Made by a program: the position numbers and the translations under genes | Part shown: piece by piece, positions 1-64,000 of the stretch | Numbering within the stretch: position 1 is the first letter of the stretch | Layout: the number at the start of each line of letters is the position of its first letter | Notes under the pieces: model-generated | Told to the model about the DNA's origin: nothing | Databases searched by the model: none | The model's input: the letters and a program-made list of their open reading frames with translations, nothing else | DNA from: Dictyostelium discoideum | Lineage: Eukaryota | DNA: 64,000 nt | Assembly: GCA_000004695.1 (NCBI GenBank) | Contig: CM000152.2 | Location: 5,440,001-5,504,000 of the forward strand | Direction of reading: 5' to 3'

Positions 1-3028
<3,028 letters not shown>

Positions 3029-3127
3029 AATTTCATTCTAAAAAACACAAAACAAAAACGATTAATAAAATTTGTAAATACTTTAATAAAATAACATGTT
3101 TTTTTTTTTTTTTTTTTTTGTGAATAT

Positions 3128-4214
3128 TTAATTTATTATCATATTATTATTATTATTGGTTATTGGGATATTATTTGTTATTGGAATATTATTTGAATTA
3201 TTTGGTTTTTTATCTCTAGATTTATTAATGTCATTATTTAATTTATCATACATTAATTCATCTTTTCTGGAAACGGAAGGTTTAATTTTAGAGAGAGCGA
3301 AAATGAAATCTTCCATTGTTACAGTATCTGGTTCAGTAGAGTTATTATCGAAACCACGACTAATAGCATGATTTGCTGCTTCTTTAACTAATAATGAAAG
3401 ATCAGCACCAGAGAATGAATGACAACGAAGATCGGTACCAACTTTAATTAGATCAACATCTTGGTGAATTGGAATCTTATGAGTGAGAGTTTTAAGGATT
3501 TCACATCTTTCCTCTGGTGATGGTAATGGAACATAAACCATTTTATCAAGACGACCTGGTCTACACATTGCAGCATCGATAATATCAGGTCTATTGGTTG
3601 CAGCAATTATGAATACTTCGGAACGTTTCTCTAAACCATCCATTTCTGTGAGTAATTGATTTACAACTCTTTCAGTAGCTTGGTTACCTCCACCATCACC
3701 ACCACCTCTTTTTGGGGCCAATGCGTCAAATTCATCGAAAAAGATAACACATGGTGATGATGCTGCTGCCCTTTGGAATACTTGACGTACGGCACGTTCA
3801 GATTCACCAACGTATTTATTCAAAAGTTCAGGTCCTTTAACTGATATGAAATTAGCTTGACATTCTGATGCGATTGCTTTAGCTAATAGGGTTTTACCAC
3901 AACCTGGTGGACCATACATTAAAACACCGGCAGGCGAATCAATACCCATATTTTTATATTTCTTTGGATATCTAATTGGTCTAAGAATTGAATTGGTTAA
4001 CTCCTCCCTTACACCACTTAATGCACCAACATCATCCCATGTAACATTTGGAATAGTTGCAAAACCTTCTCTTTTTGCTGCTGGTACAACTTTTTTCAAT
4101 GCTTTTTTAAAATCAATCATTTCAATATATAAACTATTCAATTTCTCTGGTTCTAATGGTTCTTTTGAAATTAATAATTCTGTTGATAAACCAATATTGT
4201 TTATATTAGTAGTA

Positions 4215-4245
<31 letters not shown>

Positions 4246-5264
4246 CACCATTTAAATTACTTGTAAATATTCTATTTACTGAATTGGTTGCTGCTTCTTT
4301 AACTAATAAATTAATATCTGCACCAACATAACCTGGTGTTAATGTTGCAATCTCTTCATAATCGAAATTATTCTCCAATCTCATCTTTGATGTAATAACC
4401 TTTAATATTTTACATCTTGCTGTTTGATCTGGTATACCTAAACAAATTTCCTTATCAAATCTACCACCAATTCTTAATGCTGTATCTAATGATTCTGGTC
4501 TATTTGTTGCACCAATTACAATTACATGTCCTTTTTTAAAATCATTTTTTTGTTGTTTATTATTATTATTTGATGCTGTAGTTGTTGTAGTTGCTTGTGA
4601 ATCAACTTCAATTATATCTTGTTGTTGTTGTTGTTGTTGCTCAGTTTGTTCATTTGGTTCATTTGTTGAATTGTTAGATGATAAATAATTTAAACTATCC
4701 ATACAAGTTAATAATTGTGATACAATTCTTCTTTCCATATCCTTTGAAGCAGATTCTCTTTTTGGAGCGATTGCATCAATTTCATCGATAAAAATGATAC
4801 ATGGTGCTTGTGCAATTGCATTGCTAAACAATGTTCTAACTCTAGCTTCAGATTCACCACTAACACCACTTGTAATTTCAGTTGCAGATATTGCAAACAA
4901 AGGTACTTTTAATTCACCTGCAATTGCTTTTGCTAATAAGGTTTTACCACATCCAGATGGACCATGTAATAAAATACCTCTTGGTGGTTCAACACCTAAA
5001 TGTGAGTAAATCTCTGGATGACAAATTGGATATTCAATATGTTCTCTAATATCTCTTAAACATGATTCAACACCACCAAGATTTGAAAAATTAATTGTTG
5101 GTATTAATCCATTACTTAAATTATTATCTTTATTATTACCATTATTATTATTATTATTTGAAAATTGGAATACATTATTACCATTTGAACTATTCTTTAA
5201 TTTCTTTTTTGGTTTTGAGTTTGGTGTATTTACATTATTTGTTGTGGTATTACTATTAATTGCA

Positions 5265-5295
<31 letters not shown>

Positions 5296-5837
5296 TTACA
5301 TTTGATGGTATATTTTCATCTCTATTTCTTTTTGCTGGTGTTGTAGTTGTTGTTGTTGGTGGTGTATTTTTAATATTTTGTTTGTATTGTGATGTTAATT
5401 GTTCATTTAAAATATTTGATGATGGTGGTGGTAGTGGTGGTGAAATTATCTCTACATCATCTCCATCTGATTCTTCCATTTTATTATCACCATCTTCGTT
5501 CTCTGATGATTCACAAGACGAAAGGTTTTTAATAATCTGGTTCATTGCTAAAAAAAAAATAAAAAAAAAACCAAAAAAAAAAAAAAATATTAATATTAAT
5601 AAACTATATAGTTTTAATAGTATATTTTGTTTTATTTTTTATTAATTATTTACCTTTTTCAACCAATTGTTTAAATCCTTTTAATGGTTTTCTGTTATAT
5701 TCCGGATAGACTTTTCTTAATTCATTTGTAATAAAATCATTGTTTAAAATATTTGACTCACTTAAATCTAATTTTTCAATTCTATCCATTAACTTTTCAT
5801 TTTCATTTTGACCAGAAGTATATTTTTTATTTACCAT
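3128..5837 (-). CDS. NVL/Rix7-like nuclear double-AAA ATPase; exons 5837..5654 and 5547..3128, intron 5653..5548
   Basis: There are two AAA modules, each with a Walker A motif (GPSGCGKTLLAKAIAGE and GPPGCGKTLLAKAIASE) and a Walker B/SRH region (IIFIDEIDA, ATNRPDIIDAAMCRPGRLD). A basic NLS-like KRNRDE...KPKKKLK lies in the N-terminal region. The upstream small ORF (MVNKKYTS...FKQLVEK) ends in G|GTAAAT. The intron ends TTTTTTTTAG|CAATG, which puts the small ORF in frame with the main ORF's ATG (phase 1: g+ca = Ala). The ELRKVYPEYNRKPLKGFKQLVEK segment resembles the conserved N-terminal nucleolar domain of NVL2. Confidence 0.8.
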
Positions 5838-6516
5838 TTTTTTATTTTTTTTATTTCTGTTGTATATTAAAAAAAAAAAATTAAAAATAAAAAACGATTA
5901 AAAAATTGCTCGTTTTTTGGATGAAAATTTATTTTATTTTTTTTTTTTTTTTTTTTTTTATTTTTTTTTTTTTTTTTATTTATTTTTTTTTTTTGATGGG
6001 AAGACTTCTAAATTATAAATAGCCATAAGAATTTTCTTTCTTTTTTTGGAATCGCAGTTGGGTTTTATTCACCTAAAAAATTATAATTTTTATAATTCAT
6101 CACCAAGAATGTTGTAATTATTATTTTTTTTATTATTTTTTTTTATTTTTTATTTTTATTTTTATTTTTATTTTTATTTTTATTTTTTTTTTGTGTTTGG
6201 TGGGTGTTGGTGTGCTGATTGGAAAAAAATTTTTAACTCATCTCATTTTGAAGATATGTTATTTTTAATTTTGGAGGGGTCAGTTAAAAAATATTTTCAT
6301 ACAATATGTTATGTTTTGTTAATTTGTAGCTGTGTGAGTGTGGCCTACAAAATAAAAAAAAAAAAATGTTTTTTTCCTATTAATTATTTTTTTCTTTTTT
6401 TTTTTTTTTTTTATCCAACATCAAAAAAAAAAAAAAAACAAATTAAAAGAACCCCTTATTGTATATCTATTTATACCATTAACGTACATAATAATTTTTA
6501 TCTTTAAAAATTTAAT

Positions 6517-6517
6517 T

Positions 6518-6589
<72 letters not shown>

Positions 6590-6590
6590 T
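6517..6590. repeat. (TTTA)n microsatellite in the intergenic region
   Basis: I see about 18 perfect TTTA units in the sequence. Confidence 0.9.
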
Positions 6591-6609
6591 TAATTATTTT
6601 TTTTTTTTG

Positions 6610-6649
<40 letters not shown>

Positions 6650-6690
6650 AATAATATTAATAATAATATTAATAATTAATATTAAAAATA

Positions 6691-8196
6691 ATGGATTGTG
6701 ATGAAATTAATTTTAAAAATGAAAATAAAAATTTAGAATTTTTATTAAATAAATATATAAATGAAATTTCAGAGCCAGCAAATTATCAACAAATTAAAAT
6801 GAGTATTTATAAATATTATGAACAAAATCATAAATCAAATTTAACTCATCAACAAAGTGAAGCGTTAAAACAAATAATCAGTGAAACTGGACCATCTGAA
6901 AGTATTTTATCAACATGTATGGATTTTAGAGTTAATTTCATAAATCAACCAAGTGAATCATGTGAAATATTTGATCCACTGAAAAAAAGAATTGCTAAAT
7001 TTCAACAATTAATAAAGGATAGCCTACAACAAACTCCAATCGAACCATTACTAAATGAATTAATTAATGGTTACAATTTATTCATTAGTCAATTGGTTGA
7101 AAGAGTAATTTATAAAGAAACTGATGGTAGTAGAAAATCATTAAGAATATTAGAATGTAATCCATTGATATTGGGTGAAGATTTAATTTATCGTGAAATT
7201 TCATTGGATAAAGCCTATGAAATTGCATCCTATAATCCAAAAGAGTATGAATATCAAAAAAAGAATGAAAATGGTACTAGTTGTGGAGGAGTTGTAAACT
7301 CTGTCTACTATAAAGTTGATAATGGTTCTCATTTACTTAGACCAGCAAAAGAGAATGCAGTTTTCCAATTTTATAAAACACTTTTCGAAACTGATAAATA
7401 TATTGTACCAACTCAACTATTGGTTATTAATCAGCTACCAATTCTTCCACCAGATATTAATGACTCTGAAGAAAGAAGAGAATTAATTAAATTAAAAGCA
7501 AGACACTGTTTAACGAATGCTCGTGATGTTTTTAATATTGATCCTCAATTAGAAAGAAGGATAGAAAATGCACTCCAACATCAAAGACCACTTTTCATTC
7601 AAGGTTCATTATTTATGGAGGGAAAAAGTTTATTTGATTTTCTATCAAATGGCTGTGGTGGTTGTAGTGGTTGTTGTGGTGATAGTGATAGTGGTAGTGG
7701 TAGTGGTTGTTGTGATAATAAAAAAAATTCAAGTCAAGTTGTAGTAGATGGTGCTTCCGATGATAGATTAGGTGGTTGTTCTAAAAAACCTATTGATTAT
7801 AGTGTTTTAGATAGAGAAAGTTTTAGTTCACACATTTTAGCAAGTTTATTATTAATGCCAACAGATTATAAAGCAGATAACTTAATTATTTCAAAGGATT
7901 CAAATATGATAGTTGGTATTGATAATGATGAATCGATGGAATGTGACGAAGTGAAAAAAGTTATCAGTAGTATTTCAAATCACGAAAGATATGATATCTG
8001 TTTAAAGAATATTTTATTTAGTTTACCATTAATGAATGAATATATTAATGAAAATATAATATCAAAATTTATGAAACATCATCCAAATATCTTTTTATTA
8101 GAATGGTTAATTAAACAATGTGAAAAAGAAATTATATATAATCAATTTATTAAAGCATCATTACCAATTAAAATTAATGATAACTCAACGACCACC

Positions 8197-8284
<88 letters not shown>

Positions 8285-11200
8285 TTTATAATGAAAAAAT
8301 AATATCAAATATAAATCAAGATTTGGGATTACCTTTTAAATTTTCACCAGGTTGGATAAAATTAATGCTTGGTAGATTTATAATGATTAAAAAAATATTA
8401 AAAGCTAGTGGTTGTAGAATGTCACATAAAGAATTATTAAAACAAATTTTACCTTTTACTGGGCATTATTATCAAGCATTGGAGAGATTAAATTCTGATC
8501 CACTTCAACAAATGGTTTCAATGTATGGTAGAGGGTTTGATTTTAAACAATTACTTTCAAATCATTTGGTTTCTGAAGATTTAGATAAAATATTTCAACA
8601 ATTGGAATCAAGAGAATTTAAAAAATGGTCACCACCAAATCAATCATTACAAGATACAATTAAAGAGTTAATACTTGAAACAAATTATGGTACTGATTCA
8701 TTCCCTTCAAATCAATATTTAATTAAATGGTTAGAGATTCTATTGATTAGGTTAAATTCTGGAATTGGATTTGGAACTAATGATAAGGAATTAAATTTTA
8801 AATATTTTGAATTACATGATTCATGGTATAAAAACAAGGAGAAAATATTTATTATCTTAATTAAAGAGGGTGCATCTGAAATTTTACTAAGAGATTTTGC
8901 AAAGATTGTTCATTTAACAATTGATGAAATTAATCAAATTAGAGATGAAGAGGTTGGTTCAATAGTTCATATTGCAATTCATTCAAATAATGCCAATATT
9001 TTATCACAATTAAAAGTTTTACAGTGTATGGGAGTTGATATCGAAGAATCTAATAGTAGTTGGTGTACACCATTAGGTTTAAGTGTACATAATAAAAATT
9101 TTGAATTATTTAAATTACTAATTGATATGGGTGCTGGTGCATTAACAAATCCTCAAAAAATCAATGACTATTATAAATCTTTATCATTGGAAAGTAGACA
9201 AGAGTTACGTCCATACCTTTCAAAGTTATCTTATGTAAATCCAAAAATAATTTGGAAGATTTCATTAGACCATATTTTCCCTTTAGTTAGTGGTTATTCA
9301 GGTCCAGCAACAGGTAATAAAGTTTTAAAAACTACATCAGAAGGTGAAAGAGTAATCTCAATTGAACATTGGCGTCAATTGTTCCATCATGATGGTTCGC
9401 CAATAAAATCAAATCCTCATGGAGCAAGATCTGTACCATTTGTAAAGAGTAAAGGATTTAGAATTTATTGTAAATTTGAACCACAATTTCCAGGTACAGA
9501 ATTAGCTGTTTCAAGATTATCAGAATTACTTTTTGGTTATTTATCACCATATAGTGAACTTGGATCAATAAATAATGTACCAGTTTTATTAACACAAGGG
9601 ATTGTTGGAGACCCATTGGTTGATATACTTTCAAAAAATTCAGAAATTTTAAATCATTTAGATCCATCAAATTTATCAAAAATTTTAGTATCTGCAATGT
9701 TATTTAATCCAGGTGATGGTAATTTAGGAAATTATATAGTTTCGCCATGTTTAAATGATACAATTGATTCTAATAATAATAATAACAATAATAATAGTGA
9801 AAATAATAATAATAATACCAAACAAATGTATAGATTAATTGCAATTGATCAAGATCAAAGTTTTATGCCATCATTTTCAAAGGATTTAGGATCAAATAAA
9901 TTATCATTACAGGTTGAAACCGTTTTGTTTCTTTTTAAACAAATGAATGATCCAGTTCACCAAGATGTAAAAGATTGTATACTTGAGAAAAATTTAGATT
10001 TAGTTTTAAATAATTGGTTAAATAATTTGAAATTTCATCATCAAGCATCAATTAATCATTTTAATAAAATTGGTGAAAGATTAAAGGATAAACAACAACA
10101 ACAAATGGAGAAAAAGACAATTATTGGTATATCATTTGCTCCTGGTATTATTCAACAACTATTTTCAAAGTTAACAAGATTACAAAATGAATTTAAAAAG
10201 AATAGAAAGAAACCAATAACTCATATTGAACTTTTAGAGATTTTGGAACCAATGATTGCAATTCGTTATAAACCATTTTTAAATGAATTCAATAATGGTC
10301 CAGAGTTTTTAATAGAAAAGTATAGAAAATTAAAAATTTCAAGTTCTCTTGAGACTTCTAATGGTGGTTATGGTAGTATTTCATCTTTGAGTAGTTCAAT
10401 CCATTCAAATTCATTCGTTTTAGAGTCTAGAGAAATTCCAAATATAAGTGAAATTCAATCATCTTTAAGATCTGGTAAATTTGGACCTGATAGAGCTATT
10501 GAAGAATTAGATATTATAAAGAAACAACAATCTACTATAAATCAAATTTTATCAGATTTGGGTCAATTAAATCATTTTATTGATGGTAGATCTTTATCTC
10601 AACCAAATTTAATCGAATCACTACAACAACCAAATTCATTAACAAATTCAGGTTCAAGAACAATAAATGCTCAAGGTATACATACAAATGGAAGTTTAGG
10701 TAGTAGTGTTGGTAATAAATTTAGTAAATTATTTGGTATGGGTAGTAAACAACCACCATCATATCAAATACCACAACCCACTACACCACCAATGGAAAAG
10801 AGAAAGGATAATTTAACCGATTGTTTATTAGAACAATTGTTAAAAGAAGTTAATTTCAAAAAATTAACACCACCTCAAGAAAAGTATTTATTGGATTTTT
10901 TGAAAACAAGTAAAGAACTTAGATTTGTATCATTAAAGGGTGCGTCAACAATAAAATATCAATTTTTTAAATCATTTATAATTAGAGCGATCGTTCGTAT
11001 GGATTTATCAGATAGTAGTATTGATTCAGTTTCACAAGTTGGTTTATTAGGAACTACTTCCTCACCTATAGTAATGCACTCATTAACTAGACTTCGTCTT
11101 GATAGATGTTCATGTTTATACATGATAAAACTAAATGCTGATGCATTAAAAGAATTAAGTTGTACTGATTGTCCAATGTTAAAAATCATTGAATTAAATA

Positions 11201-13488
11201 CACCAAATTTAGAGATTATAAATTTAGAAAATGGTTCAATCATTGATTCAAAATTTTGGGATAATCTAACTAAACAAACAAATCTTATAAAATTAAATAT
11301 ATCAAATTGTAAAACAGTTTCAAGAGAATTAACATTCACTTTTCCAAATCTATTAGAATTGATTGCAAATAAAATATCAACATTAGATAAAGTTATATTA
11401 CAATTACCAGTAGCATTATCAATTCATTTTGAAAGTTGTATAAATTTAACATCAATATCTGGTTTAACACCATCATTAAAATTATTAAATTTAAATCAAT
11501 CAATAAGTTTAATTTCAAATAATGAAAATAATAATGAAAATATTATTAATAATAGTAATAATAATAATAATAATAATAATAGTAATAATAATAGTAATAA
11601 CAATAGTATATCAACAACACCAATTAATGTTTCAAGTAATTCATTAATATCAAGTCAATCAAATTTAAATATTACATATTCATCAACATTTAAAGTAAAT
11701 GTATGTGGTGTTGATAAACATATTCAAAACTTTAGAAAAATTATAAATTCTTCTTCAAAAATTTCAACAAATTATAAAGTTGATAATATTAGAAATCAAG
11801 AATATGATTTTCAATTTTGGTATTTAGCTGAACAATGTGATAGTTCAACAACTCCACTATATCTTAAAAGCTCAAATATATTATTGTTATTATTTGATTT
11901 TTCATTAGATATTGATGGTAATGAATTTAATGAAACATTAATAATTTTCCAAAATTATATTGAAGCATGTAAATCAAATTCAATTAAACAAAGATTTATT
12001 TTATTTGGTTATGGTTATCCACCAGATTCTAAATCACTTGATTTGGTAAAACAATTTAAAGAATTAAATCAAATTGAAACCTTTGTCTATATAGCTCAAA
12101 TACTTGAAAAGCATCAACTAGAATATGTTAGAGATAGTTTATTCTCAAATTTAAGAAATGATCAATTAGAGATTTTAAAGGTTAATCATTTATATAATTT
12201 TAAAAAAAATATAGAAAAACAAGCTTTACAAGTTGTTGCAAAGAAAATACTTACCAAAGATGTATTGGTAATTGATTTATTGGATGAACTTGAAGGAATT
12301 GATTTCTCTGATATAGTATCGGATCATTTTCAAGATCATTTAGTATCAATTAATGAAATCTTTGATTTATTATACCAATTGAATAAATCATTAATTGAAA
12401 ATCATCAACAAAAAGAAGAATATGCAAAATCTATTAAAAAAGATTTCTTTAAAGTGAAAATCATTCAAAAACAACAAACTGATATGCTATCGAAATTAGA
12501 TCGTTACAAAGAAACCATTAATATTACAATGATTTTTAAAAATCTAAAAAGACTCTATTATATTGCATTAATTAAAAATATTGGTAAAGTGATTCAAACA
12601 CTTGCTCCAATTTTTTCAGATTATAAAATGGAAACTTATCAAAAGAAATACTTTGAAGATTATGAAGCTATAAACTTTTCATTCAAATCTGAATCATATC
12701 TATATAGTAGTTCCAATTCAATTAATATTACACTTTGTAGAGTTATTTGTTCAGGTTTTAATCATGCTTTTAGATGGTTTTTAGTGAAATATCCTCAACT
12801 ATTTGATGAGGCAACTTTAAATTCAAATAATTTAAACAATAGTAGTGTTTTAAGAACTTCTAGTAGTTTAGCTTTAAAAAATGAAGATAGTAGTAGTATA
12901 GAATTTCCTTATGAAAAAACACCTCTATCATTTGCTATTGATTATAAATGTTTAGAAATAATTCAATGGTTAGTTAATAATGTTATTTTATCATCAAAAT
13001 TATTAAATATTGCATTGATAAGATCAATTATGGTTGGTAATTTAGAATTGGTTACATTTTTCATTGAAAATGGTTCAGATGTTAATTGTAGTATTTCAAG
13101 TTTAGAAATGTCACCTATTCAATATGCTGCAAAGTTTAATCAAATTGAAATTGTTAAATATTTATTAACATTGGAGGGAAATAAAAAAGTAAACATTGAA
13201 AAAAAGAATAGACTAGGTTGGTCAGCAATTCATTTCGCTTCAAGAAATCAAAATCAACAAATTGTAGATTCATTATTATCAACTTCAAATGATAAATCTT
13301 TAATTAATACTCCAACAAATATAGGTGAAACTCCACTTTATTTAGCAGTAACAAAATCAATATCAATCAACCATGACTTTTGTAATTATTTAATTAATAA
13401 TTATAAACCAATTACAAAATGTCATATTGATGGTATTGTTGAAGAAATCGATATAGTTTCAAATTATTTAAATAAAATTAATACTTAA
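6691..13488 (+). CDS. Very large (2265 aa) multidomain protein: Cys/Gly-rich segment, ankyrin repeats (middle and C-terminal), a PI3/4-kinase-like degenerate segment, an LRR-like region, a degenerate Roc/Ras-like segment
   Basis: This is a single uninterrupted ORF with an ATG start and AT-rich flanks. Ankyrin repeats are visible (e.g. GWSAIHFASRNQNQQIVDSLLS...GETPLYLAV; CTPLGLSVHNKNFELFKLLIDMGAG). A CGGCSGCCGDSDSGSGSGCC cluster is present. Segment 1 is FRIYCKFEP...NPGDGNLGNYIV...RLIAIDQDQSF. Segment 2 is VNVCGVDKH...FQFWYLAEQ...LLLLFDFS. There are poly-N tracts. Confidence 0.8.
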
Positions 13489-13619
13489 TAATTATTATTA
13501 TTTTTTTTTTTTAAAAAAAAAAAGTATTGAGTATAAGTAGTATATTAATTTTTTTATTTAATATTTAAAAGTTAAAGTATTCTGTAATTATTTTTATTAT
13601 TATTATTATTATTAAAAGA

Positions 13620-15251
13620 TTAAAATCTTTTTTTAATTATTATTTTATTTTCTGGACAAGAATATGTAATACCAAATTTACCAATTTCATTTAATGGTGT
13701 TGATGGATTTGGATTAGTAAATTCATATCTATTAATTAAACTTGCTAACATTGTAAAGATTTCTGAATCAGCTAGTGATTTTCCAATACAATCTCTAACA
13801 CCACATCCAAAGTGAATTAAATTTGAGTTTGCAGATTGTTGTTGAGAAATAAATCTTTCAGGAATGAATGAATCTGGTTCAGAGAATTGTTTTTCATTTC
13901 TATGAGTTGCCCAAATGTTTTGAATGATTTGTGTACCAGCACAGATTTTATAACCATTTAATTCAACATCTTCTGAAGTAACATGAGGTAAACCAATTGT
14001 ACCAGATGGATATTTTCTAAATGTTTCCTTAACTACCATTGATAAATATGGTGCTAATGTACGATATTTATTAAATGATAATGTTATAATTTCTTCAGTT
14101 TGTTCTTGATTCTCATTATCATTCTGATTTTCATTTTCTTTACTTTGAATTATTGCTTGTTTAATATCGTCATATACTTTTGATTGAATATTTGGATTAT
14201 TAATTAATTCAAGTAAACAATATAAAATTGTATTTGCAGAAGTATCAGCACCAGCAGTTTGAAGATCAATACAAGTACTAACAACAGAATCCCATGAAAT
14301 TTCACCATTTTCAAATGATTGTAATAATTTTGAAAGAATTGGTTTATCAGCTAAACTTTTATTGTTGTCGTTGATGTTGTTATGAATTTCATTTTCATTT
14401 TTAAATTTTGTAATTAAATCACTTGTATAATTAAAAATTCTTTTATATGTATTCAAATAGTTTGAGGTATCAATGAATGGTTCTAATGATGGTATGAAAT
14501 CTGAAATGATAGGTTGACCTGCAATATTGAAAAATTCAACCATTAATTTTATAAATTCAGATGCTTTTTCAAATTCATCATATGGATAAGAATAATTTAA
14601 ACCAAATGTAAAACAAAGTACAATATTCATTGAAAACATTTTAATGTGGTTATTTAATATTATTGGTTTACCAGTATCTGCATGTTCATCTAAAACTTTA
14701 AATAATTTCTTGATTTCATTATCTATGAAACTAGTCTCATACTTTTTAATTCTTTGATTTGTCATTTCCGATAATACCAATGTCTTTAGTTTATTATGAA
14801 TATCACCATTAACAATCACTAAATTCTCACCATTGTTAAGCTTTAGTCTACTCTTTCTTTGAAATCTATTAACAAATGAATTTGAATTACCAATGAATGC
14901 TTCTCTAATTATTGGGTATTCTGTCAATACAACAGTCTCTACGTTACCCATTTTAATTCTGTAAATCACTCCATATTGTTTATACCATTCTTGTAATTTT
15001 AAATGAAGATCACCTTTCATTGATAGTAAATTACCAAGAATTGGTATTCCTTTTGGTCCTGGGATTTTTGAATTCATATTTTTATCATTTTTCTATTATT
15101 AAAAAAAAATAAAAAAATAATTAAAAATAAAATAAAAAAGATTAGTTACTTTATACTTATTTTTATTTATTTTTATTTATTTTTAAAAACCTACCTGGAG
15201 GAAAAAATAAAAAATTGTAAAAATTAAGACTAAACCAACTAAATAATTCAT
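13620..15251 (-). CDS. Cytochrome P450; exons 15251..15195 (membrane anchor MNYLVGLVLIFTIFYFFLQ) and 15092..13620; intron 15194..15093
   Basis: The heme-binding loop FGCGVRDCIGKSLA and the P450 N-terminal PGPKGIPILGNL are present. The upstream 57-nt exon ends CAG|GTAGGT, and the acceptor AATAG|AAAAATGAT... is in frame. Confidence 0.85.
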
Positions 15252-15995
15252 TTCTTTAATTATTTATTTATTTTTTTATTTAATAGTCAATGATACTAAA
15301 AAAAAAAATTGGTTAATTAAAAAAAAAATTATTAAAAAAAAAATTATAAAAAAAAAAATTATAAAAAAAAAAAAAAAGTGAAAGTGTGGTGGTAACAATT
15401 TCCGTTAAATAAAAATAAATTTTTTTTTTAAAAATTCAATGAATAATAAAATTTTAAATAACTTGAGATTTTTTAATTTTTATCTTGTGATTAAAAAAAA
15501 AAAAAAAAAAATATAAAAAATATTATATTAAATACACATAAATATTCTTTGTGATTTTTTTTTTTAAAGTTTTATAAATTTCTTATTTTCATTATAACCA
15601 TTTAATTTAATATTTATTAACTTTTTATTATTTTTTTATTTTTTATTATAATATAAAAAAATTTTTATTATTTTATGTCCCTTAAAAATAAAAAAAACAA
15701 AAAAATAAATAAAAAAAAAGAAATTAAATTATTATTTTTTTTTTTTTATTTATTTTAATGCTTCTCTTATTATTAGGATATTTTGTTTGTACGAAAGTCC
15801 TAACCCTGTAAATTGATCCATATTTTCTATACCATTGTTGTAATTTTTCATGAACTGATCTGTTTAATTAATTTATGGATTTCTATTTTATAATTATTCA
15901 AAAAAAAAAAAGAAAAAAAAAAAATCTTTTATGTGCATATATTTTTTATTCTCCTGTTTGTTATTAATAATTCTTCGAATTAAAAAAAAAAATAG

Positions 15996-16049
<54 letters not shown>

Positions 16050-16057
16050 AATTCATT

Positions 16058-16094
<37 letters not shown>

Positions 16095-16197
16095 GATTCA
16101 CTTAATTAATTCAAATATATTCATTTTAAAGAAAAGCTTAACCACTTTTTTTTTATTTCAATGAATATATTAATTTAGTAAAAAAAGTAAATTTAAA

Positions 16198-16462
16198 ATG
16201 GATGAAGATGATGAATTAAATTCATTAGAGGAATTTAGTGAAATTAGGACTTCAAAAAATAAACAACAACAGCAACAACAACAGCAACAAAAACAAAATG
16301 AACCTCCTCAAGCAAGTCAATATTCTAGTGATATAATAAGCGAATTTAGTACACAAAATATGATAAAAAAACAATTTGAACAAAAGAAACCTTCACCAGC
16401 ATCTAGACCTCTTTTTAATTTTAATAAAAGGAGAGACACTGATGAACAACCACCTCCTATTC

Positions 16463-16520
<58 letters not shown>

Positions 16521-16747
16521 GTTACATTCAGAAACCCCACAAAAAACATCACCACAAATTACAAATCCTTCAATACCGACAACACCTCCACCACAACAAA
16601 AAGTATCACCACCACGTCAACAGCCACCACCACCACAACAACAACAAGGTGAATATATTAATGATATTGATTCAAATAATAATAAAAGACTTAGAAATGA
16701 ATCTTCCAAACCAATAACAACACCACCGAAAAATAATAATAATATTG

Positions 16748-16835
<88 letters not shown>

Positions 16836-17934
16836 GCAATCTATAGGGATAATATCTAGAAAATTTCCTGGACCAGCAGGTATATTACCACCACTTTTAC
16901 CAGGACAAATTATAAATAATAGGAAATCCATAAGTTTAGATCAATCGAATAAATCAATGAATCAATCTACACTCTTTTTAAATAGTTCAAATGGAAATAA
17001 TAAAACTCATCTTTATGATTCCTCAAATCAAGATTTCACTAGAGGTTCTTGGATATTAATGTTAAAAGAAAGAAAACTTCCACCATTTAGTATGTATATC
17101 TTTTTATTTATATTTATATATACATATATATTATAGTCATGATATATATAATTATTATTATTATTACTAATACACAATCACACACGAAAAAAAAAATATT
17201 TTAAATAGATGATGAAAATAGTACACTATTAAAAAATAATATAGATTATGTTTTAAATGAAGGATTTTTAAAAAAAGTACCACAATTAGTTGTATTAATA
17301 AAAAGTTTAGTTGGTACTGATAGTGATTATCAAATTATAGTTTCAGATCCATCTGGTGAAATGAAAGGTACAATTCAAAAAAAGATTATTCAAGATTCTT
17401 TTCCAGAGATGACACATGGTTGGGTTTTAGTTTTAAAAAAGATTTCAATTTTTAGTCCAACTCCAACTTCACATTATATAAATATAGTTTTATCAAATAT
17501 TGATTTCGTTTATCAACCAAATTTCAATCCTTCTTCTTCTTCTTCTTCCACCACTACCACTAATACAACTTCTACTACAATCAATAATAATAATAATAAT
17601 AATTTTGATTATTTAAATAAAACTACAAAAGAATTTGATCAATTAATAGTAAAGAATTATAAATCAATTGAAAATTATAATCCAATGTCAATATATCAAG
17701 ATATACCACTTAGAAGTGAAGAAGAGATTCAAAATGAATTATATGAGAAAAGATTATTAAAAGCTCAAAAATTACAACAAGCTCAATTACAACAACAAAT
17801 ACAACAACAACAACAATCATTAAGCAAAAAACAACCACCACAAAAACCAAATGAAAGAATTTTAAAGAAAAGAAAAATTCCTGCAAAACCAATTCCAAAA
17901 CAACCTCCTCAACAACAACAACAACAGCAACAGC

Positions 17935-18010
<76 letters not shown>

Positions 18011-18674
18011 ACAACAGCAACCACAACAGCAAATATCATCTCCAACTAAATCTGCCAACTCCAATACAATGGCATTAACTACCTCTTCACCAACGAAATT
18101 AGCTCAAACAACTTTAATACCACCTGTAAATAAACCTTCACCGTCAATCACAATTTTAAAACCTCCACCAAGACCATCACAATCACAATCACAATCACAA
18201 TCGCAACCATCATCTTCTCAGCAATCATCTTCACAAATTAAACCATCACTCCCCATAAAATACCTTCCAAATAGCAACGCTAATAATAATAATAATAAAC
18301 AAATTCAAGTTTTTGAAGAATTGGATGATAATTTTGAAGTCGATTTATTTGATGATGATGAATTTTCAAAACCACCAAGGGACATAGATTCACAATCCCA
18401 ACAGGAACAGCAACAACAACAACAACAAAATGGTAATACTGGTATGACACAAGATTTTGAAAGTTTGGATGATTTAGATTTTGAACTTAAAGATGAAGAT
18501 ATAGTGGAGTTTGAATCCTCCACTCAACAAATTATAAAACAACAAGAGTTACAACAACAACAAAATCAAAATCAAGTTAAAACTGTAATTAAAAATGTTA
18601 AAACTTATACACCCCCAAAATTCACTTCTTATAAAACTACTACTCCAAATAAACCAAGTATTATAAAAAAATAA
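16198..18674 (+). CDS. PolyQ-rich protein with an RPA-like OB-fold segment; exons 16198..17089 and 17209..18674; intron 17090..17208
   Basis: The two ORFs 16198..17136 and 17361..18674 are joined by the intron GTATGT...AAATAG (119 nt). Exon 1 ends in phase 1, and the junction reads ...LPPF-N-DENSTLLK.... The OB-like pattern is VVLIKSLVGTDSDYQIIVSDPSGEMKGTIQKKII...HGWVLVLKKISIFSP. There are long CAA/CAG tracts. Confidence 0.7.
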
Positions 18675-18910
18675 TAAAATAATAAAAATAATAATAATAA
18701 TAATAATATAATAATAATAATAAAATAAAATATTTTTAATATTGTTATTGAAAAAAAAAAAAAAAAAAAAAAAGTATAAATGATAATACAAATACAATAA
18801 AATTGATTTTATTTCTTGGATTCAATTTTTCTAAACAATTTTTTTTAAAAAAATAAAATAAAGAGATATAAACTAATAATTTGAAATTAAGAAGAGATAA
18901 TACAGTTTGA

Positions 18911-20478
18911 TTAATCGTTTTTGTTTACTGGTTTTCTGACATAGTCTGGATCATTACCCATTTTGTAAAGATAGTTGATATGAGACTTTATTGCTTCAGT
19001 AAATGTTGGCTTATAATGATATGTAACATTATATTCTTTACAAACTTCTTTAAGAATTGGAACAATTTGTGGGTAATAATCTATAAATAATATTCATATA
19101 TATATATAATAAAATTAATAATTAAAATAATATAATATAAAATAAAAAAAATAAATAAAACTTACCTTGAGCAATTGTTGGGAACTATAAAATAAATAAA
19201 TAAATCGTTGTTAGATAATAAATATTAAATTTAAAATAATAATAATAAAAAATTTAAACTTACACAATGATGAATAACTTGTAAATTTAAACCACCAGAA
19301 AAGAAAGTACTTAAAACTGAATCTTGAGCATAATCTTGAGTAGTTTTAACTTGAAGAATTGCCCAATCTTGATTGAAGGTTGTTGGTAATGGGTGATCAG
19401 CACCATCGAAAATTTCAGGTGTTGCCATGAATTGAAGATCTTCAACTACATGACTAACTTGAAAAGAAATGGCTAAATACCAACCTAAAACCAATTCAGA
19501 GATTAGGAAGAAACAAATTAAATGAGAGAATGAATGATTATAGATTAATGGGAGTATGAAACGAGAGATAATGAAAACCAATTTACCAAGTATGAAAATT
19601 GCAGTATCAATCGTTGATATTGGTGAATATCTAATTGCACCATTTGATTTCTTTGTAAAGATTTCGTGATCTTGAATACGATATTTTAAAGCGTAAACTC
19701 CATATAGAATTGGTGCGTAAATATGTTGATATTTATGGTACCATGATCTTGCTTGATATGGTGTAACAACACGAAAATCAATTTCACCTTGACCCAAGTC
19801 TGGATCTGCATTTCTTACATTTGTATATAAATGATGCCCAATCACATGTTGATGACACCATGCATAGAATGAAGCACCAGCGAACAAATCAAATGTTGCA
19901 CCCAATATTTTCCAAGTCATTGGATTATGAGTGATTGCTGTGTGGCAAGCGTCATGCATCGTGTGTAATCCAAATAACGAATTTGCAACACCATATAAAA
20001 CAGCGAATATACAATTTAACCAAAATCTATCCGTAGAGAATTGTGATAAATAGTAAGTAACAAATAGGAATAAATAAATTAACACCATTCTTGTGAAAAC
20101 TCCAACTGAAACTTTTGGATCTTGTGATGAAGTTTGGAAATGTTTTCTAACACGTTGTTTCAATGTAGAATAGAATTCACTTTTTTCAACATATTTTGGA
20201 TGTTCATATGATGATATATATCCAATTTCATATTGTTTAATTAAGGAATAGTGTTTATCCGTCATTGGATGATAACTTTCAAATAAATTTGTTGCATCTC
20301 TACCTGCTGATAATAATAATATATCTTCACCACCTGGATGTAATGGTACCCATTTTGTAATATTATAAACTTTACCATCAACTATAATCCATAAATCATT
20401 TTTTTGATTATGTTTTGATACTTCATCCCAAGTATATAATTTTAATTTTTCTTTATTTTCATTATTTGTTTCCATCAT
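18911..20478 (-). CDS. Cytochrome b5-fused front-end (delta-5 type) fatty acid desaturase; 3 exons: 20478..19264, 19184..19166 (19-nt microexon), 19080..18911
   Basis: The N-terminal cyt b5 heme motif HPGG is present, together with His boxes HDACH, HQHVIGHH and QVIHH. Exon 1 ends HHC|GTAAGT. The microexon TTCCCAACAATTGCTCAAG encodes FPTIAQ, and the last exon encodes DYYPQIVPIL...MGNDPDYVRKPVNKND*. This restores the conserved HH-x-FPT motif. The total of 467 aa is the size reported for D. discoideum delta-5 desaturase B. Confidence 0.85.
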
Positions 20479-20853
20479 TTTATTTTTAAAAGTTTTTAAA
20501 AAATAATAATAATAAAAAATAAAAAAAATAAAAAAAAAGAAAAAAAAACACTAAGGGGTTAAAAAAAAACAATGCGAAAATGGGTTTGGAAATAAAAAAA
20601 AAAAAAAAAAAATTTAAAAAAAAATTTAAAAAATAAAATCATGATATCTTGATAAAAAAATATTTAAAAAAAAAAGAATTTTTACAAGAATGCCATATTA
20701 CTTTTTTATTTTTTTATTTTTTATTTATTCAATATCTCTGATATTTCTAAATTAATTATTTTTTTTATTTTTTTTAAAAAAAAAATAATAAATAAAAAAA
20801 AAAATTGATTAGACAAAAAATAAAAATTTTTCTTTTTCTTTTTTCTGTTTCTA

Positions 20854-20884
<31 letters not shown>

Positions 20885-20938
20885 TTAAAAACAAAAACAA
20901 AAAAAAAAAGAAGTCGGATGTTTTTAATTTAATTTAAT

Positions 20939-21296
20939 TTAAAAGTTTTTTTTGATCATTCTTTCTGATGATGATGATGGACATGCTTTGATTTCAGCAC
21001 AAATGGTATCTGGGTTTTGGTTATTTTCGAGGGCAGAGATTAATTGTGGGATGTATGAGTTGGCTAATGATACACAAGTTGATTTGAGGCCACCAAATAA
21101 GTCACATGCTTTATCTACTTGAGTTAAGATTTCAGTTTCGGTTTCACTGTTTTGGAGGAAACCTTCAACTTCTTTAAGAGCAAAATCACAGATGGTACAT
21201 TCAACACCTCCAGTTAATTCTTCAGCTGATGATGAAGTACATAAATCAATTTGATTGCAAACAGTTGAAGCTGGTTCTTTGTTAATTAATAATTGC

Positions 21297-21328
<32 letters not shown>

Positions 21329-21385
21329 TAATATTATTTAAAAGATCGATTAGTTTTTTATTTATTTATTTATTTATAATTTTAA

Positions 21386-21473
<88 letters not shown>

Positions 21474-21716
21474 TTAACTTACAACAAGTTCAGCACCATA
21501 AGCAGTGACGAGTGAATCACAAGTAGCTTGATATTCAGATGGGGCAAATTTGCAAACTTTTTCTAATTCACCTTCAACATAAACGATACTTGAATTCTTT
21601 TCAACGAAATCTTCAGCAAAGTTGACAAGTTCAGTGCAGACAAAACATTCTTCGTTTGCTCTGACAACTGAAACTGAGGCTAAAGCAATGATGGCTAATT
21701 TAAATAAGAATTTCAT
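20939..21716 (-). CDS. Secreted saposin-like (SAPLIP) protein with two saposin-B-type domains; exons 21716..21483 and 21295..20939; intron 21482..21296
   Basis: A signal peptide (MKFLFKLAIIALASVSVVRA) is present. There are two six-Cys saposin-type patterns (ECFVCTELV...KVCKF...ATCDSL and VECTICDFALKEV...KACDLF...STCVSL...TICAEIKAC). The donor is GAELV|GTAAGT and the acceptor AAATAG|CAATTA. Confidence 0.75.
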
Positions 21717-22238
21717 TTTAAAAATTGTGTGTATATATAAAATAATAAATAGGAGAGGAAACTGTAATTTATGCGAATGAAAAAAAAAAAAAAAAAAAAA
21801 AAAAATTTAAAAAATAAAAAAAAAACTGAAATAAGGATTTTTTTTTTTTTTAAAAATAAAAAAAATAAAAAAAAATTAAAATAAAATAAAAATAAAAAAT
21901 AAAATAAAAATTTTTTCGAATAGGGCAAACAAAGGCAATATCTGAATTTTTCTTGGACTATTCATTTCCTAAACTTTTTTTTCACACTTTTTTAGATTTT
22001 GGGTGCCATTTATATTTTTAAAAAAATATAAAAAAATATAAAAAAATAAAAAATAAATAAAAAAATAAAAAATAAATAAAAAAAATAAAAAATAAATAAA
22101 AAAATAAAAATAATAATAAAAAATAATAAAAAGGATAGAAAAAAACAAAAAAAAAAAAAAAAAAAAAAAAGTAAAAAGATCTTTAAAAATGGGCGATATT
22201 TTTTAAATTGATATATATCGGGATATTTTTTTTCAACT

Positions 22239-22276
<38 letters not shown>

Positions 22277-22476
22277 ATCATTATATTTTTCCAATACTTT
22301 TTCTTTAAAACTTTTGAATTTTGAAAAAATAAACATTCACAATAATAATAAAACATTAGAAATTTATTGCACATGTACGAGCCAAATTAAAAAAAATAAA
22401 AAAAAATAATAAAAAATAAAAAAAAATAATTAAAAATAATAAAATCCTATAATATAGTTTTTTTTTTTTTTAAATA

Positions 22477-23732
<1,256 letters not shown>

Positions 23733-23971
23733 TTCTTGAAATATCGTTTTCTGAAAAAAAAAAAAAAAAAATGGTCTTTGTTTATAAAAAAAAAAAAAAA
23801 AAAAAAATAATTCACGAAAATTTTGGGAAAAAAAAAAAAAAAAAAAAAAAATATTACTGATAATCAGTTATAGTTACCAGTTCTTTTTTTTTTTTATTTA
23901 CATTTATTTACAAATTGGTTTTGATTTTTTTTTTTTTTTTTTAAAACAAAGATCATTTTTTTTTTTCTTGT

Positions 23972-24254
23972 TTATCTCCTATGCTTTTTAACAGGTAGTT
24001 CAATAAATGAGTCCTGTGATACAATTTTGAGTAAAGAAGGTTTAGAATTTGATGCGGTTATTGACATTTCACCATCATTTTCATCTAAAGTAATTGGATT
24101 CTCTTTACTATTTACAAATAAGAATCCACTACTATTTAAACTATTATTACTTTTATTATATACATTGAAACTTGATGATGCCATTGTTACTGTATTATTA
24201 AAATTATTATTATTATTTATAAGAGTATTATTACTATTTAATTTAAAATTATCA

Positions 24255-24303
<49 letters not shown>

Positions 24304-25501
24304 ATTTTGGAATTTGAGGTAACATATCCAATTCCAATTGTTTTTTAAATATTGAAGAATTTGATTTTAAAACTCTTTTTCTTTTACCATGATCTTTAAA
24401 TTGTTTAATTTTAGCACATAGTAAATGATTGGTTTGAATATCAGAGGGTGTTATAGGTTTGCCGCTGTATGGATCAGTGAAATATTGGTTTCTAAAATGT
24501 TTTTGAATGGTTGATCTATCAACGATATATCCACTTGGTAGTGTTACAGGATCACTCATCATTTTCAAAGTGATTGGATCTAAAAACGTTGTAGGTATAC
24601 CAGCCTCATTGAAAACAATCTCTGGATTATTTCTTTTAAAATCTTCATCATCTTCATCCGTGAAGAATTCACCACCACCACCACCACCACCACCACTGCC
24701 AATGTCATCCTCTTCTTCATAATCATCTGACATCATATTTTGGTCGACAAACATTTCATCTTTTGAAATCATATGTGATGGTATTAGTAAATTGAATGAG
24801 TTTTTATTTGATATTTGCATATTATTTTTACTATTGCTACTATTACTATTATTATTATTTAACCAATCAACATTATTACTACTAAATAAACCACCACCAC
24901 CACCACCACCACCACCATTACTATAGCCACTATTAATTGACATACTACTACTACTATTTGATGAATGATCATGTTGTGTATGTGGTAGTTGTTGTCTTTG
25001 TGTCTCTAAATATTGATTTAACAAAAGGGATGATGTTTGTTCACCATTATTGAAATAGTGTCCAAATTGTTCAGGTGTTAATTTGAAGCCATTCTTTATA
25101 TTATTTAAATTATCATTATAAATGAATTGAATTAAATCTCTATTTGTTGAAAATGAAGGTTGGCCCCATAATTCAATTGCACCCAAAGCAGCACAACTTG
25201 ACTTTGATACACTGGTTACCCTAATTCTAATACTTTTCACTCTACTCAATAAATGTATATTTGAATTAAATGTTTTAATTTGATTATTCGGATCAATAAT
25301 TTTATTTGTAATCTCTATTGGAATATTATTATTATTATTATTATTATTACTATTTTTACCACAAATATATTTATAATAGTTATCTTGTATATGTAAATCA
25401 TGTAGTGATCCAATGAATTTAAATTGTTCATGTATATATTTTTGTTGAATAATTTTACTTTGTTGATCAATTTGATTATTAAAATTTGTAACATTTGTTT
25501 G

Positions 25502-25558
<57 letters not shown>

Positions 25559-25843
25559 ATTATTAATAGTATTGCCTAATGATTGTGTTAACATTACTCT
25601 TGACGGGGAAGTTGAGAAAGGGGAAGAGGAAGAAGAGGAAGTAGAGTTTGAAAAAGATGGATTAACTAATGGATTTTGTTTTCCAAAACCAACACCACCA
25701 ATATTACCAACACCAAGGTTTTGATGATTCATTTTGGTTGGATATCTTTCAATTACTGATAAATCTGCATGATGATTATTAACACCTAATAATGATGTTG
25801 TGGATGGTTGTTGGTGAAATGATGGTAATGATTGTGACAAAAG

Positions 25844-25880
<37 letters not shown>

Positions 25881-26440
25881 ATATTTTGTTGAAATTGCAT
25901 TGGTGGTTGGTTTTGGTATTGATTATGTTGTTGACTACCAGATGATTGTGATAATGCTCTTACATTATTTTTACCAATTTTATTACTAATCGTTGTTAAT
26001 TCATTCATTGAATATTCAGACATATAGAATGAAATCGATTGTGAAACACATGTCCCAACCTTACACAATATACCAATCCTATCCAAATCAATAGCATACC
26101 TAGATATATATGTATGTATGTATTCACATATTTAATTTATTAATAATTTTAAATAAATAAATGAAATAATTTTAAAAATAAAATAAAATACATACGGGAA
26201 AGAAATTGTTATATCAATTGGTGGCTTAATAAAGGAAGCCGCCAAAAATCCATTTCCACCAGGGTTTAATAAATTGTTAATATTAAATTCATCAGAGAAT
26301 GAAGGTGCATCACAATAGATTTCTACACCAGAATTATTGATAAAATTAATTAGTCTATATTCTTGTGGAATTTGTTGTTGTTGTTGTAGTCTTTGTTGAA
26401 TTTGATTCGGTTGATAATTATTTAAATAAATATTATTCAT
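23972..26440 (-). CDS. U-box domain E3 ubiquitin ligase-like protein; exons 26440..26196 and 26099..23972; intron 26195..26100
   Basis: The C-terminal U-box reads FLDPITLKMMSDPVTLPSGYIVDRSTIQKHFRNQYFTDPYSGKPITPSDIQTNHLLCAKIKQF. The upstream exon MNNIYLNN...ITISFP ends in CC|GTATGT, and the acceptor TCTAG|G restores the frame (P-YAIDLDRIG...). There are poly-Q, poly-N and poly-G tracts. An internal ALGAIELWGQ motif suggests a galactose-binding-like/DOC-like fold. Confidence 0.7.
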
Positions 26441-27685
26441 ATTATCTTTTTTTTTTTTTTTTTAAATAATAACGAATGAATCGTTCTTTATGTTTTTTTG
26501 TTTTTTTTTTTTTTTAATATTATTATTATTATTATTACTTTTGTTTTAATCTTTTTTATATTATACAATTATTTTTATTAATTAAGATATTTATTGGTAT
26601 CGATTATTTTGGTGTAATGACATAAATTTTTTATAGGCGACACACGTCCTTTTTTTAAATTTTTTTTTTTATTTTTTTTTTTTTTATTTTTTTTTTTTTT
26701 AAAAATTAAATTTGAATAAAAAATTAAAAATTTAAAAAAAAAATTAATAAATTATAACAATAATAAATTAAAATTTTTTTAATAAAGTGTGAATGTATCT
26801 ATGTGTTTATGTGTTTACGCACACACAATAAATTAATTATACAATCTATATGTTGTAATCTTACTGTTAAAAAAAATAAAAACAGGTGAATAATAGTAAT
26901 AATAATAAAAAATTAAAATTAAAAAAAAAAAAAAAAAATTAAATAAAATAAAAAACAAATTTGAATAAAAAAAAAAAACATAAAAAAAAAAAAAAATTAA
27001 ATAAAATAAAAATAAATTAAAAAAACATAAAAGGGGATTAATTTTTGGAAGGGTTGATTGAGTAATAATCAAAATAATAAAAAAAAAAAAAAGGGGTGAA
27101 AATAAAAAAAATACTTTTGAGTTATATTTGGAACAATGTAAATAAAATAATAAGAAATAATAATAGAATTAAAAAAAAGTAGAATAAATAATAAAAAACA
27201 ATAAAAAAATAATAAAAAAACAAAAAAAAAAATTTGTTTTTTATTTGAAAAATTTAAAATTTATATACCTAACCATCAATTTTTGGATGGCTCTTAAATA
27301 AAGAAAAAAAACAAAAAATAAAAATAAAAAATAAAAAAATAAAAAAAAAGGGATTATAAGATCAGAAAAAAAATCTTATTTGGAAAATGCGGGTGTGCTT
27401 TTAAAATAAAAATGTTAATTAAATCTTTTTTTTTTTTTTTTCTTTTTTTATTTATTATAATTTTAATTTATTATGACTTTTAAAATAAAGAAAATAATTT
27501 CAATCTTCATTTTTTAATAAAATGGAATAAATAGGGTTAAAAAAAAATGTTTAAATTAAGTAAATATTAAATAAAAAATAAAAAAAAATAAAAAAAAAAA
27601 AATATGAAAAGTGGCAAATTCGTTTTTTTTTTTTTTTTTTATTTTTTATTTTATATTTTATTATTTCAATTATTTATATAAGAAA

Positions 27686-28765
27686 ATGATTTTAAATAAG
27701 ATTCAAAAAATCAACAAAATTTTTAAAAACAATAATTTTAAATTTCAACAATTTACCACTACCACCACCTCAAAATCTATTATAAATAAAAATAATGATA
27801 ATAATAATAATAGTAATATTAAAAATGAAGTAACAAATATAAATGTTTTAAATGAATTTTCATTTAAAGTTGAAAAAGAAATAAAACAAGGTGATTTATT
27901 AGCAAGTAAAAGGGATATTAATTCAATGACACTTTCAATTAAAACCTATGAAAATGGATTAAGATTAACAAAAGATAGAATTGAAAGAGCTTTAATTTAT
28001 CTTAGAATTGCAGTGGTAAAATATAAACTTGGCTTAATTAGTGAATGTAATGATCATTTAAGTATATCAATGAATTTAATATCACAAACAACATCGAGTG
28101 GTGTTGTCAATGATGATAATGAAAGTAAAAAAGTGATTGCAAAAATCTATACAATTAAATCAATAATGTTAGAAAAAGAATTTGATGATTTTAAAGATCA
28201 AAACAGTGAAAAGGCACAAACAGTATTAGAAAGAGCTATCAAATCATGGAAATTAGTAATTGAAAATGATGATACAATACCAGATGGATATTCAGGTGTC
28301 GGTAGATGTTCATTAAAACTCTTGGAACCAAATTTACCATATTGTTTCAATTTAGCAGATAAATCGATAATGTGTGATCGTAATCATATGCCTTCATTAT
28401 TATTTGCCAGTGATATGTTAATCATTCAAAATAAATACTCAATTTCATACATTCTATTATCATTATTCTTTAAAAACTTTAAAACGTTCTATCAATCATC
28501 AACCAATATCTACTCATTAAAACCAAAGGAATTAGCAGACGCATACTTTAGATTTGGTTTAGCAGCATTAAATTTAAAAAAATTCGAATTATCAAATCAA
28601 CAATTCACTCAATCAATTTCAATTGTTAATATTAATATTCAACAACAACAAAATAATTTTAAAGATCAAAAGAATTTAAAAATAATTAATAATATTTTAG
28701 AAAAACAAAAGAATGAATTTGAAAATAATTTTAATTATTCAAATTTAATTAATAATAATATTAAT

Positions 28766-28809
<44 letters not shown>

Positions 28810-29353
28810 TGAAGAAGAAAATGAAAATAATAATAGTAATAGTATTACAAGTATTGATAATAGAATTAATAAAATTAATGAAAACAGTTCAGCATTGATT
28901 CAAGAGAGTAAAAATTTTAATTTAAATCAATGTAATATTTTAGATTTAATATCAAATCATTATTTTAGAGGTAAATCATTATCAAATTTAAAGAGATATA
29001 AAGAAGCAATTTCCGATTTTAATTATGTTATTGATAATCAACCAAATCAAGTTAAAGCATTTAAAGAAAGAGCTGAATGTTATAAACAATTAGGTGATTT
29101 CATTAGTTATCAAAAAGATTTAAAAGTTTACAATGACCATTTTAATGAAATAAAAAAAAGAAGACAAAAGAATTTTAATAATTATTTAGTAAAACAAAGA
29201 AATAGAAAAAGAAAAGAATATTTACAAAACTTTTCTGATAATTATGATGAAGAAATGGAAAATGATGATGATGATGATGATTATGATGATGAAGATTATT
29301 ATGACGAAGATGAAGAACAAGATGAATATCAAAATAGTCGTTATAAAAGATAA
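27686..29353 (+). CDS. TPR-repeat protein with an acidic C-terminus
   Basis: The ORF starts at ATG 27686 after a poly-T tract; the ORF-track start at 27611 is GTG. TPR-like helices are visible (YFRGKSLSNLKRYKEAISDFNYVIDNQPNQVKAFKERAECYKQLGDF). There is a poly-N tract and a DE-rich tail. Confidence 0.6.
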
Positions 29354-29432
29354 ATAATAATAATAATAATAATAAAAAAAAATAAAAAAATAAAATTAAA
29401 TAAAATAAAATATTTATTATTATTATTAATTA

Positions 29433-31067
29433 TTATTTTTCATCAACAGTAATTGTAACAGTACCTTCTCTTTTTCTTTTTAAAAGTTCACGAATTTCAT
29501 TATGAGATTGCTTTGAGATTGGATAGAAAAAGATTGCTACAAAACTGAATAATACAATGACAGCAGGTGCAAGACCAGTTAGGATACGTAATGCAAAGAT
29601 AACATTATCATTTTCAATATTGTTATCAATGATTTCAGCAGAGATACCTTGTGAACTATCAATTTGAGTTGGTGCTTCATAACCAACTAAACCTAATACA
29701 AAACTTGAAACTGCCAAACCAACTGAAAGACCCAACTTTTGAAAGAATAAAAATAAACTATAGAATAAACCTTCACGACGTTCACCAGTTTTCAATTCAT
29801 CCAATTCCACAACATCTGGTAACATTGACATTGGTATTAGGAATGCGACAGCAACACCGATACCACCAAAAGCTGCCACACCCCACAACAGATATTTACT
29901 ACCATATGGAAGGAAAAACAATGACAGGAAACTTAATAATAAAAATACACCTCCAATATAATAGGTAACCTTCTTACCAATGTATGTTGAAATTTTACCC
30001 CAAACGAAAATGAAAATAGATACCGATATTTGCAAAGTCGCCAAAATGTATGGGAACTCTTTCTCTGCGTCTGCGACATATGTGCAATATAGTAGTAAAT
30101 TATTTTGAACAAATTGTACTGCAATTTGGCAGAAAAAGTATAACAATGTCACTGTGACGAATGCACGATTTGAAAACATCACACCAAGTCCTTTAAAAAA
30201 TGGTATATGCGATTCAGTTTGTGATTCAATGGGTATTTTCCTAGTTCCAAAGAATGTAATAAACAAGGGTATTATCATTACGCCGCCCCAGATGCCTCCA
30301 GATAGTAAATAGCCTTTCCTGTAGTCTATATACTCTGAGCCATTGGCTGTTTGCGTTGTGAATATTTTAATAATTAGTGAATGGGTGAATGTGGATGTTA
30401 AGCCGCCAATCATCAATGATATCATTCTTATTCCGGCCAATGTGGTCCTTTCGTCATAGTCATCGGTTATCTCTGCATTCATCGCACTGTATGGAATGGC
30501 GACACATGTGTATGCTATACTCAATCCAATCACTACAAATTGGTAATATATTAATCTTTCAACATCTGTTAGGTTTGGTGGCACCCACCATAGTCCGCAA
30601 TATAAAATTGCAAATGGTAATGAACCAAATAAAATCCACACTCTACGTCTGCCCCATCGACTCTTGGTTTTGTCTGATAAATTCCCAACTAATACATCAC
30701 TAAATGCATCAACAAATTTCGCTGTAAATAAAATCACTGCTGTAAACATTGAATCGATTTGTGCAACATTTAAAAGAAAAGAATTTAAAAAGAATCCTTT
30801 AATCATTTGAAATACTGATAAACCACCTTCACCAATTCCATAACTAAATTTCTCTGAAAAACTTAATTTATATTTTCCATTATTATTATTTTTATTATTA
30901 TTTAATAATTTAGTATTTTCATTATATTTCTCTGTTAAATTGGGTGATCCACCACTATTACCAATATTAAATGAATATTGTTTTAAATTTTGTTTATTTC
31001 TTAATAATGTCGTTGTATCTACATATTCTTTTGTAGTATCTAATGGTATACCACTATTTCCAGACAT
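29433..31067 (-). CDS. MFS transporter of the GPH (glycoside-pentoside-hexuronide) / MFSD2-like family
   Basis: About 12 predicted TM helices are visible. The GPH signature DKTKSRWGRRRVWILFG is present, and the gene is a single exon. Confidence 0.75.
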   Translation of the reverse strand: MSGNSGIPLDTTKEYVDTTTLLRNKQNLKQYSFNIGNSGGSPNLTEKYNENTKLLNNNKNNNNGKYKLSFSEKFSYGIGEGGLSVFQMIKGFFLNSFLLNVAQIDSMFTAVILFTAKFVDAFSDVLVGNLSDKTKSRWGRRRVWILFGSLPFAILYCGLWWVPPNLTDVERLIYYQFVVIGLSIAYTCVAIPYSAMNAEITDDYDERTTLAGIRMISLMIGGLTSTFTHSLIIKIFTTQTANGSEYIDYRKGYLLSGGIWGGVMIIPLFITFFGTRKIPIESQTESHIPFFKGLGVMFSNRAFVTVTLLYFFCQIAVQFVQNNLLLYCTYVADAEKEFPYILATLQISVSIFIFVWGKISTYIGKKVTYYIGGVFLLLSFLSLFFLPYGSKYLLWGVAAFGGIGVAVAFLIPMSMLPDVVELDELKTGERREGLFYSLFLFFQKLGLSVGLAVSSFVLGLVGYEAPTQIDSSQGISAEIIDNNIENDNVIFALRILTGLAPAVIVLFSFVAIFFYPISKQSHNEIRELLKRKREGTVTITVDEK

Positions 31068-31893
31068 TATTATATTTTAAATAAATAAATTTAAAATTAT
31101 TATTATTATTATTTTTTTTTTTTTTTTTTTTTTTTCTTTTTTTTTGGTATTACTACTATAATTGAAATAATATTAAAATATATTATTTATTATTTTCCTT
31201 TTTATTTATTTATTTATTTATTAATTTATTTTTTTTTCATTGGGGAAATTGTTGTTATTATTAAAATAAAAAAAATAAATAAATAGATATTGGTTTGTTT
31301 GTTAGTTTTTTTTTTATAGTGTGAGTGTGTGATCACTTTTGACCCAAACTCTAAATATATGTTTTTTTTTATTTTTACTTTTCGAAAAATAAAAAAAAAA
31401 TAAAACTGATGAAAAGTTTTTGGAATAAAAAAAATAATGTAAAAAAAGTAAAAAATATTAAAAAAATAAAAAAAAAAAAAAAAAAAAAAAAATAGAGATT
31501 ATTTGAGATTTACTATTTTTTGTTTATCAATACTCAAAAATAATATCCAAATTTTGTTTAGATAATAAATTAATTATTTAAACAAATATTGGATTTTATT
31601 TGTTCATTTTTTTTTTTTTTTTTCCAAAATCAGCCACCCATTTTTCAACCCCTTTTTTTTTTTTTTTTTTTATTTTTTTTATTTTTTTTATTTTTTCAAA
31701 ATGTATTTTAAAAATTTTTTTTTTTTTTTAAATTAAAATTATTTCTTAACTTCTTCAAAACAAATACTATTTGAAAAAGAACTAAAAAAAAAAAAAAAAA
31801 GAAAAGATATTAAATAAAAAAAAAAAAATAAAAAAAAAAAAAAAAAGAGAAAAAGAGAAAAAGAAAACAAAAGAAAAGAAAAAAAAAGGAAAA

Positions 31894-32593
31894 ATGTCAG
31901 ACGATTTTGCAAGTATGTTTACATATAGAGGGTCACTAAAAGAAGATGGTTTGTATACATTCACATTTATATACATATACATATAAAAAAGTTAATATAT
32001 ATATTATATTATTTATATACTAATTTAATTTTATTTAAAATATCAAAAACAAAAAGATGTAATTGATATTTCAGATGAAGATGAGGATGATTACATTGAA
32101 GAAACATTTGAAAAGTTTGATTTAAAGAAAAAGAGAAAACCCACATTACCAAATTTTCAATCATTAAAAAAATCAAAATCAGATACTAAAACATTCAATG
32201 AAAAGTCTGATAGTGGTGCACCTTTAGATAGTAATGATAGTAATATAAATTCACAAACATCTTCATCATCAATTAATTTGGATGATGGTAATGATGATGA
32301 TGATGAGGTTTCCTATATTTCAGAAAATAAAAATAAAAATAATAATAAAAATAATAATAATAGTAATACTAATAATACTAATAATAATAATAGTAATAGT
32401 AGTAGTAGAAGTAGTGGAAGTAATGGGAGTAATTACCCAGTTTATTCAATTGATGACGATGATGAACTCCCTTTACCAATTTATACAAAAACACCAGTTT
32501 CAAATTTTTTAAAAACAAGTCAAACTAATACGTCAAGTAATAGTAGTTTAAATAGTAATAATAATATAAATAATAATAGTAATAATAATAATA

Positions 32594-32638
<45 letters not shown>

Positions 32639-33402
32639 TTGATAATAATAATAATTTTTATAAAACACCATCAAAAAATAGTAATGATATGTATTATAGT
32701 GGAAGCCCAATGGGTGGTGTAAATAGTTCATATACAGGATCACCAGTACAAACAGAGAAAAGGATTAATGATCCTGTACCAATTTTTATTAAATGCACAG
32801 GTGAGGAAACTCAAAAGTTTATATTTTATTATGATACACCAATTCAAAAATTAGTAGATTTATATTGTTCACAAAAGAATTTGGATGTCAACACAGCACA
32901 ATTTAAATTGTATGGTTTAATGTTAGATTCTTCAAAAACACCAAGAGAATTACAACTATTGGATGATGATACTCTGGAAGTTGGTATTAAAATCACTAAA
33001 CCTGTTAATTTACCTCCAGAATTAACTTCAACAACTACCACAACAACAACAACAACAACAACAGCTGCCCCAATTGATGATGGCACACCAAAAGTATTTT
33101 TACAAGTTCGTTATGAAAATAATGTTCATAAATTTAGAATTGGGATGGTATGTAAAAGGATATATATATTTTTTAAAAAAAAAATATATATATATTAAAT
33201 CATTTTTTCTAAAATATAAATATATATATAGGCGGATCCTTTCTCAAAATTAGTTACAGCACTCACAAAAAAGATTAATACACCAATTCCAGATGGAAAA
33301 AAAATTGTATTAAAATTTGATGGTGTAATTTTAAATCCAAATACAACCCCAGAGGATGAAGATATGGAAGATGAATTCCTCATTGATGCTTTTTTAAAAT
33401 AA
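31894..33402 (+). CDS. Rad60/Esc2/NIP45-type protein with two C-terminal SUMO-like (ubiquitin-fold) domains; exons 31894..31912, 32057..33147, 33232..33402
   Basis: The first SUMO-like domain reads IFIKCTGEETQKFIFYYDTPIQKLVDLYCSQKNLDV...LQLLDDDTLEV. The second reads VFLQVRYENNVHKFRIGM|ADPFSKLVTALTKKINTPIPDGKKIVLKFDGVILNPNTT, with an acidic end. The introns are GTATGT...AAAAAG and GTATGT...TATATAG, and phases are consistent. The N-terminal part is acidic and Ser/Asn-rich. Confidence 0.7.
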
Positions 33403-33811
33403 TAGAAATAAAAAAAAAAAAACAAAAAAAAAAAAAAAAAACAAAAAAAAAAACAAATTTTATACCACAATTTTATACTTTAATTTATTAACATTTTTTT
33501 TTTATTTTTTATTTTTTTTATTTTTTGTAGTTTGGTTTTGTGGTTGTTATCATTATTATATTTTTTTTTGTTTTTATTTTTAATTTTTTTTTTTTCCAAC
33601 ATACTAATAATTATTTTCAAATAGAATTAGGTTTTTATAAAATATGAAATGTAAAATAATAATAATTCTTTTGATTAAATATTAGTTGTAATACTAACAA
33701 TACTTTTATTTTTATTTTTTTTTTTATTAAAATTGTAGTTTTTTAGATAAAAATAAAAAATAAAAAAAAAAAATAAAAAAAAAAAAGAAATAAATTTTAA
33801 AAAAAAAAGAA

Positions 33812-34718
33812 ATGTCTTTTAAAACAGTGAAACAAACAGAAGTTAATGTTGGAACCATTAATGTAAATTTAATTGAATTAGGTATTGGAAAAGTGGTTAT
33901 TGATGGAATTGTAACCAATTTTTATAAATCAACAGAAAGATTTGATTTATCATTCTCTGGTATTCCAAAAGTTGTTGCATGTATTAGAAATATTGAACCA
34001 TTTAATCAATTAAATGGTGCTAATAAAATTTGTGGTATAAATAGTAGTAATAATAATAATAATAATAATAATTATCAAATTTCAATAAAATCTAATATTA
34101 GTAATATTACATGTGATGGATTTGATTATGAATGTGAAATTCAGGGAAATAGTACCCATTTTACAGTTGATTATACAGCGGTTTATCATGTAAATTCAAA
34201 TCCAATTTCAAAATATTATAATAGAAAGGTATGTATTAAATCAGTACCATATGGAACTTACTTATCAAATAATAATGGTGTGATTGAAATGAGTGAAAAG
34301 CTACGTAAATATGAGGAATGGTTCATTGAAAGAGCTGCAACTGGTCCAAATTCATTGGATACTGATATCTATATTTTCAGTAAAACATTCAACAAATATT
34401 TAACCTTTAATCCATCAACGAATCAATTATCTCATGGTTCAATTTGTGAAAATAGTATATGGCGTTTAGAAGGTAACACTCAATTAAATCATGAAAAATT
34501 CACTCTATTCTCTGATACTTTTAATCAATATAATTTAAGAGCATTTGCAAATGGTGATACTGAAAATGGACTTTTTTTTAATGGTAATTATTTAAAATTT
34601 TATTTTATTAATTTTAAAATTAATTGTATAAAAAATATAAAATCTAATCTAAATAAAAAAAAAAAAAAAACTAGGTGATCAAGAATCTTTATTTGAAGTT
34701 ATTTTATTGAAACAATAG
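33812..34718 (+). CDS. Hypothetical protein with a beta-trefoil-like C-terminal half; possible short 3' intron 34584..34674
   Basis: The ORF is 33812..34678. The C-terminal region has repeating hydrophobic patterns (FNKYLTFNPSTNQLSHGS...WRLEG...FTLFSDTFNQYNLRAFANGDTENGLFFNG). An alternative end via G|GTAATT...CTAG|GT gives ...GDQESLFEVILLKQ*. The choice between the two ends is uncertain. Confidence 0.45.
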
Positions 34719-34813
34719 GATTTAGGTATTTTTTTTAAATAAAAAAAAAATAATAATAATAATAAAAGTTAAAGACTAGTTAGTTTTTAATATTTTGATA
34801 AGATTTGACCAAC

Positions 34814-34865
<52 letters not shown>

Positions 34866-34914
34866 CTTTATTTTTTTTTTTAACCTTTTTTTTTTTTTTT
34901 TTTTATTAATAGCA

Positions 34915-36996
<2,082 letters not shown>

Positions 36997-37141
36997 ATCT
37001 TTTTTTTTTTTATTTATTTTTATTTTTTTTTTTTTTTTTTTTGATTTTTTAACTGATCAAAAAATTTTTTGATTTCTTTTTTTTTTTTTTTTTTTGATTT
37101 TCTAAAAAAAAAAAAAACAAATAAAAAATAAATAAAAAAAA

Positions 37142-37912
37142 ATGGATATTTATATAGTAGATATTTTGTTTTTTAAAATTTGGAGAAATTTATATATTAG
37201 AAATCAAATAATAAATCATTTAGAAATTTTTAGAGAAAATAAAGAAGTTACAATTGATTCAAAAAATGATTTACTAACAAATAAATATAGAGATTATTTT
37301 TTAAAGATAATTTATCAAGGTTCAGAAATTTTATATGATAATGATTTACCAGAATGTGTTGAATTTTTAGAGATTGTAAATGATTTTGAAATTGATAATG
37401 AAAATAAGTTACCATTAATTTCATTAAAAAATCCACCAAGTTCATTGAAAACTCTTCAAATTACAAGTGGTTCAAGAATGAATATGAAATCATACCCACT
37501 GAATTTTTTCCCTGATTCAATTACAACTTTAAAATTTAGTGGAACTGATAATAGACAATTTCTACCACACACTTTTAAATCATCATCCAACATTACAAGT
37601 ATGTCATTTTCATTTTGGTATAATTTTCCATTTGAAATCAATAGTCTACCAAGTGGTATTAAAGAATTAAATTTTTTTAAATTTAGTAAATTCGATCAAG
37701 AATTCAAATTAAATCAAATACCAGAATCTTTAACAACTTTAAAATTACCAATATATTACTCTCATCCAATATCAAAAGAATTCATACAATCATTACCATT
37801 ATTAGAAACTTTGTTATTACCAGAATCATATGATTCTTTAGAATATGAATTTTTAAAATCAATAAAAAATATAAAATATTTTAAACCAATATATCATTTT
37901 ATAAATAAATAA
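37142..37912 (+). CDS. FNIP-repeat-containing protein (Dictyostelium-type FNIP repeats)
   Basis: The N-terminal FKIWRNLYIRNQI motif is typical of this family. There are repeated LP.S(L/I)..L.F...FN units (FFPDSITTLKFSGTDNRQFLPHTFKSS...SLPSGIKELNFFKFSKFDQEFKLNQIPESLTTLKL). Confidence 0.65.
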   Translation: MDIYIVDILFFKIWRNLYIRNQIINHLEIFRENKEVTIDSKNDLLTNKYRDYFLKIIYQGSEILYDNDLPECVEFLEIVNDFEIDNENKLPLISLKNPPSSLKTLQITSGSRMNMKSYPLNFFPDSITTLKFSGTDNRQFLPHTFKSSSNITSMSFSFWYNFPFEINSLPSGIKELNFFKFSKFDQEFKLNQIPESLTTLKLPIYYSHPISKEFIQSLPLLETLLLPESYDSLEYEFLKSIKNIKYFKPIYHFINK

Positions 37913-38047
37913 ATAAACAAATAAAAAAAAGTAAAAAAAAAAATAAAAAAAAAATTATATATTACATTTCTTGTATAGAAAATATTTTATTTAGTTAATT
38001 AATTAAAATTTATAAGTTTTTTTAAATATTTTATATTTTTTTTAAAT

Positions 38048-39370
38048 TTAAAATATTGAAATTAATAAAAGAGATAATAATAATAAATAATTTAAAATTA
38101 TTACAGTTGAATTTGAACTTTCATCTGGTGCACCATATGTTAAAGAGTATGCACTATTTTCAGTTGAAATTGAAAAAAGAGATGAATCAACTTGTTCATT
38201 TTTAATTTGAAATGAAAAACTTGAGAAATTACCAGTTAAACTTCCAATTGATTTAATTAATGTATATTTTTTATTATTTTTTGGTTGATAATCTAAACTT
38301 ACTGATAAACTTCCTTTTAATACAGTATTATGAGAAACAATTACTAAAGGAGATCCAACACCAACTGTTTTCATTGTTGTTTGTGGACCTAATAGTAAAG
38401 ACCCTTCGATATTGGTTTGAACATGATCTGATTGAACTAACAATGATGTTCCAGTAATATTTAAATCACCATTAATTGTATTTAATCCTGAAATTGTTAA
38501 TGAACCACCATTTCCATTTAAATTTGAATTAATTGTTGATGATGTTATTGAAAGTTGTGAAGTTGATCCAATTGATAAAGAATTAACACTATTTAATTTT
38601 GTTTTTAAAATTGAAATTTGATAATTTAAATTAATATTTTGGTCAATTGGTGATGTTGATGAGGATGAGGATGAGGATGAGGATGATGAATTTGATGGTT
38701 TTTTACCAAAATTTGAAACATCTAAACCATTTAATGTTAATTTACTTCCACTTTTAAAATTAATACCACTTTCAACTAGACGAATTGAACCAATTGTATT
38801 GTCACCTGAAAAAGTAACAGTTGGTTGATCGGCAAATTGTCCAGTTCCAATAATATTTGATTGAATTATTTGAGTAATTTTTGAATTTGAAACTTCGACA
38901 TTTATTAAACCACCAATAATATTTAAAGTTTTGAAAGTGGATGATGATATGGTTCCACTTGAAGGATTTGGATAACTTTGATATAAAAATGAAACTACTC
39001 CATTACCACTTACATTTGATAAACCAACATTTTGACTATTAATATTTAAATTACCATTAACAATTACATTTGAAATTGTTCCATTCAATAAATTTGAGTT
39101 GAGTACTTTTAGTGTTGAACCAAGTACTACTGAACCAAATGTACTATCCTTAATTACAACCAAATCCACTTCTACCACTGACCTTGATCCAATATTAATT
39201 ACTACATTATCACCAGATTGTGGTAATGCTCCACCAATCCAATTGGTAGCCTTACTCCATTGACATGGTGTTGTTATACAATCAATTTGATCATTGAATA
39301 AAACTTGAGAAGAATTTATTAATTTAAAAATAGAAATTATAATAAAAAGTAATAATAATTTAATATTCAT
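38048..39370 (-). CDS. Secreted, probably GPI-anchored Ser/Asn/Gly-rich surface glycoprotein
   Basis: There is an N-terminal signal peptide (MNIKLLLLFIIISIFKLINSSQ) and a C-terminal hydrophobic tail (VIILNYLLLLSLLLISIF) after small residues. Many N-x-S/T sites and a poly-Ser block are present. Repetitive NL(N)G.. segments suggest beta-helix-like repeats. Confidence 0.6.
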   Translation of the reverse strand: MNIKLLLLFIIISIFKLINSSQVLFNDQIDCITTPCQWSKATNWIGGALPQSGDNVVINIGSRSVVEVDLVVIKDSTFGSVVLGSTLKVLNSNLLNGTISNVIVNGNLNINSQNVGLSNVSGNGVVSFLYQSYPNPSSGTISSSTFKTLNIIGGLINVEVSNSKITQIIQSNIIGTGQFADQPTVTFSGDNTIGSIRLVESGINFKSGSKLTLNGLDVSNFGKKPSNSSSSSSSSSSSTSPIDQNINLNYQISILKTKLNSVNSLSIGSTSQLSITSSTINSNLNGNGGSLTISGLNTINGDLNITGTSLLVQSDHVQTNIEGSLLLGPQTTMKTVGVGSPLVIVSHNTVLKGSLSVSLDYQPKNNKKYTLIKSIGSLTGNFSSFSFQIKNEQVDSSLFSISTENSAYSLTYGAPDESSNSTVIILNYLLLLSLLLISIF

Positions 39371-39467
39371 TTTAATTTTATTTTATTATTTTAAAAAAAA
39401 AAAACTATAGATAAAAAAAAAAAAAAAAAAAAAAGAAGATGGGATAAAATAAAAATCTAAAAATATC

Positions 39468-39498
<31 letters not shown>

Positions 39499-39645
39499 AA
39501 AACATTTGGAATTATTTGAAATCAATCAAAAAACCTTGCACTAAAAATAAATTGGTTCAGTGAAAAAAAAAAAAATCAGTGTGGTTTTTTTTTTTTTTTT
39601 TTCTTGAAGTTTTAAAAAAAAAAAAAATAGTAAAATGTTTACTAT

Positions 39646-39705
39646 TTTTATTTTTATTTTTATTTTTATTTTTATTTTTATTTTTATTTTTATTTTTATT
39701 TTTTT
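39646..39705. repeat. (TTTTTA)n microsatellite
   Basis: About 10 tandem TTTTTA units lie just 3' of the Rce1-like gene. Confidence 0.9.
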
Positions 39706-39723
39706 ATATAAATGTTTATATAT

Positions 39724-40571
39724 TTAATAATTATAATGTAAATAGGGGAACCAATTAAGTGTCATATTTGAAATGATGAAAACAATGATAATATCTGCAC
39801 CACAATGAGCGAGAATAGAGGCTAATGGACCAACATACTTAGTTATATATACAAATAACCAACCACCAATAAATACTATTAATGTAGCCAAAGAACTAAT
39901 ATAAACATTATAAAATATTATTAATACCGCCTAAATTGTTTAAAAAAAAAAAAAAAAAAAAAATTGTCAATAATTTTTTAAAAAAAAATAAATAAATAAA
40001 TAAATAAATAAAAATAAAGTAAAGTATACATACAAAATGATAAAGTGCATAAAAAGTTGTTATAACAAGTCTATGTAATTTTGAAGAACCAAAAGTATTT
40101 GGCAAAAAACAACGCCACCACCATTCTTCAATGATTGGATTTACTAAGCTAAAATAAATATAAAAAATATATTCCATATTGAATGAATAATTTAATAACC
40201 CATATTGTGTTAATTTCGTAATTGTATTTGGTATAAACTATAATGATAATAATAATAATAAAAACTATTAGTTAAAATTATACCTTTTTTAAAGAGAAAA
40301 AAAAAAAAATACATACATCAGAAAATAAATAATAAAATAAACTTCCAAATGATAAACTAATTATTAGTATTATTAAACCAATAATGAATTGTGGTATTGA
40401 AAATAGAGATTTAAATATTTTAGTTGGTAATGACATTGGAGGTTCAAATTGTTGTTCTTTTGAATATATATCAATTAAATAATCTGTATCATTTATATCA
40501 TCAATGTCATTATAAATTGCTAAATTACTTTTATATTGTTTTCCACCAATTGATATATTATCATTCCTATA

Positions 40572-40610
<39 letters not shown>

Positions 40611-40623
40611 TTTTTTATTTTTC

Positions 40624-40660
<37 letters not shown>

Positions 40661-40992
40661 TATTTTTTGAAGAAGAAGAAGAAGAATTACTAATTAATGT
40701 TGTTTTGTTAAATTTATTAATTATTAAATCATAATTTTCATTCCTATAATTTTGATTATATCTACTATTGTCTAATGATGGATCAATAAATTTTGAATTT
40801 ATAAATAAGTATATTATTGGAACCAATATAATTGTAATATGAAAAGCAACGATTGCAATATAAATATCCTTCATAACATGAATAAATAATGCCATCTCTA
40901 TTGTGGGTAATATCATCATTACCAATAAAAACCAAAATCTTTTATCCTTTGTTGTTAATGGGTGATTAACTAAATTCCATTTCTATTAATGT

Positions 40993-41028
<36 letters not shown>

Positions 41029-41160
41029 TAGCAATAATAATAACCCAAAAACTTAAAATTAATAGTTGACCACCCATTAAAAAAAAAAAAAACTTACCAT
41101 ATATCTTTTATTATAATTTAATTTTGAAGAACAATAATCTATAATATTATCAATAAACAT
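39724..41160 (-). CDS. CAAX prenyl protease Rce1-like / CPBP (Abi) family intramembrane protease; 4 exons: 41160..41098, 40982..40317, 40237..40034, 39930..39724
   Basis: The CPBP motifs are EEWWWRCF (EExxxR), FYALYHF (FxxxH) and ILAHCGAD (HxxxD/N). The introns are GTAAGT...AATAG, GTATGT...TTATAG and GTATGT...TTTAG, all in frame. Exon 2 carries a long poly-N/K insertion. There are multiple TM helices. Confidence 0.75.
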
Positions 41161-41578
41161 TTTTTTTTTTTTCTCTTTTATTTAAACATACTTTTGAATG
41201 ATGGGACTACTTTTTTTTTTAAAAAAAAATCAAAAAAAAAAATTTTATTTTTTGTTTTTTAAAAAAAAAAAAAAAAATCTTAAACCTAAAAAAAAATAAA
41301 TTAAAAAAAAAAAATCAATTAAATAATAAAAATAATCATATTAAAATATATAAAAAAAATTTAATTATGACAAATAATAATAATAAAAAAATACATTAAA
41401 AAAAATTTAATTATAACATATGATAAAAATAATTATAATAAAAAAAAATAAAAAAAAAAGAAAAAAAAAAAAACTTATTTTGGTTATAAAACTTATTTTT
41501 AAAACAAAGATGATAGATGGTTATTTAAAAGGTGAATAATATCTAGAACTACTTAAATATTTATTTTTATTTTAAAAA

Positions 41579-41627
<49 letters not shown>

Positions 41628-41730
41628 CTTCTCTAAAAATTAAATTAATATCTTCATAACACCACTATAGTGACACAAAACCTCGCACAACCTATACCCG
41701 ATAATTTTTTATTTTTTTTAATTTTTTTTT

Positions 41731-41763
<33 letters not shown>

Positions 41764-41849
41764 TATTTTCAAATTTTCCCCTATTTAAAACCCAAATTAA
41801 ATTTCAACTCTCAAATTAATAATCAAATTGAATTAATAATATAAATACA

Positions 41850-42307
41850 ATGGGTAACAGGTAATTATTTATTTGATTTGATTTGATTTTATTTTAATAA
41901 TGTATTAACATTATTTATTATTTAAAAAATTAAAATTACTTTTTAATTATTTATTATGTAGAGCATTCAAATCACATCACGGTCACTTTTTAAGCGCTGA
42001 AGGCGAAGCTGTAAAGACTCACCACGGTCATCATGATCATCACACCCATTTCCACGTTGAAAACCATGGTGGTAAAGTTGCATTAAAGACCCATTGCGGT
42101 AAATACCTTTCAATTGGTGATCATAAACAAGTTTACCTCTCACACCACTTACACGGTGACCACTCACTCTTCCACTTAGAACATCATGGCGGTAAAGTCT
42201 CAATCAAAGGTCATCACCACCACTACATTTCCGCTGATCATCATGGTCATGTTTCAACCAAAGAACACCACGATCACGACACCACCTTTGAAGAAATTAT
42301 TATTTAA
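41850..42307 (+). CDS. hatA: Hisactophilin I (histidine-rich, pH-dependent actin-binding protein, N-myristoylated); exons 41850..41860 and 41962..42307
   Basis: The spliced product is MGNRAFKSHHGHFLSAEGEAVKTHHGHHDHHTHFHVENHGGKVALKTHCGKYLSIGDHKQVYLSHHLHGDHSLFHLEHHGGKVSIKGHHHHYISADHHGHVSTKEHHDHDTTFEEIII (118 aa). This matches my recollection of hisactophilin I. The intron GTAATT...TGTAG splits the Arg4 codon. Confidence 0.9.
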
Positions 42308-42375
42308 ACTAATTTTTTAATACCAATAAATTTAAAATGATGTTGTAAATAATATAATTATTTTTTTTATTTATT

Positions 42376-42480
42376 TATTCATTATTCATTTATTTATTTA
42401 TCATTATTCATTCATCCATTCAGTCATTCATTCATTCATTCATTCATTTGTTCATTTATTCATTTATTCGTTTATTCATT
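42376..42480. repeat. Imperfect (TCAT/TTCA)n microsatellite between the hisactophilin genes
   Basis: cattcattcattcattcatt... runs are visible in the sequence. Confidence 0.85.
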
Positions 42481-42924
42481 TTTTATCAATTTGTTTTTTT
42501 TTTTTTTTTGGTCAATAAAACAAAATTAAACACCCAATCTTTTAGTTGTTTTATTATTATTTTTTTTTTTTTTTTAGAAGGTTCTGACTTTTCAAATTGA
42601 TTATTTTTTTTAATATTTCCCACCCTATAATATAATTTTGGATAACACTTGAGAAATAAAGATGTGTTTTTAGAATTTTGTGCCATTTTTTCAAGTAAAA
42701 TGATGACGTGCGTTTCAGTTGATATTTTTGAATAATAAAATGAAATTTTCAGACAATTTTTATTTTTTTTTTATTTTTATTTTTTTTTTTATTATTTTTC
42801 AGAAACAGTTGGAAAACTGGTCAAGATTTTTTTTTTTTTCAGGCCAAAAAAAAAAACAATAAATTGAAAATTTTTTTTTAATCATTCAATATAAAAAACT
42901 TTTTATAAATAATATATACATACA

Positions 42925-43386
42925 ATGGGTAACAGGTAAATTATTAATTATAACTTTTAAATTATTATTTAATAATAATGTAATTTAAAATTCAAAATTT
43001 TAATTAATTAATTTTAAATTTATTTATAATAATATTATAGAGCATTCAAAGCACACAACGGTCACTACTTAAGCGCTGAACACGATCACGTCAAGACCCA
43101 CCACGGTCATCACGATCATCACACTCACTTCCATATCGAAAACCACGGAAGCAAAGTTGCCTTAAGAACCCATTGCGGTAAATACGTTTCAATTGGTGAC
43201 CATAAACAAGTTTACCTCTCACACCACTTACACGGTGACCACTCACTCTTCCACTTAGAACACCACCACGGTAAAGTCTCAATCAAAGGTCATCACCACC
43301 ACTACATCTCTGTTGACGGTCACGGTCATGTCTCTACCTCCCATCACCACGATCATCATGCTACTTTCGAAGAACACATCTTATAA
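42925..43386 (+). CDS. hatB: Hisactophilin II; exons 42925..42935 and 43041..43386
   Basis: The spliced product is MGNRAFKAHNGHYLSAEHDHVKTHHGHHDHHTHFHIENHGSKVALRTHCGKYVSIGDHKQVYLSHHLHGDHSLFHLEHHHGKVSIKGHHHHYISVDGHGHVSTSHHHDHHATFEEHIL (118 aa). It has the same gene structure as hatA and lies head-to-tail about 1.07 kb downstream. Confidence 0.9.
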
Positions 43387-44823
43387 ACAAATAAATAAAA
43401 CAATAAAAATGTTGTAAAATATTAAAAAATAAAAAAAAAAAAAAAAAAAAAAAATTCATTGTATTTTCATTTGATTCTTAAGATATTTTTTTAAAAAAAT
43501 ATCTAAAAATAAACAAAAATAAAAAGTTTTTTTTTATCTTAATAATATATTAATATTTAATAATAAAGATGTTTTATATAAATGATAATAAGTATTTAAA
43601 AGATAATATGATTTTGTGAGAAGATTTTTTATTTTTTTTTTTCCCTTTAACTTCATAAAAAATATATATATTGAAATATGTTTGAGAAATAAAACTACAA
43701 ACGAAATTCAAAAAATAAGATTTTATAATCTTTTTTTTTAAAAAAAAAAAATAAAAAAAAAAAAAAAAAAAAGATTATTATATAATCATCGTGTCAACTC
43801 TATTTAATGGTAAAACTTAAATAGAATTGGGAATTCATCAAATCATTCATTTTTAAAAATTATCGTACGCTGAACCTCAACCCAAAGAAATGTATATTCA
43901 CTTTTAAAGGTATTATATCAATGAAATAATACATAGAATTTTGTTATTAGGGTAGGTAATATGAAAATTTAGCCAAATTATGAAAGAAAAAATAATTATA
44001 AACCTTGCCAACCTGGTTTTATCTGTGCTGTGGCGATTGAATTCCAAAGTGGTTTTACTAATAATCCAAAAGGTCAATTTGAATTCCGTACAGGCTCAAC
44101 TCAATGGTCTAAACAAAAAGTCGATTAATTAACAAAGAAAAAAAAAAAAAAAAAAAAAAAAATTACGATTTGAATATTATTATGTGTTTTGATTTTTGAT
44201 AACTTATTTAAATTTGGATTTGTCAACTATTCATTTTAATTGCTTGGATTGATTCATTAAATTTCGTTTCATTTCTCCAATACTCTAAACTCGGTGATGA
44301 ATCCTTTTTAATAATATTTTTAGGTTTCCTTTTTTTTCATTTGAATCTAATTTTTTGATTTGTTCTATAATAATTTGAATATTTAATCCAATTGTATTAT
44401 TATGTAATTGTTGAAATATAATTGCATTTGATTTAATATTTTTATCTATATTCTTTAATTTTTAATTGAACTCAAGTTAATTAATCTGCTCAATAATCAC
44501 TATTATTATTACTATTATTATTACTATTATTATTATTATTATTTTTATCAGTACCACCACAATAACTTTATTATTTTTATCACCACTACCCTACTTTCAT
44601 TCAATTGAATGTGAAATTGTTGTAATAGTTTTTTAAACGAAATACTTAATAGATACAAATTGTATTGAATTGAATTATTAATTTCATTTTTACATAGTTG
44701 ATACAATTGCATCTAAAAGCTATTCAATCCAAATAAATTCAATGAGTAATAAATTTTAAAAATATTCCCTCCATCTATTTAAAATATTATAATTTAATTT
44801 TATATGTTATTACAATTATTTTG

Positions 44824-44865
<42 letters not shown>

Positions 44866-45015
44866 TGACTTTAATTTTTTTTTTTATTTTTTTTTTCCTA
44901 AAAAGGTTTTCCTCAGAAAGAATTAATTTTTAAATGAATCAGAAAAGGATGTAAAAAGGAATTATAGAAATTTATTCAATAATATTTTGTTAAAAAAAGG
45001 GAAAAGATAAAAATT

Positions 45016-45054
<39 letters not shown>

Positions 45055-45188
45055 AAAAAAAATATATATATATATATATATTAACTTAATTTTAATATTA
45101 ATTAAATATTTATTTTTTTTAAATAATAAATTATTTAATTATAGATTTATTGGAAATGATCTTCTTGTGTAATTTGGAGTGAAATCAT

Positions 45189-46044
45189 TTAGAAACCAAA
45201 GTATCTTGATTTTCTTGGGCAATCTCTATTCCAACCTTCTTGACAAAGTGGAGTGACACCCCATTTGGAACCAGTGCTACATAATGATGGGAAGAAGACG
45301 TCGGTTTCTTCTTGGAGTACACCACCAATGACAACAGTGTTCTTGTTAATACCATAACCTAATTTGAAGATTTCAACAGCATCCATTGGTAATTGGTTGA
45401 AACAACGTTCACAATACATGTTAGAGACATAGGAAGCAAAGATAACTTTATCGAATTTAGCCCACATGATTGCAGCAGAGCACATTGGGCATGGTTCACC
45501 GGTGGTGTACAAGTAATAACCTTCCCAGGTGGTCTTACCATAAAGTTCTGAACAATTTAAAATAGCACGGATCTCACCATGTAAAATTGCAGATGTTTGG
45601 CCAGTATTTACACCAGTACACATTAAAGTACCATTGGAGTGGAAGATGGCAGCACCGAATTTTTGGTTAATTGCTTTGGTTACATCGATTGCAACTCTCA
45701 TATTGGTTTCATGGAAGACTTTATCGGCTGGTGATAAATCTTCAGCTTTAATTAAATCAGCCTAAAATAAATAAATTTTTAAAAAATTAAAAATGTTAAT
45801 AAAAATAAAAAAATAATTTATTTCCAATAGGAAAAAAAAAAAAGTAAACTGTTTTAAAGTAAACTGTATAAAAAAAAAAGTAAACTGTTTAAAAAAAAAA
45901 AAAAGTAAACTGTTTAAAAAAAAAAAAACTTACTGGTGCAACTGGGAAGTATGGAGATTTTGGACAGTTATTGTCACGGTGAGCTAAAGCGGAAGTTGCA
46001 AGAGCAAAGATAACTAAAATGATTGATAATAAGTTTAATCTCAT
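45189..46044 (-). CDS. Secreted cytidine/deoxycytidylate-deaminase-fold (CDA/TadA-like) zinc deaminase; exons 46044..45934 (signal peptide) and 45761..45189; intron 45933..45762
   Basis: The zinc-binding motifs are HGEIRAI (H[AC/G]E) and PCPMCSAAI (PCxxC). The upstream exon MRLNLLSIILVIFALATSALAHRDNNCPKSPYFPVAP ends |GTAAGT. The acceptor TTTTAG|GCTGAT is in frame. The C-terminal tail is Cys-rich (LCSTGSKWGVTPLCQEGWNRDC). Confidence 0.75.
45831..45928. repeat. Tandem repeat (A)n-GTAAACTGTTT, 4 copies, inside the deaminase gene intron
   Basis: gtaaactgt occurs at 45844, 45859, 45880 and 45905, each copy preceded by an A-run. Confidence 0.8.
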
Positions 46045-46221
46045 TTTTTGGATGATTGGAAATTATTGATAATTATTTGAAATAGGATACAAGTACAGTT
46101 TATGAAAAAAAAAAAAAGGTAATAATACAATATTGTAATGATAAAAAATGTAATGATATAATGATTTGATTTGTACAAAATTTATTTTCTTTTATACTTT
46201 TTTTTTTTAATGTTTTTTTCA

Positions 46222-46261
<40 letters not shown>

Positions 46262-47001
46262 TGTAAATTTCGAGTAATGTGCACAATCATAATATTTTTT
46301 AGTGATTGACACAAAACACTGACAATGAAAAATATCTTTAAAATTAGTTGAAAAAGAGTATTGTGATATTCGTTTTAGTATTCTTTTTCTTTGCAAAATT
46401 TTTTTTTTTTTAATATCTCTCACTCGCTGATTGCTCCAATCGATACGAATCTTTTGATGTATATCTATATTTTTTGAAAAAAAATAAATAAACTGTCCAA
46501 TCAAAAGATTTTAAGAACGAGCGTTCGTTTTTGTTATTAGAATGATTTATTAGACGACACTTTGCAAAGAATCTGGAAAATTGGAGAAAAAAAAAAAAAA
46601 AAAATTAAAAATAAAATAAAATGATTTTAAAAATATTTTCAAAATAAAAAGGACTATTAATCTCTAATTGGTCCAATATTTAATAAAAAAAAAAAAAAAA
46701 AAAATATCTGAAAGTGTTTGAAAAAAAAAAAAAAAAGACGATAAATTTTTTAAAAATGCAACCAATCAAATTTATCCAATTATTTTCATTTTTTTCGTAT
46801 TTTATTTATATTTTTTTATTTATTTTTTCCTTACAAAGCACCCCAATGGCATCATCTTTATCTTTTTGTCTTGCACAGAAATTTTTTTTTTTTTTATTTT
46901 TTTTTTTAAACCATTGAAAAGAAGGAATGTATATTAGTAAAAAAAATTAAAAAAAAACTTTGTGCAATATGTTAATTTGAAGACATGTCTATTATGAACT
47001 G

Positions 47002-47038
<37 letters not shown>

Positions 47039-47366
47039 CTGATTTCCATAGGCCTAGAACTATAATAAAAAAAAAAAAAAAAAATCTTAAACCGTCTAAA
47101 ACTTTTTGATAAGAAAAAAAAAAATAAAAAAATAATAAATAAATAAAAAAAATATTGAAAAGTTTTTTTTTTTTTGTTATCATCTTATTTTAAAAAGACC
47201 TTTTTTTTCCTTTTTTTTTTTTTTTTTTTATAGAAAAATAGAAAACTTAAGATTTTTAAAAACTATATAACTAGATATATATAAAAAAAAAAAAAAATTT
47301 TTTTTTTTTTTTTTCTTTCCAAAAATAAAATATAACAAAAAAAAATCGGGTGATAGTTTTTTTAAA

Positions 47367-49804
47367 ATGAAAATTAAAAATTTTATTTATTTTTTAATAT
47401 ATTTTATATTTTTATTTAAAGTTATAAATGGACAAAATAAAACATGTAAAATTTCAGTACTTTTATCTGGTGATAAATCAGATCTTGGTTATAATTATAT
47501 GATGAATGAAGCAAGAGTTTTAGCCGAAAGTCAATTACATATGTATCCATTTTCAATTTATTATGAACATTTGGAAGAATCAACTTTAGAAGCTGAACAT
47601 GCTATTCAAGATTCAGTTGATAAAGGTGCAAATTTAATAGTTGTTTCATCAGTAATTCATTTTTCATTGGGTGTAAAATATGCAACAAAGTATAAGGATG
47701 AACCAATTTATTGGATTATTAGAGGTAGTAAATTAGTACCAACTTTACCAAAAGTTGTAATTTTAAATTTTAATTCATTCGAACTTCATTATCTTTTGGG
47801 TTATTATGCTGGTCTTGCAACAAAAACTGGTGTAGTTGGTTTCGTTTCACCAGGTATTGGAATTAATACATTATCATGTGATAATAGTTTTTATATTGGT
47901 GCTAAATATGCTAGATCAAATATTACATTCCTTGACATTCATACTGGTTCATGGTATAATCCAGAAGTTTCTTATAAAGCAGCTCAAAAATTAATTGAAA
48001 ATGGTGCAGATGTAATTGGTATGTCTCAAGACGATATGTCCGTTCAAAAAGCTATTATGGATTCCGGTGGTCTTGGTCTTGGTGTTACTGGTTATCCTGG
48101 TCATTATCAATTTGGTTCAGATGTTGCTTATAGTTATTTAACCAATTGGACAAATCTTTTCATCACTTATGCAAACCACGTTATCAATGATGATTGGCCA
48201 GCATTTGATTCATTTTTTACAAATTTATCAAGAAAAGATGCAATCTTTATGGATGATTTTAGTTTTAGAGTACCAATTGATATTCAAACAAAAACTAAAA
48301 TTGAATTAGAAAATTTAATGAATACTTCATATGCACCATATAAATCTGATCCAATTCTTGAATCAATTGGTTTACAATTTTCTGGTAATTGGATTAATGA
48401 TACTCAATTTAGAGCAAATACTAAAATTTTACCATCATATGGTGATTCAACTGTAATTTATTTTGGTTTATATACAATTCCAATTGAATTTGTAAAGTAT
48501 AATTAATTTTTTATAAAAAAAAAAATAAAAAATAATAATAATAATTTATTAATATATAATTTTTTTTTTTTTTTTAGGTTGATTATCCAGAATCATTAAA
48601 AATTGGTGTTACAGTTGTTTCAGGATTTTGTATATTTTTATGTTTAATTTCAATGATAATTGTTATTAAATTTAAAGAAGCAAAAGTTATTAAATCATCA
48701 AGTCCAATATTTTGTTTATTAATTTTATTTGGTTGTATTGTAATTTTTGTTGGGTGTATAATGTTTGCAAGATCACCAACCGATGGTAGTTGTCGTAGTA
48801 GAGTTTGGTTATTAAGTTTGGGGTATACAATTTTCTTGGGTAATTTAATGGTAAAGAATTGGAGAATTTGGTTATTATTTGATAATCCAAAATTAAAGAA
48901 ACGTGCAATTACAAATTGGAAATTATATCCATGGGTAAGTGGTATTGTTATAATTGATATTGTAATTCTCTCAATTTGGCAAGCATTGGGTGATATTGTA
49001 GCTGAATCTAGAACTGGTATTGACTCATTAACAAAATATGAATATAGAAATGTTTGTGCATCAAGTGATCAAGGTTCAATTGCACTTTATTTGCTATTGG
49101 TATTCCATGGTTTAATTCTATTGGTTGCATGTTTTATTTCATTTAAAATTAAAGTTGTCGATATTGAAGAATTTAATGAATCAAAACCAATTACTACCAG
49201 TGTTTATATTATCACATTTTGTTTATTCATTGTAATTCCAATTATGGTTTCGTCACCAACCGTTACAACTCAAACTACAATCATTTGTATTTGTGCTTTA
49301 ATTACAACAATGTTAAGTATCATTCTATTGTTTGGTACTAAATTCTTTAAAATGATAACAGTTGGTTTAGAACTTGGTCAAACTTTTGTAACAAGTACAA
49401 AATCTTCATCACATTCTCAAAGAACAAAATCTTCCAAATCTTCAAATGGTTCTGGTCCAAAAATTAATGGTTTCGGTGGTAATGTTTTAAATCTTGATGA
49501 TGATTCCGATGAAATATCTTCTGAAAAAGAAAAAAAGAAACCAATTGAATCAAATCCAAAAGATCATATGGCTGTTTTTACAAGTGATGAAGAAACAAGT
49601 AAAGCAAGTAAATTTAGTTCTGAACAATTTAGTAGAGAACAAATAAATGATAATATTATTCTTGAAAATAATAATGATAATGAAGAAAAACAAAAAGATG
49701 AAGAAGAAATAAAAGAAGAAAAACTTTTAGTATCAGAAATTCAAGCAAAGAGATTATCACTTGAACAAAATGGTCAAACTGAAATTGATTCGAATGATGT
49801 TTAA
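47367..49804 (+). CDS. Family-C (metabotropic glutamate/GABA-B-like) GPCR of the Dictyostelium Grl type: N-terminal periplasmic-binding-protein (BMP-like) domain plus 7TM; exons 47367..48491 and 48578..49804
   Basis: A signal peptide is followed by a PBP-like ectodomain (ISVLLSGDKSDLGYNYMMNEARV...). After the intron (GTAAAG...TTTTAG, 86 nt) come seven hydrophobic helices (IFCLLILFGCIVIFVGCIMFA ... WLLSLGYTIFLGNLMVKNWRIW ...). The C-terminal tail is acidic and Ser-rich. Confidence 0.75.
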
Positions 49805-49816
49805 ATTAATGATATC

Positions 49817-49854
<38 letters not shown>

Positions 49855-49896
49855 AAAAAAATATATATATATACATGATTTAATTTTATAGAACCT

Positions 49897-49932
<36 letters not shown>

Positions 49933-50055
49933 ATAATAATGTGTTTTTAATGTAATAATAGTAGTTCAAAATTTTATAACAATAAAAATAGTTTATAATT
50001 TATATATATAATATATTTTAATTAACAATTTATATATTAAATCCTACACTAGTGT

Positions 50056-50108
<53 letters not shown>

Positions 50109-50515
50109 TATCATTTATTTAAACATCATTCACTTATATTTTGAAAAAAATTAAAGGGGGTTTTTTGTTTGGAAAAAAAAATTTGAGAATGAAAATTCTT
50201 TATAATTTTCCAGTGAAACCATTTCTATATTTTAATCTCTGTTTTTTTTTTATTTATTTATTTTTATATTTTTTTTTTTTTTTTTTTGTGTCACCACAAG
50301 AGCCATATCCATTTGCTTGAGAGATATTTTGAATAAAAAGTAATTATTTTTAAAATTTTTATTTTTTTTTTAAATTTTTTTTTTTTTTATTTTTTTTTTT
50401 TTTTTTCAAAATTCTTTTTTTCTTTTTTTTTTTTTTTTTTTTTATTTTTTTTTTTTTTTATTTTCATTTTAATAATTCGCACAAAAAAAAAAAAAAAAAA
50501 AAAAGTAATAAAAAA

Positions 50516-51077
50516 ATGTCAATTAAATCAATCACAGCCTTAATTTTTGTTGTTTTATGTATTGCAATTTCAAGTGCCGATATTTGGAGCTATTGTCCAG
50601 GAAATATTGATGCAACTTTTACAATTGATACACTCACAGTTTCACCAGATCCACCATTAATTGGTAAAGCAGCTTTCGTCAAATTAGCAGGTTCTTTAAG
50701 TGATGAAGTTACTGAAGGTGAATCAGTCTTTAGTCTCCAATATTACATTGATGGTGCTTGGAGAAATCTTCCAACTTTCAAAAACGATGTTTGCAAATTA
50801 CTCTCTTGTCCAGTTCAACCAGGTCCACTCGTTTTTAACACTACTATTAATGTCCCATTCATTACTCCACCAGTAAGTTTTTAAAATCTAAACACTTTTT
50901 TTGTTTTTCTTTTCTTCTTTTCTTTTACTACAAATAATATTCAAATTACTAATAAAAAAAAAAAAAATTAAATTAAATTAACAGGGTCAATATCAAGGTA
51001 CTCTTCAATTAACTGACCAAAATAACAAAAACATCTCATGTTTAACTTTTGCAACCACCTTAGCTTATTCAATCTAA
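50516..51077 (+). CDS. ML-domain (MD-2-related lipid recognition, Npc2-like) secreted protein, copy 1; exons 50516..50872 and 50985..51077
   Basis: There is a signal peptide and the conserved Cys pattern (YCPG...CKLLSCPVQPGP...SC). The intron is GTAAGT...TTAACAG (112 nt). Confidence 0.75.
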
Positions 51078-51512
51078 AGGAATTCCAAAATAAATATTTA
51101 TTTACTGAAAAAAAAAAAAAAAAAAAATCAAAACAAACAAAACCTCAACATTGTTGAGTCGACTCCAAAGTTTCTTAAGTATTTATAGTTTTTTATAATA
51201 AATTAGTTTTTGGGGTTCTCATTAAAAAAAAAAAAAAAAAAAAAAAACAGATTTAAAATTATTTTATTTTTCTTTTGTGGTGAAAAAAAAAAAAAAAAAA
51301 AAAAAAAGATAAATCTTACAAGATGGGTGTTTTTTTAATTATTTTAATTTTGATTATTTGTTTTAAATATTTTTTAAATTAAAAAAAAAAAAAAAAAAAA
51401 AACAAAAAAAAAAAAAACCCTTTAAAAATTGAAATTGGATATTAGAGATTTACTATTTAAAGTTAATCAACAATTTATAAAAATGCATTTATAATTATTC
51501 TAACCCTCTCTG

Positions 51513-51695
51513 GTTTTTTTTTTTTTATTTTTAATATGATTCAATTTTTTTTATTATTTTTATTATTTATTTTTATTATTTTATAATATTTATTATTTTT
51601 TTTTTTTTATTTTTAATATGATTCAATTTTTTTTATTATTTTTATTATTTATTTTTATTATTTTATAATATTTATTATTTTTTTTTTTTTTTTAA
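51513..51695. repeat. Direct tandem duplication of an ~84-bp AT-rich unit in the spacer between the ML-domain paralogs
   Basis: The unit tttttatttttaatatgattcaattttttttattatttttattatttatttttattattttataatatttattatttttt appears twice in a row. Confidence 0.85.
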
Positions 51696-51824
51696 TTTTG
51701 AATAATAATTTTTTTTTTTTTTCTTTTTCTTTTTTTTTTTTTATTATATTTATTTTCTATACATATAAAAAAAAAAATTTAATAATTATTAAAAATAAAT
51801 AATCAAAATAAAAAAAATAAAAAA

Positions 51825-52262
51825 ATGATAAAAACTATATTATTATTATTAATAAATTTTATGTTAATTTTGATTGTAAATGGTGATATATGGAATTATT
51901 GTGACGGTAATATTAATCCAACATTTAAAATTAATAAACTTACATTATTACCAGATCCACCATTAGTTGGAAAAGAAGTTACAATAAGTTTAGAAGGATC
52001 ATTAAATGAACAAATAACATCAGGTTCATCAATATTTAATGTTGCATTCTTTATTAATGGTGGTTGGCGTCAACTTCCAACATTCCATAATGATATTTGT
52101 AAAGTTTTAAGTTGTCCAGTTTCTGCAGGTCCATTCACTTATTCAACTTCTATTAAAGTTCCAATCTTCACTCCACATGGTCAATATAAAGGTCAATTAA
52201 CATTAACTGATCAATCAAATAGAAATGTTACTTGTCTTACTTTTCAAACTTATTTAAAATAA
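51825..52262 (+). CDS. ML-domain (Npc2-like) secreted protein, copy 2; intronless paralog
   Basis: It encodes 145 aa with the same Cys framework (YCDG...CKVLSCPVSAGP...TCLTF). It is about 40% identical to copy 1, and it is continuous across the position where copy 1 has its intron (FTPH-GQYKG). Confidence 0.8.
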   Translation: MIKTILLLLINFMLILIVNGDIWNYCDGNINPTFKINKLTLLPDPPLVGKEVTISLEGSLNEQITSGSSIFNVAFFINGGWRQLPTFHNDICKVLSCPVSAGPFTYSTSIKVPIFTPHGQYKGQLTLTDQSNRNVTCLTFQTYLK

Positions 52263-52419
52263 TTTAAAAAATAATAAAATAATAAAATAATAAAATTAAA
52301 TATACATATAAATAAAAAAACATACTAAAAAAAAATTTAACAATTAAATAGAAATAAATAAAAAAAATATAAAATCAAAATATATAAATAAAAATTATTA
52401 TAATTAATATTATTTTAGT

Positions 52420-52462
<43 letters not shown>

Positions 52463-52545
52463 ATTTTGTTTTATGACTTTATATATATATTTTTTTTTTT
52501 TTTTTATACTTTTATTTATTTATCATTATTATTTTTTTTATTTAT

Positions 52546-52846
52546 TTAAGAAACAATACGCTTTTTATTTTGAAAATCACTATCAATTACAATATCAGGA
52601 CTAAAAGGTGTTTGAAATGATAATTGTGAAGAATGGTGAGATGAACTGAATGGGGCTTCAATTGTATTAAAATCTGAAAAGAAATCATTATTTTGTTGAA
52701 CTACCATTGATGAATTATTAATTTGATTGATTGGTTGATCAACATCATCTCTTTTTCTTTTCATTGATGAGGTACTACTTGGTGAATTCATTATATCCAT
52801 CATCATACCAAATTCAAATCCTTGAGTTAATGTATTATGTTGATGG

Positions 52847-52882
<36 letters not shown>

Positions 52883-53010
52883 ATTTGTGTTGGTGAATTT
52901 CCACTTTTTTTACTATCTACAATTGGTTTCACTTGAATCTCTTCTTTATCTTGTTGAATTTGTGTTTGTGTTTCTAAATCTGATGTTTGGACTTGAATCA
53001 TAAAATCTTC

Positions 53011-53095
<85 letters not shown>

Positions 53096-55258
53096 GGTGG
53101 TTGTTGTTTTGAATGTACATTTTCTTCTTTTACCTCTTTATTTTGTTGTTGTTGATGATTTTCATCTAAAAGTTCCAAAGAAATAACTGGATCAATTACA
53201 ATATCTAACATAGGTGTTGTATTAGAATTGATAGTTGAGGATGTAGAAGTTGTTGGAGTGATACTATTTATTGTTGTGGTTGTTGTTGTTATAGTTGGAG
53301 GTGATGTTGTTGTTGTTATAGTTGGAGGTGATGTTGTTGTTGTTATAGTTGGAGGTGATGTTGTTTTTGTTGTTGTAGTTGTAGTTGTAATTGTTGGTGG
53401 TGATATAATAGTTGGTGTTGTGGTTGGAATTGTATTTGTTATTGTTTGTGGAGTTGAGGTAGTTGATGTTGTTGGTGGCATAACTGTAGTTATTGGTAAA
53501 TTTTTATCATCACTACTAATAGTAGCTGTATCATCATAAGAACTATTATCAAAAGTAAAAGAATCATCAATATATGAACCTAAACTATCCATATTAATTT
53601 CAATTGGAAAATTCATAGAATTATCAGGTTCTAATTTAAGTTCCATATCAATTACATCTTGTTGTTCAGGTGATGAATTATTTGAATTATTTGTTGAATT
53701 TGGGACACTTGATGTGTTGTTGTTATTATTATTATTAATAATATTATTAGTACTATTGGTAGTAGTACTACTATTATTATTATTAGTAGTACTATTGTTG
53801 CTGCTGTTGTTGCTATTTAAACTATTTGATTGATCATTACTATTTATAATTTGTGAGTCACTACTTGATAAATATTTATTTTTATTTTTTTCAGGTGTAT
53901 CTGGAAATGGAATTGTATTTGATAAAAAACTTAAAAGATAATTAAGTTGTGCTTCATTTACTAAACCATTCTTCCAATCTAATTTATCCTGATTTGATCT
54001 ACTATCCATATCTTTATACATATTATCTAATTTTAATCTTTCTGTTATCTAATAAAATAAATAAATACATATATATATATATTAATAAAAATATATTTTT
54101 TTTTTTTTTTTTTTTTTTTTATATATATATATATTTTACTCTTGTTGTTTTTTTATTTGCAACTAATCTTCTTAAAGCATCTAATATTAAACGACCCCAA
54201 GTTGGATTATTTTTAGAGGAAGGTTCATCATGAATAATTGGGATATCGAGAATGTATTCTAAACTACTCGGTATTTCTGCGCCCCTATTATTCGACATTA
54301 CTGATGGATTGGTTGGTATTTTATGATAGGTACGAGTTGCAGATTTTATATATTTATCTTCTGGACCTAAAAACATTTGATTAGGATTAAATGGTAATAC
54401 TTGATCCATTGTATAGGCTGTTGGTAATAATTTACTAGAATTTGATAATGATGATTTCTCATTATCAGTTCCACTATCATCACCTTTATTTGGTGTTGTA
54501 TTTTCTTTATTTTTTGTAGAATTGGTTGTTGGTGTTGATGGTGTTGATGATGATGATGTTGTTGATGATGATGTTTGTGAATTGCTATTTGATTTTGATC
54601 TAGGTTTTGATTTTGGTTTTGTAGTTGGAGTAGTGGAAGTTGTTGGTAATGATGATGTTGATGAGGATAATGAATTTGAAGTTGTTATATTATTATTTGA
54701 TGATGCTAGAGTATTTGATGATTGTGTTAAAGTTGAAGGAGATGATTTATTTAATGGATTTGTTGTTGTTGTTGTTGTTGTGGTTATTGGAATACCACCA
54801 TTGTTAAGTGGTGATGGTTTTGGTTTTATTTGAATTTGTGGTTGAATTGGCATACTATTTACCATTGCTCTACTCATAGTTTGTTGTTGTGGTGATGGTC
54901 CAATGATTGCACCAGTTGGAGAAGTTCTAACAAAGCCACCACTTATTGGTCCACGTGGACCCATTGTACTATATGGTGGTGGTTTAGCTGTTATAGAATT
55001 AATTGGAACCAATGGTTTTACTGCTAATCCTGCACAACATTTACCTTGACAAGGAACTCTCTGTATATTTTGTTGTGATTGTGATTGTTGTTGTGATGAA
55101 CTCATAGGTTGTTTTGATACCATTCCAACCATTGGTGATCTATTGATTGTTAATGGTGTGCCAACTCTATACTGTGTTTGTTGTTGTTGTTGATAAATTA
55201 CACCTGGTTGTGGTTTATAATTTGATTGTTGAGGTAAAGGAGCTGTACGATTTATATT

Positions 55259-55310
<52 letters not shown>

Positions 55311-55583
55311 GGATTTATGGTACGATTTACATTTACTTGTTGTGATTGATTTGGTTGTTGCTGTGGTACTGATTGCTGAATTGTTTGTTGTGGTATTGAT
55401 TGTTGTGGTACTGATTGTTGTGGTATTGTTTGTTGTGATTGTGGCTTTTGTTTTAAACTTGGATTACTATTCGTTATAACTAATTTAAGAGGTGGTGCAG
55501 CTCTTGGTTTTGCTGTATTATTGTTTATATTTGATTGTTGAGTTTGAGTTGGTTGTTGTATTGTTGATGATTTTGCTTGATTT
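52546..55583 (-). CDS. Q/T/S/N-rich low-complexity (probably nuclear) protein, 5' end lost in assembly gap; exons >55583..54140 and 54048..52546; intron 54139..54049
   Basis: The two minus-strand ORFs are joined by GTAAAA...TTATTAG, with both exons in phase 0 (...ANKKTTR|ITERLKLDNMYKD...). There are long poly-Q and poly-T runs (TTTTSPPTITTTT repeats) and a KRKRDD stretch. The ORF runs into the N-gap, so the 'MKKKKKXXXX' in the ORF track is an artefact. Confidence 0.6.
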
Positions 55584-55683
55584 NNNNNNNNNNNNNNNNN
55601 NNNNNNNNNNNNNNNNNNNNNNNNNNNNNNNNNNNNNNNNNNNNNNNNNNNNNNNNNNNNNNNNNNNNNNNNNNNNNNNNNNN
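55584..55683. other. Assembly gap (100 N)
   Basis: There is a run of exactly 100 N characters. It is flanked by coding sequence on one side and poly-T on the other. Confidence 0.99.
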
Positions 55684-56379
55684 TTTTTTTTTTTTTTTTT
55701 TTCAATAATTAATAAAATAAATAAATATTAAAAAAAAAAAAAAATTTTAAGATTCAAAATCATCAAATTTAAAAAAAAAAAAAACTTATTTTAATCTTGT
55801 TATTATATAACCAACCAACCATTATTTTTATATAATTTTATTAAATTTTTTTTTTTTTATCCCATTTATTTGTTTAAAAAAAAAAAAAAAAAAAAAGATA
55901 GTAAGTATTAACTTCTTAATAATTGAAATAAATTATTTTTTTTAAAAAGAAAAACAAAAAAAAAATTAAACAAAAAATGTTATCAAATATTATTATTCTT
56001 TACATTTACTTTTATTATTATTATTAGTAGTAATTTTTTTTTTTTTTTTTTTTTTTTAATTATTTCTTTTTTTCATGTTTTAATTTGATTTATTTTTTTT
56101 TTTTTTTTTTTTTTAATATTTAAATAATAATAAAATCTTCCCTCCAATTGTTATTTTATTAAAAAATCTACCTCAAAATATATATATTTGCAAAAATAAA
56201 AAAAAACCCCTTTGCGTACATATTTATAAATAAATTTATTATTTGTATAAATTTAGTATAATACACAACAAGCATTACCACTAATATAATAGTGGAAATA
56301 ATATTTATATAATATTCGACCATCTCAAATCCTTTAATTGTATAACAGCAATTAATTTTTTAAAATTTTAAGATTTTAT

Positions 56380-56422
<43 letters not shown>

Positions 56423-56511
56423 TATATTATTTATTATTTTATAATTTTTTTTTAAAACATGTAGAATTAATATTTAACCCCTCATCCTTTCGATTTTTTT
56501 CATTGTTTAAA

Positions 56512-56556
<45 letters not shown>

Positions 56557-57175
56557 GAAATTAATAATTTGTTTTTTTTTTTTTAATTTTTAAAGAAAAC
56601 ATCATAATGGGGCCCAAAAATGAGTACAAACACACCAATTTTTTTATAGTTAATTAATTTGATCTCACAATATATTGTTAGTTAAAAAAAAAAATAATAA
56701 TTTAAACTCTTTATATTTGAGTGTGTGTGTTTTTTGGTTTATTTTTTAATTTTTTAAATTTAAATTTTTTGTGGTTTTTTTTTTAAATTTAAATTTTGTG
56801 TGAATGTGTGTTTGCCATCCATTCAATTAATTTCTCATTTTCATTCATCAAAAATTAGTTTATTTTTGTCAAATTTATTACACAACAACTACAACAACAC
56901 CCCACCTCAAATTTTAACCACTCAAAAAAATAAAAAAAAAAAAAAAAAATACACCTTGTTTTTATTTTTTTCTCTCTACCACAATTACTCCTAACAAACA
57001 CTAAATTTAAAAAAAATAGCATCATACAGTACTGTAGAAGCAGGCATATAGTATTGTTAAATTTAATTAATTGTAATTTGAGATTGTTTGTTGTTTTGTT
57101 ATTGTTATCATTTGATTTGGAGTTTTGTTTTTTATATTCATTTTATTTTATATTTTATTAATTTTATTTTATTAA

Positions 57176-57176
57176 T

Positions 57177-57270
<94 letters not shown>
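57176..57270. repeat. (TTTA)n microsatellite followed by a poly-T tract
   Basis: There are about 14 TTTA units followed by about 35 T. Confidence 0.9.
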
Positions 57271-57271
<1 letters not shown>

Positions 57272-57429
57272 TTTACTATTTATAAGTTTTAAAAAAAAAA
57301 AATATAAATATACATTTATCATTTCAACTAATAATAAATAATAATTATAACCAATTATAAGTCCTTGCACGTGGTTTCCAAATAAAAAAAAAATATATTA
57401 TATTTAGTATTATTAAAAATTTAATTTTA

Positions 57430-57475
<46 letters not shown>

Positions 57476-57710
57476 ATTCTCAATAATTAATTTTCTTCTT
57501 ATTATTATTTTTCTTATTTTTATTATTTTTTTTTATAAAATTCAAATAATTTCAAATAATTTTCATTTTTTATAAAATCATTTATTTTATTTTATTTTAT
57601 ATATTTATTTATTTATTTATTGTATTTATTTATTGTATTTATTTAATTATTAAATTCAATATTAACATTTTTGTACATAATTTTCTTTAAATTGAATTAT
57701 TAGAATACCA

Positions 57711-59541
57711 ATGGCCACATTATTATTAGTTATCATTTTTATGATAACTTTTATAATTTACAAAAATGTAATGTTATATTTTATATAAATAAATAAACAC
57801 AATATGAACCAATCAAATAATTAAAAGTCAAAAAAAAAAAAAAAAAAAAAAAACCCCATTAAAATCCATCCGTTCATACACAAATTTCTTTGAAAGATCC
57901 AGATTTTTTTTTTTTTTTCCCAAAATTTCACAACATATTAACATTTCTTTTTTTTTTTATCTTTTTAAATTTAATTTTTTTTTTTTTTATTTTTTTTTTT
58001 AATAGTTTGATAGTAAAAGAAAAAATAAATATCCACCGGGACCAATTAATTTACCATTTATTGGTGGATTGTATAAATTAAAACCTGGTAAACAACATTT
58101 ATCTTTAAATGAGCTTTATCAAAAATATGGAAAAGTATTTTCAATGAAATTCGGTTCCTATGACACTGTTATCTTAAATGAGCCTGATGTTATTGTTGAA
58201 GCTTTCCATTTAAATTCAACATCTTTTATGGATAGAATTTTATTACCATCATTTGAAGTTGTTGGAAAGAATCAAAACATTGGTTTCACTCAAACTGAAT
58301 ATTGGAAAAAAATTAGAGGTATCTTAAATATTTCTTTAACAAAATCAAAAACTCGTTTATTAGAAGGTTTATTTAATCAAGAATATTTCAGATTTGATCA
58401 ATTTATTAAAAAACAATTAAAATCAAAAAGTGATACTGTAAGTTTTTTTTTTTTTTTTAAAATTTTTTTTTTTTTATTTTTTTAAAAAAATTAATTCCTA
58501 AATTATTAATTTATTTATTTATTTATTTTTTTAAACATAAAAAAAAAGATGTTTATAAGACCATATTTAAAAAGATTATCATTTAATATTATTTATTCAT
58601 ATTTATTTAGTGAAACTATACCATATGAAGATGAATTGATTCCAAGTGATATTTTAGATTTTATTCATGCCTCTGAGGAATTATTAGTTGTTTTAAGTAG
58701 AATGCCATCTGATTATATTAAAGTTTTAAGACCATTTGAATCACATAAAAAATTAAAAGAAATTTGTGATAGAATGTCAAAATTCATTAAACCAAGAGTT
58801 GATAAGAAAGTTGAATTATTGGATCAAGATAATCCAAAATGTTTCATTGATTATTTAATTTTACAAATTAGATCTGACCCATCACAAACAATTAAAATTG
58901 ATGCAATTCAATATATTGTTTTAGATTTATTAGTTGGTGGTACTGATTCAACAAGTTCTGCATTAGAATGGATGATTTTATTCCTATCAAATCATGAATC
59001 AATTCAAGAGAAATTATATAATGAAATTTGTAAAAATACTAATACCAATACTACTGCTACCACTACCGAAAATGATAATGAATCTTACTTTCCAAAATTA
59101 ATTGAAAAGAATAATTATCCATTATTTAATGCATGTGTAAAAGAAACATTAAGAAGATCTCCACCTGTACCATTAGGTTTACCACATCTTTGTAGTGAAG
59201 ATACTGAAATCGGTGGTTATTTAATTCCAAAAGGTACTCAAATCATTAGTAATATTTATTCAGCTTCAAATTGTGATAAAGTTTTCACTGATCCATTGGA
59301 ATTTAATCCATTACGTTTCATTGAAAATTCACCACCTCAAACAGTCACTTTTTCAACTGGTCCAAGAGTTTGCCCTGGAAAAAATTTAAGTGAAGATGAA
59401 TTATTCTCTTTTGGTACAAAATTATTTAAAACTTTTAAATTTTCAAGACCAAATAAAAATCAATTATATGATGAAGTAGCAATTTTAGGTATTACTTTAG
59501 AACCAAAACCATTTATTACTAAAGTATCTTTAAGATCTTAA
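57711..59541 (+). CDS. Cytochrome P450; exons 57711..57767 (membrane anchor [19 protein letters not shown]), 58006..58437 and 58549..59541
   Basis: The P450 N-terminal [12 protein letters not shown] is present. The heme loop [17 protein letters not shown] and the ETLRR (K-helix ExxR) motif are also present. The introns are GTAATG...AATAG (238 nt) and GTAAGT...AAAAAG (111 nt), all in phase 0. Confidence 0.8.
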
Positions 59542-60017
59542 AAAAAAAAAAAAAAAAAAAAAACTTTTATTTTATAAAGAAATTTTAAATAAAGAAATCG
59601 ATTTTGAACAATTATTAATTTAAATTTACTCTTTTACTTTTTCTAAAGTATTTTTTTTTTTTTTTATAAAATATTTGATTGAATTGGTTAATTTTATTTA
59701 ATTTCTTTTTTAAGTTTTTGTTTTATTTAATTTTTTTTTTTTTATTTTTGGTTTGGCGCTAAAATATTTTAAAAAAAAAAAAGATTTTTTTTTGGCGGTT
59801 TTTTTCTTTTTTTTTTTTTTAAAATTTTTATATTTTTTTTTTTATTTTTTTAAATTATTTACATTCAATAGTATACTATAACATTTTTTTCTTATTTGTT
59901 TTTATTTACACATAATTAATTTTATAAGTGTAAAAAAAAAAAAAAATAAAAAGAAAAAAAAACAAAATAATTTTATTTTAAATAAAATAAAATAAAAAAA
60001 AATAAAAAAATAAAAAA

Positions 60018-60630
60018 ATGAATAGACCAAAAAGAGAAAAGAAATCAATTACAGATGTTTCAACATTAAAATCATTAGAACAAATAAAGAGAGCAAGAGA
60101 TGGTGAGAAAAGAACAGATCAATTACAAGAAGAGGATGATGAAAGAAAGAGATTAGAACAATTGAAAGAACAAGAAACTGAATTCGATAAAGAAGAGAGA
60201 AAAAGAAAGAATAGAGATTTCATTGAAGGTGATAGTGGTTATCGTGAAACAAGTGATAACGAAGATGAAGATGAGGACGAAGATGATGATGGCGATAATA
60301 GTGATGATGATTATAGTTTAGATGAGGATGATGAAGATGGTGGTGGTGATGGTGAAAACAATGATAGTGATCAAGAAGAAGCAATTGAAGTTGGCCGTAA
60401 AAAAAAAAGACAAGTTAAAAAGAAATCAAAGAAAGATGAAAATGGTGAACCAAAAGTTAAAACACCAAGAGTTAAAAAAACAAAAGAAAAAAAGAATGAA
60501 ATCGTTCCTGAAAAAAATCGTATAATTCAATTTATTAATAATCCAACTGAATCAAAATCAACTTCAAATAATGAATCTGTAAGTATTTAATTATTAAATA
60601 ATAATAATAATCATCTTTAATAATCTATAA

Positions 60631-60665
<35 letters not shown>

Positions 60666-63600
60666 CTTTTTCCTAAAGTTCTTTTTTGATAAATTAAAAA
60701 AATCAAATTCGAATACATTAAATTCAACCAATTCAACATTAAATAGTAATGAATTAAGTAGTGGTGGAACAATGTCATCATTGGATATTGAATCAATGCT
60801 TAATGATTTACAAAGTGCACCAGATTCAGAATTAGATTTAGAAAAATTAAAAGAAAAACAATTAGAATTAGAAAAGAAATTAGAGAAAGAAGCATTATTA
60901 AATAAACCAACCATTTCAACTGAAACTATTATAACTGAGGGTGTTGAATTAGATGATAATTATGAATTTGATTTCGATTTTAATAATCCAATTACAACTA
61001 ATAATAATAATAATAATAATACAAAAACAACAACCACAACAACAACTACAACAATAACAAATAAAAATTTAAATAAAGTTAATAGTATGAGTTTACCAAC
61101 TAGACCACAAGCACAACAATTTATATCACCAAAACAAACGAATCAAGAAGATTGGTGGAGTAAAACTGGTGTTGATAGTGTTGTTTTGGTAAAGAAATTA
61201 GAAGAGATTATGCCAAAGAATAGTGATCTTTTAAAGATGAATATGGATGGATCGTTGGATTTCTTTTTATTGACAACTGAAGAGGATAAGCAAGGTAGAA
61301 TCATTCTATTTGGTAAAGTTAAATTACAAGCTTCTAAATCAAATAAACCAGGTGGTGGTGGTGGCGCAACTAAACAAACTTCAATCACTGATGAACCAGT
61401 TACAAAAGTACCACTTAAATATGCCTCATGTTGTATTATCATTGAAAAGATGGAGAGAAATGTATTCTTTTTACCAAGAGATTATAAATTGGATCAGGAT
61501 GGTGAATCCACTACAATTCAAGTCACCGATACAATGATTGAGGCAGAATTGAAACAATTGGTTGACAGATCAAAAATTAAAGATTACAAATTGAAAAAGG
61601 TAAAGAGAACAAGTGCATTCGATTATTCTGTACCCCACAAGAACGGTCCGGTAGGTGAACAACATTATGTTTGGAAATTAAGTTACCCATCCAATCAGAT
61701 GGTTTTCCCAAATGATATCAAAGGTTCAACTTTTAGATGCGCCTATGGCATAACATCATCACCTGTCGAGCTTTTCTTGATAAAGAGAAAGATTATGGGT
61801 CCAACTTGGTTAACAGTGTCAGGTATCACATTGAATTTCGATCAAAAGAAATCATTCGCTCGTTATGAAGCCACTGTTAAATCCTTTAAATCCATTAAAC
61901 CAAGTATGTACAAAAATGAACCATCACCACCATTGACCGTAATGAGTATCAGTACCAAATCAGTTATGAAAGGCTCCTCACATGAGGTTGTAATGATTAG
62001 TTCAGTGATTCATGAATCAATATCAGCCGATGGTCCAACAGAGAATCAAGATTCTATCAAGTATATCACTGCCATTCGTCCATTGACAGGTCAAGTTTTC
62101 CCACCAGATTTTCAAAAACCAGGTGCTTCAACTACTAAACAAAATGTTACCATTTGTACCTCTGAAAGAAATCTATTATCATTCTTTTGTGAAACCGTTT
62201 TAAATGCTGATCCAGATGTTTTCGCAGGTCATAATATCATTGGCTATGATATTGAGGTCATTTTAGATAGATTAGAGAAATTAAAAGTTATGGAATGGGC
62301 ATTCATTGGTCGTCTTAAAAGATCAAGTTTCGATAGATTCAATCATATCTCTGGTCGTTTAATTTGTGATTCCTATTTGGTTTGTAAAGAATTTTTACCA
62401 AAAGAAAAGAATTATTCATTAGTTGAATTATCAAAAAATCAATTATCAATTAATAAACCTGAAATTAATTATTTATCAATTGAACCATATTTTGAAACAA
62501 CTAAAAAGTAAATATAAAATTTATAAATTAATAATTAATATATATAGAATATAGAATATTTATTAATAATTTATTATTTTTTTTTTAGATTAAATATTTT
62601 TATTGAAATTAATGAAAATGATTGTTATATTATATTTTTATTAATTTTCAAATTATTAGTATTCCCGTTAACAAAACAATTAACAAATTTAGCAGGTAAT
62701 CAATGGGATAAATCATTAAAATCAAATAGAGCAGAAAGAATTGAATATTTATTATTACATAATTTCCATGAAAAGAAATATTTATTACCAGATAAAATTT
62801 ATCAAAAATCAAGTAGTAGTGGTGGTGGTGGTGGTGCTAAAGATAAAGATAATCATGCAGCATATAGTGGTGGTTTAGTACTTGATCCAAAAATTGATTT
62901 CTATGATCGTTATGTTGTATTATTAGATTTCAATTCATTGTATCCATCAATTATTCAAGAGTATAATGTTTGTTTTACAACTATTAATCGTGTTAAAAGA
63001 GATGATGGTAAATGGGAAGAAGCAATGCCACCACCATCTTCCATTGAAAAAGGTATACTTCCAAAGGTATTACATGGTTTGGTTTCAAAGAGAAGAGAAA
63101 TTAAAAAGAGAATGGAGCAAGAAAAGAATAAAATAATAAAAGCACAATATGATATTCAACAACAAGCCGTTAAGTTAATTGCAAATTCAATGTATGGTTG
63201 CTTAGGTTTCTCTCATAGTAGATTCTATGCATTACCATTGGCAGAGTTGGTCACTAGAAAGGGTAGAGAAAATCTTCAAAAGGGTGCTTCCATCGTTAAT
63301 AAAATGTGCTATGATGTAATCTATGGTGATACTGATTCCCTTATGATCTACACTGGTGTCGGTACTTTCAATGAAGCTGAAACCATTGGTAAAGAAATTC
63401 AAAAGAAAATCAATGACCAATATCGTGGTAGTGTAATGGAAATTGGTTTAGATGGTATTTTCAAACGTTTATTATTATTTAAAAAGAAGAAATATGCTTG
63501 TTTGAAGGAATTCCGTATCGATTCAACCACTACCAAATGTGAGAGAGAAAATAAAGGTATCGATATTGTTCGTAGAGATTATTGTGACCTCACTAAGGAT

Positions 63601-64000
63601 ATAGGTCAATGGGTTTTAAATTTGATTTTAGGTGGTGAAGAAAAGATTGCACTCTTCTCTTTAATTAAGGAATATTTAGAGAGTGTTCAACAACAAATTA
63701 AAGATAACACACTTGCTGTGGAAAAATTCATTATCACTAAGACCCTCTCAAAACAGCCAGAGGAGTATAATGATGCCGATATTCAACCACATGTTCAAGT
63801 TGCACTTCAAATGAGGGCTAAAGGTTTACATGTCCAACCAGGTGAGCAAGTACCTTACATTATCACACATGGCAATTCATCATCAGATATTAAAGAGGAA
63901 TGGCATCATAGAGCAAGAGCTCCTTCAGATGTTGAATCAATTCAAGATGTTGATATCGATTGGTACCTTTCTCAACAGATTTTACCATCCATTCAACGTA
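60018..64000 (+). CDS. DNA polymerase alpha catalytic subunit (family B), 3' end outside window; exons 60018..60578, 60679..62507 and 62589..>64000
   Basis: The N-terminus is acidic (DEDEDEDDDGDNSDDD) and basic, as in Pol alpha. The family-B motifs are present: motif A DFNSLYPSIIQEYN, KxxxNSxYG (KLIANSMYGCLGF) and motif C IYGDTDS. The pre-polymerase region PLTKQLTNLAGNQWDKSL matches the Pol1/POLA1 pattern. The introns are GTAAGT...CTAAAG (100 nt) and GTAAAT...TTTTTTAG (81 nt), and phases are consistent. Confidence 0.85.

Follow-up and report, generated by a model that had tools for sequence, protein, structure and literature searches.

The NVL/Rix7 ATPases and their N-terminal domain

The closest described relatives of the gene considered here are Rix7 of yeast and Chaetomium, an orthologous AAA ATPase acting on pre-60S ribosomal particles, and NVL2 of human and mouse. 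The release of Nsa1/WDR74 from nucleolar pre-60S particles is a known activity in both yeast and human (PMC6920918). Residues 10-74 of human NVL2 constitute a nucleolin-binding and nucleolar-localisation domain (PMC6662825; PMC6920918), in which the vertebrate protein carries an RRKR nucleolar-localisation motif (PMC6920918). The helicase MTR4 is bound by a different part of the protein, the W-AIM (GWFIDKTP, residues 172-179), located in an insertion of the NVL2 linker (PMC6662825; PMC6920918). This insertion has been described as present in chordates "but not in lower eukaryotes" (PMC6662825).

In a 64,000-nt stretch of the Dictyostelium discoideum genome (the window; contig CM000152.2, 5,440,001 to 5,504,000), region 5548-5837 is very probably (about 95%) the first coding exon and the single intron of nvl, the D. 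discoideum orthologue of NVL/Rix7. An initial annotation of the window had proposed that a short ORF of 63 aa on the minus strand is in fact exon 1 of this gene, spliced to an 805-aa AAA ORF. This proposal is borne out by a domain profile that spans the exon junction, by the junctions of orthologous proteins and by the annotation of a second assembly.

Structure of the D. discoideum nvl gene

The 63-aa minus-strand ORF (5837..5646) has the 3′ end ...GTT GAA AAA G/GT AAA TAA, in which the slash marks the splice site. The GTAAAT donor begins at 5653, one base inside the Gly codon, and the TAA (5646..5648, minus strand) lies inside the intron and closes the ORF if the intron is read through. The coding part of exon 1 (5837..5654, minus strand, 184 nt, with the ATG at 5837..5835) codes for residues 1-61 and the first base of codon 62. 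It is followed by a 106-nt phase-1 spliceosomal GT-AG intron (5653..5548, minus strand; GTAAAT...TTTTTTTTTTAG) with a GC content of 7.5%, against 22% and 31% in the exons. Exon 2 (5547..3128, minus strand, 2420 nt with the stop) opens with CA-ATG at 5547, the ATG of the 805-aa ORF being at 5545. It encodes the remainder of residue 62 to residue 867, which comprise the end of the N-terminal domain helix, a low-complexity linker and the D1 and D2 AAA modules. The ORF, donor, intron, acceptor and CA-ATG had thus been placed correctly to the base by the initial annotation.

Joining the two exons (184 + 2420 nt) gives a 2604-nt CDS for 867 aa, free of internal stops. The exon-exon junction (5654/5547, minus strand) reads ...CAATTGGTTGAAAAAG/CAATGAACCAGATT, with the flanks ...GGTTGAAAAAG on the exon 1 side and CAATGAACCAG on the exon 2 side. 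The product reads ...KQLVEK-A-MNQIIKN... at this point (junction peptide QLVEKAMNQIIK), the junction Ala being encoded by G+CA.

Past a TAA at 5900, the first ATG in frame is the one at 5837, which has an A-rich start context, AAAAAAATG. The A/T-rich region on its 5′ side (5838..5900, minus strand) consists of an oligo-T run and, between this run and the ATG, an A-rich leader, and both the run and the leader align in the genomes of two other dictyostelids (L001 and, for D. citrinum, L002). From the generalities of Dictyostelium promoters, this region is presumed to contain the 5′UTR and core promoter of nvl. A scan for bacterial-type promoters and terminators returned fewer sites than in shuffled sequence and is irrelevant to a eukaryote.

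On the 3′ side of nvl, two plus-strand ORFs (18..1568 and 1796..3028, the latter with a tyrosine-phosphatase active-site motif) are apparently exons of one gene, annotated in the assembly GCA_054883475.1 with a product of 1635 aa (L006 1..6352). This gene and nvl face each other tail to tail, their stop codons being only about 100 nt apart. On the other side, between nvl and a divergent gene for a 2265-aa protein, window positions 5940-6190 hold A runs of great length together with a tandem tract resembling (AAAAT)n. Such sequence is typical of Dictyostelium intergenic DNA and suggests no function.

A domain profile across the splice junction

The Pfam family PF16725 (Nucleolin_bd) covers residues 5-71 of the spliced product, and its coding region (5519..5825, minus strand) is split by the intron. 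With the proposed splice, the match reaches 77.7 bits over profile positions 1-69 of 70, the Pfam gathering cut-off being 27 bits. Exon 1 alone scores 66.0 bits (E=2.7e-18) and stops at profile position 59, while the 63-aa read-through ORF scores 67.0 bits. Since the score is highest when the transcript is spliced at 5653/5548, the proposed junction completes the domain. Two alternative splices, 5653/5503 (65.6 bits) and 5663/5537 (61.8 bits), both fall below 77.7 bits and are also opposed by the orthologue junctions. Further alternative in-frame splices were ruled out by lower Pfam scores and by the same junctions. Among the in-frame GT..AG pairs of the region, only 5653/5548 removes 106 nt.

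The exon matching PF16725 lies directly upstream of the AAA body, and the same pairing is found in 80+ homologues. Given this recurrent arrangement and the E value of 2.7e-18, the adjacency of exon 1 and the AAA body is, as judged by profile comparison, far beyond chance. Taken with comparative evidence and computational annotation, this protein homology indicates that the predicted splice 5653..5548 is real.

Conservation of the junction and of the intron

Over its first 76 residues, the spliced nvl product does not differ from a protein of Dictyostelium cf. discoideum (P0001). The orthologue models of D. citrinum, Polysphondylium violaceum and Heterostelium album have the junction VEK/VER-A-[MI]. 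In P. violaceum and H. album, an Ile follows the junction Ala; hence the 805-aa ORF opens with an ATG that is not conserved as a start codon.

A phase-1 intron interrupts the same Ala codon in all four of the other dictyostelid genomes (L001-L004), with lengths of 98, 173, 64 and 70 nt, respectively. In D. citrinum, the intron (L002 4185-4357) has a weak, non-consensus donor, GTCAGC, and the VEK-A-MNQ junction is kept. Outside the dictyostelids, Balamuthia mandrillaris (L007 1001-1850) has a phase-1 intron at the same codon (...VIER/ALPR...), and the liverwort Riccia (L008) has no intron at the site corresponding to nvl exon 1/2. Because Balamuthia belongs to the Discosea, the intron position seems, from these alignments, to predate Dictyostelia within Amoebozoa.

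Compared with L001, exon 1 in the window is 97.8% identical, ungapped, with 4 synonymous and 0 nonsynonymous codon changes; the intron is 62% identical with 32 gap columns. The corresponding values for L002 are 90.2% identity in exon 1 (9 synonymous and 6 nonsynonymous changes, ungapped) and 38% in the intron (67 gap columns). As read from these two alignments, the divergence of exon 1 follows a coding pattern.

Fold of the N-terminal domain

The initial annotation had likened exon 1 to the N-terminal domain of vertebrate NVL2, and this likeness was recovered in two ways. The 24-residue NVL2 stretch that it quoted is present in human NVL (9bji_A) and aligns with the Dictyostelium stretch in the way that it had proposed. 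In addition, the profile comparison that it had suggested, with a query built solely from non-vertebrate N-terminal domains, matched the NMR structure of the mouse NVL2 N-terminal domain (2rre_A, E=1.1e-11) and residues 6-72 of full-length human NVL (9bji_A, E=3e-10). A phmmer search of the PDB with the 82-aa nvl N-terminus gave chance-level matches (e.g., EDF1 and PARP1).

AlphaFold2 predicts four helices within residues 1-76 (10-22, 33-43, 45-49 and 52-75; pLDDT 77.6), the input being the 76-aa prefix of P0001, identical to the spliced nvl N-terminus. This predicted structure reproduces the helical fold seen in the NVL2 domain structure 2RRE, with which the Dictyostelium domain shares just 21% identity. 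The last helix crosses the exon junction at residues 61/62, so that exon 1 alone would give a truncated domain. In the loop before this helix, the vertebrate RRKR motif is replaced in Dictyostelium by N48-R49-K50-P51, of which R49 alone is nearly invariant among non-vertebrate homologues. With NRKP in place of RRKR, the domain need not bind nucleolin or reach the nucleolus in the same way. Nucleolar targeting by the nvl N-terminal domain would nevertheless be a reasonable reading of the homology.

A close, dictyostelid-like homologue (P0007, an EukProt model of 709 aa with 67% identity over the AAA body) has no Nucleolin_bd domain and begins inside the linker. Its gene model may have overlooked a short 5′ exon, the very error of which the initial annotation had warned.

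The AAA body and family assignment

The spliced product is an 867-aa type II AAA ATPase with two tandem AAA modules. A Pfam search with this product finds PF00004 in two stretches, with a score of 300 bits, and two matches to AAA_lid_3. The D1 module has the Walker A motif GPSGCGKT (4940..4963, minus strand, residues 257-264) and the Walker B motif IIFIDE (4781..4798, minus strand). The D2 module (PF00004; 3524..3925, minus strand, residues 603-736) has GPPGCGKT (3890..3913, minus strand) and VIFFDE (3731..3748, minus strand). Placement in the NVL/Rix7 family, and not with Cdc48/p97 or other AAA proteins, is based on the names and domains of the top matches: the named ones are mostly called Rix7 (a name borne by many of the best), NVL or "ribosome biogenesis ATPase", and PF16725 is present in most of the matches listed.

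Between the N-terminal domain and D1, the linker contains the motif N-x-L-N-x-x-L-x-x-x-Y (window 5384-5416, residues 106-116, NILNEQLTSQY). Related stretches recur in distant homologues, such as SNLNDSLTSSY in P0003, NLLNSTLRTSY in P0010 and NMLNSSLRNT in P0024. On this recurrence, the stretch looks like a conserved linear motif.

Alternative readings of the locus

The 63-aa ORF has an ATG and a stop of its own, and the ATG of the 805-aa ORF is only two bases past the acceptor; the two could therefore be separate genes, the first a small one with its own TAA and poly-A site, and the second an AAA ATPase made as 805 aa from 5545. Two AATAAA hexamers within the intron might seem to favour such an arrangement, but this hexamer occurs about 5.4 times per kb across the window, so that two copies are at background frequency and meaningless. 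Several observations make this reading scarcely credible. Without exon 2, the Pfam domain of the 63-aa ORF breaks off at profile position 59-60 of 70, and the predicted last helix (52-75), which spans the junction, would be truncated. In the homologues examined that have PF16725, the domain is always N-terminal on an AAA protein and never stands alone. Furthermore, P. violaceum and H. album have Ile in place of Met63, the proposed start of the second gene, and conservation of the intron position extends to Balamuthia.

A less radical possibility is that the 867-aa protein is accompanied by an 805-aa isoform devoid of the N-terminal domain, produced by intron retention or from an internal start. 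Human NVL provides a precedent, in that a short isoform without the N-terminal domain is localised differently, NVL1 being nucleoplasmic and NVL2 nucleolar (PMC6920918). The ATG that immediately follows the acceptor is conserved in the three closest Dictyostelium genomes; however, Met63 belongs to a helix, at a hydrophobic position filled by I, V, L or M in homologues and by Ile in other dictyostelids, so that ordinary structural constraint explains the conserved Met. Similarly, a long T-run makes up the 3′ part of the intron and resembles the one upstream of exon 1, but a T-run before the AG is a normal polypyrimidine tract, which counts against the short isoform. No observation requires the 805-aa form, and its existence is very unlikely. 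If it were made, by intron retention or by an internal start in the T-rich intron, the pair would be a convergent parallel to human NVL1 and NVL2, and splicing efficiency would set the nucleolar and nucleoplasmic shares of the ATPase.

Comparison with existing annotation

The initial annotation had called exon 1 cryptic and liable to be missed. It is true that a purely ORF-based caller would miss this exon, but the exon is present in the assembly GCA_054883475.1 and in four dictyostelid models (P0001, P0002, P0003 and P0006), all of which have the same junction as the spliced nvl product. In GCA_054883475.1 (CM142509.1), a minus-strand gene of 2710 nt is annotated at L006 6452..9161 with an 867-residue product. 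As 2710 - 2604 = 106 nt, the annotated span matches the proposed intron exactly. The DNA of this gene equals window 3128..5837 save for one base, in the intron (5571), and the spliced protein is identical. Hence the two-exon model is not cryptic, being already part of public D. discoideum annotation. Elsewhere in the window, the ORF 38051-39370 matches DDB_G0282167 of D. discoideum strain AX4 exactly.

The differing base, 5571, is C in the window and A in GCA_054883475.1 (plus strand) and falls in a T-run of the gene strand. The spacer between nvl and the 2265-aa gene (5838-6690) measures 853 nt in the window and 839 nt in GCA_054883475.1. Both discrepancies probably reflect strain differences or variation in homopolymer length between the assemblies.

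Searches of the protein collection for exact 867-, 805- and 63-aa products gave no match, which is uninformative because the annotated 2265-aa neighbour (window 6691-13488, plus strand) is missing there too. UniProt presumably lists the protein as NVL_DICDI, at 867 aa, and we take Q54SY2 and DDB_G0282181 to be further identifiers of it. A literature search on Dictyostelium NVL/Rix7 found no papers.

Function of the N-terminal domain

The function that the initial annotation had attributed to the N-terminal domain, recruitment of MTR4, has to be replaced. In human NVL2, the corresponding domain binds nucleolin, and MTR4 binds the W-AIM of the linker (PMC6662825; PMC6920918), which is absent from the Dictyostelium protein together with the chordate linker insertion that carries it. 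Unlike that of NVL2, the Dictyostelium linker is an Asn/Thr-rich low-complexity sequence of a type typical of Dictyostelium. It contains no Trp, the sole Trp of the whole protein being residue 565, and neither W[FILVM][ILVM]D nor the Nop53-type AIM, LFx[ILVMF]D, occurs anywhere in the whole protein. Yeast Rix7, like Dictyostelium NVL, has no MTR4-binding motif (PMC6920918).

A scheme consistent with the gene structure and with the homologues can be proposed. Transcription of nvl would begin shortly upstream of the ATG at 5837, and the spliceosome would excise the 106-nt AT-rich phase-1 intron (5653..5548), yielding an mRNA for one 867-aa protein. Exon 1 and the first ~10 codons of exon 2 would then provide a small helical domain homologous to the "unique" or nucleolin-binding domain of NVL2. 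By homology, this domain may target the hexameric ATPase to the nucleolus or retain it there, while the D1 and D2 rings encoded by exon 2 would perform mechanical work on pre-60S particles. Nucleolar targeting and a role of nvl in 60S maturation are thus suggested by analogy with the yeast and human homologues.

The inference of gene structure is sound, but ordinary and already known, and the domain is a curated Pfam family. Its value is one of quality control, in that reading the raw sequence recovers a short 5′ exon absent from ORF lists, and a proposed splice can be tested cleanly by computation when a domain profile extends across the junction. What usefully needs correcting is the function: by homology, the N-terminal domain of this ATPase is to be regarded as a module of the nucleolin-binding and nucleolar-localisation type and not as a recruiter of MTR4.

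Follow-up and report, generated by a model that had tools for sequence, protein, structure and literature searches.

The gene analysed here, one of those in a 64-kb window of Dictyostelium discoideum DNA (the whole stretch that was examined), appears to encode a giant protein in which two kinase-like domains, arranged in tandem and resembling active type II PI 4-kinases (PI4KII), are joined to a Rab/Roc-like pseudoGTPase. To this explanation as a whole, which draws on predicted structures and conserved motifs, we assign an even chance. The gene product would be a large cytosolic multidomain protein in which the first kinase-like domain (A) leads into a helical segment, ankyrin repeats, the second kinase-like domain (B) and leucine-rich repeats (LRR), in that order. 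Both domains keep the residues for ATP/Mg binding and phosphate transfer and would therefore be functional phosphotransferases that use ATP, not inert scaffolds. The favoured substrate would be a membrane phosphoinositide, as in PI4KII, with a protein, as in AFK, CotH or Fam20, a close second. The pseudoGTPase, together with the helical region and the second ankyrin block that follow it, might be a module locked in one state that serves interaction or regulation, and the ankyrin and LRR repeats may bring in partners or direct the protein to membranes.

The gene and its family

The complete open reading frame (6691..13488; all features described here lie on the + strand) runs for 2265 uninterrupted codons from an ATG at 6691 to a stop at 13486-13488, in agreement with the single-exon, 2265-aa protein read by the initial annotation, and all the strings quoted there were found in the protein at the residues given. 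The surrounding DNA is AT-rich and of the Dictyostelium type, with the usual A/T runs in the upstream intergenic region. The D. firmibasis orthologue (P0001) is colinear and 84% identical over residues 130-1300, the part searched, and segment-by-segment alignment extends the homology through the C-terminal ankyrin repeats; the D. purpureum orthologue (P0002), also colinear, is 53% identical. Conservation against the latter is highest in the kinase cores (65% and 57%), compared with 40-49% in most other structured segments and 56% in the 50-residue linker before domain B. These alignments mark it as a genuine gene that evolves under constraint. A profile search found no paralogue elsewhere in the window.

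An exhaustive HMMER search yielded 594 matches, or about 600 representatives at 50% clustering, and the shared core, kinase A - ankyrin - kinase B - LRR, defines an unannotated family of approximately 600 proteins. Pfam and NCBIfam have no model for it, the sources checked give it no functional name, and we found no description of it in the literature. A word-index protein search with residues 850-1260 and 1660-2050 returned no matches, even though the 84% identical orthologue was in the collection, and we take this empty result as a limit of such searches with an N-rich query, not as a sign of missing homologues. Family members are present in dictyostelids, Chlamydiae, Dependentiae and Paracaedibacteraceae. 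A degenerate DNA pattern encoding NPEDGKPDNY served to search for bacterial loci, and in MAGs of Chlamydiae, Dependentiae and Paracaedibacteraceae a single ORF carries the kinase A/B tandem. The core of the bacterial members carries swappable C-terminal modules, for example, patatin, Ulp1-like protease or Sel1, and the C-terminal half with the Rab-like pseudoGTPase is dictyostelid-specific. Several paralogues are found per genome in Dictyostelium. No Legionella member was seen among the relatives found, and a locust protein (P0103) was rejected as a member, its match being confined to ankyrin repeats.

It is conceivable, at somewhat less than an even chance, that these proteins constitute an undescribed family of active tandem PI4KII-like kinases, shared by amoebae and intracellular bacteria presumably through inter-domain gene transfer, and acting as phosphoinositide or protein kinases of host-symbiont membranes. 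If so, this would be a new class of such kinases at the host-symbiont membrane interface. The occurrence of the family both in a genetically tractable amoeba and in obligate intracellular bacteria of protists opens its function to direct tests in Dictyostelium and suggests a link to the control of phosphoinositides or trafficking in intracellular symbiosis or infection.

Two kinase-like domains and their possible chemistry

Domain B (9346..10335, residues ~886-1215) contains K928 in strand beta3 (within FRIYCKFEP, residues 923-931), E937 in helix alphaC, D1009 and N1014 in the catalytic loop NPGDGNLGNYIV (residues 1006-1017, reading D1009-G-N-L-G-N1014), and D1053 (within IAIDQDQSF, residues 1050-1058). 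Throughout the family these positions are conserved at 95% or more: the Lys in 128/133 sequences, the Asp and Asn of the loop in 126/133 and 127/133, and the activation-loop Asp in 126/133. The AF2 model of the domain (pLDDT 84, pTM 0.86) predicts the two lobes of a kinase, with PI4KII alpha as the closest fold. K928 lies within a beta strand and E937 in the following helix, helix 123-136 precedes D1009/N1014, and strand 178-182 leads directly to D1053 (model numbering for helix and strand). A Foldseek search with this model returned kinase-fold proteins only, CtkA ranking first and AFK, CotH and Fam20 likewise being among the top structural neighbours. In favour of the PI4KII-like fold, CtkA, Fam20 and AFK have also been reported as neighbours of PI4KII alpha (PMC3974213). 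An Asn-rich insert (9745..9828, residues 1019-1046), which includes a (TAA)n repeat at 9771-9817 and has low pLDDT at model residues 151-177, separates the catalytic-loop strand from the strand preceding the activation-loop Asp. It occupies the position of insertion I3 (318-340) of PI4KII alpha, which has been placed between beta9 and beta10 (PMC3974213).

The initial annotation recognized one kinase-like segment, corresponding to domain B, and its kinase-like nature holds; the paralogous domain A (7138..8610, residues ~150-640) had been missed. The two domains are linked by an hhalign match with 99.9% probability (E 1.3e-35) and by cross-matches in local phmmer. In domain A, the motif set is intact, comprising K208, E221, D392-x4-N397 (PTDYKADNLII) and D411 (GIDNDES), and the same residues recur in the family in 34/34 (Lys), 33/34 (Glu), 32/34 (Asp), 31/34 (Asn) and 32/34 (activation-loop Asp) sequences. 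The domain is broken up by two non-conserved inserts and by a poly-Asn tract (8182..8292, residues 498-534) that is (AAT)n-encoded, of low complexity and not conserved; past this tract, the C-terminal helical subdomain picks up again, with the domain-B profile matching residues 535-612.

Within the C-lobe of domain A lies the Cys/Gly cluster CGGCSGCCGDSDSGSGSGCC (7654..7713, residues 322-341), which the initial annotation correctly reported without recognizing it as a non-conserved repeat insert. Its coding DNA is a degenerate (GTGGTA)n / NGT microsatellite at 7655-7713 (TRF period 6, 8.8 copies at 7655-7707), the corresponding stretch has one Cys in the D. firmibasis orthologue and none in that of D. 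purpureum, and identity drops to 21% in the insert versus about 90% in its flanks. By these properties, the cluster is a species-specific microsatellite insert. A conserved metal-binding site and a conserved CCPCC-like palmitoylation site were both considered and rejected, since a microsatellite encodes the cluster and the orthologues lack it; incidental S-acylation may occur in D. discoideum.

Type I/III PI3K and PI4K enzymes carry the signatures GDRHxxN and HIDFG. Those of the type II enzyme PI4K2A, checked in PDB 4hnd, are NTDRGNDNWLI ... AIDNGLAFP, and the family consensus for domain B, Y.K..PE.PG.E.AV ... NPEDGKPDNYI ... IDNDHAFVP, aligns with PI4K2A with the motifs in the same register (hhalign, E 0.013). 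The ATP-binding Lys of PI4KII alpha is K152, and the K152A mutant is inactive (PMC3974213); K928 in domain B and K208 in domain A match this residue. The Asp...Asn pair of DRGNDN (308-313) has its counterparts in DYKADN of domain A and DGNLGN of domain B, and D346 of AIDNG corresponds to D411 (GID411NDES) and D1053 (IAID1053QDQSF), respectively. The description of the kinase segment as inactivated came from setting its motifs against the type III signatures, whereas the type II signatures fit the Asp/Asn pair and the subsequent Asp; with Lys, Glu, Asp, Asn and Asp all kept, and hardly varying among over 130 relatives, that description is not supported. Neither a DRHxxN loop, nor a DFG activation loop, nor the helical PIK accessory domain of the type I/III enzymes was found. 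Pfam gave no match to PF00454 or any other kinase family at E<=1, either for the whole protein or for 31 domain-B sequences; the family profile had no PI-kinase match in PDB; and sequence searches of Pfam, NCBIfam and PDB with the protein itself detected neither a kinase nor a GTPase. The PI4KII-like assignment, therefore, rests on predicted structure and motif alignment.

Of the alternatives, the one that fares best, although still unlikely, is that both domains are active protein kinases like AFK, CotH, CtkA and Fam20, rather than lipid kinases, with substrates recruited via the ankyrin and LRR repeats. In addition to the prominence of these four among the structural neighbours, this possibility draws on the family loop DGKPDN, which, read as sequence, resembles DLKPEN of Ser/Thr protein kinases. 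It also draws on PI4KII alpha itself, whose closest analogues are protein kinases (PMC3974213). The same reading is favoured by the absence of the CCPCC insertion, since a search of the kinase-like domains revealed no conserved Cys motif of this kind. In PI4KII enzymes, this palmitoylated, Cys-rich insertion of the N-lobe anchors the enzyme to membranes.

The proposal of the initial annotation, a double pseudo-enzyme scaffold in which the kinase-like and G-like modules are all dead and function only via partner binding, comes next and is also improbable. The G-like half of this proposal stands, the domain clearly being devoid of G1, G3 and G4, and the protein is indeed rich in interaction repeats. 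Moreover, the catalytic loop of domain B deviates from that of the family, with DGNLGN in place of DGKPDN; this replacement of the Lys and the second Asp, found in the dictyostelid subgroup, might alter or reduce catalysis. Non-catalytic family members do occur, as indicated by the D. purpureum paralogue P0005, which, as read from the sequences, has lost Lys, Asn or Asp in both kinase domains. The kinase half, however, is not supported: neither domain lacks any residue of the Lys/Glu/Asp/Asn/Asp set, domain A has DYKADN/IDND in full, no part of the protein is more conserved than the kinase cores, and retention of these residues from bacteria to amoebae is the usual signature of catalysis. That the kinase fold has been diverted to other nucleotide-dependent chemistry, AMPylation as in SelO or glutamylation as in SidJ, seems highly improbable.

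The G-like domain and the repeats

The Rab/Roc-like pseudoGTPase domain (11683..12090, residues ~1665-1800) was initially described as having the layout of a G-domain with the key residues replaced, and our results bear this out. Profile comparison matches it best to Rabs (Rab30, E 1.1e-5; the relative P0096 against Rab2A, E 6.5e-6), and by this measure the segment ~1650-1800 is homologous to Ras-superfamily G-domains but has none of the motifs that bind the nucleotide. The P-loop (G1) is shortened to CGVDKH (in VNVCGVDKH, residues 1669-1677), DxxG (G3) is changed to YLAE (in FQFWYLAEQ, residues 1707-1715, as WYLAEQ), and NKxD (G4) to GYGY (FGYGYPPD); a hydrophobic stretch, LLLLFDFS, spans residues 1731-1738. 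P0096 and the orthologues of D. firmibasis and D. purpureum have lost G1, G3 and G4 in the same way, and we therefore regard the domain as a pseudoGTPase, probably incapable of binding or hydrolysing GTP. The helical region that follows (12091..12855, residues ~1801-2055), modelled as low-confidence helices, is conserved in the dictyostelid orthologues and P0096, and no known domain, COR or any other in Pfam, was detected in it.

The repeats reported initially are all confirmed above the Pfam thresholds. The middle ankyrin repeats (8908..9195, residues ~740-835) lie between the two kinase-like domains (Ank_4, E 5.5e-5, 23.8 bits vs cutoff 22.7, residues ~740-816), a position kept in the family, with Ank matches in homologues P0004, P0018, P0024 and P0035. 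The LRR region (10876..11508, residues ~1396-1606), of the Cys-containing F-box/plant type, matches PF23622 (E 1.9e-6, 28.0 bits vs cutoff 26.9, residues ~1464-1558); it belongs to the conserved family core, and some 60 of the 150 relatives listed have a homologous region. The C-terminal ankyrin repeats (12856..13425, residues ~2056-2245) give the strongest matches (Ank_2, E 3.8e-24, 85.5 bits; Ank_4, 6.4e-20), along with ankyrin and DARPin matches in PDB.

Comparison with known systems

The branch of the kinase superfamily formed by type II PI 4-kinases and their atypical relatives is small and has few members; it would now gain a large family in which the kinase domains stand, unusually, in tandem and have kept their catalytic motifs. 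The distance from human PI4K2A (4HND/4PLA) is considerable: structure-based identity is only 13-14%, there is neither a PF00454 match nor the CCPCC insertion, and, unlike in the human enzyme, the kinase domain is duplicated in tandem within a protein of about 2000 aa that also contains ankyrin, LRR and other modules. Actin-fragmin kinase of Physarum (1CJA), CotH, CtkA and Fam20, all atypical protein kinases, belong to the same structural cluster. The Legionella effector MavQ (7M7A), a bacterial phosphoinositide kinase, is structurally much more distant, and has neither the tandem duplication nor the ankyrin-kinase-LRR core.

The G-like domain shares with Rab GTPases the common G-domain topology, the profile similarity covering beta3, switch II, beta4, alpha3 and beta5; unlike Rabs, it has YLAEQ in place of DxxGQ, forms part of a giant protein, and is not followed by a C-terminal prenylation motif. 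The resemblance to Roco proteins (LRRK2, Dictyostelium Roco/GbpC) lies in the architecture: ankyrin repeats and kinase domains share a very large protein of many domains, and the LRR (1464-1558) is directly upstream of a Ras-like G domain (1665-1800). However, the protein has no match to Roc (PF08477) at E<=10 and does not qualify as a GTP-binding Roc; in P0096, Roc is the best Pfam G-domain model but remains sub-threshold, at 19.6 bits vs cutoff 27; and Pfam detects no COR domain in the protein, P0001, P0002 or P0096. With no COR and no Roc matches, Roco membership is rejected. The Roco/DAPK relationship suggested at the outset is likewise unsupported, the kinase domains being PI4KII-like rather than TKL and located N-terminal of a G domain that is devoid of GTP-binding motifs and has its best match in Rabs. 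The degenerate Rab-like domain would be a clear example of a pseudoGTPase fused to kinases, in an arrangement unlike that of Roco proteins and LRRK2.

Two kinase-like domains of a giant ankyrin-repeat protein

When the whole giant protein is searched, Pfam recovers only ankyrin repeats, the NCBIfam scan gives no match, and PDB sequence matches are limited to ankyrin and DARPin chains. The protein contains two kinase-like domains, A (residues ~150-640) and B (residues ~886-1215), which, judged by profile-profile comparison of their alignments (probability 99.9%, E 1.3e-35), are paralogous copies of one domain; in local phmmer comparisons, segments A (130-490) and B (870-1260) also cross-match each other's positions in many relatives. 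Two inserts distinguish domain A from B, an additional one past the N-lobe and another holding a Cys/Gly cluster; the C-terminal helical part of A resumes beyond a poly-Asn tract, with the B profile matching residues 535-612.

The initial annotation had noted a PI3K/PI4K-like segment in domain B, and structure prediction bears it out as a kinase fold: the AlphaFold2 model of residues 870-1260, built from an alignment of 31 sequences, has a mean pLDDT of 84.1 and a pTM of 0.86. Next-placed neighbours in a fold search with this model include actin-fragmin kinase (11.9), CotH (11.9), Vps34 (11.8) and PI3K-alpha (11.6), followed by PIKKs, PI4KIII-beta, Fam20, CtkA, MavQ (9.6) and HipA; Foldseek gives weak matches only (best E 6e-4), all with the kinase fold and CtkA first. 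CtkA, Fam20 and AFK have been reported as structural neighbours of PI4KII alpha (PMC3974213).

The same annotation took the kinase to be apparently inactivated, having measured it against the type III signatures GDRHxxN and HIDFG, whereas the fitting yardstick is type II. PI4K2A (PDB chain 4hnd_A) reads ...LDYIIRNTDRGNDNWLIKY...VIKVAAIDNGLAFPLKHP..., the domain B family consensus reads Y.K..PE.PG.E.AV ... AMLINPEDGKPDNYI ... YRLI.IDNDHAFVP, and hhalign places the two in the same motif register (E 0.013, over a 97-residue fragment). In PI4KII alpha, the catalytic loop spans residues 308-315, the activation loop covers 344-364, and the K152A mutant is inactive (PMC3974213). At the motif positions, the window protein has K928, E937, D1009, N1014 and D1053 in domain B, and K208, E221, D392, N397 and D411 in domain A. 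In the AlphaFold2 model, K928 lies in a beta strand and E937 in the helix right after it, D1009/N1014 follow a long helix (123-136), and a strand (178-182) immediately precedes D1053, a predicted placing that corresponds to the canonical arrangement. Across relatives, K, E, D, N and D are kept in 128, 123, 126, 127 and 126 of 133 sequences for domain B, and in 34, 33, 32, 31 and 32 of 34 for domain A. The two kinase cores are, moreover, the parts best conserved relative to the D. purpureum orthologue (65% and 57%; most other structured segments reach 40-49%, and the short 50-residue linker before domain B 56%).

With the catalytic positions near-invariant and the kinase cores best conserved, inactivation is unsupported. 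From these motifs, both domains are predicted to be active phosphotransferases, and at least one of them is quite probably active. A phosphoinositide is a tentative candidate for the substrate, and a protein is a rather doubtful one. That the giant protein is a pure pseudo-enzyme scaffold, as first proposed, seems improbable. As a caveat, changes at these motifs do occur in the family: the dictyostelid subgroup has DGNLGN in place of DGKPDN in domain B, and P0005, a D. purpureum paralogue, has lost several catalytic residues in both domains, as read off the sequences (in B, R stands for K and INNE for IDND; in A, DYGPDS stands for DYKADN). Pseudokinase members thus appear to arise within the tandem-kinase family.

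Repeats, inserts and the G-like domain

All sequence strings quoted in the initial annotation occur where it placed them, and the middle and C-terminal ankyrin repeats and LRR-like region that it described are recovered by Pfam, the middle ankyrin block (residues ~740-816) as Ank_4 (23.8 bits) and the LRR (residues 1464-1558) as PF23622 (28.0 bits), both just over the curated cutoffs in sub-segment scans. We infer that these ANK and LRR modules recruit partners. The Cys/Gly cluster is indeed present, in a domain A insert that lies past the hinge region and ahead of the catalytic-loop helix, but does not hold up as a conserved functional site: its coding DNA is a degenerate (GTGGTA)n repeat (7655-7713), and neither the D. 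firmibasis and D. purpureum orthologues nor any other relative examined has it. It is a lineage-specific simple-sequence expansion, like the poly-Asn tracts encoded by in-frame (AAT)n/(TAA)n repeats (8197-8304, 9771-9817 and 11518-11605), all of which lie in inserts or linkers that lack conservation in orthologues. The Asn-rich insert of domain B (residues 1019-1046) occupies the same place as I3, a disordered insertion of PI4KII alpha (PMC3974213).

The proposed G-domain layout with key residues replaced is upheld. The model of residues 1660-2062, aligned with four relatives, is modest (pLDDT 58 overall, 60-87 over the first 165 residues), and its elements follow the small GTPase order, beta1-alpha1-beta2-beta3-alpha2-beta4-alpha3-beta5-alpha4-beta6-alpha5. 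The five-sequence profile matches Rab30 (E 1.1e-5); virtually all 60 matches listed belong to the Rab family of GTPases, with the similarity spanning beta3, switch II, beta4, alpha3 and beta5. P0096, a metagenomic relative, matches both the profile of four dictyostelid G-like domains, the window protein's included (E 3e-14), and Rab2A (E 6.5e-6), and reads FQFWELPEHESFRSIARSYYRGA at the position of a 21-residue Rab stretch; its best Pfam model is Roc, sub-threshold at 19.6 bits against a cutoff of 27. The window protein has a P-loop cut down to CGVDKH, YLAEQ in place of DxxGQ and GYGY in place of NKxD, losses common to all orthologues; the domain is a Rab/Roc-like pseudoGTPase. The 250 residues that follow it are modeled as low-confidence helices. 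Among the 150 matches listed, only the dictyostelid proteins P0001 (the D. firmibasis orthologue), P0002 (the D. purpureum orthologue) and P0005, along with P0096, share the stretch made up of the G-like domain, the helical region and the C-terminal ankyrin repeats. This pseudoGTPase, helical and ANK tail would be a dictyostelid-specific regulatory or targeting module.

The gene and its family in amoebae and bacteria

The giant protein is encoded by an uninterrupted reading frame of 2265 codons (6691-13488, plus strand) in a window of AT-rich, Dictyostelium-type composition (GC 14-32%). A long A-run precedes the start ATG, and before that lies a typical A/T-rich intergenic region, with a long (TTTA)n microsatellite (6516-6590) and poly-T and poly-A stretches of great length (5900-6000, 6590-6650). 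Its neighbour upstream, encoded on the opposite strand, is an 805-aa ORF (3128-5545, minus) with two AAA ATPase domains and AAA-lid and Vps4_C-like matches, a Cdc48/NVL-type double-AAA protein; between the two, a 63-aa ORF (5646-5837, minus; MVNKKYTSGQNENEKLMDRIEKLDL...) may be a small gene or exon. A 485-aa cytochrome P450 gene (13620-15077, minus; PF00067, E 2e-83) converges on the 3' end, leaving only ~130 bp to the stop codon. The gene is real and under constraint. Its nearest relative comes from D. firmibasis (KAK5584595; 84% identity, with residues 130-1300 searched), homology reaches the C-terminal ankyrin repeats in segment-by-segment alignment, and the D. purpureum orthologue is 53% identical. 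Such identities make D. discoideum, or a species very near it, the most likely source of the window.

An exhaustive HMMER search with residues 130-1300 yielded, at E<=1e-3, 594 cluster representatives, of which 94 have E-values below 1e-30. Several Dictyostelium species and MAGs are their sources, those with names are called 'hypothetical protein' or 'ankyrin repeat protein', and no Pfam domain covers the region of interest in the relatives examined. Local phmmer comparison of the 150 matches listed, of the 594, delimits a conserved core from residue ~150 to ~1610, outside which relatives carry C- or N-terminal Sel1 repeats, patatin phospholipase, canonical LRRs or a Ulp1/RickCE-like protease. 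Among metagenomic relatives, the kinase A-ANK-kinase B core is fused to the Ulp1/RickCE-like protease in P0018 and joined to a patatin phospholipase and RanGAP-type LRRs in P0024, with long Sel1 arrays in P0004 and P0018; such varied fusions are an effector-like modularity.

A degenerate DNA pattern for NPEDGKPDNY, run against a species-representative bacterial genome set, hit 12 loci, all in MAGs of Paracaedibacteraceae, other Alphaproteobacteria, Dependentiae and Chlamydiae, lineages known as obligate intracellular associates of protists. The Paracaedibacteraceae MAG JAIBEV01 holds at least five separate tandem-kinase gene copies (L001, L003, L004, L011, L012), and L003 itself has two adjacent copies. 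All bacterial loci of sufficient length encode a single ORF of 1000-1955 aa with A and then, ~600 residues on, B, which argues for an A/B duplication older than the split between the family's bacterial and amoebal members. At least six paralogues occur in D. purpureum, and some of them lie side by side on a contig; since P0005 and P0002 bear consecutive accessions (EGC40275 and EGC40276) on one contig, they are probably adjacent and arose by tandem duplication.

Comparison with known systems

The LRR directly upstream of the G domain is reminiscent of Roco proteins, which are defined by Roc-COR. No COR domain was detected in the giant protein or its relatives, and Roco membership is rejected; the Roco/DAPK-type relation initially suggested is not supported. 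It is plausible, if speculative, that the protein takes part in endomembrane or phosphoinositide control, given its likeness to PI4KII, its Rab-like module and the connection to intracellular bacteria. The sources checked hold no Pfam or NCBIfam model or functional name for the family, and we found no description of it in the literature. The kinase-like domain falls in a known fold class; what is new is the tandem architecture, together with its joining to a pseudoGTPase.
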